IMG/VR virus record: IMGVR_UViG_3300010316_000010
Span: 1-56,027 of that record
DNA: 56,027 bases
From: a virus
Taxonomy: Duplodnaviria; Caudoviricetes
Direction: 5' to 3' (one strand)
Shown: positions 1 to 56,027 of the stretch, in pieces
Layout: each line of letters opens with the position of its first letter
How positions within the stretch are numbered: the stretch's first letter is position 1
Notes under the pieces: generated by a model
Databases searched by the model: none
What the model was told of the DNA's origin: nothing
The model's input: the letters and a program-made list of their open reading frames with translations, nothing else
Translations under genes and position numbers: made by a program

Positions 1-59
1 AGTGCGGAAGCCTCTGCGGACAGGGCGGCGAAGTTCGGGCGGTAATGCTCCATCATCGG

Positions 60-365
60 TCAGCCCTCCAGTCCGGAGTACTGCACGAAGTGCTCGCGCA
101 GACTGACCATGATGCTGACCAGCTCCAGCGGATCGTCGCTGATCTCGCGTGCCATGACCTCGCGGCTAACCTTCAGGTCGTGCGCGGCCAGCGTCACCGT
201 GACGAAGGTCTCGGGATCGTCCAGGCTGGTGCGGAGTTCGTCCATCAAGCCCTGCGGCGTCAGCGGCCCCACGCTGTCAACGTGAAGCATGACGCCCTCG
301 TGCTCCAGCAGAGTCGCAGCGGCGTGGATCAGGCGCAGTTGCGCCGCGTTCAGTATGTTCGTCAT
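60..365 (-). CDS. hypothetical protein
   Basis: ORF with ATG at 365, AAGGG RBS and upstream promoter at 418-447. Confidence 0.6.
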   Translation of the reverse strand: MTNILNAAQLRLIHAAATLLEHEGVMLHVDSVGPLTPQGLMDELRTSLDDPETFVTVTLAAHDLKVSREVMAREISDDPLELVSIMVSLREHFVQYSGLEG

Positions 366-417
366 CGTGTCTACCCTTGTTGCTATCGTGTCCGGCAACC
401 GCGCCGTCCATAGATAC

Positions 418-448
418 ACTATAGCACTTGGGCCTTGTCTTCCGCAAG
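418..448 (-). promoter_or_regulatory. sigma70-like promoter overlapping a CTTG-N7-CAAG palindrome
   Basis: Minus strand TTGCGG-N18-TATAGT; palindrome at 434-448. Confidence 0.6.
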
Positions 449-600
449 CCTCTTTGTGCGCGAAGAGGGTAACATAATGTTACAGTGACTCCGTCGTCGC
501 CGGGCGGTCCGCGATTCGGCGAACAGGCGACGCGAGTTCCCCGACTCTGGGAGCGCCGGATTCGCGGAGCGACGTATGCGAATACGCGAGCGGAGGATCG

Positions 601-650
601 CGCACCCCCTCCCGGTTTATCGTGCGCACCCCATCCCGGTTTATCGTTCC
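601..650 (+). repeat. two tandem 24-bp direct repeats (third copy at 1147-1170)
   Basis: cgcacccc(c/a)tcccggtttatcgt at 601-623 and 625-647; 627-650 is identical to 1147-1170. Confidence 0.9.
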
Positions 651-1072
651 TCGCCCGTGGCCTTCTTCGCTCGGCTCGCGGCTTCCAGGAGTCCAAGAAG
701 ATTTCCCGCCAGGACCTTCTTCTGCTCCTCGTGCTCGAGGACGTCCGGCGAGTCCAGGATAGAGACCGCGGAGAGTTTCGGGCGAAGATAAGGAGCCGCG
801 TCGCTGTTGGCCTGTCTGCGGAGGGAGGGTTCGTTGCTGTAGTCCGAAGCCATGATCGCGAGCTCTACGACAGGATCGTACTCCTCGATCAGCGGCTGGA
901 TGCGGTCGAGTTCTCGCTCGTCGATCGGCAATCCGTGCTCCTCGAGATACCGCGCACGGATCTCGTCGCGTTTCAGCGAGGTGAAGTGGTGGACTGCGTC
1001 TTGGCTCGCGGCGCGAAGAGCAGTCTTCGAGCGAACACCATGTTGAGGTCTCATAGGGCTGTTCATTCGCAC
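641..1072 (-). CDS. terS: terminase small subunit (YuA-like)
   Basis: YDPVVELAIMA...RRQANSDAAPYLRPKL matches the A(A/P)Y.HPKL-type TerS motif; same strand as terL across the contig ends. Confidence 0.65.
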   Translation of the reverse strand: MRMNSPMRPQHGVRSKTALRAASQDAVHHFTSLKRDEIRARYLEEHGLPIDERELDRIQPLIEEYDPVVELAIMASDYSNEPSLRRQANSDAAPYLRPKLSAVSILDSPDVLEHEEQKKVLAGNLLGLLEAASRAKKATGEER

Positions 1073-1146
1073 AATCTTTCACAAAATCTGACGAAGACGA
1101 TTCATGGAAATTATTCTAACACGACCTTTAATCCCGCGCAAGTACT

Positions 1147-1170
1147 CACCCCATCCCGGTTTATCGTTCC
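1147..1170 (+). repeat. third copy of 24-bp repeat, upstream of terS
   Basis: caccccatcccggtttatcgttcc, identical to 627-650. Confidence 0.9.
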
Positions 1171-1332
1171 AGTTTGAGGAGCGGGGGGCTATTGTTCCCC
1201 TGCACCGAAACAATAATTGAGCACCGCAAAACCAATAACCGAACGTTTGATCTGTGCAAAAATGCGCAGTTTCGCACAAAATCCCCTCAAACACCTACTC
1301 GAGAGCACATCACAGTATTACTCTCCCCCGCT

Positions 1333-1458
1333 CACGCCACTTAGCAATAAAGAACCAATAACTCTTTTATCCATACGTTACAGTGACATAGACCTCAAGT
1401 TATTACTTTATCAGTTACATTTGGGGGTTTGGAACTTTTACAAACAGCGATGGGCGCG
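1333..1458 (+). repeat. AT-rich non-coding element, inverted homolog of 24915-25042 (candidate replication origin)
   Basis: Perfect 17-, 12- and 11-bp blocks plus colinear CAATA motifs shared with the reverse complement of 24915-25042. Confidence 0.8.
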
Positions 1459-1527
1459 TAGCGCATAGACAGGCTCACGCGTGAATGGGCGCGCGCGAAT
1501 ACATCAAGACCACCCCCGTGACAACCC

Positions 1528-1734
1528 CTAAACGTCATCCTCGAGCGGAACAAGGTCCAAGGAGCTCACCTTCCGCACCCTGCTACTCTTCTCGTCCCTC
1601 ACGTACCTGCCGTCAGGGTAGTGCTTCGTCACCCCCCCGAATATGTCCATCGCGACCAAGGACCCCGAACCCGGAGCGTCCCTACACAGAATTCGGACCT
1701 CCACACTCGGAGCTTTCCTGTACGCCACCCGCAT
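1528..1734 (-). CDS. hypothetical protein
   Basis: Short ORF at the end of the early minus-strand operon. Confidence 0.4.
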   Translation of the reverse strand: MRVAYRKAPSVEVRILCRDAPGSGSLVAMDIFGGVTKHYPDGRYVRDEKSSRVRKVSSLDLVPLEDDV

Positions 1735-1872
1735 TTAGCCACCTACACTCTCGCTTTGCCCTGCCAGCACCCTACCACCACCAGCACCCCCAACTGAGAC
1801 CCCAGCCCCCCAGCCAGCGCCTCCTAGCCCCATCTGTGCACCCCCACCACCCACGCCCTAGCGGGGGACGCC

Positions 1873-2553
1873 TCATGCCAGTAGCCTCGGGCCGCTGGCT
1901 CCGCTCACCCGCCCACCCAGATGGACCTTGTTCCCCGCAGCGATACCAGCCCGCGCACCTTCCCCTACGAGTTTAGACCCGCGACCCTTAGACGATGTCG
2001 TCTGCATATGTTCACCCATCCACGCTTGTACTTGCTGATACTCTTTCAAGAGCACGAGCCCAGTCCCCTCCACCTTCGCTTTAGACTCACTCGCTTCACG
2101 CATCTCGTACAGGCGTCCGGCGATACGTGTTCCGCAACCCCTCTCGAAAGCGAGCAGATATCGCCTATCTCCCCCCGCCTCCCGCCGCGCGGCCAGAGCC
2201 AAGCGCCGAACCTCGTCATCGAGGAACTGGATCATACTCGCTGCGACAGTCGCACCAGCCTCGCGACCGATGATGTCGTACCTGTTCACCGACCCGCCCT
2301 TGTAGAAGACGGCCTCGCAGCCGTAGAGGCGGGAACACTGGATTATGATCTGACGTCGCCACGGATCGATGTACTTCGGGTTGACCGTGTGCGGACCGAT
2401 AACCCCCCGCTCCTCCAGGACGGACTCGTCCAAGCCGTGCTCCTCCATCAATTTGCGGGCCTTCTCGGCACAGGTCAAGGCCTCAGCCTCGCCAGCCGCC
2501 GCGTCGCGGGCCTTAGCCATCAACTTCTTGATCTTGTCTGCGATGTCACTCAT
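1873..2553 (-). CDS. DUF2786-domain protein
   Basis: N-terminal KIKKLMAKA...EAEA...AEKARKLMEEHGL signature; GAGGAG RBS. Confidence 0.75.
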   Translation of the reverse strand: MSDIADKIKKLMAKARDAAAGEAEALTCAEKARKLMEEHGLDESVLEERGVIGPHTVNPKYIDPWRRQIIIQCSRLYGCEAVFYKGGSVNRYDIIGREAGATVAASMIQFLDDEVRRLALAARREAGGDRRYLLAFERGCGTRIAGRLYEMREASESKAKVEGTGLVLLKEYQQVQAWMGEHMQTTSSKGRGSKLVGEGARAGIAAGNKVHLGGRVSGASGPRLLA

Positions 2554-2590
2554 CTTGATACTCCTCGTTGCTGTGTGAATACATTTTAAC

Positions 2591-2863
2591 TTACGAACGG
2601 TCTCGTAGACCAGCCTCCACCCCTCGGATCAGGCCCATCTTGCCGTACGAGTGAGCCAAGATACTCGCGTCTGTGATGTTCGCCCCACCCGCCGCCAGAT
2701 AGCCGACGAGGTAGAAGACTTCCTGCGCCGCCGCCGCTGCCGCGACGAGGCGCTCGTAGTCGTCCATCCCGTCTATCGCAGCCTGCGAGTGTATCTCCTG
2801 CATCGCAGCTCGCGCTATCGTCTGGCCCATCAACTCCGCTGCTCGGGCGTCCTCATGATTCAT
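2591..2863 (-). CDS. hypothetical protein
   Basis: ORF in tightly packed operon, GAGG RBS. Confidence 0.55.
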   Translation of the reverse strand: MNHEDARAAELMGQTIARAAMQEIHSQAAIDGMDDYERLVAAAAAAQEVFYLVGYLAAGGANITDASILAHSYGKMGLIRGVEAGLRDRS

Positions 2864-3191
2864 CTAGTCGTCCTCTCATCAGTTTTCTCGCGGACCGCAC
2901 GATGCCTTGACGCCTGTTCTTGTCAGCATCTGGACCCATGAATATGGAGCGATCATGCGTGTCCAGCGCCACCAGTACAGACTCAATCACAACCATCTGC
3001 TCCTCGAGCACCTTTCTCTCATGCTCTGATGCACAGAACTTCGTGTACGTCTCCAGCACCAAGGCACACAGATTACCGTTCTTTTCGTGAAGAACCTCGA
3101 TCTGCGCCTGCAAATCCTCCACTATCTCAGGATACGTCGTCACGCTCAATCTCCCACACCCCGTAGCAGGCTCCGTCACCTTCGTGCGCAC
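2853..3191 (-). CDS. hypothetical coiled-coil protein (start uncertain)
   Basis: ORF overlapping its neighbours; heptad-like segment. Confidence 0.45.
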   Translation of the reverse strand: MRTKVTEPATGCGRLSVTTYPEIVEDLQAQIEVLHEKNGNLCALVLETYTKFCASEHERKVLEEQMVVIESVLVALDTHDRSIFMGPDADKNRRQGIVRSARKLMRGRLDES

Positions 3192-3459
3192 CTATCCACA
3201 ACCCTGCCGGAGCAAGGACCTCGCACCACCACCGCTCGTACTCCTCGAGCAGTTCAGCGAACTCGAGTTCGTCGACCTGCTCGGCCAGAGCCTCCTCAGC
3301 CTCGTGGTGGACGCCGGGACGGCGAGTCAGATACCCCCGCCCCAGCCCGACCAGACACCGCAACCTGAGCCGCGAACCGAGATGCCCCTCTGTGAGCACC
3401 CCCACCGCGATTTTGCCCTGAGGAAATACTTCCTCGCGCCGTGCACCACCTATCATCAT
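3127..3459 (-). CDS. hypothetical protein
   Basis: ATGA overlap with upstream gene. Confidence 0.45.
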   Translation of the reverse strand: MMIGGARREEVFPQGKIAVGVLTEGHLGSRLRLRCLVGLGRGYLTRRPGVHHEAEEALAEQVDELEFAELLEEYERWWCEVLAPAGLWIGAHEGDGACYGVWEIERDDVS

Positions 3460-3674
3460 TTTTTCATCTCCTCAGCATCCCTCAGTGCGCTCAGCTTGTA
3501 CTGACACCAGTCGGGGGTCCACATGTCAGCGGGCAGCCGTAGAGTGCCGCTGTTCCAGAGGCAGGAGTTACCCAGCCGACCAGCACAGTCAAAGCGTCCG
3601 CTCTGGCACTTGGCGACCATCTCACCATCTCGCTCGATCACGACTGGTCCGAATGTCTTCTGATAATCACTCAT
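3456..3674 (-). CDS. hypothetical Cys-rich protein
   Basis: Four Cys; coupled start/stop with neighbours. Confidence 0.55.
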   Translation of the reverse strand: MSDYQKTFGPVVIERDGEMVAKCQSGRFDCAGRLGNSCLWNSGTLRLPADMWTPDWCQYKLSALRDAEEMKK

Positions 3675-3813
3675 TCTCTGTCTCCAGCTTCTTTATCTCT
3701 TGCTTCAGTTGCTCCACGTACTTCGGATCGCCGAGGTGCGGATACTTCGCCAGTACCTTCGGGTTCGTGCAGTCTGCGAGATCGCTTCGCAGTATCTTCA
3801 GCCTACCCGCCAT
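3667..3813 (-). CDS. hypothetical protein
   Basis: ATG at 3813 with GGGGAG RBS. Confidence 0.5.
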   Translation of the reverse strand: MAGRLKILRSDLADCTNPKVLAKYPHLGDPKYVEQLKQEIKKLETENE

Positions 3814-4057
3814 CGCCCCACTCCCCCAACTCAATACGTATCTTCCGCTCCAGCTCGGCCCAGCCGTCGAAAGCGTGGACCGTGTTCCTCGCAGCCTGAT
3901 CAGCCAGCTCGCGCAGGAACGCTGCGCGAGCATCAGGCATGACGACGATACTCAGCTGCTCGATACCCGTGAGTCGCTGATCACCCACAGTGACTTCTGC
4001 ACTGTGCGCGTCGCCGTCTGTGATCTTGATGTGAACGAGTTTCCCTGCTTCAGCCAT
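3803..4057 (-). CDS. hypothetical protein
   Basis: ATG at 4057 with GGAG RBS, overlapping upstream stop. Confidence 0.55.
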   Translation of the reverse strand: MAEAGKLVHIKITDGDAHSAEVTVGDQRLTGIEQLSIVVMPDARAAFLRELADQAARNTVHAFDGWAELERKIRIELGEWGDGG

Positions 4058-4307
4058 TACTCCACTCCACGTTGTCGTCGTCGGACGCCTGCTCGGCCAC
4101 CAGTGCGGCGAGTTTCTCGCCGAACTTTTCTGCGAACTCTTCTTCACTGTACTCCTTATCTTCGTAGGAGATACCGCGAACCTCGACGTTCTCAGGCTCG
4201 TACCAGATGGGCGAGCGGGCGACACCGTAGTCGTTGCGGACCATCTCGGCGTCCATCTCCACGTAGAACTCCATCGTCACGCAGACTGTTCTCGTTGCTC
4301 TAGTCAT
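4050..4307 (-). CDS. hypothetical acidic protein
   Basis: ORF in operon with overlapping ends. Confidence 0.55.
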   Translation of the reverse strand: MTRATRTVCVTMEFYVEMDAEMVRNDYGVARSPIWYEPENVEVRGISYEDKEYSEEEFAEKFGEKLAALVAEQASDDDNVEWSNG

Positions 4308-4491
4308 TGCTCACCCTCACCCCCAGACGCTCGCACATGCGCCACATCGTTCCCACGTTGACGACGAGCTTCCTGCTCGCCGACGTGATGCTGCCGCACT
4401 CGTCCACCGCAGCCTGAAGCATTTCCTTCAGCTCGGTATCGTGTCGCGCTCTGAGGGCGGCGTACTCACCACCGCTGTTCTTCTGTTCCAT
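4300..4491 (-). CDS. small Fis-like helix-turn-helix protein
   Basis: GSITSASRKLVVNVGTMWRMCERLG fits an HTH pattern. Confidence 0.55.
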   Translation of the reverse strand: MEQKNSGGEYAALRARHDTELKEMLQAAVDECGSITSASRKLVVNVGTMWRMCERLGVRVSND

Positions 4492-4663
4492 CTACCAGTC
4501 CTTTCTTTGTTCCACCCATAAGGATGTGCTTGATCTCACCGCCCGTCAGGCCGCACATGCCACCCAGAGTCAGCACGGTGATATTCGTCGTGTCGAAGAA
4601 GTCACGTATCTCCTCATCGGACCAGTCCCCCGCTCGGCGGGGGTCGCACCACTTCTCACCCAT
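4466..4663 (-). CDS. hypothetical protein
   Basis: ORF in operon. Confidence 0.5.
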   Translation of the reverse strand: MGEKWCDPRRAGDWSDEEIRDFFDTTNITVLTLGGMCGLTGGEIKHILMGGTKKGLVDGTEEQRW

Positions 4664-4880
4664 CTAGTCTCATCCTTGTCTCTGTTCCGAGCCAGCGACC
4701 CTCGCAGGTCCAGAAGCTCAGTTCGACCACTGTTCCGTCGTCGAAGAGTTCGCTGACTTTCTTGTCGCGCTCGCGCTTGGTCCGCATGTACCACAACTGA
4801 GCAAAGCTGCCGCCAGGACCACCACAGACCCCGAGGACGTAGGTCCCCGAAGCCTGTCGCCACGTCTGAGCCTCAGGCAC
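4656..4880 (-). CDS. hypothetical protein
   Basis: ORF in operon. Confidence 0.45.
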   Translation of the reverse strand: MPEAQTWRQASGTYVLGVCGGPGGSFAQLWYMRTKRERDKKVSELFDDGTVVELSFWTCEGRWLGTETRMRLDG

Positions 4881-5097
4881 CGCGCTGCGCCCTCACCCAA
4901 GCGTCGAGATCAGCCACTGCTGCGTCAGCCTCGGTTCGCTTGTACGTCTTGCCGACGATGCGTCCCGCTGCTGCAAGAGCCTTGGTCATCGTCCAGCCAC
5001 GGTTCGGTCGCATACCGAGCTTCATCATCTTGATGCCGTGCTTGGTGGTGATCGCCTGAAATACGGTGACCTCTTCGATACCTGCGAAAGTCGTCAT
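4873..5097 (-). CDS. hypothetical protein
   Basis: AGGAG RBS before ATG. Confidence 0.6.
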   Translation of the reverse strand: MTTFAGIEEVTVFQAITTKHGIKMMKLGMRPNRGWTMTKALAAAGRIVGKTYKRTEADAAVADLDAWVRAQRGA

Positions 5098-5100
5098 GAT

Positions 5101-5289
5101 TTATCTCCTGACCTGTACAGTGAATTCCATGTTGTCGAGGATGTCTTCGACAGCTCGCTCGATCGCACCCTCACGCTCGAATTCTTCCAGCAACTTGCGC
5201 TCAACCATCTCACCGACTATCTCTTCCAAGTCGTCGGAGATGTACGTCAGCAAGGCTTTTGCGATAGCTTTCATCATATCTTCCATCAC
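5101..5289 (-). CDS. hypothetical acidic protein
   Basis: GGAGG RBS; overlap with upstream stop. Confidence 0.55.
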   Translation of the reverse strand: MMEDMMKAIAKALLTYISDDLEEIVGEMVERKLLEEFEREGAIERAVEDILDNMEFTVQVRR

Positions 5290-5555
5290 ACCACCTCCGC
5301 GAGCAGTTCGCTCACCCAGTCAGGCACCCCTGTCGGCAACGTCTCCACAGCGTTCAGCCAGCCGCGAGCTTCGTCCAGGAACATCTCGTAGTGGTCGTCG
5401 TTCTCGATGAACTCTTCGCAGATGGTCAGCACTGCGCTCACGAGCGTCGTGTGCTCGTTGAAACTCCACCACCGCATATTCTCAGCGGTCGGGCGGGGCA
5501 TCCCGCAGTTTGAGCGGGCGAGCATCGCCGCTGCTACGAACTTGATATGATTCAT
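5286..5555 (-). CDS. hypothetical protein
   Basis: GGAG RBS; first gene after promoter at 5592-5622. Confidence 0.6.
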   Translation of the reverse strand: MNHIKFVAAAMLARSNCGMPRPTAENMRWWSFNEHTTLVSAVLTICEEFIENDDHYEMFLDEARGWLNAVETLPTGVPDWVSELLAEVV

Positions 5556-5591
5556 GATATTCTCCGTTGTTGTGTGCTACTGCGTAGAGCA

Positions 5592-5622
5592 AGCCTAACC
5601 TGCGACCCTTGTCAAGCGCAAG
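5592..5622 (-). promoter_or_regulatory. early promoter with CTTG-N7-CAAG palindrome
   Basis: Minus strand TTGCGC-N18-TAGGCT (contains TTGACA); nearly identical to 6623-6653. Confidence 0.7.
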
Positions 5623-5848
5623 TTCGTTTTATGTAGGGAAGATACGTTTTCACGCTGATCATGTGATGATTGCCCTCCTCGTCCTGACAGTGCAGAATCC
5701 CGTCCGCCTCCAGGTAGACGGGGTGGTTCTTGTACACGTAGACCGCACCGTCGTCTGCCTCCAGTCCGTTATTCTTCCACGCCTCTGCGGGTGTGGCGAA
5801 GTGGAACTCACCGTCCACGAGTGCCTGAACATAGTCGTTGATTGTCAT
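5612..5848 (-). CDS. hypothetical protein
   Basis: GAGGG RBS, phage-like codon usage. Confidence 0.55.
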   Translation of the reverse strand: MTINDYVQALVDGEFHFATPAEAWKNNGLEADDGAVYVYKNHPVYLEADGILHCQDEEGNHHMISVKTYLPYIKRTCA

Positions 5849-6008
5849 AGTCCCTCATCCAGTCTGTCTGCGGCGCGACGCAGCTTCGTCGCCCATTCCT
5901 TCATTGTCCATCTGCCAACGGAGCGGCGAGTCTCCATGTGCAGGTGAAGCGTACCGACCACCCCCGCCATTTCGGCGAGGGCTTCACGTATCCTCTGACC
6001 CGCTGTTC

Positions 6009-6359
6009 TCACCGCAGAATCCGATAGAGGTGGTCAGCCTTGACCATACTTACCCCCGCCTGAACCTGCTCCAGCGTGAGGTTCGACTCAGTGTTCTCGC
6101 CGTCGTCGTCGCAGTCGCCCACGACGAGCGCGCGACCACAGATCAACTCAGGGTGATCGGGGGTCATTAAGAAGCCCTCGTGCTCTCTGAGAAGCCCCTC
6201 GTCGTCGCAGTAGATCACGTTCTTCTCGTCGTACTGCGCGATCGTCACGCAGCTACACTGGAGGAGTTCGTAGGAGCACTCGAGGAAGCCGCTGCCTGAG
6301 CGGGGGATATTGTGCTCGGTGACTTTGCCCGCGATCGGGTCGATCAGAAATACTTTCAT
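6009..6359 (-). CDS. DUF3846-like protein
   Basis: VIYCDDEGLL...ICGRALVVG motif. Confidence 0.6.
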   Translation of the reverse strand: MKVFLIDPIAGKVTEHNIPRSGSGFLECSYELLQCSCVTIAQYDEKNVIYCDDEGLLREHEGFLMTPDHPELICGRALVVGDCDDDGENTESNLTLEQVQAGVSMVKADHLYRILR

Positions 6360-6586
6360 CAGAACACCATCCAGTAGTTGTCTTCAGTCAAGGGATCTCC
6401 TGGCTCGCCGTTCACGTACCAGCCCTCCTCCTCGTTATCTACTGGGGAGGCCACGGGGGCCATCACTTCCACAGGGCAACCCATCGGGCCGTCCAGCACG
6501 TAGCGGAAACCTTCGTGTACGAAGTCGTCGTTCTCGCGGCAGCGCCGCTGCGCCTCAAGTGGTGATAAAGTCGGGGTCTTACTCAT
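6359..6586 (-). CDS. hypothetical protein
   Basis: AAGGAG RBS; first gene after promoter. Confidence 0.6.
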   Translation of the reverse strand: MSKTPTLSPLEAQRRCRENDDFVHEGFRYVLDGPMGCPVEVMAPVASPVDNEEEGWYVNGEPGDPLTEDNYWMVF

Positions 6587-6622
6587 GATAGTTCTCCTTG
6601 CTGAGCACCGTTGCTCTGAGCA

Positions 6623-6653
6623 AGCCTACCATGCGGCCCTTGTCAAGGACAAG
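6623..6653 (-). promoter_or_regulatory. early promoter with CTTG-N7-CAAG palindrome
   Basis: Minus strand TTGTCC-N18-TAGGCT; shares cttgacaaggg...taggcttgctc with 5592-5622. Confidence 0.7.
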
Positions 6654-6657
6654 CCTC

Positions 6658-6864
6658 TTATTGTTCTTTCTTCTTGTAGACCTTGATCTCCTCGATACCG
6701 AGGTGCTCCATGATCTTGAACCCCGGAGCGCGATGCCCCCACAGAACAGCGTTTAGGAATGATGGGTAGACTCCGAGCTTGTCCGCGAAGGCTGACTGAG
6801 AAGAGTAACCCCTCAGTTCTTCCTTCAGTGTCTCGATGATCTCTTCTCGTGTTATTATCTGCAC
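6658..6864 (-). CDS. XRE/Cro-like HTH transcriptional regulator
   Basis: SQSAFADKLGVYPSFLNAVLWGHRAPG HTH signature; GTG start at 6864. Confidence 0.7.
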   Translation of the reverse strand: MQIITREEIIETLKEELRGYSSQSAFADKLGVYPSFLNAVLWGHRAPGFKIMEHLGIEEIKVYKKKEQ

Positions 6865-7310
6865 AATATCTTTCCTATCTTCTCCCAGTCCCAGTTCTCC
6901 GGACCACCGGAGCAGACGATCAGCGGTTCTGGTCCTTTGAGTCCGTGCTTCCCGAGTTCCGAGACGACGCGACCCGAGTGGAGCCAAATCTCGTCGACAG
7001 GCGCACCGAGGCGCACCCCACCCTGAGTTTGTCTCCGAGTCGCCACGAACACGCGACCTCCTCGAATCGTACGTTCTCTGATCCAACCGATCTGCTCGGT
7101 TCGCAGACCGACGGACCAAGCATCAGTCTTCTTGAACTCGATCCAGCCCTCCACACCCACGATCCACCCGTCTCCGGACGGGTGGCTCGTCGATGCGCAG
7201 AAGTTCGAGTCAGGAATCCCGCGCCCCGTCCCTCCGGTCTCGACGGACTGCCAGTGCCACCCCCGCCGGAGTTTATCTCGGAACTTGTCTCGCAGTCCGC
7301 CGTCGATCAT
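6855..7310 (-). CDS. PD-(D/E)XK nuclease (VRR-NUC / Holliday junction resolvase-like)
   Basis: VETGGTGRGIPD...WIEFK...LRTEQIGWI motifs. Confidence 0.75.
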   Translation of the reverse strand: MIDGGLRDKFRDKLRRGWHWQSVETGGTGRGIPDSNFCASTSHPSGDGWIVGVEGWIEFKKTDAWSVGLRTEQIGWIRERTIRGGRVFVATRRQTQGGVRLGAPVDEIWLHSGRVVSELGKHGLKGPEPLIVCSGGPENWDWEKIGKILCR

Positions 7311-7429
7311 CGTTAGTTCTCCAACTGCTGTGCGGGCCGTACACTCTCAGTTTGCCCTACCCGCACCTACCACCCCAAAACAGCGTTCCTGACCGCTGGG
7401 CGACCGCGCCAGCGCGTCTGACGCGTCAT

Positions 7430-8095
7430 CTACCGCATGTAGTGGCGTGCGGTGTGCAAAACGTCGCCGTCGAAGTCCTGTTTGGTGATCCAGGAGAGGT
7501 AGCTCTGCGGCACCTCAGACCAGAGTTCGCCGAAGTGCTTGCCGAACCCGACCTTCTTGAGCAGAATGGGGGCAGTGCTGAGGTAAATCAGCTCCTCGAC
7601 GCTGCGATCCTTCGCCAAGAATTCCAGGAGTTTCTGAGTCACCCACGCGTCGTAGAGGGCGCGGTGAGCCAAGACCCCCGCCTCAGCGGGCATGTCCGAC
7701 CAGTCCAGACCGAACTCGTAGGCGAGCGACATGTTCTTGTGCGACTCGGCGTCGGGAAGAAGGTGCATGGCGAGTCGATACGTGCAGATCCAAGGTTTCT
7801 CCTGCATCCACTTCGGGAGAAACGCCTTGTCGAAGGCAGCGTTGTGAGCAGCGAATACGATGTCATCCTCCGGACCGCAGCAGTAGTCGATCACAGACTC
7901 GAGAGTCGGCGCATCAGCGACCATCTCTTCTGTAATGTGGTGCGTCGCCATCGCTCCGAAGCTGATCTTGTGCTCGGGTTTGATGAGACTGTGGTGGTAG
8001 TCTCCGATCTTGTCTACAGTCGCAAACTCCACGACGCTGTTCGTCAGTGGGTCGAATCCGGTAGTCTCGGTGTCGATAGTCCAGATGTTAGTCAT
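7430..8095 (-). CDS. DEDDh 3'-5' exonuclease (ExoX/DnaQ-like) with C-terminal FGKH motif
   Basis: IDTETTG, AHNAAFD, HRALYD; VGFGKHFG...VPQSYLSW tail. Confidence 0.9.
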   Translation of the reverse strand: MTNIWTIDTETTGFDPLTNSVVEFATVDKIGDYHHSLIKPEHKISFGAMATHHITEEMVADAPTLESVIDYCCGPEDDIVFAAHNAAFDKAFLPKWMQEKPWICTYRLAMHLLPDAESHKNMSLAYEFGLDWSDMPAEAGVLAHRALYDAWVTQKLLEFLAKDRSVEELIYLSTAPILLKKVGFGKHFGELWSEVPQSYLSWITKQDFDGDVLHTARHYMR

Positions 8096-8101
8096 GTCGG
8101 G

Positions 8102-8130
8102 TTGTCCTGTGATTGTTCCGCGATTATACT
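8102..8130 (+). promoter_or_regulatory. sigma70-like promoter
   Basis: TTGTCC-N17-TATACT upstream of AAAGGAG and ATG 8156. Confidence 0.7.
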
Positions 8131-8155
8131 ACAAACTACCAAAGGAGTTACAATC

Positions 8156-8818
8156 ATGCAACACGTACACGAAATTCCGAGAATGCGTCGTACGAAGCAC
8201 GACTTCACGACCTACACTGACGCTCAACTTCTCAGCGCGTTCAACGCCGTGAATACTCGAGAGATACGGCACTTCTCTGATCGTCAGGTCCTCGAGAGGC
8301 GACTCATCCAGCTTCTCGACAGCCGAGAGCTGATGCTGGACTGGTTCGCGAACGGCAGTGAGATTATGATAACGGAGGACGGCGTCGCCATATACTCACT
8401 GCGAAACCACCCGAGCAACCGAGTTGCTCTCGGTCACGCGGCAGACTACAAGGATCTGATCATCCACATGCTGGTGGACGAGAACCCGAAGACTGGTCGC
8501 TCCATGCGACGATTCGACCTGTACGAGGAGGGTATCTCAGTCGCCGACTACGTCGCCCGCTGCATGGTGCTGATGGGTGAGAAAAATGGCAGAGTATGGG
8601 CTCATCAGGACCTGAGGTGGGACGTAGCTCGCGGCTTCATATCGCTGGAGTGTCCGTACACGGGGGAGACTATCATCAAGGTGGAGCAGTTCGACACGTG
8701 GTGGATCGGCGTAATAGCTATGAGTCGAAAGAAGCGCGACAAGGAGAGATACGAGCGCGGCGAGATACCGCGCCCGACATTCATGGAACCGGAAGATATC
8801 AGTCAGACAGTTTCTTGA
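8156..8818 (+). CDS. hypothetical protein with NPK...RF..Y...WD..G.I domain (paralog 1)
   Basis: Own promoter and RBS; ENPKTGRSMRRFDLYEEGISV...DLRWDVARGFI. Confidence 0.7.
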   Translation: MQHVHEIPRMRRTKHDFTTYTDAQLLSAFNAVNTREIRHFSDRQVLERRLIQLLDSRELMLDWFANGSEIMITEDGVAIYSLRNHPSNRVALGHAADYKDLIIHMLVDENPKTGRSMRRFDLYEEGISVADYVARCMVLMGEKNGRVWAHQDLRWDVARGFISLECPYTGETIIKVEQFDTWWIGVIAMSRKKRDKERYERGEIPRPTFMEPEDISQTVS

Positions 8819-9052
8819 TAATGTCTTCGTAGACTTCGTCTACAGTCTGCGGGTGCGCTGTGGTGAGTTTCTTGTGAACTATGCTTCGCACCTTGTCAGA
8901 CAGAGTTGAAACTTTTCTCACATGTTCTCTGTCCAGAGTACACCCCCTGCATCTACAGTTATCGAAGTATCTGTGTTCGTTACCGTAGATGCAGGTAACT
9001 GTCTCATCTTCTTTTTCTGCCGCCCAGCCTCTACTACTTCCCATTTTCGCTC

Positions 9053-11041
9053 CTATGTTGCTATCTGTGCCATCGCTGTGTTGAACTTGGCATCGTAACC
9101 ATCTTTCTCTTTGGCTGTCCCCCAAGTTTTCCCGAACTCAGCGTCGACGACGACGGGTACGCTCAGCTTGACTGACTCCACCATGCAAGCCTGAGCAATC
9201 TCAGCCTGACGCTCTGTACTAAAACTGAAATCTAACTCGTCGTGCATCTGTAGTAGGGGCAGAAGACCTTCTTTCCAACACATACGCATAGAAAGTTTCG
9301 TCTGCCGCGCGGCCGAGCCTTGGATCAACCAGTTGAGCGACTTGTGTGTGAACGCTCTGCGGAGGTTGCCGGACCAAGGGTGATCAGGGTCGGACATCCG
9401 CCGCATAGCTTCCTCGCGGTCACACGGCCCCAGAGGTTTTCCGCTGCGGGCAGCTTCCTTGTAGTCTACCCATCGCGGTTCCCAGCGCTCGAAGCGAACC
9501 CGCGCACCGTCGATGAGCCGGATGTACCCCCGCCTCCCCGCGACTGACTGCACGAACTCGGAGAGGCGCTTCACGAAAGGTGCCTCCTCATCGTACTGCT
9601 CCATCGTAGCCTTCGCCTCCTCCAACGTCATGCCCGTCATGAGTGCGAACTTCGGCACACCAGCCCCGAAGGCTTTCGCGAAGTTTACATCTTTGGCGCG
9701 GCGGCGGGGGAGACCTGTCAGTTCTGCTACGAGACTGTGAAAGTCTGTACGAGGATCGTCGTTGTAGCGAGCCACAGGCTTGTCCGCACCCTGCACTCCA
9801 CAGGCGTGTGCGAAGTGTACGATCAGGCGATACTCCTGCTGCGAGTAGTCCAGCGCACCCCAGACCTCACCGTGCTCCGGCATGAACAGGCCGCGAATAG
9901 AGTCAGCGATCTCGGGGTCGCGCGACGGCATCTGCTGTAGCGGGGGATCACTGTAGGCGAAGCGGCTGGTCTTCGTGCCGCCGCGATCGTTCTTGAACTG
10001 GTGGATCTCGGCGTGGATGCGACCGCGGTGAGCGTAGTCGATGAGATACCCCTGCACGAACTTGTCCCCAGCGTCGTGCATCTTGTGGGTCCGCGCTACG
10101 AGTTGCGGGAGCCAGTGGTCGATCTTGTTCATCCAGTCAGCCTGGAAGGACGGCGCACCTTTCTCCGTGTAAGGATACACGATATTCTCGTCTTTGAACC
10201 ACTTTTCGAGGAACTTGGGCGACTTGACGTCTTTCATTGTGACGTCGCGCCCCATGCAGAGTTTACGACTCAACTCAGCCAGAGCATCGTCGCGTTTGGT
10301 CAGCAGGTCGTCGCGGATTTCTGGTGCGCGGCGCGTGTCGAACCGAACACCCCTCCGACGCATAGCCATCACCATCGGTATCAGGTCGCGCTCCAGCCCG
10401 TAACTCTCAGTAATATTCTGCGCCTGTATCTGGGGCCAGAACTTCTCGTACAGTTTCAGTGTACTGACGGCGTCCTGCTCAGCATACGGGGCCACGAACC
10501 GAGCAGGCAGTTTCCAGAGCTCACCTTTCGGGTTGTAGCCGAAGGCTCGGGCAGCATCTTGCAACATACTCTCATCTTTGCCCTCGATCCCCTGCCACTT
10601 GCAGAGGCTGTCCAGATTGTAGGTGAGGCGCTGCTCGTCGAGTGAGTAGGCCATAGCAAGAGTATCGTGGAACTTCTCGGGTGTAGGTATATCCCACTCT
10701 GCACTGATCCAGCCGAGGTCGTACGCGGCGTTCTGGAATACGATCCACTCGTCGGCTCCCATGTGGTCCCGCAGCCACCGACCCACATTCTCGTGCGGGA
10801 AGTTGTCAGTCTCGGGGTGGGCGACCGGGACGTAGACACTCCCCCGCTTGGAGGCCATGCTGACCCCCACGATTTTCCCTGCACCGTACACCCATCCGGG
10901 ACCTCGGCTGTTTGCGAGACCATCGTCGCGCGTCTCGGTATCGATCGCTATGACGCCAGACCCGCGAAGGTCTGGCAATTCTTTCGGCACTACCCAGTCA
11001 CTCTTGGGCAGGAGGAAGTCCATGGGGAGTTGATCAGCCAT
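9053..11041 (-). CDS. polA: DNA polymerase, family A, with 3'-5' exonuclease domain
   Basis: IAIDTET exonuclease motif; motif A LDYSQQEYR, motif B RRRAKDVNFAKAFG, motif C QMHDEL; TGATG overlap sets the start at 11041. Confidence 0.95.
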   Translation of the reverse strand: MADQLPMDFLLPKSDWVVPKELPDLRGSGVIAIDTETRDDGLANSRGPGWVYGAGKIVGVSMASKRGSVYVPVAHPETDNFPHENVGRWLRDHMGADEWIVFQNAAYDLGWISAEWDIPTPEKFHDTLAMAYSLDEQRLTYNLDSLCKWQGIEGKDESMLQDAARAFGYNPKGELWKLPARFVAPYAEQDAVSTLKLYEKFWPQIQAQNITESYGLERDLIPMVMAMRRRGVRFDTRRAPEIRDDLLTKRDDALAELSRKLCMGRDVTMKDVKSPKFLEKWFKDENIVYPYTEKGAPSFQADWMNKIDHWLPQLVARTHKMHDAGDKFVQGYLIDYAHRGRIHAEIHQFKNDRGGTKTSRFAYSDPPLQQMPSRDPEIADSIRGLFMPEHGEVWGALDYSQQEYRLIVHFAHACGVQGADKPVARYNDDPRTDFHSLVAELTGLPRRRAKDVNFAKAFGAGVPKFALMTGMTLEEAKATMEQYDEEAPFVKRLSEFVQSVAGRRGYIRLIDGARVRFERWEPRWVDYKEAARSGKPLGPCDREEAMRRMSDPDHPWSGNLRRAFTHKSLNWLIQGSAARQTKLSMRMCWKEGLLPLLQMHDELDFSFSTERQAEIAQACMVESVKLSVPVVVDAEFGKTWGTAKEKDGYDAKFNTAMAQIAT

Positions 11042-11415
11042 CAGATATCTATCATCGGGACGTAGCCGCGACCAGTCGGACACTCTACCTTGGCTTGACG
11101 CGGGCCGCGAGAATAGGTTCGCATTGCTGCGGTCTCAGTATCCTCAGCGGTGAGGCGTTCGCGCACACGGTCAGCACTCAGTTTGGAGTATCCGGCCATG
11201 TCGTCCCAGTGGTCAGCGATGTCAGGGTTGCCAGTGACCACGCGCCCCATCTTGTGGGCGATCATGTGCAGTGTCTCTTTCTGATCGTCTGCCAGCATGT
11301 TCCAGTTGCGGTGACTCTGTAGAACACGCATCAGCTCCTGCGTACAGTTCGCGTGTTCGGTGTAGTCTCCGTGGGTCTTGGCCCGCTCTTGTAGGATTTT
11401 GTCGATGTCGGTCAT
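11041..11415 (-). CDS. DUF6378-like all-alpha protein (nucleotide-modification associated)
   Basis: ILQERAKTHGDY...KMGRVVTGNP...DHWDDMAGY. Confidence 0.7.
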   Translation of the reverse strand: MTDIDKILQERAKTHGDYTEHANCTQELMRVLQSHRNWNMLADDQKETLHMIAHKMGRVVTGNPDIADHWDDMAGYSKLSADRVRERLTAEDTETAAMRTYSRGPRQAKVECPTGRGYVPMIDI

Positions 11416-11918
11416 CTTATGGTTCCTTTTTCTACGAACTTGGCGACTGCAAGGTTTTCATGCGGTGTCTCACACATCTGGAGCGCGGCCTCGAGTGTGC
11501 GATCGATGATCGGTTGAGCCAAGGTGTTCCCCTTGGCCCGCTCTTCTACGCCGTACTCCCACATCTCGAGCAGATCGCATATCTTGAGATAGCGGTGCTC
11601 GTCGACGGTGGTGCTGTCCTCGGGGTCGACACCATCCAGGAGTTTGCTGCGGTGAATTGCTTCCACGCGATCATACGCAGCCTTCATGTCAGAGTTCTCG
11701 CGCTTGACTGGAAACGGTGCATCACCTGTCTTCACCTCGCCGACGTCGTGGTAGATTACAGCACGAATTGCGTTCAGACTAGGTAGCCCGAATATCTGGT
11801 CGTAGATGCGCAGAACGTGCCACGTGTGCTCGGCGACTGTCTGCTCACGAATGACGGGCCACGTGTGATAACGCTTGACGAGTCCCGCGTACCGGAGGCT
11901 ATCTGTTGGGATATTCAT
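11412..11918 (-). CDS. HD-domain deoxynucleotide phosphohydrolase (YfbR-like)
   Basis: KRYHT...QTVAEH...YHDVGEVKTGD.P.PVK...KICDLLE. Confidence 0.85.
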   Translation of the reverse strand: MNIPTDSLRYAGLVKRYHTWPVIREQTVAEHTWHVLRIYDQIFGLPSLNAIRAVIYHDVGEVKTGDAPFPVKRENSDMKAAYDRVEAIHRSKLLDGVDPEDSTTVDEHRYLKICDLLEMWEYGVEERAKGNTLAQPIIDRTLEAALQMCETPHENLAVAKFVEKGTIR

Positions 11919-12109
11919 ACGATTTCTTTCTCCACTGCGAGCCACTCTGGAATCCAGAGTGTGTAGATACCGTCGTGACCACTCTCCTCAAGCTGGCACT
12001 GGCTCTTCGGAACCCAGACAGCCTCTTCAGGTATGCTGTCTGTCACGAGCCACTCCGAACTTGTCTCGTGCAGAAGTTGCACACTGACGTCGATAACCTC
12101 ATCCATCAC
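11915..12109 (-). CDS. hypothetical protein
   Basis: VWVPKSQ...IPEWLAVEK small beta-protein motif; coupled to neighbours. Confidence 0.6.
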   Translation of the reverse strand: MMDEVIDVSVQLLHETSSEWLVTDSIPEEAVWVPKSQCQLEESGHDGIYTLWIPEWLAVEKEIV

Positions 12110-13065
12110 TCAGCTCCGATATACTGTAGAACAGCTTTGCGCCAGTCAGCAGCACGAATCAACTTCGCCCAGCGAGCAGCCTCGTCCCCCCGCTTCTGCC
12201 TGTGGTAGCGATGAGCTTCCCACATCGGCAGCGCGACTTCCAGGAAGAAGCTGTTGGAGTACGACGCACCCATCGGGTCTACGAAGAACTTGCTCAGGTC
12301 TAAGTCCCACGTCTGCCAGTTCTGCACGATCGGGTACGTGCCGGGATAGTCCTCCAAGTTGTCCGACTGGAACTTGGACTCCACAGCTTCGTAGAGGTGC
12401 CAGTTGTTGCTGATCTGGTAGTATCGGCCGACAGGTACGCCGATCCGCGCAGCCATGTACTCCTGTAGAAAGCTAAAGTGAACAGCATTCGCACCGTAGC
12501 AGCCCCAGACCACGTCGTTAGACCTGCACATCACAGTGATGTCGAGACGACCATCTACGATGCGGGGATAGAGCTGCGTGTTGCATGGAACATCTTTAGC
12601 GGGGGAGCCTGACTTCGTGTGCTTCGAGCTCTCGAGATCACAGGTTGCGTCCCACATCTGGATAACGACACGGCGATCTTTGTTGTCTCGGGCAAGGCGG
12701 GAACATACTTCTGCAATCTGGTCGTAACCGAAGTGGTTGCGCCACCGATAACCATACGCGCCGAACATCTTACCGTTTTCTTCTGCGTAGCGGCTAGAGA
12801 AATCACCCACGAACTGGTCGAGCCACTTAGCATCATCAGTACCGCGCATCATCCACAGGCACTCGAAGAAGTGGAAGAACGGGTTGGCTCGGCGAGCGGT
12901 GTTGAACAGCACCCGCTCCGTAGGTCGGTTGTATATCGTCGTGACTGGTGCGGTTGACACGATGACAGGTCCGTTGCGGCTGTCCTCCCGAACACCGTAG
13001 TCCTGCATCCTGTAGACTGCTTTCTCGTAGGCGTCGTTGACGTTGTTTGCATCAATCACTAGCAC
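12106..13065 (-). CDS. dUMP hydroxymethylase (thymidylate synthase family)
   Basis: SRNG, ANPFFHFFECLWM, catalytic PCN, RSNDVVWGCYGAN (Asn at the dUMP-specificity position), HLY; YuA/M6-like type. Confidence 0.85.
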   Translation of the reverse strand: MLVIDANNVNDAYEKAVYRMQDYGVREDSRNGPVIVSTAPVTTIYNRPTERVLFNTARRANPFFHFFECLWMMRGTDDAKWLDQFVGDFSSRYAEENGKMFGAYGYRWRNHFGYDQIAEVCSRLARDNKDRRVVIQMWDATCDLESSKHTKSGSPAKDVPCNTQLYPRIVDGRLDITVMCRSNDVVWGCYGANAVHFSFLQEYMAARIGVPVGRYYQISNNWHLYEAVESKFQSDNLEDYPGTYPIVQNWQTWDLDLSKFFVDPMGASYSNSFFLEVALPMWEAHRYHRQKRGDEAARWAKLIRAADWRKAVLQYIGAE

Positions 13066-13379
13066 AGTGTTCTTCTCCTGTTTTCTGACCCGTGCGGGTC
13101 GTTCTTCTTGGTTGAGTAGGCGTACATCAGCTCAGCTATCTTCTCTGCTTTCTTCATCACAGCCTCTATCTCCTGCAAGTCGATCCCGGTGCTTTCACGA
13201 AGATGGATCTTCTGTACAGCGATCAGGATAGCTGTGTTGTAGACACACAGATCATGCGTCTGGCTGACGCCGTTCAGCATGTCGATCGCCCACGTGCAGG
13301 CTGAGTAGACGCGTGTCTTCAGTTGTGGGACTTCACAGTCGCACAGCGGATGCACCGAGTTTGGTGAGTCATCAGCCAT
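13059..13379 (-). CDS. hypothetical protein within modification operon
   Basis: Overlaps both neighbours; GGAG RBS. Confidence 0.5.
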   Translation of the reverse strand: MADDSPNSVHPLCDCEVPQLKTRVYSACTWAIDMLNGVSQTHDLCVYNTAILIAVQKIHLRESTGIDLQEIEAVMKKAEKIAELMYAYSTKKNDPHGSENRRRTLC

Positions 13380-14190
13380 TCTCCAGAGCTTTCTTCCAGT
13401 AGACAGTCACCTCAGTGCGCTCGCCAGCCATGCGCCCCGTCTTGTTGACTTTGATGCGCGTATTGACGTAGGCGGGGTGAAGTGCTACCAGAGCTTCGGC
13501 CGTCACCTTGAGTTGGTCCTGATCGCGCACACCCTCGAGGCCTCCTGGACTGTCGGCTGAGCGTTGGTCCTGCGCCCAGTGGTAGGTGACGATATTCTTG
13601 TGCCCCATACGCAGAAGTTGGAGGGTCACGTCCAAGTCCTCCCGCCCCTCGACCTCGGTCCGATACCGCACAGCGCCCGACTTGAAGTGGTCGAGCCTGA
13701 ACCCGACGCAGCGGATGCAGCGCGTCGCCTCCGCTACAGCGTGAAGACCTTTCCTGTGGTTGTTACCGTCACGCGTACTGACGCCGACGTGGTGAGTTTC
13801 GTCGAGGGTCCTCCACATCCAGTCGAACATCGCGCGGTCGTCGTTCGGCAGGGAAGGTTTCAGACGGTAGTCCCAGCCGTTCTCGTCAGGTTGAAAACCA
13901 CCGCGCGAAGCAAACTTCAAGTCATCGTCGACCATGATGATTTTGTCGTAGCCCCTGCTCACGGCATTGTTCACAATCCACTGGCGCGTCGTGGCGATAC
14001 CGCTGACAGCGCCATCTGGAATGATCCACAGGTTGTCTCTGCTGCGACCGAGCTTCGTGATCAAGGCTTGGTAGAGCGGCGCTTCATCTTGCCGAACGAC
14101 CAGTGTCAGCGGTAGATCGCGCGGAAGATTGGTGAGTGAAGTCGCCTCACCGTTAGAGTGTCTGCGGTACGTCGGGACGACTATAAGCAT
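13372..14190 (-). CDS. GT-A fold DNA glycosyltransferase (TAGT/GREB1/JGT-like)
   Basis: IVVPTYRR, IATTRQWI, MVDDD (DxD), REDLDVTLQLLRMG, PGG motifs. Confidence 0.8.
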   Translation of the reverse strand: MLIVVPTYRRHSNGEATSLTNLPRDLPLTLVVRQDEAPLYQALITKLGRSRDNLWIIPDGAVSGIATTRQWIVNNAVSRGYDKIIMVDDDLKFASRGGFQPDENGWDYRLKPSLPNDDRAMFDWMWRTLDETHHVGVSTRDGNNHRKGLHAVAEATRCIRCVGFRLDHFKSGAVRYRTEVEGREDLDVTLQLLRMGHKNIVTYHWAQDQRSADSPGGLEGVRDQDQLKVTAEALVALHPAYVNTRIKVNKTGRMAGERTEVTVYWKKALENG

Positions 14191-15089
14191 TTCTTGATAC
14201 CCTCCTCAAGGTGTGTATAATTCGGAAGAACACCAATAATCTTGGTGAGCTTTTCCAGTTCGGGCTTGCGCCAGACGGGGTCATGCGGGCGAGCGGGGGT
14301 GTGTCTGATATCTACACCTCCTGCAAGTTTGGATACCAAGTTCGCCGCCTGACTGATTGTGACCTGTTCGTCGCAGCCGCAGTTTACCACTGTGAAACCC
14401 TCGGGCGCAAACTCGCGCAGCCGCCAGAAGATCTCAATCAGGTCGTCCACGTAGCAGAACGATCTGTTCTGAAGCCCGCTGCCGTGAACAGTCAGAGCCT
14501 CCCCCGCCTTCGCCTGCTTCACGAACGTGTTGATCACACGTCCGTCGTCCGGCATGTCGGGTCCGTAGGTGTTGAAGATGCGGAGCGCCACGACCCGCGC
14601 CTCCGGCTTGTCCTGCGCTATCTGCCACCCCAAGCCCTCGCTGAGGCGCTTGCACTCGTCGTAGACGCTGCGGACCGTGTCTGTGCGGACGCAGCCCGCG
14701 TTGCCCTCCTCCATCGGAGCGAGTGTCTTGCCGTAGGCCTCGCTGGATGTGGCGATGTAGAGTGTACCGTCCTCGTGCAGAAGATCTTTGAAGTACCTGA
14801 ACGGTGTGATGTTCGCCTGCAAGATGCGCTCCCAGTCGCGGAAGTCGTCGGGGCTGGCGGGGGAGGCAAAGCTCCAGATCTCGTCGTACTTGTTCATGAC
14901 CAGAAACTTGATCTTGCTCGCGTCGGACCCGAAGACGTCGACCCGCGGATCGTTCATGAACGGTTTCCTGGAACCTGTACTCATGTCGTCGACGATGTCG
15001 ATCTGTAGTTCAGGTCCACCCTCCGCCAAGTGGCGGCGAGCGATGGCTGAGCCCAAGAACCCAGCACCTCCGATAATCAGTACTCTCAC
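14181..15089 (-). CDS. NAD-dependent SDR, UDP-glucuronate decarboxylase (UDP-xylose synthase)-like
   Basis: GGAGFLG, ASPASP, TSSEAYG, RSVYDECKR, RIFNTYGP..DDGRV, RSFCYVDDL, DP..RKP; GTG start overlaps upstream TGA. Confidence 0.8.
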   Translation of the reverse strand: MRVLIIGGAGFLGSAIARRHLAEGGPELQIDIVDDMSTGSRKPFMNDPRVDVFGSDASKIKFLVMNKYDEIWSFASPASPDDFRDWERILQANITPFRYFKDLLHEDGTLYIATSSEAYGKTLAPMEEGNAGCVRTDTVRSVYDECKRLSEGLGWQIAQDKPEARVVALRIFNTYGPDMPDDGRVINTFVKQAKAGEALTVHGSGLQNRSFCYVDDLIEIFWRLREFAPEGFTVVNCGCDEQVTISQAANLVSKLAGGVDIRHTPARPHDPVWRKPELEKLTKIIGVLPNYTHLEEGIKKCL

Positions 15090-15511
15090 GTCGTTTCCTC
15101 TACAGTGGGCCAGAAGTATTCTAGCTTCGGTTCTTCGGTCCAGTCGAACTGACTGTACCACTCGGGGTCTTTGTGGAGCAGAGCGGCGCGGTGCGAAGAG
15201 TGCAGGCGCTCGTCGCCGAGCCACGGCGGCATCTCGATGTCCAAGAAGTACGGCTTGGAGTGATCAAGCATCAGTGGCATGTTGTTCTCGTAGCCGCGAC
15301 GAATCCACTCTTTGATGCAGCAGTCGGTGTACATCATCAGGGCTGTCACGTGCTGCGACCACATCTTCGTGCATGGGTGATTAGACCACCCTGAGCCTTC
15401 CTGAATAGCGGTCTGCATCTGTCTACCCTCCACGCGCTGTTTGCCGAGGCGGGCGCGGTCGAGAACCTGCGCTGACGCCACGAAGTTAGGATATGGTAAG
15501 AAACTCTGCAT
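15086..15511 (-). CDS. pyrimidine dimer DNA glycosylase / MSMEG_6728-like protein
   Basis: MQSFLPY...LDRARLGKQRVE...GWSNHP..KMW...EWIRRGY...HSSHRAALLHKDPEWY. Confidence 0.8.
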   Translation of the reverse strand: MQSFLPYPNFVASAQVLDRARLGKQRVEGRQMQTAIQEGSGWSNHPCTKMWSQHVTALMMYTDCCIKEWIRRGYENNMPLMLDHSKPYFLDIEMPPWLGDERLHSSHRAALLHKDPEWYSQFDWTEEPKLEYFWPTVEETT

Positions 15512-15649
15512 CTCAACCCCTAAGTTGTTTGTGAGAACATTTTATACTACGAACAGCATGTGGACCAGTTAGTTCGGTCTCGCCTTGGGGCGGGGATAGC
15601 GTTGCCGCAGGACATGTCGTCAGGAAACGGAACGACCCCGCTGATACCG

Positions 15650-15979
15650 TCATCGAGCGTGATGATCAGGATAATCCACGTCACTCCCCGTGTCCCTCCA
15701 GTTGTGCGAGGGTGGTTCGGGCAATGGCATCCAATGCGTTGGGCATTCTGCTATATCTTCTCGCAGTATACCGCCTTGAGCTTCGGCGTCCCATTCACCG
15801 TTGTTTAGACTGGCTACGCAAGGATATAGAACATCACCGCCGCATATAAGAACGGCCTCGTCTGTCGGTGCTGTTTCAATCGGTCGCCACTCCACCGCCT
15901 TCGCCAGCTTGGCTTCCAGTTCCTCGATGCGCTTTGTCGTGCCGACAGGGTGCGTTTCAAAGTCTCCCCACTTAGCCAT
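15650..15979 (-). CDS. DUF551-like protein
   Basis: WRPIETAP...PTHWMPLPEPP. Confidence 0.75.
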   Translation of the reverse strand: MAKWGDFETHPVGTTKRIEELEAKLAKAVEWRPIETAPTDEAVLICGGDVLYPCVASLNNGEWDAEAQGGILREDIAECPTHWMPLPEPPSHNWRDTGSDVDYPDHHAR

Positions 15980-16000
15980 CAGTCATCATCCCCGTCGTCA

Positions 16001-16222
16001 TCATACCCCGTACCTCTTCGCTGCTGTGAGAGCTTCTTTCCACGCACTCAGTTCATCGACTTTGTCGCTGACTTCACGCAGTTCTTGCTCGATCTGTTCA
16101 GGGGTCATGCCCTTCAGATCGTTGTAGAATTCTTTGATAGCGCCGCGAGCCATCTGCTCATGAATGCGGTCCAAGTCTTCTTTACCCAGCATGTTGTCCT
16201 CCGTTGTGGTAAAGTTCTTCAA
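16001..16222 (-). CDS. hypothetical coiled-coil protein (start may be 16192)
   Basis: GGAGG RBS before MLGKE. Confidence 0.55.
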   Translation of the reverse strand: MKNFTTTEDNMLGKEDLDRIHEQMARGAIKEFYNDLKGMTPEQIEQELREVSDKVDELSAWKEALTAAKRYGV

Positions 16223-16637
16223 GTCTGAGGCCGACTGCCAGCCTCATGCGTGGATCATTGTAGTCGTGGGTCAGGCCAGACGGGTGTGGAATGTAGCACC
16301 ACCTCACCCCGTGCGAGACGCTGTAAGCCAGCGTGGCTCTCGCTTGCAGCCACAGCACCCGTTGCACCTGCCGCCCACACACGATGACTGTGCGACCCAC
16401 CCAGCCACTCCACAACCCCTCAACCTTGGTACGCGCACCAATAGGGTCCCAGTCACGGCTGTCGAGCAGGTTCACCCTCTCAAATCCGGTCATGTAGGCG
16501 TTCCTGGGAAGACCTGTGACTTCCTGGAACATCTTCCATAGTCTCCACCCAGATGAGTTGACTGGGTGGGCCATGAGTGCTGCCCGAGGATCCTCGGACA
16601 GCGGGTTGTTCATACCAATGATAATCGCCCTGCTCAC
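16182..16637 (-). CDS. uracil-DNA glycosylase-superfamily-like protein
   Basis: IIIGMNNP (GxN-type motif A), FERVNL, IVCG, IPHPSG (HPS motif B). Confidence 0.5.
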   Translation of the reverse strand: MSRAIIIGMNNPLSEDPRAALMAHPVNSSGWRLWKMFQEVTGLPRNAYMTGFERVNLLDSRDWDPIGARTKVEGLWSGWVGRTVIVCGRQVQRVLWLQARATLAYSVSHGVRWCYIPHPSGLTHDYNDPRMRLAVGLRLEELYHNGGQHAG

Positions 16638-17797
16638 ACTGCTTCCTCGTGTGCGTCAGTAACCGTACCGATCAAACGACTCAGTAGGTAGGTCTGCATC
16701 GCGCGGGTGTTGTCCTGGAGCTTGTGGCGCTTGTGAAGCCACTCCTCGAACAGCACCATCGCCAAGTAGTGCGGACCATTCGAGACAGCTTCGCGGCACA
16801 CGAAGATCTGGTCGCGGCCACGGTGGTAGATACCCATGACGCTCGGCCCCAGTGTCTCGGTAAGTTGGACCTCGTACAGGTTCAGGTCGCACTCGAGGTA
16901 CTCGAGAATACTGAACGCCTCGCGCAGTTTGTCAGCCTCCCCCGCCGTCGGGTCGACTTCTGGAAAGCTGCCGTCGCGCTGGTCAGCCGCCTCGACCATC
17001 TGGCGCTTGGCGCTGGACAAGTTCGCGTCGTCGCGATAGCGGCGGGCTACGTCCATGAAAGTGTCTGTCGGTGCGCCGCACAGCGAGAAGTTCAGGTTCT
17101 GATCCCAAGTCTTCGAGCCAGCAATCAGACTCATAGCGACGTCGCGGTTGGTGGTGCGGGGGAGGGTGGTCTCCAGCAGGTACTCCAGCGACCACATGGA
17201 GGCCAAGGTGCGGTCCTCGGTGAGGCTCATCTCAGACAGGACGTTGTAGGTGAACATGGTCTCCTCAGGCAGGGTGCCGACGCGCACACCGCGATAGTAG
17301 ACGTATCGGCTCTTGGTGGCGTAGACCTCAATCTTGCCGTCGATCACCTCGATCGGCGTACCGTCGATGAAAATGTCGCGACGGTTCTTGTAGCACCGCT
17401 GGAACTCCTCACCAGTTACGGCGAATACGGTGTCGGCTTGGGGGCGCTTGTCGCTGATAACACCGCTCTCGTCGAGCGTGTTGCTGTGGAGCTCGCGGTA
17501 CGCCTGCCAGACCTCCCAGTTGCGGCCGAGTTGCGTCGTGAACGGCAGCGCCTCGTCGTTCATGTAGACGCGGCGCACCTCCTGATCGCGAATGGCCTCG
17601 CTCTTGACGTGGAAGACGTACTGCTCACCGCCAGCGTAGAGCGTCAGCTCGTGTCCGGTGCGCAGGATGGTTGCGATTGCGAACTTCAGACCTGTCCCGA
17701 AGTACCCGATAGGGCTGTCAGTGGTCTTGACACTGACACCCATGACTCGGATGACGTCGAGGTCGATCACACCCGCGTTGGAGAAATAGACAGTCAT
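16634..17797 (-). CDS. GHKL-like ATPase with C-terminal zincin-like segment
   Basis: IGYFGTGLK G-box and AYRELHSNTLDE N-box; C-terminal MGIY...VLFEEWLH. Confidence 0.65.
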   Translation of the reverse strand: MTVYFSNAGVIDLDVIRVMGVSVKTTDSPIGYFGTGLKFAIATILRTGHELTLYAGGEQYVFHVKSEAIRDQEVRRVYMNDEALPFTTQLGRNWEVWQAYRELHSNTLDESGVISDKRPQADTVFAVTGEEFQRCYKNRRDIFIDGTPIEVIDGKIEVYATKSRYVYYRGVRVGTLPEETMFTYNVLSEMSLTEDRTLASMWSLEYLLETTLPRTTNRDVAMSLIAGSKTWDQNLNFSLCGAPTDTFMDVARRYRDDANLSSAKRQMVEAADQRDGSFPEVDPTAGEADKLREAFSILEYLECDLNLYEVQLTETLGPSVMGIYHRGRDQIFVCREAVSNGPHYLAMVLFEEWLHKRHKLQDNTRAMQTYLLSRLIGTVTDAHEEAV

Positions 17798-17812
17798 GAT
17801 GTGCTCCCTTGT

Positions 17813-17841
17813 TGCTATACTTGCACGAGACAAGTATAGCA
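17813..17841. promoter_or_regulatory. perfect 11-bp inverted repeat with 7-bp spacer (operator/promoter)
   Basis: tgctatacttg-cacgaga-caagtatagca; core CTTG-N7-CAAG; TATACT -10 box on minus strand. Confidence 0.7.
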
Positions 17842-17868
17842 TTTGACCAGCATCATTGACTAGCCTCT

Positions 17869-18318
17869 CTAAAGCGCCTCCTGAGGACCGCGCTTCTGAT
17901 TCTGGTACTTGCCGTCGTAGGGTATGTCAGTCGGATCGTCCAACATGTGGAACAGAATCTGGGCGATCGGCGTACCCTCCGGCAAGATTATCTCACCCTC
18001 TCCGTGGTTCGTGAGCTCGAGAGTCAAGAACCCTGACCATCCCGGCTCGATCACGGTGTTCTGGACCGCGAGTCCGCGCCGCGCCCACGTGGACTTGTCA
18101 TGCACGATACCGACGATCCAGTTCGGCATGTCGAATTTCTCGAGAGTAGATGCGAGTGCGAACGCACCCCTACCGAGGGTTATCTCTTGATCGAGACGCA
18201 CGTCGTATCCGCAGGCGCTGAGGCCGAACGTGGTGTTCGTAGCCTCGTGCCGTGTGCGCTCTACGAACGGCTCGACCGGCCTGACCTGACGCAGTGTTCG
18301 CGAAGACAGTACAGTCAT
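17869..18318 (-). CDS. dcd: dCTP deaminase
   Basis: GLSACGYDVRL, DKSTWARRG, IEPGWSGFLTLEL, IAQILF, YDGKYQNQ. Confidence 0.9.
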   Translation of the reverse strand: MTVLSSRTLRQVRPVEPFVERTRHEATNTTFGLSACGYDVRLDQEITLGRGAFALASTLEKFDMPNWIVGIVHDKSTWARRGLAVQNTVIEPGWSGFLTLELTNHGEGEIILPEGTPIAQILFHMLDDPTDIPYDGKYQNQKRGPQEAL

Positions 18319-18614
18319 CAGAACACACCTCTCTCTAGTAGTTCGATGAACTTCTCCGGCGATCCGCGCTTGATCTTTCCGGTCTTCGCAGACTGCCACT
18401 TGTTCGCGCTCGGCCAGTACTGAGCGACGACCTTGTCGTTGCGAATACGCTTCACGGGCCAGTGAGCGGGAGTGGAGTTGACCAGATAGTATCCTCCCCG
18501 CTCCGCCGCGTATGCGAATTCGCCCCATCGATCCTCGGCTTTCTCCAGAGTCGCGCGACGTTTTTCTTTGATCTCGCGTTTCTGCTGCTGCCAGTACTCG
18601 ATCATCTCACCCAT
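18318..18614 (-). CDS. hypothetical protein
   Basis: Coupled to both neighbours; YWPSANKW motif. Confidence 0.6.
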   Translation of the reverse strand: MGEMIEYWQQQKREIKEKRRATLEKAEDRWGEFAYAAERGGYYLVNSTPAHWPVKRIRNDKVVAQYWPSANKWQSAKTGKIKRGSPEKFIELLERGVF

Positions 18615-19479
18615 GTCTGTAGATCCCCCGAGGTTTGCCTTGTCCAGTCTTCACGCGCAGATACTTGTCGACCTCGCAGAGTGTGTGCTCCACCTCGCGC
18701 ATCTCGAGGATGGGCCAGTCGATCGGCCAGTTGCGGGGGTCTCTGCTCGCAGCCATGATCGCCCGCATCTCGTCGATGAACAGGTGCTTCTTCTGTTTAC
18801 TCGTCAGGTTGCGACCGAAGATGCGGTTCAGGCCGCGCATGGCTCCAGGACCAGGATTCGCCCACGTGAGGATGTCTGGCGCATTGTAGAGCAAATCAGT
18901 CCAGCGCAGGTCGGTGACGAACTCGTAGCTGGTGAAGTCGGCGATGTGTGGGAACTTGGTGAACGCGGACCACGTAGCTTCTAGCGTTCCTGCCTGCTCG
19001 ATCGCGCGGAACACGTCGGCCCTGCCGTCCCAGACCCACTGGATCATCTGTAGAACACCAGTCAGCTTGTCCATGCCGTTCGGGCTGTTGATGATATAGG
19101 CTCCGGTGCAGTACGGCCCCCTCCCGCAGAAAGAAAGGATCGAAGGCTTCATGACGCCAGAGTCGCCCGTATGTAGGAACTCCTCGAAGGCTGTCCGGTT
19201 CCCGAAGCTGGTCTGGTTGAAGATAGCTTCACCAGTGATATTTCGGTTGAATAACCGGAAGACCACGGTCGCCATCAGGGTTGCGACGTTGTCGCCCTCG
19301 TAGCGATTACGTGCATTCGCAGCGAACCAGAGCGTGACGTTGTCCAGTTCGCGATAGACGTTCGTGAACCTGTAGCGGTGAAGAATGGGGTCGTCGGTCC
19401 ACGGGGAGGCACTCCCGGCTTTTCTCCGAAGATAGATCTCGTGGCGCTCGCGAGCGAAGGCGAAAAATTCGTCGTACAT
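18607..19479 (-). CDS. 5-hmdU DNA kinase-family protein (aGPT-Pplase1 / HMUDK helical domain)
   Basis: ERHEIYLRR..G...PWTDDPILHRYRFTNVYRELD, FRLFN, GPGAMRGL, EHTLCEVDKY. Confidence 0.85.
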   Translation of the reverse strand: MYDEFFAFARERHEIYLRRKAGSASPWTDDPILHRYRFTNVYRELDNVTLWFAANARNRYEGDNVATLMATVVFRLFNRNITGEAIFNQTSFGNRTAFEEFLHTGDSGVMKPSILSFCGRGPYCTGAYIINSPNGMDKLTGVLQMIQWVWDGRADVFRAIEQAGTLEATWSAFTKFPHIADFTSYEFVTDLRWTDLLYNAPDILTWANPGPGAMRGLNRIFGRNLTSKQKKHLFIDEMRAIMAASRDPRNWPIDWPILEMREVEHTLCEVDKYLRVKTGQGKPRGIYRHG

Positions 19480-19497
19480 GGTTATCTCCCATATGCT

Positions 19498-19535
19498 AAA
19501 GAAAAGCCCCCCACACCAGAAGGTGCGGAGGGCTT
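19498..19535 (-). terminator. intrinsic terminator
   Basis: aagccctccgcacc-ttct-ggtgtggggggctt followed by U-rich tail. Confidence 0.7.
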
Positions 19536-19596
19536 CAGCAACAAGAGTATGTGCCGAGGGTAGCGGCACATCCCCCTTGTAGCATGTGACCACAAA

Positions 19597-20280
19597 TCAG
19601 GCAACAGCCTTGACAGTGATGAAACCCTTCTTGAGGTCCCAGGAGATGTCGGTGGTCTTCACACCAGCGGTCAGCGCCTGCTCGATCGTCATGCCTTCTT
19701 TGTACATGTTGAAGCGATCTGCCGACGCGCTGCCGTCACGCTTCGGGTTGTTCGAGGCGCCGTACTTCTGGCCCTCTTTGTCGGCACCGAAGTGGATGGT
19801 CGACTTTGGGTTGTGAACGCTCAGCTTGCGCGGGGTCTTCTCAACAGGTGCCTTGCCGTCGGGCTTCGTCGTCGGGGTTGCAGTAGTCATTTGTCTGGAC
19901 TCCTCTATTGCCAGTTTGCGATCCAAGCGGATCAGGTTAACGACCTCGGTCGATTCTTTCGGTGTCTCGCGAGCCTTCTCACACATGACGGCCCACATCT
20001 GCTTGGAGAACCTCTGCATCGACGCTATCCGCATCTGATGTGTCATCCCAGCAGTTTCTTCCAAACTCCTCGCAGTCTCCTGCGCTAGATGGTCGGCCCC
20101 GAGCCTGCTCATCAGGCTTGGGATACGATTCAGTGGTATCTGTTCGGTGATTTTCTCGTGACCCACGATGAGTGGATCTCCGAGCTGGTAGACAGGATCA
20201 AGACCTGCCTCTCTGACATCTTTGAAGGCCCAGAGGTCCCCAAGTCCGTCACGCGTTATTGCGATGCACCCAATCATCAT
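19597..20280 (-). CDS. hypothetical protein with C-terminal NPKR...WD domain (paralog 2); internal in-frame start at 19890
   Basis: NNPKRDGSASADRFNMYKEGMTI...DISWDLKKGFITV; GAGGAG RBS before internal ATG. Confidence 0.7.
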   Translation of the reverse strand: MMIGCIAITRDGLGDLWAFKDVREAGLDPVYQLGDPLIVGHEKITEQIPLNRIPSLMSRLGADHLAQETARSLEETAGMTHQMRIASMQRFSKQMWAVMCEKARETPKESTEVVNLIRLDRKLAIEESRQMTTATPTTKPDGKAPVEKTPRKLSVHNPKSTIHFGADKEGQKYGASNNPKRDGSASADRFNMYKEGMTIEQALTAGVKTTDISWDLKKGFITVKAVA

Positions 20281-20304
20281 AACCCCAGTTGCTGTCGTAG
20301 TTCA

Positions 20305-20333
20305 AATTTAGCGTTCGATTAGATCAAACGCAA
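20305..20333 (-). promoter_or_regulatory. sigma70-like promoter
   Basis: TTGCGT-N17-TAAATT in intergenic gap. Confidence 0.55.
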
Positions 20334-20335
20334 GC

Positions 20336-21835
20336 TCAAATTGGGTAGCTCATGCGAGTTTCTGGGGCCATGATGCTGAGCTGCTTTTTCGCCCGAGTTG
20401 CCGCCACGTACCAGACCCGATCCTCGTCCTCAGGGTTCTCCTCGTACTCTTTGTGAGTCCGCTTCGCCATGTCTGTGACGAGAACAACGTGGTCTGCCTC
20501 CCCGCCCTTCGAGCCGTGGATGGTGCTGAGCCTGACGCGGGGGTCGCCTGTCAGTTTCTCGCCGTTGCGCAGAGCGCGAAGCATGTAGGCTACCTCCTTC
20601 TCCTCGATGCGATCTAGGGCTTGGTGCCAGATGTCGTCGCGGAGCAACCCGCCGTGCTCAGTCAACCAGTTCATGTTGACCATCTGCTCCTGCGGCACGT
20701 TGCTCAGTTTCTTGTATCCTCGCTTCACACCCTTGCCGGAGCTCATCTGGTCGTAGACCTTGATGACGTCACTCGCTGGAACTTCGTTGCCCTTGCGCAG
20801 ACTTTCCCAGATGCGGATGGAGTCGAGCGTCGAGCGACGGATAGAGCTGTGTCCACGAACCTCGTAGATCACACCCTCCTGCTGAAGATACGGCTCGATG
20901 TCCCTGAGCTGGTATCCGTTGCGAGCCAGCACGAGAACGTCCTCGCCCTTGAAGTCGATCTCCTCGATGCTGACAGGACGCTGGATCAGACCGTCCTCGC
21001 TCTTCGGATTCCACAGCTTCTCGCGTCGGTTCCTCACCCGACTTATCACCCCGTCGGCGATCTTCTGCACGTTGATAGGTACGCGCCACGATTGGCCGAG
21101 AACAGTCGCGTCACCCTCCATACTGATGAAGTGCTCGACGGCGGCACCCGCCCACCGATAGATAGCTTGATCGTCGTCCCCCGCCACCACGACGCGCCGC
21201 GCGTCACGCGCCAGACGCTCCACGACACGCCACTGTAGCAGAGACAAGTCCTGCGCCTCGTCGACGAAGAGCACATCAATCGGCGGAGTCCAACCCTGAT
21301 CAGCAAACAGTGAGAGCATGTCGGTGTAGTCGATCAGATGACGGTCAGCCTTGAACTGCTCCAACCCCCGCCGGAGTTTATCTACGAAGCTCCAAGATAG
21401 TCCGTCGCAGTCGCGATCGTACATCTCGCGCAGGGGAACGCAGGTCACGCGGGCCAGATTTTCCATGAACAGGGCGCGGTCACCGTCGGTGAACCCGAAC
21501 ATCGTAGTCTCATCCATGCGACGGTTGATAGTCAGGCTGGTTCCTATCCAGTCGCCGAACTCGAGCATCTTCTTACCCTCGAAGACGTCGCCGTTACTCA
21601 GCCCCAGTGTGCGAAAACACATGGAGTGGAGTGTGCGGAAGTACGGCAGGTCGCGGGGGGATAATTTGAACTTCTCGCAGGCTCGCTGAGCGGCCTCGGT
21701 GGCAGCTTTGCGTGTGAAACTCACGTAGCCTATGCGGTCAGGTGGAACACCTCTGGTCAACTCCTCGTCGACCATCTTGAGGAGTGTCGTAGTCTTTCCC
21801 GTCCCAGGAGGACCGAGTACAATCTCTGGATACAT
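20336..21835 (-). CDS. UvrD/Rep-like superfamily 1 helicase
   Basis: GPPGTGKT, SFTRKAA, DEAQD, GDDDQAIY, STIHGSKGGE, YVAATRAK. Confidence 0.95.
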   Translation of the reverse strand: MYPEIVLGPPGTGKTTTLLKMVDEELTRGVPPDRIGYVSFTRKAATEAAQRACEKFKLSPRDLPYFRTLHSMCFRTLGLSNGDVFEGKKMLEFGDWIGTSLTINRRMDETTMFGFTDGDRALFMENLARVTCVPLREMYDRDCDGLSWSFVDKLRRGLEQFKADRHLIDYTDMLSLFADQGWTPPIDVLFVDEAQDLSLLQWRVVERLARDARRVVVAGDDDQAIYRWAGAAVEHFISMEGDATVLGQSWRVPINVQKIADGVISRVRNRREKLWNPKSEDGLIQRPVSIEEIDFKGEDVLVLARNGYQLRDIEPYLQQEGVIYEVRGHSSIRRSTLDSIRIWESLRKGNEVPASDVIKVYDQMSSGKGVKRGYKKLSNVPQEQMVNMNWLTEHGGLLRDDIWHQALDRIEEKEVAYMLRALRNGEKLTGDPRVRLSTIHGSKGGEADHVVLVTDMAKRTHKEYEENPEDEDRVWYVAATRAKKQLSIMAPETRMSYPI

Positions 21836-21850
21836 AGTTCACCCTTGTTG

Positions 21851-23377
21851 CTAGATTGGTTCTGGTTTAGACTTCGGCAGCGGAACCTGTGGATCGAGTT
21901 GGAAGTCCTGCTGGACCCAGACCACGTTCACACCCTTCCCGCGCAGGTTGAAGAAGTGCCGCCCACCCAGTTCCTCAGTCACAGTCTTTCCGACCGTGTT
22001 CCTGCCCCACTGCTTGAAACCCTGCTTCTCCAGGAACTGCATGAGAGCACTGAGCTTGAAGTAGTGACGCCCACTCTCCGGGTCCTGCCACGGCTTGCCG
22101 AGGATGATGTCTTCCTTGTTCTCGCCACGGTGGCGCGACATGCAGAAGTCTTCCAACAGTTCCATGAAGTGGCCCCGCGTACTCATCTCAGGCGCTGCCT
22201 CGATGATGATAGCGTTCTTCATCGCGTCGCCGATCATGGAGGCCCACTCGTCGTTCTTCATAGGCATGTAGTAGACGGTCAGTTGCTCCATGCAGACGAG
22301 CTGAAAATCCCGATAGTTCTGGAGTTGGCGCGTCTCGAGGACTACACGCTGATCCTCGATATCGAGGAACCAGAGCGGGGGGTCTGTCTCCAGCTTGCTC
22401 AGGCCGGACACCTCTGGAAACATCCCTCCCCCGCCGACGCCGAACTTGCGCGTTCTGCAGAGCGACGAGTTGCAGTAAGAGCAGAGGGGCTGGTCCTTGC
22501 AGGCGTAGCGATATTCCTTCTTCTCGAGGTTCTTGATGATCATCAGAACTTCTTCGCTCGGCAGCGGCGGCTTCATGTACAGAAAGTTGTACTTCTCGAG
22601 CATCTCCTTCCACTTCTCTCCGAACTTCTTCTGGCAGAACACGCCGAGGTTGAACAAGCCGCTGTTTCTCACACCCCCTGGGAACCCGACGTTGGTCAGG
22701 TGCTGGAGACACGGCGGACCATCGTCCAGTGTCTCGTCCTGCTTCTTGACCTTCTTGGCTGGCTTGATCTGCTCAAGCGTGACGCGCATCGACTCGGCGT
22801 AGTCGAGGAACTCTTCGAGACCGTAAGCCGCCATCGTCTTCTTGACTGCGTACCTGTCAGTCTCGTCGCCGCCCAGATACGGCATGTTGAGCCAGTTGCC
22901 CAGATCGCCCTGCTCGCTCAGAACCTGATTCTGTTTTGGGAATATCTCGCAGTCGCCCCAGCCGAGGCTCGCAGCGAGGTCTTTCACGACAGCCCGAGCA
23001 TCTTCCGCCTGCACTGGTTCTCTCAAGAACAGGTAGACGTGAGCGCCACCTGACTTGGACCTACAGACGACGAGCGGTATCTTCTGTTCTTCTAGACTCT
23101 TGACCGTACCAGCCAGATCGATGTCGTAGCGGTCCACGTCGATGCAGAGCCAGAGACACGTGTGGTCTTCGCGTATCGGTATAATTCCGAGTGGTCTTTC
23201 ACCTCTCAGGTGCTGGAGCCAGAGATCATCGGTTACTGCCTGCCTGATTGTTCTCGCAGTTTTCTTGATTTCCTTCTTGCCACCCTTCATCTGGTTGCTA
23301 GAAGTATCTCCGTGTGTTCCGTGTGCCTGAGAGTAACCCTCGAAGAGGCGATGCATCCGCCTAGCAAGTTCTTCCAT
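21851..23377 (-). CDS. AEP-type DNA primase with helical C-terminal domain
   Basis: CIDVD, RSKSGGAHVY, EIFPKQ, GNWLNMPY, PPCL...GVRN. Confidence 0.85.
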   Translation of the reverse strand: MEELARRMHRLFEGYSQAHGTHGDTSSNQMKGGKKEIKKTARTIRQAVTDDLWLQHLRGERPLGIIPIREDHTCLWLCIDVDRYDIDLAGTVKSLEEQKIPLVVCRSKSGGAHVYLFLREPVQAEDARAVVKDLAASLGWGDCEIFPKQNQVLSEQGDLGNWLNMPYLGGDETDRYAVKKTMAAYGLEEFLDYAESMRVTLEQIKPAKKVKKQDETLDDGPPCLQHLTNVGFPGGVRNSGLFNLGVFCQKKFGEKWKEMLEKYNFLYMKPPLPSEEVLMIIKNLEKKEYRYACKDQPLCSYCNSSLCRTRKFGVGGGGMFPEVSGLSKLETDPPLWFLDIEDQRVVLETRQLQNYRDFQLVCMEQLTVYYMPMKNDEWASMIGDAMKNAIIIEAAPEMSTRGHFMELLEDFCMSRHRGENKEDIILGKPWQDPESGRHYFKLSALMQFLEKQGFKQWGRNTVGKTVTEELGGRHFFNLRGKGVNVVWVQQDFQLDPQVPLPKSKPEPI

Positions 23378-23406
23378 GGGTTTCCCTATCTGCTTGAATT
23401 GGTGTG

Positions 23407-23432
23407 ACCCGCGCCCGAGTAGGCGCGGGTCC
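23407..23432 (-). terminator. GC-rich hairpin after SSB-like gene
   Basis: gacccgcgcc-N6-ggcgcgggtc perfect 10-bp stem; no clear U-tract. Confidence 0.45.
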
Positions 23433-23440
23433 GCGTATCA

Positions 23441-24238
23441 TCAGACGGGGATGTCGTTGTCGTCGATCGGATCGGCTGCGTCAGCTTCCATCGCTGCCTT
23501 CACCTCCTGCGCGGCGACAGCTTTGGCGAACTTGAAGCCTTCTTCGAGCATAGTGCGGTCTGCGACCCAACCGGCATCTTTCACCTTGTACTTGTACCAC
23601 GACTGCTGACCCTTCTGACTGAACACAGTCGAAATATCGTACAGGCGCATGAACGCAGGTGCCTTGACGTTCTTGCCGGGAACGCGGAACTGCTTCATCA
23701 GGGCGGTCCACTGGCGGCTGACCGAATGGTTTGTGCCGGACATCGCTACGACGACTGGAAGCATCTCGCCTGCGGGGGAGACAACGTGGCCGAAGTGGTG
23801 GCGAGTCTCAACAAGACGGTTGTTGCTCTCAGGCATACGCCACTCTTTGCGACCTTGTGCGTCGACAACTTCTTCTGCCTCTACCGGACGTGACTCAAAG
23901 TCGTACTGACCCACTGGAGCACCGCCTTCTCCTGGCTCACCAGTCCACTCGACCCACGAGTGGCTGAACCCGCACGGCTGGAACATGATCGGCTGCTCGG
24001 GGGGGAACACAAGTTGAAGTGAGCGGATAATCATCATGCCTGCTTCGGCACCTTCGATGTGACGCTCGTGGCGCTTCTTCACCTCACCGGAGTTGTCCTG
24101 CAAGATGCTCAGTACAGGAATAAGACTGTCGTCTGCCTTCTCGGAGTAACCAAGAACGTCGTCTCCGAGCATCGAGTCATCGATCATCGGTAGCTGTGTG
24201 TCGTCCATAATCGTCAGGGCTGTATCTGTCATCTTCAT
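23441..24238 (-). CDS. putative single-stranded DNA-binding protein
   Basis: IPVLSILQ..S motif; acidic C-tail DDNDIPV; position in replication module. Confidence 0.6.
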   Translation of the reverse strand: MKMTDTALTIMDDTQLPMIDDSMLGDDVLGYSEKADDSLIPVLSILQDNSGEVKKRHERHIEGAEAGMMIIRSLQLVFPPEQPIMFQPCGFSHSWVEWTGEPGEGGAPVGQYDFESRPVEAEEVVDAQGRKEWRMPESNNRLVETRHHFGHVVSPAGEMLPVVVAMSGTNHSVSRQWTALMKQFRVPGKNVKAPAFMRLYDISTVFSQKGQQSWYKYKVKDAGWVADRTMLEEGFKFAKAVAAQEVKAAMEADAADPIDDNDIPV

Positions 24239-24828
24239 TTCTCCTTGGTGATGATTTCTGCTACAGTCTCGTAAGTGGCACCCACCACCTCGAGGTCAAT
24301 CGGGTCGCCGCTCTTGACGATCGATTTTACGAATGAGGTCAAGCTGTTCCACTGAACATTGGGCTCCATCTTGACACTCGCGTTGATGTTGTACTCCGCG
24401 AGCATCTGCTGGACGCGGTTGGCGAGCTGCTCCATCGCGGCGTCGTGGCCCTTGCCCGCTGCTACGACTAGCTCCGTCTTGATGAGGTCGCCGCCGCCAG
24501 CGCGACGCAGTTCCTCGAACGCTTTGAACCGCTTCTCAGCGTCCCAAGTTTTCGAGATACTCGCGTGGCAGTGGTCTTTGAGTGCGACGTCCACCCCCGC
24601 TCCGGGGACGCCGATCCGGTCGACACCTACCTCGTGCATCATGTCGGGGATGGTGCGGGTGCGCATCTCGTGGCGGCGGGTCTTGAGGTCTTTGAGTTTT
24701 TCCTCGAGCTCTTTGGTCTCCTGCTCGATCTGTGCGAGTTCCGCAGCTTTCTCAGCCAGTCGGCGGAGGTCAGCGTCTGCGGGACCGTCGTTTGCCATAG
24801 CGGCGAACTCTTCCAACATGTTCGTCAT
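24235..24828 (-). CDS. conserved phage replication-module protein
   Basis: N-terminal coiled coil, IPDMM, GDLIK, V.W.SL..FVK. Confidence 0.65.
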   Translation of the reverse strand: MTNMLEEFAAMANDGPADADLRRLAEKAAELAQIEQETKELEEKLKDLKTRRHEMRTRTIPDMMHEVGVDRIGVPGAGVDVALKDHCHASISKTWDAEKRFKAFEELRRAGGGDLIKTELVVAAGKGHDAAMEQLANRVQQMLAEYNINASVKMEPNVQWNSLTSFVKSIVKSGDPIDLEVVGATYETVAEIITKEK

Positions 24829-24857
24829 ATCTACCCTTTCGTGTTGCTGGTCCGACC

Positions 24858-24886
24858 ACAATAAACTGCGAATAGCGGGGGTGCAA
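24858..24886 (-). promoter_or_regulatory. sigma70-like promoter for replication operon
   Basis: TTGCAC-N17-TATTGT. Confidence 0.6.
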
Positions 24887-24914
24887 GTTGATGATTATTG
24901 GCCCCTTACGCGCG

Positions 24915-25042
24915 CGCGCCCATCGACAGTTTGTCAAACATTAAACCCCCAAATGTAACCAATAAACCAATAGGAGCGGACCGACAAGCCTGTAAATACT
25001 GGAGTTTTGTCGTATTGCTTCGCTATTGAACTAAGTGGCGTG
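24915..25042 (-). repeat. AT-rich non-coding element, inverted homolog of 1333-1458
   Basis: cgcgcccatcg-N17-aaacccccaaatgtaac ... ctaagtggcgtg. Confidence 0.8.
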
Positions 25043-25084
25043 TGACGTGAAAGCAATAGTTTTGAACCGATGTACGTATGATAT

Positions 25085-25113
25085 TTGTCCCCCCGCTGGT
25101 CGCAAGTTATAAT
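25085..25113 (+). promoter_or_regulatory. sigma70-like promoter
   Basis: TTGTCC-N17-TATAAT. Confidence 0.7.
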
Positions 25114-25144
25114 GGTTTCTCGCAACAAACAGGGTATCACGACT

Positions 25145-26584
25145 ATGGCTTACGAATTCAAGACCAACCCGTACAACCACCAGAAAGAAGCTCTGAAGCG
25201 AATGCTGCCGACTGACGCATTCGCACTGCTCATGGAGATGGGCAGCGGCAAGACGAAGGTCGCAATCGACGAGATAGGTATTCTGAGCGACCAAGGCTTG
25301 ATCGACCGCGCACTCATACTCGCACCGAAGGGCGTGTACGCGAACTGGACGGAGCGGGAGATACCTGCTCACATGCCTGACGACCTGTTGTCAAGAACTG
25401 CGATGTACCGCTGGGACGGCCTCACCAAGCAGACGTCTAAGAACTTGTTCGCACGAGCTGTCGGTTGGAGGGGCCTCGCGATTATGGTCATGAACATCGA
25501 GGCGTTCAGTATGAGCAAGAAGGCCATGGAGGCAGCGCGGACCTTCATCCAGAGCGGCACGTGCGTCATGTACGTCGACGAGAGTACGCTCATCAAGAAC
25601 CACCAGTCGAAGCGCACGAAGAACATCTGCAAGGTCGGCGAGCTCGCTGCGCGGCGGCGCATCATGACAGGTTCGCCAGTCCCCCGCAGCCCGCTCGACT
25701 TCTTCGCGCAGTTCCACTTCCTGAAGCCCGGACTGATAGGAACCAAGAACTACTTCGCGTTCCGCAGTCGCTACGCCAAGATGGAGACGCGCGTGTTCGG
25801 CGGGAGGAGTGTCCAAGTGGTGGCTGGATACTTCAACCTTGAGGACTTGACCCAGCGGACCCAGGAGCACAGCTACCGCGTCACGAAAGACGAGTGCATG
25901 GACCTGCCACCGAAAATCTACACCCGCCGAGACGTAGAGCTAACTCCTGAGCAGGCCAGCGCCTATCAGTCTATGAAGGAGGAGGCGTTCGCAGAAGTAG
26001 CTGACGGGTTCGCAAGCGCCTCGGCCGTTATCACGCAGATCATGCGCCTGCATCAGATATCCTGCGGTCACGTGACGAACGCTGACGGTGACGTGATAGA
26101 CCTACCCCACCGGCGCACAGAGGCGCTGCTCGAAGTCGCAGATGAGACACAGGGTAAGATGATCGTCTGGGCGCGGTATCGTCGCGACATCGCTAACATC
26201 TGCGCCGCCCTGCGAGCTGAGTACGGTGACGCGTCCGTGGTGGAGTACCATGGCGGAACCAAGGGCCAAGACCGCGAGACCGCGGTCACACGGTTCCAGG
26301 ACGACCCCTCGTGCAGGTTCTTCGTAGCGAACCAGCAGACGGGCGGCTACGGCATCACCCTGACGGCAGCGTCCACCGTCGTCTACTACTCCAACGACTA
26401 CGACCTCGAGAAGCGGCTCCAATCCGAGGACCGCGCCCACCGCAGCGGACAGACTAAGTCTGTTCTGTACGTCGACCTCGCTGCACCGAATACCGTCGAC
26501 ATTAAAATCCTAGAAGCACTCAGAAGCAAGAAGAGCCTAGCTGACCTCGTTACAGGTGACGATGTTCGCGACTGGTTCGAGTAA
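25145..26584 (+). CDS. SNF2-family superfamily 2 helicase
   Basis: EMGSGKT, DES..IKN, MTGSP, GGYGITL, QSEDRAHRSGQ. Confidence 0.95.
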   Translation: MAYEFKTNPYNHQKEALKRMLPTDAFALLMEMGSGKTKVAIDEIGILSDQGLIDRALILAPKGVYANWTEREIPAHMPDDLLSRTAMYRWDGLTKQTSKNLFARAVGWRGLAIMVMNIEAFSMSKKAMEAARTFIQSGTCVMYVDESTLIKNHQSKRTKNICKVGELAARRRIMTGSPVPRSPLDFFAQFHFLKPGLIGTKNYFAFRSRYAKMETRVFGGRSVQVVAGYFNLEDLTQRTQEHSYRVTKDECMDLPPKIYTRRDVELTPEQASAYQSMKEEAFAEVADGFASASAVITQIMRLHQISCGHVTNADGDVIDLPHRRTEALLEVADETQGKMIVWARYRRDIANICAALRAEYGDASVVEYHGGTKGQDRETAVTRFQDDPSCRFFVANQQTGGYGITLTAASTVVYYSNDYDLEKRLQSEDRAHRSGQTKSVLYVDLAAPNTVDIKILEALRSKKSLADLVTGDDVRDWFE

Positions 26585-26595
26585 GGAGAAAATAC

Positions 26596-27108
26596 GTGGA
26601 ACACTCCAAAGAAGTTATCATCACACAAGTCAAGTTCACCCATACACTGGATAACGGTGCCGGGTTCGCTGTTCGCACAGACAACATGGAAGACTGCTAC
26701 GTTCCTAAGAAGGTAGCCTCCATGGTCAAGCCTGAGATCGGAAACGTCTACACCGCCAAAGTCGTAGATAATCCGTTCGGCGACAGTCGCAACCGCACCC
26801 CGTGGATGCTCACCTACATGCAGGAGCAACCCCCGCTCGCGGTTGTTCCGGACAGTCGCAAGCCGATCTACGACAGAGTCTGCGATACACTGATGTTTGG
26901 TGGGGTCTGGACAGGACGTACGATAGCTGAGAACCTGCTCAACAGCCCTACTGAGGATATTGTGGTGTCGTGCAGAACTGCACTCGAGAAAGCACACCGC
27001 GAGGGTATCGCCAGCAAGGTGAGCTTCTTCAAAACTCACGGCCAGGAGCGCTCGTCGCGAGACTACTTTCACGCAGTCAACACTTTAGTCAAGGTAGTAG
27101 CAGAATGA
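26596..27108 (+). CDS. hypothetical protein
   Basis: TAAGGAG RBS; ATGA overlap with downstream gene. Confidence 0.65.
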   Translation: MEHSKEVIITQVKFTHTLDNGAGFAVRTDNMEDCYVPKKVASMVKPEIGNVYTAKVVDNPFGDSRNRTPWMLTYMQEQPPLAVVPDSRKPIYDRVCDTLMFGGVWTGRTIAENLLNSPTEDIVVSCRTALEKAHREGIASKVSFFKTHGQERSSRDYFHAVNTLVKVVAE

Positions 27109-27566
27109 ACTCCATAACAGACAAGCTGAACAGAGCAGCAGAACACGCACCTCTGTACGAAGACTACCCAGAGTTCACCCCATTCACCACCCCCGCTTGG
27201 TTGATGCGTCTCGGTGTGTTCGACGGGACGTACTTCCGACACGACCCCGAGTCATGCCCTAAAGACGCGATCATCGTGGCTTCTTCCAACATGTTCGCAG
27301 CACACGTGTCGCTCAGCAGAAAAGAGTGGGAGGCTAACGGCTGGATAACCCCGGAAGACCCACTCGGATGGTTCCAGTGGTTCTGCAGATTCCACGAAGG
27401 TCGTCGTCTGCCGGAACTCGACGCTTGGCAGATCAAACGGTGGAAGGCTTACACACGCCACCTCGGTCAAGTCAGGTCGATGGGTGGTGCTGACATAAAG
27501 CGACGACTGCGACAACGACAGAGTTTGCTTCACTGGGCGCACGACCCGATCCCAGACTTCAGATAA
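27105..27566 (+). CDS. conserved Trp/Arg-rich uncharacterised protein
   Basis: LGVFDGTYF...GWITPEDPLGWFQWFCRF..GRR...QIKRW...RQSLLHWA. Confidence 0.7.
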   Translation: MNSITDKLNRAAEHAPLYEDYPEFTPFTTPAWLMRLGVFDGTYFRHDPESCPKDAIIVASSNMFAAHVSLSRKEWEANGWITPEDPLGWFQWFCRFHEGRRLPELDAWQIKRWKAYTRHLGQVRSMGGADIKRRLRQRQSLLHWAHDPIPDFR

Positions 27567-27567
27567 G

Positions 27568-27607
27568 AAAAAACCTCGGTCAGCGGGGAGGAGGTCGCTG
27601 ACCGAGG
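27568..27607 (-). terminator. intrinsic terminator at end of late operon (between convergent genes)
   Basis: 12-bp stem cctcggtcagcg/cgctgaccgagg followed by U6 on minus strand. Confidence 0.85.
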
Positions 27608-27637
27608 AGTCCAGGGAGGATGCACCACTTAGTGTGC

Positions 27638-27850
27638 TCAGTTGCAGAGACGATCCCACTTCTCGTTGTTCGACAACGTCGGTACGAGAAAGTCCCTGTC
27701 ATTCTTCAGAAGCCAGTCTATCGTCGCGTCTTGTCCGAAGTAGACTGGATCGTAGTTCAGGCAAAAAGTGTCAACGATTACGCGAACCCCGCACCCACTC
27801 AAGAGCAGCGTCCCGAAGAGCAGTGTCGTCCAAGCTGCGTATCTCATCAC
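27638..27850 (-). CDS. o-spanin (Rz1-like lipoprotein)
   Basis: Lipobox LLLSGC; overlaps 3' end of i-spanin in another frame. Confidence 0.7.
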   Translation of the reverse strand: MMRYAAWTTLLFGTLLLSGCGVRVIVDTFCLNYDPVYFGQDATIDWLLKNDRDFLVPTLSNNEKWDRLCN

Positions 27851-28004
27851 TTACGACCTTTCCGTGTATAGACTGATCTATCTGATCAAGGACCTTGTCC
27901 CGCTCCAGCTTCAGCTCAGCTACGCGCGTCCAGTGATGGCGAAGACCGAAGAACCCGAGAACTACGCCGAGCAGCACCAGACCGTAGAGTTTGAGTTTAC
28001 TCAT
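27771..28004 (-). CDS. i-spanin (Rz-like); start may be 28079
   Basis: N-terminal TM segment followed by coiled coil; directly after endolysin. Confidence 0.65.
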   Translation of the reverse strand: MSKLKLYGLVLLGVVLGFFGLRHHWTRVAELKLERDKVLDQIDQSIHGKVVSDEIRSLDDTALRDAALEWVRGSRNR

Positions 28005-28080
28005 CTTTTTGCCCGCTGCGAGAGCCTCAGCATCACCATATCGAACATCAGCGAGGTACGCCAGTTCGTGATAAAACATA

Positions 28081-28722
28081 TCATCTTGCTCCCCCTGCAA
28101 AGTCTTTGAGTCGGTTGCGGAAGAACCAGAGCCCGAAAGCGAGAAGCACGAACCCACCGACGATAGCTACCATCTGCGCCTGACCGTCGAGTGCTGCGAT
28201 AGCTCCCCCGACAGAACCTGCCCCAGCCACGACTTGAGCAGCCGAGACTTTCGCCGTCTTGGTCTCTGTGACAGACTGACGAGGCTGTGGTGCGCGGCGC
28301 ACCGCCAGAAGCCGGCTCACAGGGTATGGAGCGATGGAAACCTTGTTGCCCTGATTGCCTCCAAGTACGAGGAGACCTCTCTCGTCTTGACCAGCGTAGA
28401 AGCCCACGTGGCCTGTCGCTGCTCCAGGAGAACCGCGCCAGAAAACAAGAATGTCTCCGAGTTGTGCATCAGCAAGACTCACTGACTCACCCCAAGTCAG
28501 GTAAGACCGAGCGTTGAGTTTCCCGGTGTGCTGGAGGCCGACCTGCGCCAGCACCGCACCAACGAAAGATGCACACCACGGAGTCTCATCGTCCTTGACC
28601 CAGCCGTGCCCGACGGCTTTTGCGAATCCGACGACAGTCTCGTTGTGGCGTGCGCCCGGATATTCTTTGAGTCCGAGGTAGCCCTCTGCTGCACTGAAGA
28701 TAGCTTCATTCATTTTACCCAT
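28081..28722 (-). CDS. endolysin, TIGR02594 / CHAP-NlpC/P60 type, with C-terminal hydrophobic helices
   Basis: DETPWCASFV, ARSYL, GHVGF, VLGGNQ. Confidence 0.85.
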   Translation of the reverse strand: MGKMNEAIFSAAEGYLGLKEYPGARHNETVVGFAKAVGHGWVKDDETPWCASFVGAVLAQVGLQHTGKLNARSYLTWGESVSLADAQLGDILVFWRGSPGAATGHVGFYAGQDERGLLVLGGNQGNKVSIAPYPVSRLLAVRRAPQPRQSVTETKTAKVSAAQVVAGAGSVGGAIAALDGQAQMVAIVGGFVLLAFGLWFFRNRLKDFAGGAR

Positions 28723-28993
28723 CACCCTGTTTGAAAATGTAGGTCACGCCAGCCGCCAAAACGATCCAGAAGATCCGCTCTGCGAAGCGCAAGGCTTGGC
28801 CGTTGTTGTCAGAGTTCTGCTCGACGGCAGTGATCCGGTCGTTGTGCTTCTTGTTCGTCTCTTCGAAGTTGTCGATCCGCTTGAAGACTGTCACCAACCT
28901 CTCTTCGACGCGAGCAAGCACCACGATGGCCTTGCGAATTTCCTTGAGCTCGACCTCGATGCTCGCTAATCTCGCGTCGTCAGACATGACCAA
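28715..28993 (-). CDS. holin-like / XhlA-like membrane protein
   Basis: Coiled coil plus single C-terminal TM segment, next to endolysin. Confidence 0.55.
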   Translation of the reverse strand: MVMSDDARLASIEVELKEIRKAIVVLARVEERLVTVFKRIDNFEETNKKHNDRITAVEQNSDNNGQALRFAERIFWIVLAAGVTYIFKQGDG

Positions 28994-29504
28994 CCTTCTC
29001 TATAATTTCGTCCATCACACCGAGAAGAGCTGCGAAACAGTCGCGAGACTCCTGTACGATGTCTGTGCGGCCACGGTACACCATCAGCCCCTGGAGCGCC
29101 AGCTTCCTGTCGTCCCAGATGAGATGTTTTGTCGGGTATCCATCAAGACGGCGACGCATTATCTCCCCGCCCATCAGATGAGCTCCAGTGAGAACATACG
29201 CGGCCCCGCAAAGCGCCTCGCTGGTGGTCAGTTGTGCCGCGTAGGCAGTAGCGGCCCCGCTGCACCCAAACTGAGAGCCAGCGACCAGCATATCCGACGC
29301 CAGCCGCTCAGTACGGTGTAGGGCGGGGGGTAGGTGAGGGTCCAGCACTGCATGTATCGTGTGCAGACCACTCAACCACCACCTGTACCACTTCATCGGA
29401 GGTTTTCCTGAGGCCATAGCTGCTCCGACAAGGTGTTCTTCGCAGGCGTGGTGAAGATCGCGTGTTTGCTCCCAGAGGTAGCCGAGACTCTTACTGGATG
29501 ACAT
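28980..29504 (-). CDS. heme oxygenase-like protein
   Basis: LWEQTRDLHHACE (proximal His) and AYVLTGAHLMGG distal-helix motif. Confidence 0.7.
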   Translation of the reverse strand: MSSSKSLGYLWEQTRDLHHACEEHLVGAAMASGKPPMKWYRWWLSGLHTIHAVLDPHLPPALHRTERLASDMLVAGSQFGCSGAATAYAAQLTTSEALCGAAYVLTGAHLMGGEIMRRRLDGYPTKHLIWDDRKLALQGLMVYRGRTDIVQESRDCFAALLGVMDEIIEKVGHV

Positions 29505-30297
29505 CGAAGTACTCCCTCGTATTCGCGACCACTCCGACTGAGACGTAGACAGAACCCCCACTGACGACACGAGCTTCCAGTATTTCTTGACCTGACAGCG
29601 TCATACCTCTCACAGGGAGTTCGGTGAGACCGTCTACAGAAATTCTAGAACTCAGTACTCGCGTACGAAACGCGAAAGGATCATTCTGTCCGTCGACGAC
29701 GCGCATCTCGATTACTGAACCAAGAACCTCATCTGTAGACGCGATCGCAGCGGTTATCGTGAAGCGGTTTGACCGAATGTCGTCTGCACGACCTGAGAAT
29801 AAAGCTGGAACACTGTACTCGAAAGTCTGAGCAATACTGAACCAGTCAGATGCGTCGACTGCGACACGATAACCGAGATTTAACCCGACCGGGGGTCTCG
29901 GCGTTTTGACCAGTACGGGTCCGTATCGTGATACAGCGACGTCACTCACCAGAATCCCACTGCCTGACAAGTCGCTGCTCAGTAGCTGCGGATAGACGAG
30001 CACGGCGTCACCATCCACAGAACTAGAGCCACTGACGTCACACTCGACAGAGTAGAGTGCGTACGCCGAACTTGTGATCGCAGATCTACCGACTAGATCA
30101 CCAGTGACGTACATCTCCTGCGTAGCTGCTGCGAAAACAACTGATCCACCAGACACGTCTGCCGTGATGTCGGAGAATACCTCACCACTGAGTAAGAGAT
30201 CGGATGAACCGATTAAATCAGCCGTTGCCGACAGAAGTTTGCCGGATGTTGGTGATGATGTGATCGCTGTCGACGCTAATGCTGAAAATCCGAGCAT
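29491..30297 (-). CDS. virion/tail structural protein
   Basis: Ser/Gly-rich beta repeats; C-terminal domain paralogous to 33973-34389. Confidence 0.6.
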   Translation of the reverse strand: MLGFSALASTAITSSPTSGKLLSATADLIGSSDLLLSGEVFSDITADVSGGSVVFAAATQEMYVTGDLVGRSAITSSAYALYSVECDVSGSSSVDGDAVLVYPQLLSSDLSGSGILVSDVAVSRYGPVLVKTPRPPVGLNLGYRVAVDASDWFSIAQTFEYSVPALFSGRADDIRSNRFTITAAIASTDEVLGSVIEMRVVDGQNDPFAFRTRVLSSRISVDGLTELPVRGMTLSGQEILEARVVSGGSVYVSVGVVANTREYFDVIQ

Positions 30298-30300
30298 AAC

Positions 30301-30756
30301 TTACTCCGGCTCTGTGGGCCATACGACAGAATGGGGGAAACCCACTTGGGCCGTTATATCACGAAGTGCTTGGCGGTAGGAAGCCCACACTGTCGACAGT
30401 GTGCTGTCGGTCAAAGCCATCCAGTCTGTTTGAGAAAGCAGACTGTCACGCTGATTGCGCACGCCGGAAGCTGCATCCAAATCGTACGCTGCTATTTCTT
30501 CCGGTGTGTTATCTACGACGACATGGCCTGCTTTCCAAACGCCATCGACGAAATATGGTTGAATGTCTGGAATTGCCTTTTGGGTTCTTAAATCGAACTC
30601 CGGCTGCGCTTGGACGACAACAGGGAACACACCCCACGCAGCCAGCATCTCGTCTGTGATTACTGCCGGGAAGCTGACTTGCGGATTATCCCGACGCAGG
30701 TTTCCTACGGTGTAGGGGTATTTTCTGACTGAACCGTCTGTGGTTTTGACGAACAT
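30301..30756 (-). CDS. tail fibre assembly chaperone
   Basis: RNQRDSLLSQTDW...YRQALRDIT.Q.GFP..V.WP. Confidence 0.85.
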   Translation of the reverse strand: MFVKTTDGSVRKYPYTVGNLRRDNPQVSFPAVITDEMLAAWGVFPVVVQAQPEFDLRTQKAIPDIQPYFVDGVWKAGHVVVDNTPEEIAAYDLDAASGVRNQRDSLLSQTDWMALTDSTLSTVWASYRQALRDITAQVGFPHSVVWPTEPE

Positions 30757-32460
30757 CTACAAGTCTCCTATGCTGATTCGGCCTGACTTTGAAACTGTCA
30801 CCAGCTTTGTACTATTTTTGAACACCCTCGGCTCGATCCCGATCGAGCCGGTATCCACGACTGATGTATCAACGACACCTGTGTTACGGTTCCAGACTGC
30901 TCCACCAAACCCATACCCACCCAAAGTGGTGAAAGTCTCGCCGTCTGGGTGAACTAAGAAAGTCTTCGCCACGAACGCTGTGTTGTAAGCTGAAAGACGG
31001 TAAGGAGCGAACCCTATTGGGTCGCCTTCGTTGTCAAACAGCTCGACACTGCTGTAGACCATCGTAGGTGCGGCGGGGTTTGCTACGTTGAACCTGAGCA
31101 TGGCTCCACTGGTACTCGGTAAAGTGATGAACACTTCATTGCCCACTTTTGTAGCGCAGAAACTCATAGGGATGTTCGCACCACTGAGTGTATATCCAGT
31201 AGACACTGATCCTACCGGAATGAGAGCTTGCCCTTGGGTTCTCCCCGCTAGAGAGTAAACTTCAAAGATAAGTAGACCATACCCAGTCCCACTTGAAGCT
31301 GAAACGCTGTATAGGTAGTCACCTTCTAACAGCACTGTCGATGACTCTAGCGACCCCGTCGCGGCGCTGGTAGGCGCTGCTGGATTGGTGACGTCAACTT
31401 CCCAGTGATACCTGTGTCCGAATACGAACACAGAGTTACCGTATTTCAGAAGCACACTCGCCTGCAAATATGTCAGAGGGTAAATCACACTGCCAGATAT
31501 AATCGGCGTGTTACCACTCACATCGAATACGAAGAACTTGGTGTCCTGAGCGCCTGAAAGACCCAGAGAGACGTACAGATAGTTACCATCCAGAGCAGGC
31601 TTACCAACAAAATAGTTCAACACACCTTCCGTCACAGTTAGGTCGGCTGTCCGCCCTAGCAACACTGGCGAGGCTTTGTTCGTCACGTCGTACTTTGCGA
31701 GCGTCAGTTGTCCGTTAGTGGCGTCAAGCTCAAATGCGTAGAGAGTGTTTCCGTCCGCACTCGTAATAATCTCTTCGATCCTGATGCTGGCATATCCCAC
31801 ACTACCTACCAAGGAGAGATTGTTAAGGTCAGATGCGTCAAAAATCTTTGTCGTGTTATACTCGGACATAAACACGTATAAACCACGAACATCAGCAGGT
31901 GTGTTTACAAATGTCCCCAGCCAATCTCCGTCAGGAGTCGCAGGGACGATCCCATCTGACGACCCGGTCAACAAGTCAAACACTTCGTACGCGTTGTCCG
32001 TTCTGGGTGTGACGTAGACCTTGTTGCCTGATGCGAGGGCGTAACTAACCGACGGATAAGTTGCAGAACCTATGAAAGACAGGCTTCCCGGTGTGGAGGC
32101 GTCAAGAACGTAGGCTATCTGATTAGAATCTACGTAGAACTTGTCGCCCTCCAATCTCGATGTGATGTATCCCCAGAAAACAGTGTGCGGGTAGTCGTAG
32201 GATGTCTGAGCATTAGTCACCAGATTTACGACCACGGTCCTGAACAACACAGGAGAGTACGATACAGTTCCTGTGACGTAGGCGTAGGTTCCTGTATCGT
32301 CGATAGCCAAGCTGGCGATATTCGCAAATCCACTAACTGTTCGGGTAGATCGGGTTATCGAGAAGTCTTGCGCTATGCTGCCAAAATCATTCTTATATCT
32401 TTTCGCAGTCACCGTCCCACCTGAGGAAACATACGCCAGCCATTGACCGCTAGTAGCCAT
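30757..32460 (-). CDS. LVIVD-repeat beta-propeller putative receptor-binding protein, 3' part
   Basis: Repeated YDVTNKASP / VFDVS / VDVTNPAAP / FNVANPAAP and GNYLYV motifs; no RBS at 32460. Confidence 0.7.
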   Translation of the reverse strand: MATSGQWLAYVSSGGTVTAKRYKNDFGSIAQDFSITRSTRTVSGFANIASLAIDDTGTYAYVTGTVSYSPVLFRTVVVNLVTNAQTSYDYPHTVFWGYITSRLEGDKFYVDSNQIAYVLDASTPGSLSFIGSATYPSVSYALASGNKVYVTPRTDNAYEVFDLLTGSSDGIVPATPDGDWLGTFVNTPADVRGLYVFMSEYNTTKIFDASDLNNLSLVGSVGYASIRIEEIITSADGNTLYAFELDATNGQLTLAKYDVTNKASPVLLGRTADLTVTEGVLNYFVGKPALDGNYLYVSLGLSGAQDTKFFVFDVSGNTPIISGSVIYPLTYLQASVLLKYGNSVFVFGHRYHWEVDVTNPAAPTSAATGSLESSTVLLEGDYLYSVSASSGTGYGLLIFEVYSLAGRTQGQALIPVGSVSTGYTLSGANIPMSFCATKVGNEVFITLPSTSGAMLRFNVANPAAPTMVYSSVELFDNEGDPIGFAPYRLSAYNTAFVAKTFLVHPDGETFTTLGGYGFGGAVWNRNTGVVDTSVVDTGSIGIEPRVFKNSTKLVTVSKSGRISIGDL

Positions 32461-32915
32461 GCACGGGTAGTTGTTGACAGCGGTATACCCAGACCCGAGA
32501 TAAGGCCGTATGTGCCTGTAACAGAAGGCGAAGCGATGCCCAGAAAATACTGATCGGTCGATTTAGTGTAAAAAAGCCCAACAGCTTCTTCACCGGTTGT
32601 GAGCTGAAGGCTGTGAAGTCCACGGGGATTGGCAGCCCACGGAAAGAAGGTGGCGGAAATATTGGAGGCGCTGAGCAAGGTTTTCTTGGCCCCGGGAGAG
32701 CCAGACGAGATGTCAACCGAAACGAGCTTGTACGTGGAGTCAGCCAGCAATTCCGCTGCATTATCTAAGTCCAACTCGACGCCGTAGAGAAAATTTTCAC
32801 CAACCTCAAATCCAGCGTTTATGCTGTTGTACGGAGCAATAATTGGCAATTGGAAAGACGGCGCGCCTACAGCTCCACCAACCCCACCCGCTCCTTGGAC
32901 CTTGCGCGACAGCAT
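32409..32915 (-). CDS. putative receptor-binding protein, 5' part (likely frameshifted into 30757-32460)
   Basis: TGATG-coupled start MLSRKVQGAGG; LVSVDISS repeat; overlaps next ORF. Confidence 0.55.
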   Translation of the reverse strand: MLSRKVQGAGGVGGAVGAPSFQLPIIAPYNSINAGFEVGENFLYGVELDLDNAAELLADSTYKLVSVDISSGSPGAKKTLLSASNISATFFPWAANPRGLHSLQLTTGEEAVGLFYTKSTDQYFLGIASPSVTGTYGLISGLGIPLSTTTRAWLLAVNGWRMFPQVGR

Positions 32916-33571
32916 CAGGAACCATCCCCAACAAGCGCGCCGTAGAGCGTCGTTCCAACCTTCCAGAGCGCGATCACAGTGTATCCAGTAGTCGCTAGTG
33001 TAGGCGCAACTCCGCCATTGTTCACCCACGTGGTCGTCGGCCACGTGACGGTTGCACCCGCACCATCATCCACCATTAACGTAATAGTTTCGCCATTTGC
33101 AAAACTGTCTGTGTATGTAGTTGCACCAGAAAGCGTATGGGTTTGCACAGTTCCGTTAGATGGGTCGAGGGTAGGGGTAGTTCCAGTAAGCGCGAATACC
33201 TGCTCTGCTATTGAACCTGTGAACTCTGCATCGGTGTACGTCTTGTTGACTAACGTCTGCACCTTCTCCGGTTGTACGATGTCAGTCTCCGCAGCGGTGA
33301 CGTAGACCACCGCGCTGCCTGTGAGTGTTATCTCGGAACCAGCAGAAGAGCTTTCTGTAGCTCCTCGTGACAACGTGGGTCCGATGGAGGAGTATGTCCC
33401 GAGACCTATCTCCCAAAGATCTCCGTCTTCGATGGCGTATCGAACCTGATCACTGTCGACCACCCCAGCAGAAGCGAAGGACTGGTGCTTGGCAACCGCA
33501 GCGACTAGCGTGACGGTCCCTGTGCCGACAGTGGTTGTGGTCATTTTCGCCCGGTTGACAAGTTTCACCAT
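32915..33571 (-). CDS. tail fibre protein
   Basis: LVNRAKMTTTTVGTGTVTL...WEIGLGTY and VTWP...W..G.APTL motifs. Confidence 0.7.
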   Translation of the reverse strand: MVKLVNRAKMTTTTVGTGTVTLVAAVAKHQSFASAGVVDSDQVRYAIEDGDLWEIGLGTYSSIGPTLSRGATESSSAGSEITLTGSAVVYVTAAETDIVQPEKVQTLVNKTYTDAEFTGSIAEQVFALTGTTPTLDPSNGTVQTHTLSGATTYTDSFANGETITLMVDDGAGATVTWPTTTWVNNGGVAPTLATTGYTVIALWKVGTTLYGALVGDGS

Positions 33572-33572
33572 T

Positions 33573-33959
33573 TTACGTCTCCGACACAGTCATCGAACCG
33601 ATGTCAAAAGCCAGACGATCATCGATCCCGACTGTACGAGTGTCGTTCAGTGCTCCTTGGTAGATCGGGTTTCCAGCCGCTACAGCATCCCACACTGAGA
33701 AGTGCGATACCACACCCCAAGCGCCTGTCGCAGGTCCGAAGTTGACTGCGACAGTATTCGTAGCTGTCTGATTCGTTACTTCAAAACTGCACGTGATTCG
33801 TGTGTACCCCAACCCGACGAGTTCATTCAGAGCAGCATCTTCACCTGGATCACCAGTGTGCAGACCGACGAACCACTCAGATGGTCGGGATGTTACGTCA
33901 GCAGTCAGAAGCCACTTCAAGACTTGGGCTTCAGAGTAGTTGGTCTTCGCGTCTGTCAT
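33573..33959 (-). CDS. minor tail / fibre-associated protein
   Basis: VGLHTGDPG...GYTR...FGPATGAWG..SHF.VWDA..AGN. Confidence 0.7.
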   Translation of the reverse strand: MTDAKTNYSEAQVLKWLLTADVTSRPSEWFVGLHTGDPGEDAALNELVGLGYTRITCSFEVTNQTATNTVAVNFGPATGAWGVVSHFSVWDAVAAGNPIYQGALNDTRTVGIDDRLAFDIGSMTVSET

Positions 33960-33972
33960 TTCCTTGCTCCGG

Positions 33973-34389
33973 TCAAACGATTACTGTAAACTCTTCGCGC
34001 TGGTTTAGCACGAAAGATAGATGCGCTTCAGCGGTGTCACCCGCGCTGACGCTGATGTATATCTCCTCACCACTGAGCAGAACCTGCTTGTCCAAGTCAA
34101 TCCGAGCATAACTCTCGAGAGCAATCTCGACCGAAGACGCCAGAGTGAACTCAGTTAGAACCTTGTCGACCACCCAGATCGTCGCAGTCGTCGCCCCTGT
34201 GCTCGTATTCGCAATCATCAGGCTGGTCAGGATTGCCGCAGCGTCTACGTCGCGTTGAGGTGTCGGCCCGTTTTCCGGGATACGATAAGTCGGTACTGAG
34301 TAGATCAGTGTTCCAACATCACCAGAAACTGTCTTCCGCACTACCTCGAAAAGATTTAACGGGGGGCGGGGTGTTACGATTGTCGTCAT
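33973..34389 (-). CDS. virion structural protein
   Basis: All-beta ORF in tail module. Confidence 0.6.
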   Translation of the reverse strand: MTTIVTPRPPLNLFEVVRKTVSGDVGTLIYSVPTYRIPENGPTPQRDVDAAAILTSLMIANTSTGATTATIWVVDKVLTEFTLASSVEIALESYARIDLDKQVLLSGEEIYISVSAGDTAEAHLSFVLNQREEFTVIV

Positions 34390-34392
34390 CTG

Positions 34393-36987
34393 TTATGCTC
34401 CGATGGCTAGTATCAGCGGTAAAGTGATATTCTGTACCCCACGAGAAAATGCCTGACCCTCGATAGTCGACCGCTCAAAATCCACCCGCAAGTCTTCTCC
34501 CAGATAGGTGTCACCGACTTCTGTCGAGAATGTAGCGTAGATCTTACCCCCACCAGATTTATACGTCGCAGTCGCTGGGTCTGGATTCTGACCAGTTCCA
34601 CGCTGGCTGTACGGAAGTGAGTTGTAATTGACACCACTTCCCGCATTGCTGAACTGTTGGCCCGATGCTTCAATCACAGACGGGAATGCAGTGCGGTAGT
34701 TCTGTGGATTCTGAACCACGTCACTGATCAAAGTGATCAGTGCTGTGATCATTGCCTCTGCATCTGTGTCAGATACACGAGAAAGGAGTTCTAGTCGAAC
34801 CTGCTCCCAAGCATCCAAGAAAAGCTGCAAGATCGATGCTGAGAATGCGTATTCTGCATTCCAGTCAAACAGTCCCTTGGTGAAATACTGTGCGCCCCGG
34901 TCTTGTCCGGAGTTGAGATCATTTATGATAGAGCGAAGAAGTGTTCTGGTGTCACGCTCTGTGAGCAGCAGTTGGTCTGGAGTCAGAGACCCCCAGCCCA
35001 CTATAGTCGGATACCGGACATTCATCAGGTTGGTAACAATCGATTCCAGGTTCGCAGACAGTACGGAAGCAACGTCGGTAAACGGGCTTATCAGGTTCTG
35101 ATCCGGAACACCCTCGATCTGTATTGCGCTGCGAAACCCTGTAGAAACCAGAGCATAGTCACCGAATGTATTGTTCGAGTTGGCGACAGTCACCTGACCA
35201 CCTTCGTGCGCCCACAGGCCGACCCTCGACCAGTTGGTGAACACTGAGACAAGCTGTACGAAAGCATTTCGCTTGACTGCGTAACCCACCCCATTCGGAT
35301 TGATTGATGTGAAACTGTCAACTACGACGGATCGGAGCGGGCTGTCGTAGTCTAGAACTGAACCATCAGCCAAGATGTTTCCAGCACCGACAGGCACTAG
35401 CGGATTTCCAGCAGCCTTGTCGATCGGAAGAGTCAACTGTTGTTGTGTGAGATCGTGCAACATCGAACAGTCGGAGATGTACGGCGATCGGGTGATAATT
35501 TCTCCGGGTTTGAATACGAAGGCATAGCCTTTGGTCGGTGGTCCACCTTCGATAGTGAAGGCTTCGTGCTGCATCCCCGTAAACGTGAACCCACGAACCT
35601 TGATCCCACTGGTCATCAAGAACATGTTATTCTGTTTCTCTAAACCGACAGCCGCCGTCGTTCCGGTCGCGTCAGCCAGTATCAACTTCGTGACACGCAG
35701 GTCGTATCCGTAGAGCGCACAGTTCGTCGGAACCACGGTATCTGGAGCGACGAGGTACTCTCCGGGTTGAACGATGACTATGCAGGACAGTGGTGCCAGC
35801 GCAGCCATCTTCGCGATAGCTGCCGCGACAGAAGCCAGTGGGTGTGAGATTGTCTCACCCGAGTTCGTGTCCGAACCGTCTGAAGTCACGTAGAATGTCC
35901 TCGCGACAGGAAACTCCGGGATGTTGACCTTCTCGAACTGAAACTCCTCTGGAAGAACGATACTCGCCGCACTCAGAACATCGGTCTCGACAGAGACCCC
36001 CGCCACTACACTGTCCAGACTCAGTGTTCCAGTGGATGGGACATAGGTCACACCTGCGTCAGCTCTGAGCTTGTTCGCACCGGAGGTATTCTGTGTGAAT
36101 GATACGTGGTGTGTGCCGGGATCAGAGGACACATCCTCCACGTCTACCAGTTCACCGACCCCCGAACTATCTGCTCGGAACGACGAACTTTCGCACCCGA
36201 TACGAAGAAAGTCAGTGACTCCATCTGGTCCGTAAGTCTGCACATAGGGCACCATGTAGACAGCGCCAGCGGGGGGAGCGATGTCTTCAGAACCTGCGAC
36301 CTCGTCGACCACATAACGCGAACGATTGACAACACCGCTCGCTACGTAGAGACTCACGTCTTCGATGACTTGATCACCCCCGGAGATCAGGGTTTTTGAT
36401 CCATCGAGCCAGTATATCCCAAAACGAACAGCGTCACCAGCGGGATCTACAGGATCTGTCTGACGCCGAACAGACCATGTGATCTTGTAATCTCGACCAG
36501 CTTCCTTCTTGTACCGCTCAACTGTTCCGATCACCTGAGAACCAGTTACACGGATTGCGGCACCTGTGATCGTGTCGACGACGTCACCCACAAGATCACT
36601 GACACTCTGAACATCGCCGTCCAGTGTAGGTGTGAAGTTCTGAGGAACATCACCGGGTAGATAAGACTGTCGAAGAACAGCGAAACCAGTCAACTCATCA
36701 GAGAGCGACGCGAAGGCGGGGGGAAGTTCTGCTGTCTTGGTCCAAGCTGATCCGTTGAACTTGTACGAGCCGGATGCCGCACCGTCATTCAGCACAAAGC
36801 CGACGTCATTCAGTAGTGGCGTGATCACGCCGTCCAAGTCAGCGACCGTGTCTTCGAAGAAGATGTTAGTCCCAGTCGCAGCTGAGTTTTGAATCTGCTC
36901 GAGCAGGTTACTGAGCTGAAGTGGGTTGATCTTGTGTCGGGGGGACACAGGGGTTCCCAGCACTACGTCTTTCACTCTCAGAGCCAT
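34393..36987 (-). CDS. tail spike/fibre with pectin-lyase-like beta-helix
   Basis: YVTSDGSDTNSG, V.PGEY, SPYISDCS, DSFTSINPNGVG...QLVSVFT...ANSNNTFG. Confidence 0.7.
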   Translation of the reverse strand: MALRVKDVVLGTPVSPRHKINPLQLSNLLEQIQNSAATGTNIFFEDTVADLDGVITPLLNDVGFVLNDGAASGSYKFNGSAWTKTAELPPAFASLSDELTGFAVLRQSYLPGDVPQNFTPTLDGDVQSVSDLVGDVVDTITGAAIRVTGSQVIGTVERYKKEAGRDYKITWSVRRQTDPVDPAGDAVRFGIYWLDGSKTLISGGDQVIEDVSLYVASGVVNRSRYVVDEVAGSEDIAPPAGAVYMVPYVQTYGPDGVTDFLRIGCESSSFRADSSGVGELVDVEDVSSDPGTHHVSFTQNTSGANKLRADAGVTYVPSTGTLSLDSVVAGVSVETDVLSAASIVLPEEFQFEKVNIPEFPVARTFYVTSDGSDTNSGETISHPLASVAAAIAKMAALAPLSCIVIVQPGEYLVAPDTVVPTNCALYGYDLRVTKLILADATGTTAAVGLEKQNNMFLMTSGIKVRGFTFTGMQHEAFTIEGGPPTKGYAFVFKPGEIITRSPYISDCSMLHDLTQQQLTLPIDKAAGNPLVPVGAGNILADGSVLDYDSPLRSVVVDSFTSINPNGVGYAVKRNAFVQLVSVFTNWSRVGLWAHEGGQVTVANSNNTFGDYALVSTGFRSAIQIEGVPDQNLISPFTDVASVLSANLESIVTNLMNVRYPTIVGWGSLTPDQLLLTERDTRTLLRSIINDLNSGQDRGAQYFTKGLFDWNAEYAFSASILQLFLDAWEQVRLELLSRVSDTDAEAMITALITLISDVVQNPQNYRTAFPSVIEASGQQFSNAGSGVNYNSLPYSQRGTGQNPDPATATYKSGGGKIYATFSTEVGDTYLGEDLRVDFERSTIEGQAFSRGVQNITLPLILAIGA

Positions 36988-37064
36988 GTGTATCCTCCAC
37001 AGTCAGCCCGAGATGGGCTCCTGCCCCACTATACACCGACTCAGTACTCTAGACCAGCACGAGT

Positions 37065-39392
37065 TTACGGAATCGTAACAGAAGTTGATGGAGTCGTGTT
37101 TCCTGCGACACCGGATGAGTTAATCGGTACACCCCAGTAGAAGTAAGTCAGACCTCCCACGATATTCGTGTCGTAGTACTTGTCAGAAGAGTTCGGTGCA
37201 CCGTACTCCGTGTCGATCAGTGATGCAGACTCGAAGGTATCCACAGTGTTCCGATAGATTCGGGTCGCGTAGTAGTTCGGATCGTTAGGGGCGAAGAGTG
37301 TGATCTCGACACGCCCCCCATCCACAGAGTACGTTCCGTCGAATGTGACGACGTCAAGTGGCGCTGTCGGGTTCGAGATGACCGAAACACTGAGTGCAGG
37401 CGACGGCAGGTAGCCTGAGAGCAACCTGCCTGTGACGCCACCGACCGCAGCAACCTGAACATCGTACGTGAGACCATCAACCAGAGGGTTGATCAGGTAG
37501 CTGTATATCAGTGGAGAAATCACGTCAGAGTAGGTCCAGTCAGTCGTCCCCGAAGGAGCCCATCTGACGATGTGGCTCAAAGATTCGAATGCACTATCCC
37601 ACGTGACAGCAATCGCGGGCACACCACTCACAGGAGAACTAGACGCGACGATATTGCTGGGGTCGTAGTTTGTCTGAAGTTCGTCAGACTCTGAGCTGTC
37701 AGGGCGCTGAGGTTCTTCTGTCGTGTGATCGAACTCGAAATCTTCAGCAGTGACGGATACAGCCTCTAGTGTGAACGACATACCGTCTTCACTGCGAGTC
37801 AAACTCTGAACCTCAAACACCTCATTCACACCAAGTTCAGTGTGAATAACGCGGATAAATCTCTCACCCACGATCTGGTGACCCACGTACTTGATCACAC
37901 CACGGAGAGTGTACTCGGCGTGCTGTGCACGAGAAATGCGTTTCGCGACCCTGACAGCTTGATTATGTGTGTTGATGAAGTATGCCGGAACTGTGTCGCG
38001 TGTTCTGCGACCCTCGGGGTCATGCACCCACGGACCAGATGCGTTCTCCCTCCATTCGCGAGCCTGCTCCACGTAATTGATAACTGTCTCGTTAGTTGTG
38101 TCCAGAGCATTCTCACCATCACTGAGTGTGAGACTGTAGAAATCATCATCCGTGATTATTTCTGTCGGCTCATAGTATCGACCGACTTTGAACCCTACAG
38201 AGCCGTCTGGTCTTTCGTAGAAGAACGCGTCGCACGAGAGACCAAGCTGGGCACGAATAACTTCATCATCCTCATTGTCACTGAAGACACCATTCAGAGT
38301 CCACTTGCGCTGTGTTCCGTCGTATCGAGAGTCTACGATCACGTCACAGGCGTCTGCCTCTTCAGCAACTTCTGTCCAGTCAACAGTCTTATTCATGTAG
38401 TACGTGATCCAGTGTGCAATCACGAGAGCAGCGTTGTCCGTAAATCCGACAGTGTCAGTCCTCGGGTCAAGTATATCGTCACGACCAGCGATGAGGCTTG
38501 TGAGAACCCACTCTCTGCCTCGAGGATAGTTATCGTTGAATTCTTTTGGCGACGGTTTCTGCGCCACGAGTTCAGCAACAGCGAGTCCAGCAAAGTCGTG
38601 AAAAGGGGTCAGTTCAGGAAATTTGCTCACACAAGGAAGAAGAGTCTGTGGCACTGTACCGAGTCTCGTGTGAATCTGTGCAAGCGATCCCGGTGGTGTT
38701 GTGCTCACGACACCTGCGCCGGGATCAGACCTCGAAACGACGGTGATGTATGTTGGTGAGGCAGATGTAAGTCCCAGATCATCCACCATCGCGTCGTATC
38801 CCTCTGTTCCCTGCGTGTAGGTTCCGAGTTCGTAGAAGACAGATGAGGATACAGTTTTCGCACTGATACTGTCCAGAAAAGCGTAATACTCGATCTCATA
38901 GACGTAGTCATCTACAGAAACAAGCCACTCGTCCAACCAGAAGAGATCGAATGACGCAATCTTGTGGCCGCAGAAAAGAATGACGACATGACGCCGATTG
39001 TCACCAAAATTCGTGTAGGCGAGTGGACCACCCTTGCGAGCACGACCGTACACTGTCTCAAAGAATGTCAGGGGTTGCGCGTAGTTCACCATCCTGTTTG
39101 ATGGATCAGGTGTCTGCGGCTTCGGCATCAGAGCCTGAGCTAACTTGAGGAGACCAATCCCGACGACGAGAGACACACCGAGGGTGTACAGAGTAACACC
39201 TAGAGCTGATGTGATTCCAAGTGTAGCGGCAGATGCAGCGAAAGCCGCAGTCAAACCTCCCCCCGCAAAAACAGTGGTCGCAAAGGCGACAACGGGGGGC
39301 ATAGCCTTTGCCTCGACAGGCACGAGAGCTGTGGTGCACATCAGACCAACAGCTACGAGAGAATTTCTGGTCTTATGCTCCATAGCCGACAC
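37065..39392 (-). CDS. central tail fibre / host-specificity (J-like) protein with FN3 domain
   Basis: VYGRARKGG, DPRT...DNAALVI, C-terminal FN3-like LVDGLTYDVQVAAV. Confidence 0.8.
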   Translation of the reverse strand: MSAMEHKTRNSLVAVGLMCTTALVPVEAKAMPPVVAFATTVFAGGGLTAAFAASAATLGITSALGVTLYTLGVSLVVGIGLLKLAQALMPKPQTPDPSNRMVNYAQPLTFFETVYGRARKGGPLAYTNFGDNRRHVVILFCGHKIASFDLFWLDEWLVSVDDYVYEIEYYAFLDSISAKTVSSSVFYELGTYTQGTEGYDAMVDDLGLTSASPTYITVVSRSDPGAGVVSTTPPGSLAQIHTRLGTVPQTLLPCVSKFPELTPFHDFAGLAVAELVAQKPSPKEFNDNYPRGREWVLTSLIAGRDDILDPRTDTVGFTDNAALVIAHWITYYMNKTVDWTEVAEEADACDVIVDSRYDGTQRKWTLNGVFSDNEDDEVIRAQLGLSCDAFFYERPDGSVGFKVGRYYEPTEIITDDDFYSLTLSDGENALDTTNETVINYVEQAREWRENASGPWVHDPEGRRTRDTVPAYFINTHNQAVRVAKRISRAQHAEYTLRGVIKYVGHQIVGERFIRVIHTELGVNEVFEVQSLTRSEDGMSFTLEAVSVTAEDFEFDHTTEEPQRPDSSESDELQTNYDPSNIVASSSPVSGVPAIAVTWDSAFESLSHIVRWAPSGTTDWTYSDVISPLIYSYLINPLVDGLTYDVQVAAVGGVTGRLLSGYLPSPALSVSVISNPTAPLDVVTFDGTYSVDGGRVEITLFAPNDPNYYATRIYRNTVDTFESASLIDTEYGAPNSSDKYYDTNIVGGLTYFYWGVPINSSGVAGNTTPSTSVTIP

Positions 39393-39786
39393 CCCACACA
39401 GCTTTGATCTCGTGTGGCTGAAGCGTAGTCACACCATCTGGAGCTTTCACGGCCCAACTCTTTCCAGTAAAGATACCCCCGACTGGAGTCATCTTCTTAT
39501 CGACAGGAAGATACAGGATACCGACATCACCCTTCACGAACGAATCAGTGCGACTGAAATTACAAACATCTTCCGCCATCGACGCTACGACAGATACAGG
39601 GTTCGTGAAGAATCTGGTGTGACGCTGACAAGAAGATGCGCTGTCGTACGTAAAGCGAAGATGCTCAGCTGGATCATACCCGTACACTTCTCTTATCCAG
39701 TCAGCGAGGATTAGACAACAATCGTTCTCACCCCAGACGAAAGGTCTGCCGATTTGTTGATTTAGAAATCTGTAAAGTCTATCCAT
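39373..39786 (-). CDS. DUF6950 / NlpC-P60-like tail assembly protein
   Basis: PFVWGENDCCLILADW...GDVG. Confidence 0.75.
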   Translation of the reverse strand: MDRLYRFLNQQIGRPFVWGENDCCLILADWIREVYGYDPAEHLRFTYDSASSCQRHTRFFTNPVSVVASMAEDVCNFSRTDSFVKGDVGILYLPVDKKMTPVGGIFTGKSWAVKAPDGVTTLQPHEIKAVWGVGYGA

Positions 39787-40367
39787 CAGTCGAACAACTT
39801 CTGTTCTTGAAAGTCGACCGTTGGTATGAATTCCAGTGACGGATTGAAGTAACCGATCGCAGAACTGTGGTCGGCTGTATTGTAAACGAAGCGTCGAGCT
39901 TTCTTCCTATCGACCCAAGCTGTCTCGTAAGTCAGTGTGATCTGTCTATTCTGTAGACCCTGTGCAGTATAGCGAAGAGTTTTCATAGTTCTGGTGAGAA
40001 CCATCTGAGGAGGCATCGTGGGATTGTAGAGATCAGCCATAGCTGTGATCGGCTGTACGTAGAACGTGATGTACCTATCTTTGATGTAGGTGTTACCTAG
40101 ATCTCTGATCTGACTAATTAGGTCCGGTTGGTCAGGATCTTGGATGAAGCTTAGAGTCAGCTCACCTCCCGGAGCATTTCCTGAGTAAGAGTACTGCTGG
40201 TCACCGACATTGATCAATGTCGATCCGTACCACGATTTTCCGTTGATGTCTGTGAAAATACCGTCAGTTCCGACCATGAAGCCGAAGTCACCGTCTGGTG
40301 TGTTGATGTTCACCAACTCTAGACGACCGATAACTTCTTGTCTGAAGTCGTAACTCATCTGAGCCAC
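39786..40367 (-). CDS. minor tail (hub) protein
   Basis: Position between distal tail protein and DUF6950 protein. Confidence 0.65.
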   Translation of the reverse strand: MAQMSYDFRQEVIGRLELVNINTPDGDFGFMVGTDGIFTDINGKSWYGSTLINVGDQQYSYSGNAPGGELTLSFIQDPDQPDLISQIRDLGNTYIKDRYITFYVQPITAMADLYNPTMPPQMVLTRTMKTLRYTAQGLQNRQITLTYETAWVDRKKARRFVYNTADHSSAIGYFNPSLEFIPTVDFQEQKLFD

Positions 40368-41122
40368 TCCACGAAATTGAACTTCACCTTGCTTCCGTAG
40401 TTTGGTCCGTAGGTGATGGCACCATCTGTATCACTGTCTACAGTGAAGAGACCATACGCAAGCAATTCCAACCTACCACCTGAGTATCCGTCTGACAACA
40501 TGGTTGCGACAGGTTTCCGCAGTGGTGTCTCAATCTTCAGCTCGTACAGGTTGATCGCACCTGGAAGAACACTCTCATCCAGTGTGTTCTCCAGTGTACG
40601 AACTTCAGTGATGATGTACGGAAAATCATTCACAGAGTGTATAGCGCCGATCTTGGGAACGTAGTTTGTCTTCATATCGTCAGCGACTGTGATGTACTCG
40701 GCCCCCGCACTCACAACACTGTCTCCAGGAAGAATAGTTCCATCTTCAGAAACCTTGACGACAGCCATGCTCGGACTGTACTCGAACCCGGCACCAGTGT
40801 CTAGCCGACCACCTGTACTGAGTTCAACCCCGCCAGAGTAGTCGTCCCACAGAGAACGCGAAGTCACGATACCGTCGATGATCGGAACACGATAGATGTT
40901 GGCCCTACCGCGAGCTGATGCTCGAATTGCTCTCCACAGAGGAATGTCACCCGCAAGAAGAGATAGTTCCGGTCTTCCGTACCAGCGGGGGAAGGCGTTG
41001 AATACAGTTTGTGTGAACCCAGAGTTTGACTGACTTGCAGCTTGTGAGCGCCAGTCGATGTCCCAGTCGAACTTAGACTGAAGCATCAACTCGCGCGGAA
41101 CTGTGATGTAACTTCTTTCCAT
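40355..41122 (-). CDS. distal tail protein
   Basis: Directly after tape measure gene; ends FNFVEW. Confidence 0.65.
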   Translation of the reverse strand: MERSYITVPRELMLQSKFDWDIDWRSQAASQSNSGFTQTVFNAFPRWYGRPELSLLAGDIPLWRAIRASARGRANIYRVPIIDGIVTSRSLWDDYSGGVELSTGGRLDTGAGFEYSPSMAVVKVSEDGTILPGDSVVSAGAEYITVADDMKTNYVPKIGAIHSVNDFPYIITEVRTLENTLDESVLPGAINLYELKIETPLRKPVATMLSDGYSGGRLELLAYGLFTVDSDTDGAITYGPNYGSKVKFNFVEWLR

Positions 41123-44100
41123 CAGGAAACTCCTCGTTTCTGCAACTGTGTGAAGTCACCCTCCAGACGCTTCGACTGCTCACCCATCGCCCGCTGTGAC
41201 ACCTGAACTGCTGACGTCGTACTGATCTGACGAACACGTGGAGCAAACATCTCACCTTCTTCTGCCGTTATGACTATCTCAACTTTCTGCGGCTTGTTGT
41301 TGGCGGACTGCACACCGAGTTTTCCGTCGGGTCCGCGCTTGAGTGGCATGATTGCTTCGGGACCGGCCTCACCCATGAGACCAGTGCGACCACCACTCAT
41401 CGGAAACATGGTCGGACCACCGACGACACCACCGTCAGCGAAAGGTGTCACGTTACCACCACTGAAGACACCGCCTTTGGCGAACAGCGGGATACCGAGC
41501 ACGTAGGAGAACAATGCCTTGAACGCGAAGTTAATGACCATCTGCGCCAACATGCGAAGAAGGTCTGCTGCGATTTCTCTCGCACTCTTGGCCCCCTCGA
41601 CGAAACTGATGAAGGCGCTGGTGAAAGAGTTTGCCAGTGTCTCAGCCATGTTCTCGAGACGATTGAGTCGTTCTTCTTGCTCCTTTAGAGCCATATTCTC
41701 GCGCGCAATCTGCTCGATGCGAGCTTGAGAATAGTTCTCCATCTCTGTACCGAGCGAGTTCTGGATAGAGAATATCTCCTCCATAAGATCTCGCTCGTCA
41801 CCGCGGAGACTAAGTAGAGTTTTTCGCTGCGAAATTTCTCGCTCGAGTTTTGCGAGTTGATCTGTGTCACCGCGACCACCACCCCGACCACCCCGACCAC
41901 CTCGTCCTCCGGAACGCGCGGACTGGCGACTAGATGCGAGTTGGTTCATAGCTTCCAGAAGAGTGGGTAGATTGCCCGTTGCAGAGGTGTAGGCAGACTC
42001 TGCCTCTGAGATGGGTGTACCCGCCTCGACAGCTCTCTGCATCTCCTGCTGAGCGCGGGTGTACTGGCCTGCGACGAAACCCGCAGCGGCCTCGTCAGCG
42101 CCAGAGCTGATCGCCTCGATACGTGCGCGAGTCTGCGCCAGACGAACTTCGACTGACGCCCCAATGCTCTCCAGTGATGACATAGCGGCAGCGGCGTCAC
42201 GCATTGCGTCAGCCAGTGCGCGAGCCTCAGCAGCTTGACCAGCAATAAGACTCTCGTTATCTTGGTTCAGTGAGAGCTGACTGAGAGCCGCGTCCAGAAT
42301 AGCCTGTTGCTCAGCGTTGAGTTCAGTCGTGGCGAACAACTCACGAATTTTGGTCTCCAGAGCATCTGCCTCAGACTGAGCGCGAGCTTCAGCAGCCTGA
42401 GAAGAGTTCTCACCAAACTGAGCAATCGCTGCCAGAACAGCCCCCTCGCGCTGAAGTGTGACGAGCATCTCCCCCGCAGACGCCTTGTTCTTGTCGTACT
42501 CGAGACCTGCTTCTCGGATCGCGTCCCGCGCTCTCTGGAGAATACGTTCGATCCGTGTCTGAGCTTCTTCGTTCTGCTTCGCAGCTTCTTTTCTGTCGTA
42601 CTCAGCTAGAGCGACAGCCTGCGTAGCAGTAAGATCAGCTAGTGCTGACCTCTCACGAGCTTCACCCGAGATGACACCTTGTTCGCGCAGTTGTGCAATC
42701 ATCCTCTCGCGCTCGAGTGTCTGCTCAGCGACTAAGAGTGCGCGACCGTCCAGACCTTGGAGAGCTTCTGCTTCACGACGTTCATTCTGCAGTTCTTGCA
42801 GAATCTCTGTGGCGTTTTCTGCGCGTCGTTTTGTAGCATCTTCAACCTGCTTCATTAATCGGAGATTTTCCTCAATCCGCTCATTTATCAGACGCTCAGC
42901 TTCTGCTGTACCGTCCGCTTGAGCTTCTACGCGAGCAGTGAATTCAGCTATCGCCCTGAATGCGTCAAGAAGAGCCAGTCCCTCGGTAGAGACACCCTGT
43001 AGTCCTTCAACAGTGTTTGGAAGTGCATCTCGCATGAGTTCAGCTATACCCTGAACAACTTTCGAGATTTCCCCTTTACCCGCCTGCTCCATGATACCTT
43101 GCGTCATCTGGTCGTAGACTTCCTTGCCGATATCGAAACCGAACTCGGCAAAATTCTCAGCTGCAAATGCTTTTTCATAGTCCTGATAGGTGATTGCACC
43201 CAAGCCCGCTCCGGTTCCCGCAGCCACACCAGAACTCAACTGTTGGAAGAACCCCGGTTCAATGTTCTCTGTGCGCAGGCGATCCAGAGTTTCGGATAGC
43301 TTCTTGAGAGACAAGGCGTTGTCGAGCTCCACAGCTTGTTCGGTGAGCATTCTGATCGAACCAGTCAAGCTACCGAACTCTTCGTTGAGTTTCTCGTTGT
43401 TGAGGATGTCGTAGCTGTCACCGAGACGTTCGAACGTGTCGCGCAACTCCTGCATCGAGTCGTCGAGCGTCTGTCCGGCCCCTCGCGCCTGCATAAACCC
43501 GTTGATTAAGGCTGTGGACATTGCTAGAACAGCACCAGCGATAGCACCCTGATATCCGAACAAACCGAGCAACTGTGAACCCTGTTGACCGAGAGCAACC
43601 ATCGCACTCGTACCACCCTGCACCTGAACAGCGAAGTCGCCGAACTGATAACCAGCCTGCTGAAGACCTGCTCGCATGTTTCGTGACAGAGCTCTGCTCG
43701 AACCCTCGAGAACGCGACCAAACTCGTTGACCTGATAGCCAGCGAGTTCCATCTGCTGTCTCACCTGTGCGAGAGCTTTCTGCTGTTCTTCGAGTGTGAT
43801 GACATTCTGCTCCAGAGAACGATTCAGTGTCTTGACTGCGGCGTCGTACTGCTGCTGAGCACGAGATGCTGGGTCGACAGACGACTTGAGAGACTTGTAA
43901 GCCATAGCGAGTTTCCGCTGTCCGTCTAGAGCTCGACGATTGCTGTCGAGCTCTTTCTGAATTTCACGCTCACGCTGCTGCTGAAGCCTGCGACGAGTAT
44001 CAGCCTGACGTCGAATTTCGTTCAAGTTGCGCTGGATGGACTTCGTGTAGTCCTCCATCGCTTTGATGGCTTGCTTCTCCCCGTATGTCCGGATAAGAAG

Positions 44101-44124
44101 ACCAATTTCACCTAGATCAGCCAT
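41122..44124 (-). CDS. tail tape measure protein
   Basis: 1000-aa helical protein; QQAGYQFGDFAVQVQGG...QQGSQL and FADGGVV..PT...GLMGEAGPEAIMPL. Confidence 0.95.
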   Translation of the reverse strand: MADLGEIGLLIRTYGEKQAIKAMEDYTKSIQRNLNEIRRQADTRRRLQQQREREIQKELDSNRRALDGQRKLAMAYKSLKSSVDPASRAQQQYDAAVKTLNRSLEQNVITLEEQQKALAQVRQQMELAGYQVNEFGRVLEGSSRALSRNMRAGLQQAGYQFGDFAVQVQGGTSAMVALGQQGSQLLGLFGYQGAIAGAVLAMSTALINGFMQARGAGQTLDDSMQELRDTFERLGDSYDILNNEKLNEEFGSLTGSIRMLTEQAVELDNALSLKKLSETLDRLRTENIEPGFFQQLSSGVAAGTGAGLGAITYQDYEKAFAAENFAEFGFDIGKEVYDQMTQGIMEQAGKGEISKVVQGIAELMRDALPNTVEGLQGVSTEGLALLDAFRAIAEFTARVEAQADGTAEAERLINERIEENLRLMKQVEDATKRRAENATEILQELQNERREAEALQGLDGRALLVAEQTLERERMIAQLREQGVISGEARERSALADLTATQAVALAEYDRKEAAKQNEEAQTRIERILQRARDAIREAGLEYDKNKASAGEMLVTLQREGAVLAAIAQFGENSSQAAEARAQSEADALETKIRELFATTELNAEQQAILDAALSQLSLNQDNESLIAGQAAEARALADAMRDAAAAMSSLESIGASVEVRLAQTRARIEAISSGADEAAAGFVAGQYTRAQQEMQRAVEAGTPISEAESAYTSATGNLPTLLEAMNQLASSRQSARSGGRGGRGGRGGGRGDTDQLAKLEREISQRKTLLSLRGDERDLMEEIFSIQNSLGTEMENYSQARIEQIARENMALKEQEERLNRLENMAETLANSFTSAFISFVEGAKSAREIAADLLRMLAQMVINFAFKALFSYVLGIPLFAKGGVFSGGNVTPFADGGVVGGPTMFPMSGGRTGLMGEAGPEAIMPLKRGPDGKLGVQSANNKPQKVEIVITAEEGEMFAPRVRQISTTSAVQVSQRAMGEQSKRLEGDFTQLQKRGVS

Positions 44125-44491
44125 CAGTACCTTCCTTAGAGTCGTCGTTCACTGACTTCATCCAAAGCCTGTCCAAACGAAGAACCACGTCAATCTCCCA
44201 ACCTGAGAGAGCTTCACCACTTACGGTCATCCAAGCAAGAAGATCTTGATAGGATAGTGGATTTACACCCATTGTACCATAGGTTCTGCCCCTATGAACA
44301 TCAAGAAATTTAGACCACACATTCCTGAGGACTTCCGGGAACGGGGGGAGCTCCAGTTCTTCAGGTGCCTCCCCCGTTTGTTCATGAACTGACTCGAGGT
44401 GTTGCCGAATAGTCTTTCCTTCGTAGACCTTGTCCAGAGCGAAAAGACTCTCGGCATAGTTCAAGAGCTCCTCGGTCAGTTCGTCAAAAAA
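44117..44491 (-). CDS. tail assembly chaperone, frameshift extension (GT)
   Basis: -1 frame open from slippery T TTT TTG at 44485-44491; PLSYQDLLAW...WEIDV..RLD. Confidence 0.8.
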   Translation of the reverse strand, partial: FFDELTEELLNYAESLFALDKVYEGKTIRQHLESVHEQTGEAPEELELPPFPEVLRNVWSKFLDVHRGRTYGTMGVNPLSYQDLLAWMTVSGEALSGWEIDVVLRLDRLWMKSVNDDSKEGTDG

Positions 44492-44877
44492 GCCGCGCCG
44501 TCCTCCATCGCGAACTCGATCTGCTCACGAATCCACTTGAATTTTTCCAGGATGGTGCGAATGTTCTCTTCGTTGCACGGAAGCTTCTCGCCACTCATCT
44601 GGATATTCCACGACTCGATGCAGGCGACGATCATCTTGGTCTGATCTTCGTACAGCTCCTCCGCAGTCAGAGTCAGCTTGCCGCCCGTGCGCTGCGAACG
44701 CTTGATGCGGCGGTTCTGCTGCTGATCGCGGATGCGCTTCTGCTTCGAGCTGTACGGTCCGTGCAGTACGATAGTCATCGGCGTTTCGTCGTCGTTGTAG
44801 ATCACCGTCTGTGTGCGGATGTCGTACAGTTCGATCTCTGTGGTGTCGCTTACGGAACCAATATCGTTCAAGTCCAT
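44476..44877 (-). CDS. tail assembly chaperone (G)
   Basis: Between tail tube and tape measure genes; ends in slippery sequence. Confidence 0.85.
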   Translation of the reverse strand: MDLNDIGSVSDTTEIELYDIRTQTVIYNDDETPMTIVLHGPYSSKQKRIRDQQQNRRIKRSQRTGGKLTLTAEELYEDQTKMIVACIESWNIQMSGEKLPCNEENIRTILEKFKWIREQIEFAMEDGAAFLTN

Positions 44878-44961
44878 TTTCTCTACTCCTGTCGGGTTGT
44901 CGGGGTTGGAGAGGAGATCGCCCCGACGATCAACCCCCTCTCCGGTATCCGCCGAGGCGAA

Positions 44962-45873
44962 TTACGCTGGTCGAGTGATCACCACATCGGACCCTTCCGT
45001 GCTGTCGAACAGCGCCACGAAAGGCAGCGTCACCAGACGAGCGGTGGGGTTGCTCACTGGAACACTCCCGCCGTTGTACTTGATCCGCGGGAATGTGAAC
45101 GTGTATCCGTTCGTACCAGTTGAGTCGTCGAAGGTCACAGAGAGGCTAGACTCAACCTCGTCGATGAACTTCTGGATTACGTCCGCGTTGACGTAGCGGA
45201 GAACAAGAGTGCCGGAGACTTGCGAGTTCCCGTACTCCAGTCCGTACGGTGTCTGCTGGCCAATGACCGGAGATGCCGAGAAACTGTTGTTGATCGAGAA
45301 GTCCAGGCTCGTTACAACACCGAGCGAAGTTCCTGCGTCCAGAACAAGACCACTGTGTGTGTCGAACGGTTCGTGGGTATCAGCATCCGCCGGAGACCCA
45401 ACCATGGCAGACGTGTTACTGTGAATCATGTCGCTGCCGACCATCTCAAGTGTGGTCTGAACAGCTTGATCCGTCGCGGCACTGACGTTCAGCTGAGATA
45501 CCGAGAGACCGTTAAAGAGGCGAAACTTGTTGATGTCAGCAGCGTGTTCTTCTATAGTGAAAAACTTCTGCGTACCACCTGTCTTCAGTGTGGTGCCGCT
45601 CCAGTCGCTCATGAGAGCTGACGCGATAAAATCGTCGTACGCGGTGCTGCGGAGATCGATCTCCAAGCTGCCCGCCGGATTACGTGTTCCGTGACGCGAG
45701 TGACGGCGCATACGGTCGCCGTACTGATCTTCACCTTCTACAAGGTTCTTGGTCAAGTCAAGACTGTGAGTCTTGTACGGAATCTTCTTCAAAGACGGCA
45801 GAGCGTTGACTGTACCGAAGACGTCTTGAACTTCGTACGCGAGACTCGCCTGTGATCCGTGAGATTGGGACAT
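44962..45873 (-). CDS. major tail tube protein
   Basis: Position; FTIEE, YTFTFPRIKY motifs; GAGGAG RBS. Confidence 0.85.
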   Translation of the reverse strand: MSQSHGSQASLAYEVQDVFGTVNALPSLKKIPYKTHSLDLTKNLVEGEDQYGDRMRRHSRHGTRNPAGSLEIDLRSTAYDDFIASALMSDWSGTTLKTGGTQKFFTIEEHAADINKFRLFNGLSVSQLNVSAATDQAVQTTLEMVGSDMIHSNTSAMVGSPADADTHEPFDTHSGLVLDAGTSLGVVTSLDFSINNSFSASPVIGQQTPYGLEYGNSQVSGTLVLRYVNADVIQKFIDEVESSLSVTFDDSTGTNGYTFTFPRIKYNGGSVPVSNPTARLVTLPFVALFDSTEGSDVVITRPA

Positions 45874-45884
45874 TTTATTTCTCC

Positions 45885-46295
45885 TCAGTGATAGCTGTAC
45901 CAGCTTATCGTGACAGGGGTGCAGTAGTGGGGTGGATCAGGATATGACAAGCCCAGTTCGGCGTATTCTATCCTCACTATGACCCCAGAGTTGGTGGCGG
46001 ATTTCGTCGCATCGAGGGTTTCGACGAGTAGCTCAGCGATCTGTAGTCCGGGTCCCGCCCCGACGTTCTCCGGAGTACAGACGAGCAGGTTGTACAGACC
46101 GAGATACTGCATCTCAGGGTCTGGACCCCTCACAGATGGTCTGCGCTGGGTCGGGGTAAACTGAGCACGAATAAACGTGTCGTCAGGTGTCGGGTCGAAG
46201 TCCACATTCTGTCGGGCGAACGGGGGGAGACCGCTCACACCACTGAGGGTCAGCTCGAGTGCAGCCCTGATGTTCGCGTAAACACTATCAACCAT
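45885..46295 (-). CDS. tail terminator (DUF4128-like)
   Basis: NVDFDP, G.G.G and PVTISW motifs; position. Confidence 0.7.
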   Translation of the reverse strand: MVDSVYANIRAALELTLSGVSGLPPFARQNVDFDPTPDDTFIRAQFTPTQRRPSVRGPDPEMQYLGLYNLLVCTPENVGAGPGLQIAELLVETLDATKSATNSGVIVRIEYAELGLSYPDPPHYCTPVTISWYSYH

Positions 46296-46740
46296 TCTTC
46301 AAGTCCTCCACCACTTGCTCAGCGATACGCTTTGCGAGGCTTCGCGCTGTCTGGTACGGGGCGTAGATCACAGGCATCTTCGCTCCCCCGTACTCGACCA
46401 GAGGTGCGTGAACTGACTGATTGCGGAAGAACAGTTGCTCCCAGTCTTTGGGTGCTGCGTCGATCTGTGCGTTGAGTTTCTCTATCGCAACGGACGCGAA
46501 CTGGTCGCGAGATTGCCCCCGCTCTTTTCCGTGCGAGCTCTCTGTTCCTCTGCCACCTGTCCGAGTCGTGTTCAGGTCGTGAGATTCCATGTAGGTTCCG
46601 GTGTCAACAGGACTCGCCCGGACAACGACTTCAGTCATTCTGCGGAGATACTCAGTCTTAGCTTCACCGATCTGACCAGTCAGCTGAGACAAGATTGTCT
46701 CTACGTTTGTTCTCCTGTCGATAACGCGGTATTCGGTCAT
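46288..46740 (-). CDS. HK97 gp10-like neck/tail completion protein
   Basis: SPVDTG...HAPLVEYG. Confidence 0.75.
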   Translation of the reverse strand: MTEYRVIDRRTNVETILSQLTGQIGEAKTEYLRRMTEVVVRASPVDTGTYMESHDLNTTRTGGRGTESSHGKERGQSRDQFASVAIEKLNAQIDAAPKDWEQLFFRNQSVHAPLVEYGGAKMPVIYAPYQTARSLAKRIAEQVVEDLKNG

Positions 46741-46792
46741 GCTGAACTCCTCGGAGCAATACTACACCAGACTGAGTCCGGTGAAAAGCCCA

Positions 46793-47161
46793 CTATCCTC
46801 TACCCTGACAAACGAATATCTGAGCTGTGCCGTCGCTGTTGACGAACACGTCCCAGACGCGCTGTATCCTGATCTTACCGAGAACACCCGCGTCGATCGT
46901 GTCACCCTCGTCCGGACTCACCGCGCCGCCCGAGCGGATATAGATCTTCCTGTCACCAACGATGATGTTCGTTCCGTCCACGTCGTCCTGAGAGAAACGC
47001 GTCAGCGCGATCTTGACGGGGTAGGTCTGCGGGGTTGAGGAGTTGGTCGCGGTCGCGACGTCGTAAGTCTGACCAGTAGCTCGGCGCAGAGTCGCGCTGA
47101 ACCCGAGATCGTCTACGATGTAGTTCGCTGTCCTTGCGAGTTCGTCACGTGTACTCGTCAT
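46793..47161 (-). CDS. head closure protein
   Basis: TYDVAT, VDGTNIIVGDRK motif; position. Confidence 0.7.
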   Translation of the reverse strand: MTSTRDELARTANYIVDDLGFSATLRRATGQTYDVATATNSSTPQTYPVKIALTRFSQDDVDGTNIIVGDRKIYIRSGGAVSPDEGDTIDAGVLGKIRIQRVWDVFVNSDGTAQIFVCQGRG

Positions 47162-47600
47162 CGCCGTTGGTCCTCAGCAGTTCGTCGACTGTGAAGACAG
47201 AGCCAAAGCGATCTTCATCGGAGCCGACCTGTTCCATTACTCCGCGAGATACGCCGCCCACGCGCGGCACACCGAGTCCAGTCTTGCCGAACTTCTTCGC
47301 TTGCTTCTCAAGCCGCGTTGCGAGAGCTGTGTAAGCCTCGCGGCGCTGCGAGTAGCTGGCCTTCATGCCGCCAGAGTCTACGTCTGTGTCTACGAGACGA
47401 GAGTACTTGGCTGCGATTGCGTAACAGATAGATGCGGAGGCGCGATAAACGTCGTCCCCCGCCTCCGATAGTGCGAAGGCGATCCCCTCGTCAGAGACCT
47501 GCTGATCCGTCGTCTCGACGTCACCGACAAGGTGCCGAACAGCGTCTCTGCGCTCTTCAGCTGTCTCTGTCCCAGGATTGCCTCCGAATGTCCAAGTCAC
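47145..47600 (-). CDS. head-tail adaptor protein
   Basis: VRHLVGD...SDEGI motif; position. Confidence 0.75.
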   Translation of the reverse strand: MTWTFGGNPGTETAEERRDAVRHLVGDVETTDQQVSDEGIAFALSEAGDDVYRASASICYAIAAKYSRLVDTDVDSGGMKASYSQRREAYTALATRLEKQAKKFGKTGLGVPRVGGVSRGVMEQVGSDEDRFGSVFTVDELLRTNGDDEYT

Positions 47601-47992
47601 TCTGCTTCTCCGTTGCGATGAGCGATGATTGCGTCACGCTGAGCAACCTTGGAAGACTTGAGTGATGCACCCTCACGCTCGGCAATGGCCCGAAGAACGA
47701 CCAAGTTGTCAACGTCGAGGTCGGCGTTGGGGTCCTCGGTGGTGGTCTGTACCGCAGGGGCGGGGGTAGTGTCCTGCACGGGTGTGGTGTCATCTACCTG
47801 ATCCTCCTCGACGGCCTGAGCACGCAGATGTCCGGACTCGAACATGCGGCGGGCTTTGTCGGCGCTGACGGAGAGTTGACGCCAAGGGAAGATGGTTCCC
47901 TTGGGCCAGAGTTTGCCCGCCGCCCGGAAGGGGCGACGAACGATCATGGTGTCGCCGGAACTGAAGGTCTTCGGTTCAATGCGTCGGGTCAT
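47597..47992 (-). CDS. hypothetical head-associated protein
   Basis: Follows MCP; GGAGGG RBS before ATG 47992. Confidence 0.6.
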   Translation of the reverse strand: MTRRIEPKTFSSGDTMIVRRPFRAAGKLWPKGTIFPWRQLSVSADKARRMFESGHLRAQAVEEDQVDDTTPVQDTTPAPAVQTTTEDPNADLDVDNLVVLRAIAEREGASLKSSKVAQRDAIIAHRNGEAE

Positions 47993-48007
47993 TGTGAGTC
48001 CCTCCAA

Positions 48008-49009
48008 TTAGGCGACGATGGTGTTCCAGAGGTAGCCGAGATCGGCTGCGACCAGCTTGTGCGTGAACGCCATGCCACCTTCGATCCGGTCGGACTCCAG
48101 GTGATCCATGGGGATGCGCTTCATGGCGACACCGAACTCGTTGCCCTGACCGAGGTAGCCAGACCAGGAGAAGGTGTAACCAGCCGAAGCATCCATCAGC
48201 GAGGGTGCGGAGTTGGCGAAGCACAGCATCGCGGTCTTACCTGCGATGAAGTTGCTGTCCTCAGTCTCACCCTTCGTGGCGTCGTTGGCGATAGCCTTCG
48301 AGACCATGACGCGCTCCACGCCGAACAGTGCCGCGAGGGTCTGCTCGTTGACTCGCGCGGGGTTGCCGTTGCCGACACCGCCCGAGTACTTCACGCGATC
48401 CACGATATCTGGGTGGTCCTTCAGCGCACTGAAGGTACGCTTACCGAGGACGAGCGTGTTCGGCTCATATCCGGTGGATTCCAGGATCGTGTTCATGGCT
48501 TCTTCGATGTCGCCGATGGGGTCGCCGTCAGTGTAGTCGGACCACTGCTTGACCTGCGGGCCGGAGGGAGTACCGGAGACACCAGCGATGTCGGTAGTCC
48601 ACTTGCCTGTCGTCATATAGTTGTCGACGAAGCTCTTCTCCTTGCGGATCATCATCTTCTGCATGACGAAACGCTGAGCGGCAGAGGTCAGGTCGAGCAC
48701 AGAGTCTGCGTTCGACATCGTCTGCCAAGCCAAGTCCTTGTGGAACGAGGTCACGGGGGCGTAGTAGGTCGGCGTATTGTCCAGATCGAAACCTGAACCA
48801 GCCGACTCCGTCCCAGGAGCGCGAATACGGGCTTCGTCGCGATTGAAGTCGCCACGATCGAACGTGAAGTAGCGATCCGACTGCTTCGCCACAGCGACGT
48901 TCGGGAAAACGCGCGATGCGATGAAGTTCGCAGGATTCTGCATGAAGGCGATCGACAGGTTCGTGAGAACCGCGTCGACGTGGACCGCCTGATTGGTGGG
49001 GGTAGTCAT
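48008..49009 (-). CDS. major capsid protein
   Basis: HVDAVLTNLSIA...FIASRVFP.V.V.KQSDRY, PNTLVLG...LKDHP motifs. Confidence 0.9.
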   Translation of the reverse strand: MTTPTNQAVHVDAVLTNLSIAFMQNPANFIASRVFPNVAVAKQSDRYFTFDRGDFNRDEARIRAPGTESAGSGFDLDNTPTYYAPVTSFHKDLAWQTMSNADSVLDLTSAAQRFVMQKMMIRKEKSFVDNYMTTGKWTTDIAGVSGTPSGPQVKQWSDYTDGDPIGDIEEAMNTILESTGYEPNTLVLGKRTFSALKDHPDIVDRVKYSGGVGNGNPARVNEQTLAALFGVERVMVSKAIANDATKGETEDSNFIAGKTAMLCFANSAPSLMDASAGYTFSWSGYLGQGNEFGVAMKRIPMDHLESDRIEGGMAFTHKLVAADLGYLWNTIVA

Positions 49010-49023
49010 TGATCAGCCCTCCT

Positions 49024-49395
49024 TTACGCTGGCACGAGGCCACGGGGTTGGAACAAGATGGAACCGACAGTGCCGTCCCCACCAGCTTCTGTCGCGACAC
49101 CGAGAATCTGGTCGCCGACTGCGGCTGCGACGGCTTTACCCGCGGCGTCCGAGGCGAGACTGAGACCGATGGTGACGACGCCGCCGAATTCTACAGGCAC
49201 GACACCCGAGATAGCGACTTCTGCGGCGCGACCAGCGGCTGCTGGGTCGTTCTGCAGAACACCGACGGCGGAGAGTCCGGCACCTGCCGGATCAACCTGA
49301 CCGTCTGAGGCGAGAGCCACGAAGCGGTACTGCGATCCCGAGAGATCTTGGCCCGCCTGCATGGTCACGCTCACTTTGCTTTCACTGTAAGCCAT
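49024..49395 (-). CDS. capsid decoration/cement protein (DUF2190-like)
   Basis: YRFV, GVLQNDP, SDAAGKAV; directly upstream of MCP. Confidence 0.8.
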   Translation of the reverse strand: MAYSESKVSVTMQAGQDLSGSQYRFVALASDGQVDPAGAGLSAVGVLQNDPAAAGRAAEVAISGVVPVEFGGVVTIGLSLASDAAGKAVAAAVGDQILGVATEAGGDGTVGSILFQPRGLVPA

Positions 49396-49407
49396 GAGTG
49401 CAACTCC

Positions 49408-50199
49408 TTAGTTCTGGGCCTCAGAGGCCAGTTTCCGACCTTCGGCGGTCTTGATGACCTCCGCAAAGCCCTGATGGAAGGTCACGCCGTTTTTGTCTGC
49501 GTGTTCCTGCGCCATCTTGTTGAGACGAGCGGTGGGAGTACCCTCGTCGATGTGATCAGCACCTTTCTCGATGAAAGCCTTGCCGAGAGCAGCGTCTGCT
49601 TCTTTCAGGGACTTCATCAGTGCTTCGCGAGCGTCCTTGTCCTGAACAGCCTCAGCGGCCTTCAGGATAGCGGCCTTCGCAACATGGGTTCCACCCAGAT
49701 GCTCGAAAGTCTCGCCAGCACGCTTCTCGAGTTGCTCCTGCTCGCGCTCAGCCTTCATCTTGTTGAGCTCGACGTTCTGGGCCTCGATCTGCTTGAGAAT
49801 CGGTGCAGGAACGGCAGACTTCTCGATCTTCTCGCCGTTGAACTCGATGTACTCGGGGTCGGCCGCTTTCTTGAGCGACATCTTGCCCTCGTCATCTTCT
49901 TCGACGGACATACCTTCTTTCTCGACCATCGACTTGAGATTCTTGTACTTCTCGTCGTTGTTCATTGCTGCTTTCTGGAGTTCAGAGATTTGGTTCTCCT
50001 GCTCCTCGAGCTTCTTCGCGAGTTCTTTGGCGTCCACAGGCAGCCCTCCTTCTGATATCTCGCTGTGATTGTGGTGACTCTCGTCACCGGCTCTCTTCCA
50101 GAGTACGACACGCGAGTCTGGGTTCGCTGGGTCGTCAACGTGGCTGATCTCATTGATCACGAGATTGCGCACGATCTTCTTACCTTTATTCTGCGGCAT
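49408..50199 (-). CDS. scaffolding protein (possible internal GTG start at 50039)
   Basis: N-terminal EISHVDDPAN...VVLWKR; charged helical remainder; GAAGGAG before internal GTG. Confidence 0.7.
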   Translation of the reverse strand: MPQNKGKKIVRNLVINEISHVDDPANPDSRVVLWKRAGDESHHNHSEISEGGLPVDAKELAKKLEEQENQISELQKAAMNNDEKYKNLKSMVEKEGMSVEEDDEGKMSLKKAADPEYIEFNGEKIEKSAVPAPILKQIEAQNVELNKMKAEREQEQLEKRAGETFEHLGGTHVAKAAILKAAEAVQDKDAREALMKSLKEADAALGKAFIEKGADHIDEGTPTARLNKMAQEHADKNGVTFHQGFAEVIKTAEGRKLASEAQN

Positions 50200-51892
50200 G
50201 AAGGTCTCCAATTCCGCCGATCGAGAGCGCGGGAAGTTCCCCGCTCTTAATCATGTCCCACGTGGTGTCGTCGTGTACCTTGAAGCCGACGATCCAGCCC
50301 TCTTTCTCGGACGACACACCCAGCATGGACGCGAGTTCTTTGGAGAGGGGAAGCGAGTGAACGACGTCACTGCGCTTTGTCCCGAAGTGCATCGTCTTGC
50401 CGACGCGTGTCGTGAGCATGAACTCTGTCGACGCCTTGGTCAGCTCGCTCATCGGGATGTGATCGCCGTGAAGATCGAAGACTGGCTCTCCGTTCACCGT
50501 AGCGACTGAGGCCCAGCCCCAGACGATACGCTGCTCATCGTCCATTTTGACGATCTGCACACCTGAGATATGATCAACATTCTTCTTCATGACAGTTGCC
50601 ATGATAGCTGATACCACGCGCTCAAGCAAGTCCCCATTTTCATCCTCGGAATCATTTTCCTCGTCTTCGTCCAACTCGAACGCCTCGAGATAGTCCTCGT
50701 GATCCTCTCCGGGCATGTAGACGGCCTGACCATCGACCTCGTAGACGTGAATCTCGCCACCGAGACCGAGTTCTGCACTGCGGGCGCGAGCTTCCTCCGG
50801 CATGGTGAAGCTGTCTTCCTTCACCATTCGCTTCTCCACCTTCGAGGCGACTCCACGCGCCCAGTCTACGCCCGTGGTTCCGCCCCAGAGAAGCCAAGCG
50901 ACGTGACCAGCATCCTTCCACGGTTCGTCCCTGTACTTCGGGTCGACCTCGGAGTTCTTGCGGTGACGGTTGAACTGCGCCATCCGCTTGACAGTGCTGA
51001 GGCTCAGCTTCTCCCCGCCTGCGAGCTGACTCGCCCGAGTCCAGCCGACGCGGGTGCCGCCCTTGACTTCGTCGCCGTACTTCTCGCGCCACGTGATAGC
51101 CTTCTTGGCGTTGTTTCGCGCAGAAGCGGGGGGAGTGTAGCCGTCAACTTTCTTCATCGGCTTCTTGCGACCAGTGGTGGGTACGTGGACATCGTCATTC
51201 GTCGGTGCGGTCTTCTCTACGACACCACTCTTCCAGTCAGGGTCAAGTGGCTGATAGACCATCGGCCCGAGCACGATGTCGCCCTCGAACGGGGGGATGG
51301 TCTGCTCGCCAGCCTGATACGAGAGCGTGATGTGAGGTTGATACGTGTCCCAGTCCCACGACGCACCCATCTCACGGTGCTCCAGATGCTCGCGCGAGAG
51401 GCGCTCGTTCTCGATCTTCAGTACGAGAGCTTCACCTTCTTTGCCGAGCCGCGCGATTGCCCTCGAGCCACCGCGGACCACAACCTTGTCCGCCCACACC
51501 CCAGCAAGACCACCGTAGGGTTCGGGGTAGTTGTCTGGAATAGACGCATACGCTCTGCGACTGTACACGACAGTCACGTGCATGTCCTCAGGGTCCAGAG
51601 TCGTCTCCAGACCGTTCGACTTGGCCCAGTCGACGATCTCCTCAGCGTTCAGGACAGGGCGATAGGCGTACATCGGCACTGCGCCTCGCGCTTTCTTGAT
51701 CCACTTGCCTTCGTCACTCTTCTTGTAGCCAGCGTCCTCGATCGCGGCCCAAGCTGACGCGAAACTGACAGATTCAGACTTACCCGCGTCTAACTGGCTA
51801 TTCACGACGCGCATGAACATAGAGCGTCCTGCATCGCTCGGTATCGCGTTCCTAACTGACTGCGGAAGCTCCGATATGTTCTCGTAAGGCAT
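50186..51892 (-). CDS. multidomain protein: ChaB + Acb1-like 2H phosphoesterase + helical domain + XkdF-like prohead protease
   Basis: MPY...LP.SVR...AWAAI (ChaB); MHVTVVYS and PHITLSY (two HxT motifs); QRIVWGWAS...DLHGD...MH...GWIVG...SIGG (XkdF). Confidence 0.8.
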   Translation of the reverse strand: MPYENISELPQSVRNAIPSDAGRSMFMRVVNSQLDAGKSESVSFASAWAAIEDAGYKKSDEGKWIKKARGAVPMYAYRPVLNAEEIVDWAKSNGLETTLDPEDMHVTVVYSRRAYASIPDNYPEPYGGLAGVWADKVVVRGGSRAIARLGKEGEALVLKIENERLSREHLEHREMGASWDWDTYQPHITLSYQAGEQTIPPFEGDIVLGPMVYQPLDPDWKSGVVEKTAPTNDDVHVPTTGRKKPMKKVDGYTPPASARNNAKKAITWREKYGDEVKGGTRVGWTRASQLAGGEKLSLSTVKRMAQFNRHRKNSEVDPKYRDEPWKDAGHVAWLLWGGTTGVDWARGVASKVEKRMVKEDSFTMPEEARARSAELGLGGEIHVYEVDGQAVYMPGEDHEDYLEAFELDEDEENDSEDENGDLLERVVSAIMATVMKKNVDHISGVQIVKMDDEQRIVWGWASVATVNGEPVFDLHGDHIPMSELTKASTEFMLTTRVGKTMHFGTKRSDVVHSLPLSKELASMLGVSSEKEGWIVGFKVHDDTTWDMIKSGELPALSIGGIGDLHAAE

Positions 51893-51896
51893 CTTT

Positions 51897-52661
51897 TTAT
51901 CCTCTTATTGGTTCTATCCAGCCGAATAGTCCGGCTGTGACGTCCGCAGCCTTGTTACTCGTCGCAGTCAGACCGATCCACTCCCCCGACGGAACTGCGA
52001 GGGGATGCGGTAGACCGAGCGTCACGCTGGTGTCCTGGACTCCGACGGCTGCGAGCGGGTACAGAATCCCCTCGTCGGCGTAGCTGTCGAGCAGGACTCG
52101 GGTAGTCTGAATCTTGATCACCACCCGCGCGGCCGACGTACCACTCACCGCCCCGGCGTAGAGTGAGTGGACGACGAATATCTTCCCAGCAGGAACACGA
52201 AAGAAACTCGTGTCGAGCTGCACTGATCCCACTCCGATCTTGCCGTACGTCACCCCGCCGGACGTCATCGTCACGTCACCCGCTGGCGGACCACCCCGAT
52301 GATACGCGGAGAGCACTGCTCTCACGTCCGCCGCCTGTGTGAGGACCGGAGTCAGGCCGGTGAGTGTAATCACCTCCGTCTGCTCGTTCAGGTCGCCGTC
52401 GAGGTAGTGTAGAACGATCTGTCCGGTGTCGGCCGCGCTGGTGCTGACTACTGAGAGCTGAACTCTGTTCGGAACGACGAAGGTGCTGCCCATCGTCGTC
52501 TCCCAGACGGGCTGCTCGTTCATCGGTCCGCTGGAGACGTACTCACCGAACGTGCTGATCGGGCGAGACTCTGCGACATCACCCCTCGCGACGTCCAGTC
52601 CGTACTGGCTCCGCCAGATGCGCTCGGGCCAAGGCGTCTTAGACGACGTCATCGTCATCAC
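51897..52661 (-). CDS. hypothetical virion-associated beta protein
   Basis: LDVARG, VSTSAADT, LTGLTPV motifs; position in head module. Confidence 0.6.
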   Translation of the reverse strand: MMTMTSSKTPWPERIWRSQYGLDVARGDVAESRPISTFGEYVSSGPMNEQPVWETTMGSTFVVPNRVQLSVVSTSAADTGQIVLHYLDGDLNEQTEVITLTGLTPVLTQAADVRAVLSAYHRGGPPAGDVTMTSGGVTYGKIGVGSVQLDTSFFRVPAGKIFVVHSLYAGAVSGTSAARVVIKIQTTRVLLDSYADEGILYPLAAVGVQDTSVTLGLPHPLAVPSGEWIGLTATSNKAADVTAGLFGWIEPIRG

Positions 52662-53934
52662 CTATCTCTTCTTCCTCGACGTTGCGGGCCGAAGTCGGTG
52701 GCAGGCCGGCGGCCTTCCGCGCAGCGGACTCCAGAACGTCGTCCGGGAACATCTCAGCTCCTGCGAGGGCCATGGAGCGGATGAACTTACCGAGTTCGTC
52801 GATGTCGACGGGTGCGAGGTTGGAGTAGCCGAGGCGCGGCATCATCTCAGATGGGAATGAGTTCATGCTCCACAACTGCGGGAGAACCTTGCGGTTGATG
52901 GGATCACAGATGCTGTTCAGGAACGCCTGCATCGCCTTGATGAAGATGTCACTCTTGGAGCGACTCATCGCGAAGCTGCCTCGGTCGTTCATACCCATCG
53001 TCAGGAAGTCTGCGAGCACGGTGCGGGCGATGTCCTGCTGGTGGCGAACGACGACCTTGTGCGTGTCGATGTCGCGCGAGCCGTTGCTGGCGACGAGGTC
53101 GAAGGCGACGGCGTACTTGTCACTGAGCTTGCCGTCGTCGTCCTCCTGGAGGTCGGACGGCAGCATGACGAAACCCTGCTGGTTCTTCTTGACGTCCCGG
53201 AGAATGGTCTCGAACTTGTTGACGAACGCCTTCTTCCACTCAGGTGCGTCGTCTGCGAGGTAGTCGCTCGGTACGCGACCGACGGGCAGACCGTTCAGCT
53301 CCCGCTCGATGGCGACGGCCTCGTACTCCTGGATGTGCTTCGCGTAGACGTAGCTGCGATAGGCATTGCGCAGAACACTTCGGCCCGCTGGGTCCGCGTA
53401 GCTGGACATCGGCCGCAGGAGGAGCATCCGCTCAGCCTCGATGTAGACGTTCGGGAGGCCGGAGTAGCTGTTCTGCCAGACGCCGAAGATGTTGCCCTGA
53501 GCATCGACGTCGAACCGATCAACCGTCCACTGTGCGCGAGGACCGAACTTCTTGATCCCGATGCGACCGTCCGCGCGGCGCTTGAGTACGATCTCGAACA
53601 GCGAGAATCCGTACGTGAGGAAGCTCATCGCGTCGCTGAGGAACTGGTCGAACGTGAAGTCCATGTCCTCGAAGATACTCTCGGCGAACTTCGCGTACTC
53701 GCCCGTCGCGTCGGCGGGGGCGGGGGTGAAGCTCCACGTCGCCCCGCGAGCGAGCATCTCGATAGCTGACATCACGGAGCCGACCGTCGGGTCGTACTCC
53801 CGCATCTCGCGGAACTTCTTGATGCCGCGAAGCCCGCTGAGCTCGCGAAGAAGTTCGTCTGTGCGGATACCGTTGCGGAAATCGTACGCTCCGGCGACCC
53901 CGCGCTCACTGAATGACTTCGGGTTACGTCCCAC
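52639..53934 (-). CDS. portal protein (DUF935-like)
   Basis: After terL; YGFSLFEIV, PAGRSVLRNAY, IERELNGLP, GSFAMS. Confidence 0.9.
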   Translation of the reverse strand: MGRNPKSFSERGVAGAYDFRNGIRTDELLRELSGLRGIKKFREMREYDPTVGSVMSAIEMLARGATWSFTPAPADATGEYAKFAESIFEDMDFTFDQFLSDAMSFLTYGFSLFEIVLKRRADGRIGIKKFGPRAQWTVDRFDVDAQGNIFGVWQNSYSGLPNVYIEAERMLLLRPMSSYADPAGRSVLRNAYRSYVYAKHIQEYEAVAIERELNGLPVGRVPSDYLADDAPEWKKAFVNKFETILRDVKKNQQGFVMLPSDLQEDDDGKLSDKYAVAFDLVASNGSRDIDTHKVVVRHQQDIARTVLADFLTMGMNDRGSFAMSRSKSDIFIKAMQAFLNSICDPINRKVLPQLWSMNSFPSEMMPRLGYSNLAPVDIDELGKFIRSMALAGAEMFPDDVLESAARKAAGLPPTSARNVEEEEIGDDDDVV

Positions 53935-53936
53935 GC

Positions 53937-55280
53937 TTATATCCTCGCGAATTCATTGTTCTGTTTACCCTCGCGCAGAGCGAGGTTCGTCTCTTTGCGC
54001 TTGCGCTTGCCCATCAGGTCTGTGATCGCCCAGACCAGAGCGTCGACGCGGTCGGGCGAGCCGTCGCCCACGTATCCGTCGTTCGTCATGAGCATCATCT
54101 GCTGCTCGAGCTTCTCCAAGCCCTTCACGTGCTTCACGCGCCCCTGCTCGTACAGAGCGGCGACTGGCTCAGCCCGAACGACCTTGCCCCTGCTCGCCCT
54201 GACTGACTTGTACGACACCTCGGGATCGACCGTGCGGATGACTGACTCAACCATCGCACCACCGAAGTTCACCTCGGCAACCATACGATCTGCCTCGAAG
54301 TCTTCGTAGGCGTTCACAGCAGCGCGGCCCCACGCGGACGGCCCGCCCTTGACGGTCCTGTCGGCGAGAACATAGTACTCGTCGGCGTCGTCGCCGCAGT
54401 CGATCACGCCGACTACGACGATACCGATCTCGTCCGCAGACTCCTCACCCCCGCCAGCGCCCGACGGGTCCACCGCCACGACGATGCGCGAGAGGTTCTC
54501 CGGCACCTGATCCACGTGGATCAGCATCTCGTCCGCCCAGATAGCGCCAGTCACCTCATCCAACAGTTCAGCCAGCAGCTCCTGCCGCCCGAGACGGGTT
54601 CCCTCATACTTCTCCTTGAACTTGCGGAGCACCGAGGCTGGCAGGTGAGCAGAGTTATCATATGTCGTAGCCCGACTGACGACTGTACTCGGGTCAGCCA
54701 AGATCGTGCGGATCAGGGGGGTCGTGCGGGGGGTAGTCGTCACCACGATTGTCGGTAACTCACCTAATCGCAGACCGAACAGGAGGTTGTCCCAGAGGTC
54801 AGGTCCGGCCTTGCCCCACGCACCGAGCTCGTCGCACCAAGCGCGGTGATGCTGCGGGCCGCGAAGGCGCTCGGCCTCCTCCGCGGAGTAGCCGAAGTAG
54901 AGCGACTCTCCGCCGTCGACGGTGCTAGTCTTCAGTTCGAGGCTCGTTCTGTTGTAGTTCACGACGAGTTCTTTCGGTATGCGAGCCAGGAGCCCAGACT
55001 CACCCTCGAAGCACGTCTTGCGAACGTCGTTGTTCGTCGGACCCACGACCGCGATTCGCTGCGGTTGTATGAAGCTCGGCCACCAGACGTCCTCGGCCCC
55101 TGCTCGGGTCTTACCTGATCCGCGGCCTCCCATCAGCATCCAGACGAAGTAGTCCTCAGGCGGGAGTTGGTCCGGGCGGGCAGTCTGCAACCACTCCAGA
55201 CGACGGTTCATGCCGATGAGTTGCTCCCCCGAGAGCAGGGCGAGTTCTGAGTGGATCTGGGCTCGGGTGCGGTCGTCCAT
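53937..55280 (-). CDS. terL: terminase large subunit
   Basis: GGRGSGKT Walker A, LRGPQ..AWCDE, TTTP, VAVDPS, SPDRVDALVWA. Confidence 0.95.
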   Translation of the reverse strand: MDDRTRAQIHSELALLSGEQLIGMNRRLEWLQTARPDQLPPEDYFVWMLMGGRGSGKTRAGAEDVWWPSFIQPQRIAVVGPTNNDVRKTCFEGESGLLARIPKELVVNYNRTSLELKTSTVDGGESLYFGYSAEEAERLRGPQHHRAWCDELGAWGKAGPDLWDNLLFGLRLGELPTIVVTTTPRTTPLIRTILADPSTVVSRATTYDNSAHLPASVLRKFKEKYEGTRLGRQELLAELLDEVTGAIWADEMLIHVDQVPENLSRIVVAVDPSGAGGGEESADEIGIVVVGVIDCGDDADEYYVLADRTVKGGPSAWGRAAVNAYEDFEADRMVAEVNFGGAMVESVIRTVDPEVSYKSVRASRGKVVRAEPVAALYEQGRVKHVKGLEKLEQQMMLMTNDGYVGDGSPDRVDALVWAITDLMGKRKRKETNLALREGKQNNEFARI

Positions 55281-55488
55281 GAAGTTGGGTCTCTGTTCTG
55301 GGCGAAAAAATTTTGGTTCGGGGTCCTCGGCACAGCGTAGCACACTCGAGGAGGCGCAGACAAGTGCGAAGAGTGGATTCTAATTTTGGTGATAGAGTTT
55401 GTGGGGTGGAGCGCGGCCCGTTTGGGCAAGCCCGTCCGGGCTTTTTGTAATTTGTTGTGGGCGGGGGTACCCCCACCCACCGTTTGCG

Positions 55489-55812
55489 TTAGCCTAGTAC
55501 AATGTGGGCGCGCTTTACATCCCAACGTATATCCTCTCTGGTTGCACCTGCTTGTACAGCTTGCGCAACTGTTTGGCCAACCTTGTACGCGGCAAACCGG
55601 GCATGGGCGGCGGTACCGGGGCGCTTGGGGTTGGCAACAACCGCCACAATAGTGGCAGCGTTGTTGGCAGGTGTATTGCCTTTAGTGGCTTGTACGGTTG
55701 CGCCAATGGTTGCTTGCGGGTTGGTGGCGGGCGCGGCGGGCGCGGCGGGCGCGGGCGCGGCGGGCGCGGTTGCTTTGGTTGCGGTTGCTTTGGTTGCGGT
55801 TGCGTTAGCCAT
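55489..55812 (-). CDS. Ala/Thr-rich protein with NPKR...WD domain (paralog 3), encoded in TC/GA-depleted DNA
   Basis: ANPKRPGTAAHARFAAYKVGQTV...EDIRWDVKRAHI; ATG 55812 after AAAGG. Confidence 0.75.
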   Translation of the reverse strand: MANATATKATATKATAPAAPAPAAPAAPATNPQATIGATVQATKGNTPANNAATIVAVVANPKRPGTAAHARFAAYKVGQTVAQAVQAGATREDIRWDVKRAHIVLG

Positions 55813-55890
55813 TGTATTAGTGCCTTTGTATAAATGGCCAGCCATTATGGCGGGCCTATGGCAAGCCGCAAAAGCGCGGCTTGTACAACC

Positions 55891-55920
55891 CGTATAACGG
55901 CCCGCCTTGTATAGTGCAAG
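55891..55920 (-). promoter_or_regulatory. promoter with CTTG-N7-CAAG palindrome
   Basis: TTGCAC-N17-TATACG; cttg-tatagtg-caag at 55906-55920. Confidence 0.55.
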
Positions 55921-55940
55921 CCCTAAAATAAACTAATTAG

Positions 55941-56027
55941 CAGGGCAGGGCCACAGCTGCACCACAGGGCAGGGCAGGGCCACAGCTGCACCACAGGGCA
56001 GGGCAGGGCCACAGCTGCACCACAGGG
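55941..56027 (+). repeat. three exact tandem copies of a 29-bp unit, running to the contig end
   Basis: cagggcagggccacagctgcaccacaggg x3. Confidence 0.95.

Follow-up and report, generated by a model that had tools for sequence, protein, structure and literature searches.

The closest described counterparts of the system reported here are the 5hmdU phages (M6, ViI, phiW-14, PaMx11, and SH-Ab 15599), in which, as in the phage studied here, thymidylate synthase-like, PF18723, and HD hydrolase genes lie in one cluster. In published work, the resistant restriction sites of M6, ViI, and phiW-14 have TG or TC in common (PMC6449724), SP8 DNA acquires resistance only at TG/TC sites after kinase treatment (PMC7653180), and dapT is found predominantly at TG (PMC13458397), while E. 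coli RNA polymerase transcribes a 5hmU template at 350% of the level of natural DNA, and treatment of that template with 5-HMUDK brings transcription down to about 10% of the former level (PMC6457204). We analyzed a stretch of 56,027 nucleotides, referred to as the window, which comprises positions 1 to 56,027 of the IMG/VR record IMGVR_UViG_3300010316_000010 of a tailed phage (Caudoviricetes) from a freshwater source. Its gene order matches that of PhiJL001 and resembles those of M6 and PaMx11; unlike in the 5hmdU phages, no recognized aGPT-Pplase2 or P-loop kinase was found in it, and it possesses a TAGT-like glycosyltransferase and a sugar epimerase instead.

The thymidine hypermodification cluster proposed in a preliminary description of this DNA was recovered by family matches. 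The following genes lie on the minus strand: a thymidylate synthase-like gene (12106..13065, PF00303 at 4.4e-21), the TAGT-like glycosyltransferase (13372..14190), and an NAD-dependent sugar epimerase/dehydratase (14181..15224) make up the segment 12106..15224, and the PF18723 gene (5-hmdU DNA kinase helical domain, HMUDK_hel; 3.7e-48) is located at 18607..19593. The first of these is a candidate dUMP hydroxymethylase, which scores under the NCBIfam thymidylate synthase cut-offs, a result that does not distinguish hydroxymethylase from methylase. The PF18723 protein is not the P-loop kinase: it is of the helical-domain type, with tblastn matches to M6 ORF055 (gp55) and PaMx11 gp50, and the M6 counterpart, gp55, is dispensable for the reconstituted reaction. 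A Walker-A search of stop-to-stop ORFs of at least 80 aa found no P-loop 5-hmdU DNA kinase of the M6 gp54/PaMx11 gp49 type; the motif occurs in the large terminase (terL), a UvrD-type helicase, a primase ORF, and two unassigned stop-to-stop frames, and the kinase slot upstream of the PF18723 gene is occupied by a winged-helix-like protein. A cluster of the 5-hydroxymethyl-dU type is present both in the window and in the phage of the related contig L003, the latter because L003 overlaps the record G001 (99.98% identity over 5320 bp), which carries a PF18723 gene.

The locus described here is a zone at the end of the window (55436..56027) with only four TC or GA sites in 592 bp, which extends off the contig end. 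Locally site-free DNA has precedents in the first-step-transfer region of T5 and the leading region of T7, where it is host enzyme sites of at least 6 bp that are avoided. As in those phages, short targets are absent from a segment with promoter-driven small genes; unlike them, the zone lacks one whole dinucleotide over 0.6-0.8 kb that is tolerated elsewhere in the genome, and the likely reader would be the phage's own enzyme. In CpG islands and at the GATC sites of pap and agn43 in E. coli, the motif is kept and protein binding or chromatin excludes the enzyme; there too, the unmodified segment holds a promoter or gene in an expression state different from its surroundings, whereas in the zone the escape would be hard-wired by removing the motif altogether, down to synonymous changes in a gene. 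The TF1 protein of SPO1, a small HU-family phage DNA-binding protein preferring hmU DNA, also offers a partial parallel: the zone likewise encodes a small basic protein that may modulate transcription, in a phage with 5hmU-type DNA, but this protein is predicted to be winged-helix-like and has no sequence relative in the PDB.

In the whole 56027-bp window, TC and GA occupy 8924 positions (0.159 per position), with odds ratios of 1.27 and 1.32, in agreement with the earlier view of the rest of the genome as TC/GA-rich. The dinucleotide scan yielded an unbroken TC/GA-free run of 490 bp (55538..56027), the longest in the window, that reaches the contig end; the next are 84 bp (55436-55519, adjacent to the first and within the zone) and 44 bp. 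In a first-order Markov control with 200 genomes the longest free run was on average 45.4 bp and at most 69 bp, which answers in the negative the question, raised earlier, of whether such stretches are expected from composition alone. The probability of a 490-bp free run anywhere in the window is about 4e-34, or 4e-27 if the base composition of the zone is used. The sole TC/GA positions from 55436 to the window end are TC at 55520, 55532, 55535, and 55537, i.e. GA on the coding (minus) strand (55520..55538), all within the conserved REDIRWD motif, where they occupy the codon run AGA-GAG-GAT and one GAT further on. Both the restriction of the sites to this motif and the forcing of three of them by Glu/Asp codons had been noted before and were borne out, AGA being the avoidable one. 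The zone does not avoid TG (50 occurrences) or TT (48), also as previously stated, and among other dinucleotide classes none has a comparable run, the next best being TA with 280 bp at a rate of 0.03.

The zone is not an assembly product. Logan contigs from 4 runs of 4 samples span the stretch up to the repeats at its end, with identical letters in the zone and 3 differences in terL; because they come from different runs and samples, a one-sample chimera, which the preliminary description had envisaged, does not apply, and an assembly artefact is ruled out. The contig ends inside a perfect tandem repeat (29-bp unit, 3.0 copies, 55940..56027), which is cut by the contig end, and therefore the far boundary of the zone lies beyond the window. 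Since the collapsed repeat has 5.8-8 times the depth of its flank in 4 runs (according to Logan contigs, which carry one depth figure each and are flat in depth by construction), the repeat comprises about 6-8 copies. The tandem repeats of the zone are rich in G runs. In IMG/VR, a search for contigs extending past the start of the window had 0 matches.

As read from the sequence, the zone constitutes one transcription unit, composed of the tandem repeats, a sigma-70-like promoter, a gene for a 107-aa basic winged-helix-like protein, and a hairpin. The putative promoter (TTGCAC-N17-TATACG, 55891..55919, minus strand, with -35 at 55919-55914 and -10 at 55896-55891) was read by eye and was not called by the automatic promoter scan; TTGCA and TAT are invariant alignment columns in all four phages compared. 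The gene (55489..55812, minus strand, 107 codons and a stop) has its start at 55812 set by homology with L003, L087, and P0008, and is preceded by AAAGG in place of a GA-containing Shine-Dalgarno sequence. A GC-rich, terminator-like palindrome (55457..55480, minus strand) begins 9 bp past the stop codon, and another terminator-like hairpin, with a T-run on the plus strand (55420..55443), contains the zone boundary at 55436. At one side the zone is delimited by repeats and promoter, at the other by a hairpin. Directly downstream lies terL (53937..55343, minus strand), the first gene of the structural operon. An Rfam search of 55200-56027 gave no match to structured RNAs at E <= 1.

Comparison with relatives confirmed the presence of TC/GA-free zones beyond the window. 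Upstream of terL, the longest TC/GA-free stretches of L003 measure 506 bp and 252 bp, and L087 has a free run from 1 to 363 and remains free to about 625; both contain the equivalent gene unit upstream of terL, which is equally TC/GA-free despite DNA divergence. Between these two, the zone gene shows dS of 1.51 at 74% amino acid identity, the adjacent terL shows dS of only 0.36, and identity in the spacer is about 100%. When codons were resampled 5000 times for the respective proteins, the mean numbers of TC/GA sites were 25.2, 37.9, and 35.2 for the window, L003, and L087, and the minima were 11, 25, and 21, as compared to the observed 4, 2, and 2; together with the Markov runs, this rules out chance or composition as the cause. 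The unique non-coding parts are free too: promoter and 5'UTR for 127 bp in the window (P 2.5e-10), 130 bp in L003, and 120 bp in L087, and the 3' flank in the window for 53 bp (P 1e-4). The Shine-Dalgarno sequence is AAAGG or AAGGG in the zone phages versus GGAG in L051. These observations support the view that the avoidance of TC/GA is selective, operates on the DNA itself, and has been retained in relatives.

In a third relative, L051, the corresponding position holds an orthologue of the gene with normal content (36 TC/GA sites vs 43.5 expected, and 9 sites in the promoter/5'UTR), and therefore the constraint is not universal; the amino acid identity of terL to that of L003 is 87% for L051 and 70% for the window. 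The L051 sites are replaced by many different dinucleotides in the zone phages, with TC>TT or GA>AA in 11 of 35 cases in L087 and 5 of 36 in L003, and this diverse spectrum rules out a TC-specific deaminase or mutational footprint. The repeat units of different phages are wholly unlike (a 29-mer, CCACCG, and CGCAGGGC). L003 and L087 each contain two copies of a 15-bp palindrome, an exact one just past the -10 of the zone promoter and one with a single mismatch that precedes the -35 of terL by about 17 bp; the 48.8-kb G001 record lacks any match to it. A search of 50,697 deposited phage records for close relatives of the zone, at the DNA or the protein level, found none, and in an IMG/VR scan for further zone-gene loci the L087-type alignment re-found L003 only and the window protein found none. 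The PF18723-gene phages G001-G005, PhiJL001, PaMx11, and M6 have no zone free of any of 10 dinucleotide classes in their records, which among G001-G005 are complete only for G004 and partial for G001, G002, G003, and G005; terL was not found in G001-G005, with the G001 and G002 records stopping short of it. The target-free island thus sets the window apart from M6, PaMx11, and PhiJL001. G001 shows no genome-wide TC/GA enrichment (odds 1.09 and 1.01).

As the preliminary description had it, the zone protein has no Ser and only three acidic residues (107 aa, 0 Ser, 3 Asp+Glu, 11 Lys+Arg). A basic N-terminal tail, rich in Ala, Thr, and Pro, precedes a C-terminal domain of about 55 aa, which is predicted to adopt a winged-helix-like fold. 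An initial model built from 12 alignment rows was too poor for use (pLDDT 59), whereas the final model reached a pLDDT of 95.9, with the topology b-a-a-a-b. In the 76-row family alignment, the last Asp of REDIRWD is invariant and the first is kept in 90% or more of the rows. Foldseek with the domain model had no PDB match at E <= 0.001, and a domain-profile sequence search of the PDB returned chance-level rows only. VIA-align gave Z of 5.0-5.6 against GATOR1, FAM91A1, SEA-complex entries, and Rv2067c, and Z of about 3 against Fur, the MCM C-terminus, ScpB, and ZBP1 (all of them under 8, the trust threshold of the tool); we take all these entries to be winged-helix-type domains.

The same domain occurs in a 227-aa paralogue of normal composition (19597..20280, minus strand), which is encoded directly upstream of the PF18723 gene, and a family member occupies this position in the window, G001, G002, G003, and PhiJL001. 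The domain matched 4303 cluster representatives, with some members fused to ADP-ribosyltransferase domains. In the ESM Atlas, it matches unnamed viral clusters only, and the N-terminal part of the paralogue has no usable match; the zone protein, its paralogue, and the PF18723 protein all lack NCBIfam matches. Complex prediction for the PF18723 protein and the zone-protein domain gave a score of 0.01, which carries no weight either way. The zone protein probably regulates by binding DNA, and its target may be the adjacent late (terL) operon.

As a proxy for the modified context, we analyzed the sparing of 6-bp palindromes. Those with TC/GA have observed/expected ratios of 0.83, 0.74, and 0.89 in the window, G001, and G002, compared to 0.50, 0.49, and 0.37 for those without TC/GA; in 20000 random 16-word sets each, a matching contrast was obtained 0, 135, and 0 times, respectively. 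TG/CA palindromes are not spared. By the same proxy, TG/CA palindromes are spared in M6 (0.79 vs 0.36) and both classes in PaMx11. The window thus differs from the 5hmdU phages, for which TG or TC contexts have been published, in that its proxy indicates TC only, not TG. Palindrome sparing is an indirect proxy, which could have other causes. The 11.6-kb L051 contig has a like signature (0.94 vs 0.35), and this argues against L051 being free of modification, its replication module lying outside the contig; the L051 lineage lacks the constraint yet may carry the same modification. The earlier suggestion that TC is the context of hypermodification therefore stands in part: the palindrome proxy selects TC/GA and published work shows TG/TC specificity, but L051 has a gene with normal TC/GA content.

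The reading that we prefer, to which we give roughly even chances of being right, is that the zone is a transcription unit purged of TC/GA to escape the phage's own thymidine hypermodification. Purifying selection would hold the unit free of TC on both strands, T before C being the putative context of post-replicative hypermodification of 5-hydroxymethyl-dU in this phage. Without target sites, the unit would stay plain 5hmU DNA, whatever the modification elsewhere in the genome, and because it would thus escape modification, its promoter, operator sites, and gene body could remain readable for host RNA polymerase and DNA-binding proteins. The modification would, on this reading, lower transcription in this phage. 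Counting against the reading are the normal TC/GA content of the gene in L051, the failure of the Walker-A search to find a P-loop kinase, the lack of such zones in the records of the other PF18723-gene phages, and the lack of genome-wide TC/GA enrichment in G001; in addition, glucosylated T4 DNA is transcribed by the host polymerase, so bulky groups need not block elongation. The zone protein, as a paralogue of the neighbor of the PF18723 protein, would act as a DNA-binding regulator, possibly of the terL operon. A bolder extension, which we consider possible though rather doubtful, is that TC-directed hypermodification serves as a genome-wide transcription dimmer and that one regulator gene is kept permanently on by deletion of targets throughout its unit, from promoter and leader to coding sequence and terminator, in which case the regulator may switch on the packaging/structural operon.

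Among the alternatives, the one that survives best, although we regard it as unlikely, is a pac or nucleoprotein assembly site, where the small terminase (TerS) or the zone protein would nucleate on the repeats, several hundred bp of unmodified DNA would be needed beside terL, and the resident gene would have adapted to this. Directly upstream of terL is where pac/cos sites and terS genes are commonly found, the unit is accompanied by flanking tandem repeats in the window, L003, and L051, and the zone protein combines a predicted DNA-binding-type fold with the usual terS position. The zone protein fits TerS by place only; none of the window or L003 proteins, the zone protein included, matched the terS families of Pfam and PHROG. 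No convincing terS was found elsewhere either: the best candidate, a 143-aa ORF (641..1072, minus strand), has a terS match of E 0.056. This ORF is 50% identical to the L003 ORF 738..1169, and this match places the window start upstream of the zone in circular order. Of the earlier claim that the zone lies between terS and terL, the terL side is thus correct, and the terS side depends on that non-significant match. Known pac sites span tens to about 300 bp, and the 0.6-0.8 kb of the zone exceeds them; the repeat units differ completely between phages; L051 has the repeats and the gene but no avoidance; and tandem repeats, not physical ends, explain every contig break at the zone. Moreover, it is a promoter and a terminator, not a binding array, that the zone limits match, and insulated transcription would therefore fit better than a terminase site.

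Still less probable, in our opinion, is evasion of a host factor acting on TC/GA (GATC/TCGA/GANTC enzymes, TNTC ADP-ribosylation, or a TC deaminase) by a counter-defense gene on the first-entering DNA. The unit is self-contained and has a promoter of its own, its position may be close to a genome end, and the leading regions of T5 and T7 provide the precedents. On the other hand, TC/GA palindromes are the least avoided class genome-wide, and thus TC/GA sites do not appear to be under attack; the zone contains 3 of the 10 CAGCTG sites of the window, a word avoided elsewhere (O/E 0.37); a single protected gene cannot rescue a genome cut at other places; and a basic winged-helix-like paralogue of a modification-cluster protein is unlike the known DNA-mimic anti-restriction proteins. 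We see very little likelihood in an iteron-type origin or partition site with a small binding protein, with unmodified DNA serving initiator binding or strand opening: the approximately 6-8 direct 29-bp repeats are indeed followed by an A/T-rich stretch and a small gene of the DNA-binding type, but the repeats differ in sequence and length among relatives, no partner ATPase, initiator, or partition family was detected in the Pfam/PHROG matches, the cumulative GC skew of the window has no turning point and hence no origin signal, and a target-free coding part would not be needed. Finally, that the zone is functionless, whether as a side effect of Ala/Thr/Pro-rich coding and GC-rich repeats, as a trace of hypermutation, or as an error of assembly, is scarcely credible, for although members of the protein family have much Ala and few acidic residues, L051 included, and short GC-rich repeats are naturally TC/GA-free, codon resampling never approached the observed counts, the unique non-coding parts are free as well, the replacement spectrum is diverse, and the zone has the same letters in 4 runs from 4 samples and occurs in three diverged phages.

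Full-text literature searches found no paper describing a target-free island. If the modification-escape reading is true, this would be the first instance found in which a virus has recoded an entire transcription unit so as to evade the hypermodification of DNA that it carries out itself, and hypermodified bases would carry a regulatory cost or role beyond protection from restriction. The modification context of uncultured phages would then be predictable from sequence by combining target-free islands with palindrome sparing, and a widespread, uncharacterized winged-helix-like domain would become a player in DNA-modification systems. The phage itself would possess a hard-wired modification-free island, i.e. 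an epigenetic-style viral program that can be read straight from the sequence.

The TC/GA-depleted zone upstream of terL (55436-56027) is a genuine feature of extreme statistical significance, maintained by selection and lineage-restricted. The window, a linear IMG/VR virus record that is about 90% complete, contains 8924 TC and GA positions (0.159 per position), each of the two dinucleotides being in excess window-wide (odds 1.27 and 1.32). Both are absent over 55538-56027, a stretch that reaches the contig end, and from 55436 onward there are only four TC sites (55520, 55532, 55535 and 55537); TG and TT are not avoided there. The longest TC/GA-free run elsewhere in the window is 44 bp, runs in 200 first-order Markov genomes did not exceed 69 bp, and the probability of a run as long as the zone is about 4e-34 (4e-27 with the zone's own base composition), far beyond what composition yields; no comparable run was found in the window for any other dinucleotide class. 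The dinucleotide counts thus bear out every checkable detail of the preliminary description of this zone, and its concern about a chimeric or misassembled end is answered by contigs from four runs from four samples, which span the zone up to the repeats, with no differing letter listed there.

Analysis of the order of repeats, promoter, leader, reading frame and hairpins on the minus strand reveals that the zone is one promoter-to-terminator unit with upstream repeats. In the direction of transcription it starts with a perfect 29-bp tandem repeat (55940-56027), inside which the contig ends; the collapsed repeat contig has a depth of 5.8-8 times that of the flank in four runs, and the array therefore comprises about 6-8 copies. 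An A/T-rich stretch separates the repeats from the promoter TTGCAC-N17-TATACG, in which TTGCA and TAT are invariant columns in 4 of 4 related phages; the automatic promoter scan made no call at this site. There follow a leader (about 70 nt) in which AAAGG stands instead of a GA-containing Shine-Dalgarno sequence, the zone gene (55812..55489, 107 aa, start assigned by homology), a GC-rich hairpin and a second terminator-like hairpin, at which the zone boundary (55436) falls, and, downstream of the zone, terL (starting at 55343). Contigs break at the zone because of the tandem arrays, whose units are the 29-mer in the window, CCACCG in the related locus L003 (3958-4040) and CGCAGGGC in another, L051 (1-123). 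All three arrays are G-run-rich on one strand, that of L051 matches a G-quadruplex pattern, and a GCAGGGC motif is common to the window array, the L051 array and the terminator hairpin of a third related locus, L087. Internal 15-bp tandem repeats (55726-55803) encode the low-complexity N-terminal tail of the zone protein, and Logan contigs of two runs break within them (55732/55774); the tail varies among strains (e.g. in comparison with the homolog P0008).

The loci examined comprised 45 terL-related IMG/VR and 74 metagenome loci, with some contigs in both collections, and all 121 loci were searched for stretches lacking any one of ten dinucleotide classes. Three phages combine a terL of at least 66% identity (best segment) with 600 bp or more of upstream DNA. 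In L003, TC/GA-free runs of 506 and 252 bp end 90 bp before terL, with nothing between them but the two Asp codons of the DIxWD motif also present in the window; L087, which begins directly after the repeat array, is free over 1-363 and again to about 625. L051, identical to L021 and L073 wherever they overlap, has the orthologous gene in the same place with 36 TC/GA sites and a GGAG Shine-Dalgarno sequence; its promoter and leader hold another 9 such sites. Nothing comparable to the zone was found in the more distant loci among the 121 scanned, and in the other PF18723-carrying phages, among them the complete records G004, PhiJL001, PaMx11 and M6, a free zone is lacking for every dinucleotide class. 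The search in relatives proposed in the preliminary description thus recovers the zone in L003 and L087, and fails to do so in L051 and the other PF18723 phages. The contigs L004, L050 and L052 begin 68-83 bp upstream of terL and are too short to inform on the zone; L052:1-100 is AT-rich and unlike L004/L050 (otherwise 99% identical), possibly a chimeric contig end. Other long dinucleotide-free runs are a 1350-bp TA-free run in PhiJL001 (51293-52642 of the L144+L145 join; TA rate 0.013), a 241-bp CG-free run (L041:3202-3442) and a 224-bp GC-free run (L068:716-939).

Chance or composition as the cause is rejected by the Markov runs and by codon resampling, in which synonymous codons for the same proteins were redrawn from the phage's own usage: resampled genes had on average 25-38 TC/GA sites and never fewer than 11, against 4, 2 and 2 observed in the window, L003 and L087, respectively. 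The L051 gene is normal (36 sites versus 43.5 expected). The zone protein family, L051 included, is Ala-rich with few acidic residues and therefore easy to recode, and the sites left in the zone belong to Asp codons, these residues being invariant or almost so across 76 aligned sequences. The TC/GA positions of L051 are replaced by many different dinucleotides in the zone relatives; the footprint of a TC-specific cytosine deaminase is likewise rejected, as the changes expected of it (TC>TT or GA>AA) make up only 11 of 35 in L087 and 5 of 36 in L003. The L003 and L087 sequences are about 100% identical in the spacer and at the start of terL, and the dS of terL is 0.36; the zone genes (L003:4171-4644, L087:121-566), both still TC/GA-free, have a dS of 1.51, about 4-fold that of terL, and 74% amino acid identity. 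Apparently the zone is exchanged or evolves as a module of its own.

The class of 6-bp palindromes spared from avoidance may serve as an indirect, sequence-only proxy for the modification context, and we compared observed/expected ratios of the 16 words containing TC/GA with those of the rest. The window and the PF18723 phage records G001 and G002 avoid palindromes strongly and spare TC/GA words (0.83, 0.74 and 0.89 with TC/GA; 0.50, 0.49 and 0.37 without); random 16-word sets were as extreme in 0, 135 and 0 of 20000 cases. The contrast stays after removal of CC/GG words, and TG/CA words are not spared in these phages. The spared class is thus TC/GA in the window clade, TG/CA in the control M6 (TG/CA words 0.79 versus 0.36; TC/GA words, not spared, 0.23 versus 0.56) and both in PaMx11. 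This accords with three reports, according to which resistant sites are inferred to share TG or TC (PMC6449724), kinase-treated SP8 DNA is resistant at TG or TC sites only (PMC7653180) and dapT occurs predominantly at TG (PMC13458397). The proxy and the published TG/TC contexts together support TC as the putative protected context in this clade.

On the minus strand, the modification cluster of the window encodes a thymidylate-synthase-like protein, a TAGT-like glycosyltransferase, a sugar epimerase/dehydratase, a dCTP-deaminase/dUTPase-like protein, an HD 5'-deoxynucleotidase, a PF18723 protein (18607-19593; 3.7e-48) and an MSMEG_6728-family protein (15086-15511; NCBIfam 1.3e-39). The PF18723 protein had been taken for the kinase; it is instead a helical-domain protein matching M6 ORF055 and PaMx11 gp50, and the kinase role is proven for the adjoining P-loop proteins M6 gp54 and PaMx11 gp49. 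A Walker-A search found no such kinase in the cluster of the window, where the modification product is possibly glycosylated 5hmU. L003 and the 48.8-kb record G001 are 99.98% identical over 5320 bp and therefore the same phage, and G001 carries a PF18723 gene (69% identity to that of the window); two phages, with 70% identity between their terL proteins, therefore have both the modification cluster and the zone.

The C-terminal domain of the zone protein (about 55 residues) has 4303 cluster representatives at E <= 0.001, mostly at the C-terminus of viral proteins of 160-200 aa; it has no Pfam or PHROG family, and no sequence relative was found in the PDB. The 76-row alignment gives a confident predicted fold (pLDDT 95.9; strand-three helices-strand) with weak likeness to domains read as winged-helix-type (Z 5.0-5.6). 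A paralogue of normal composition (227 aa; 19597-20280, minus strand) lies directly upstream of the PF18723 gene, and a gene for a putative winged-helix protein takes this position also in G001, G002, G003 and PhiJL001; the loci compared include L144:11716-13021 and L124:9157-10864. In the cultured PhiJL001, gp18 precedes gp19 (PF18723 match 1.5e-45), and in M6 and PaMx11 the slot is occupied by the P-loop kinase. The N-terminal parts of the putative winged-helix proteins are unlike, and the shared domain is therefore the conserved link. The domain also occurs as two or three matched stretches in proteins of 551-1025 aa with an ADP-ribosyltransferase exoenzyme domain at their C-terminus (6 of 10 long matches scanned: P0006, P0009, P0012, P0049, P0051 and P0062), and twice in the eukaryote-like, Lys/Glu-rich P0013, with a PHD-finger.

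A 15-bp palindrome, (G/A)CTGCACAGTGCAGC, is present twice each in L003 (4101-4115, 4764-4778) and L087 (52-66, 685-699), the first copy exact and just past the -10 element of the zone promoter, the second with one mismatch and about 17 bp upstream of the -35 element of the terL promoter; in G001, which represents the L003 phage, no match was found even with two mismatches allowed. This arrangement suggests a shared operator and one regulator, possibly the zone protein itself, for the zone gene and the late operon; no equivalent site was found in the window, and what the protein does we therefore only infer.

As to why such a unit should stay unmodified, Vanikova et al. (PMC6457204) report that E. 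coli RNA polymerase transcribes a 5hmU template at 350% of natural DNA, that after phosphorylation by 5-HMUDK transcription is only 37% of that from natural DNA, or about 10% of that from 5hmU DNA, and that bulkier major-groove groups inhibit it. With no target on either strand, a unit would remain plain 5hmU DNA and could be fully transcribed both from the modified genome as it enters and at late stages of infection. The zone spans exactly one transcription unit purged of TC/GA on both strands, which suits a modification-proof unit more than a cause at the RNA level or a short binding site. We give about an even chance to its being such a unit in a phage with TC-directed thymidine hypermodification, and hold a regulatory role of the zone protein with less confidence. 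Against the modification-proof unit stand L051, which lacks avoidance yet is nearer to L003 than the window is and has the palindrome signature, the other PF18723 phages without any free zone, the lack of genome-wide TC/GA enrichment in G001, and the fact that no kinase was found in the window. One rival stays live because the zone adjoins terL and has tandem repeats: a site for packaging, or for another nucleoprotein complex, that requires unmodified DNA. Host-directed avoidance of TC/GA, the alternative raised in the preliminary description, is made unlikely by the palindrome data, TC/GA palindromes being those spared. As a modification-proof unit, the explanation we favor, the zone would be a new form of motif avoidance and of the unmodified-island principle.
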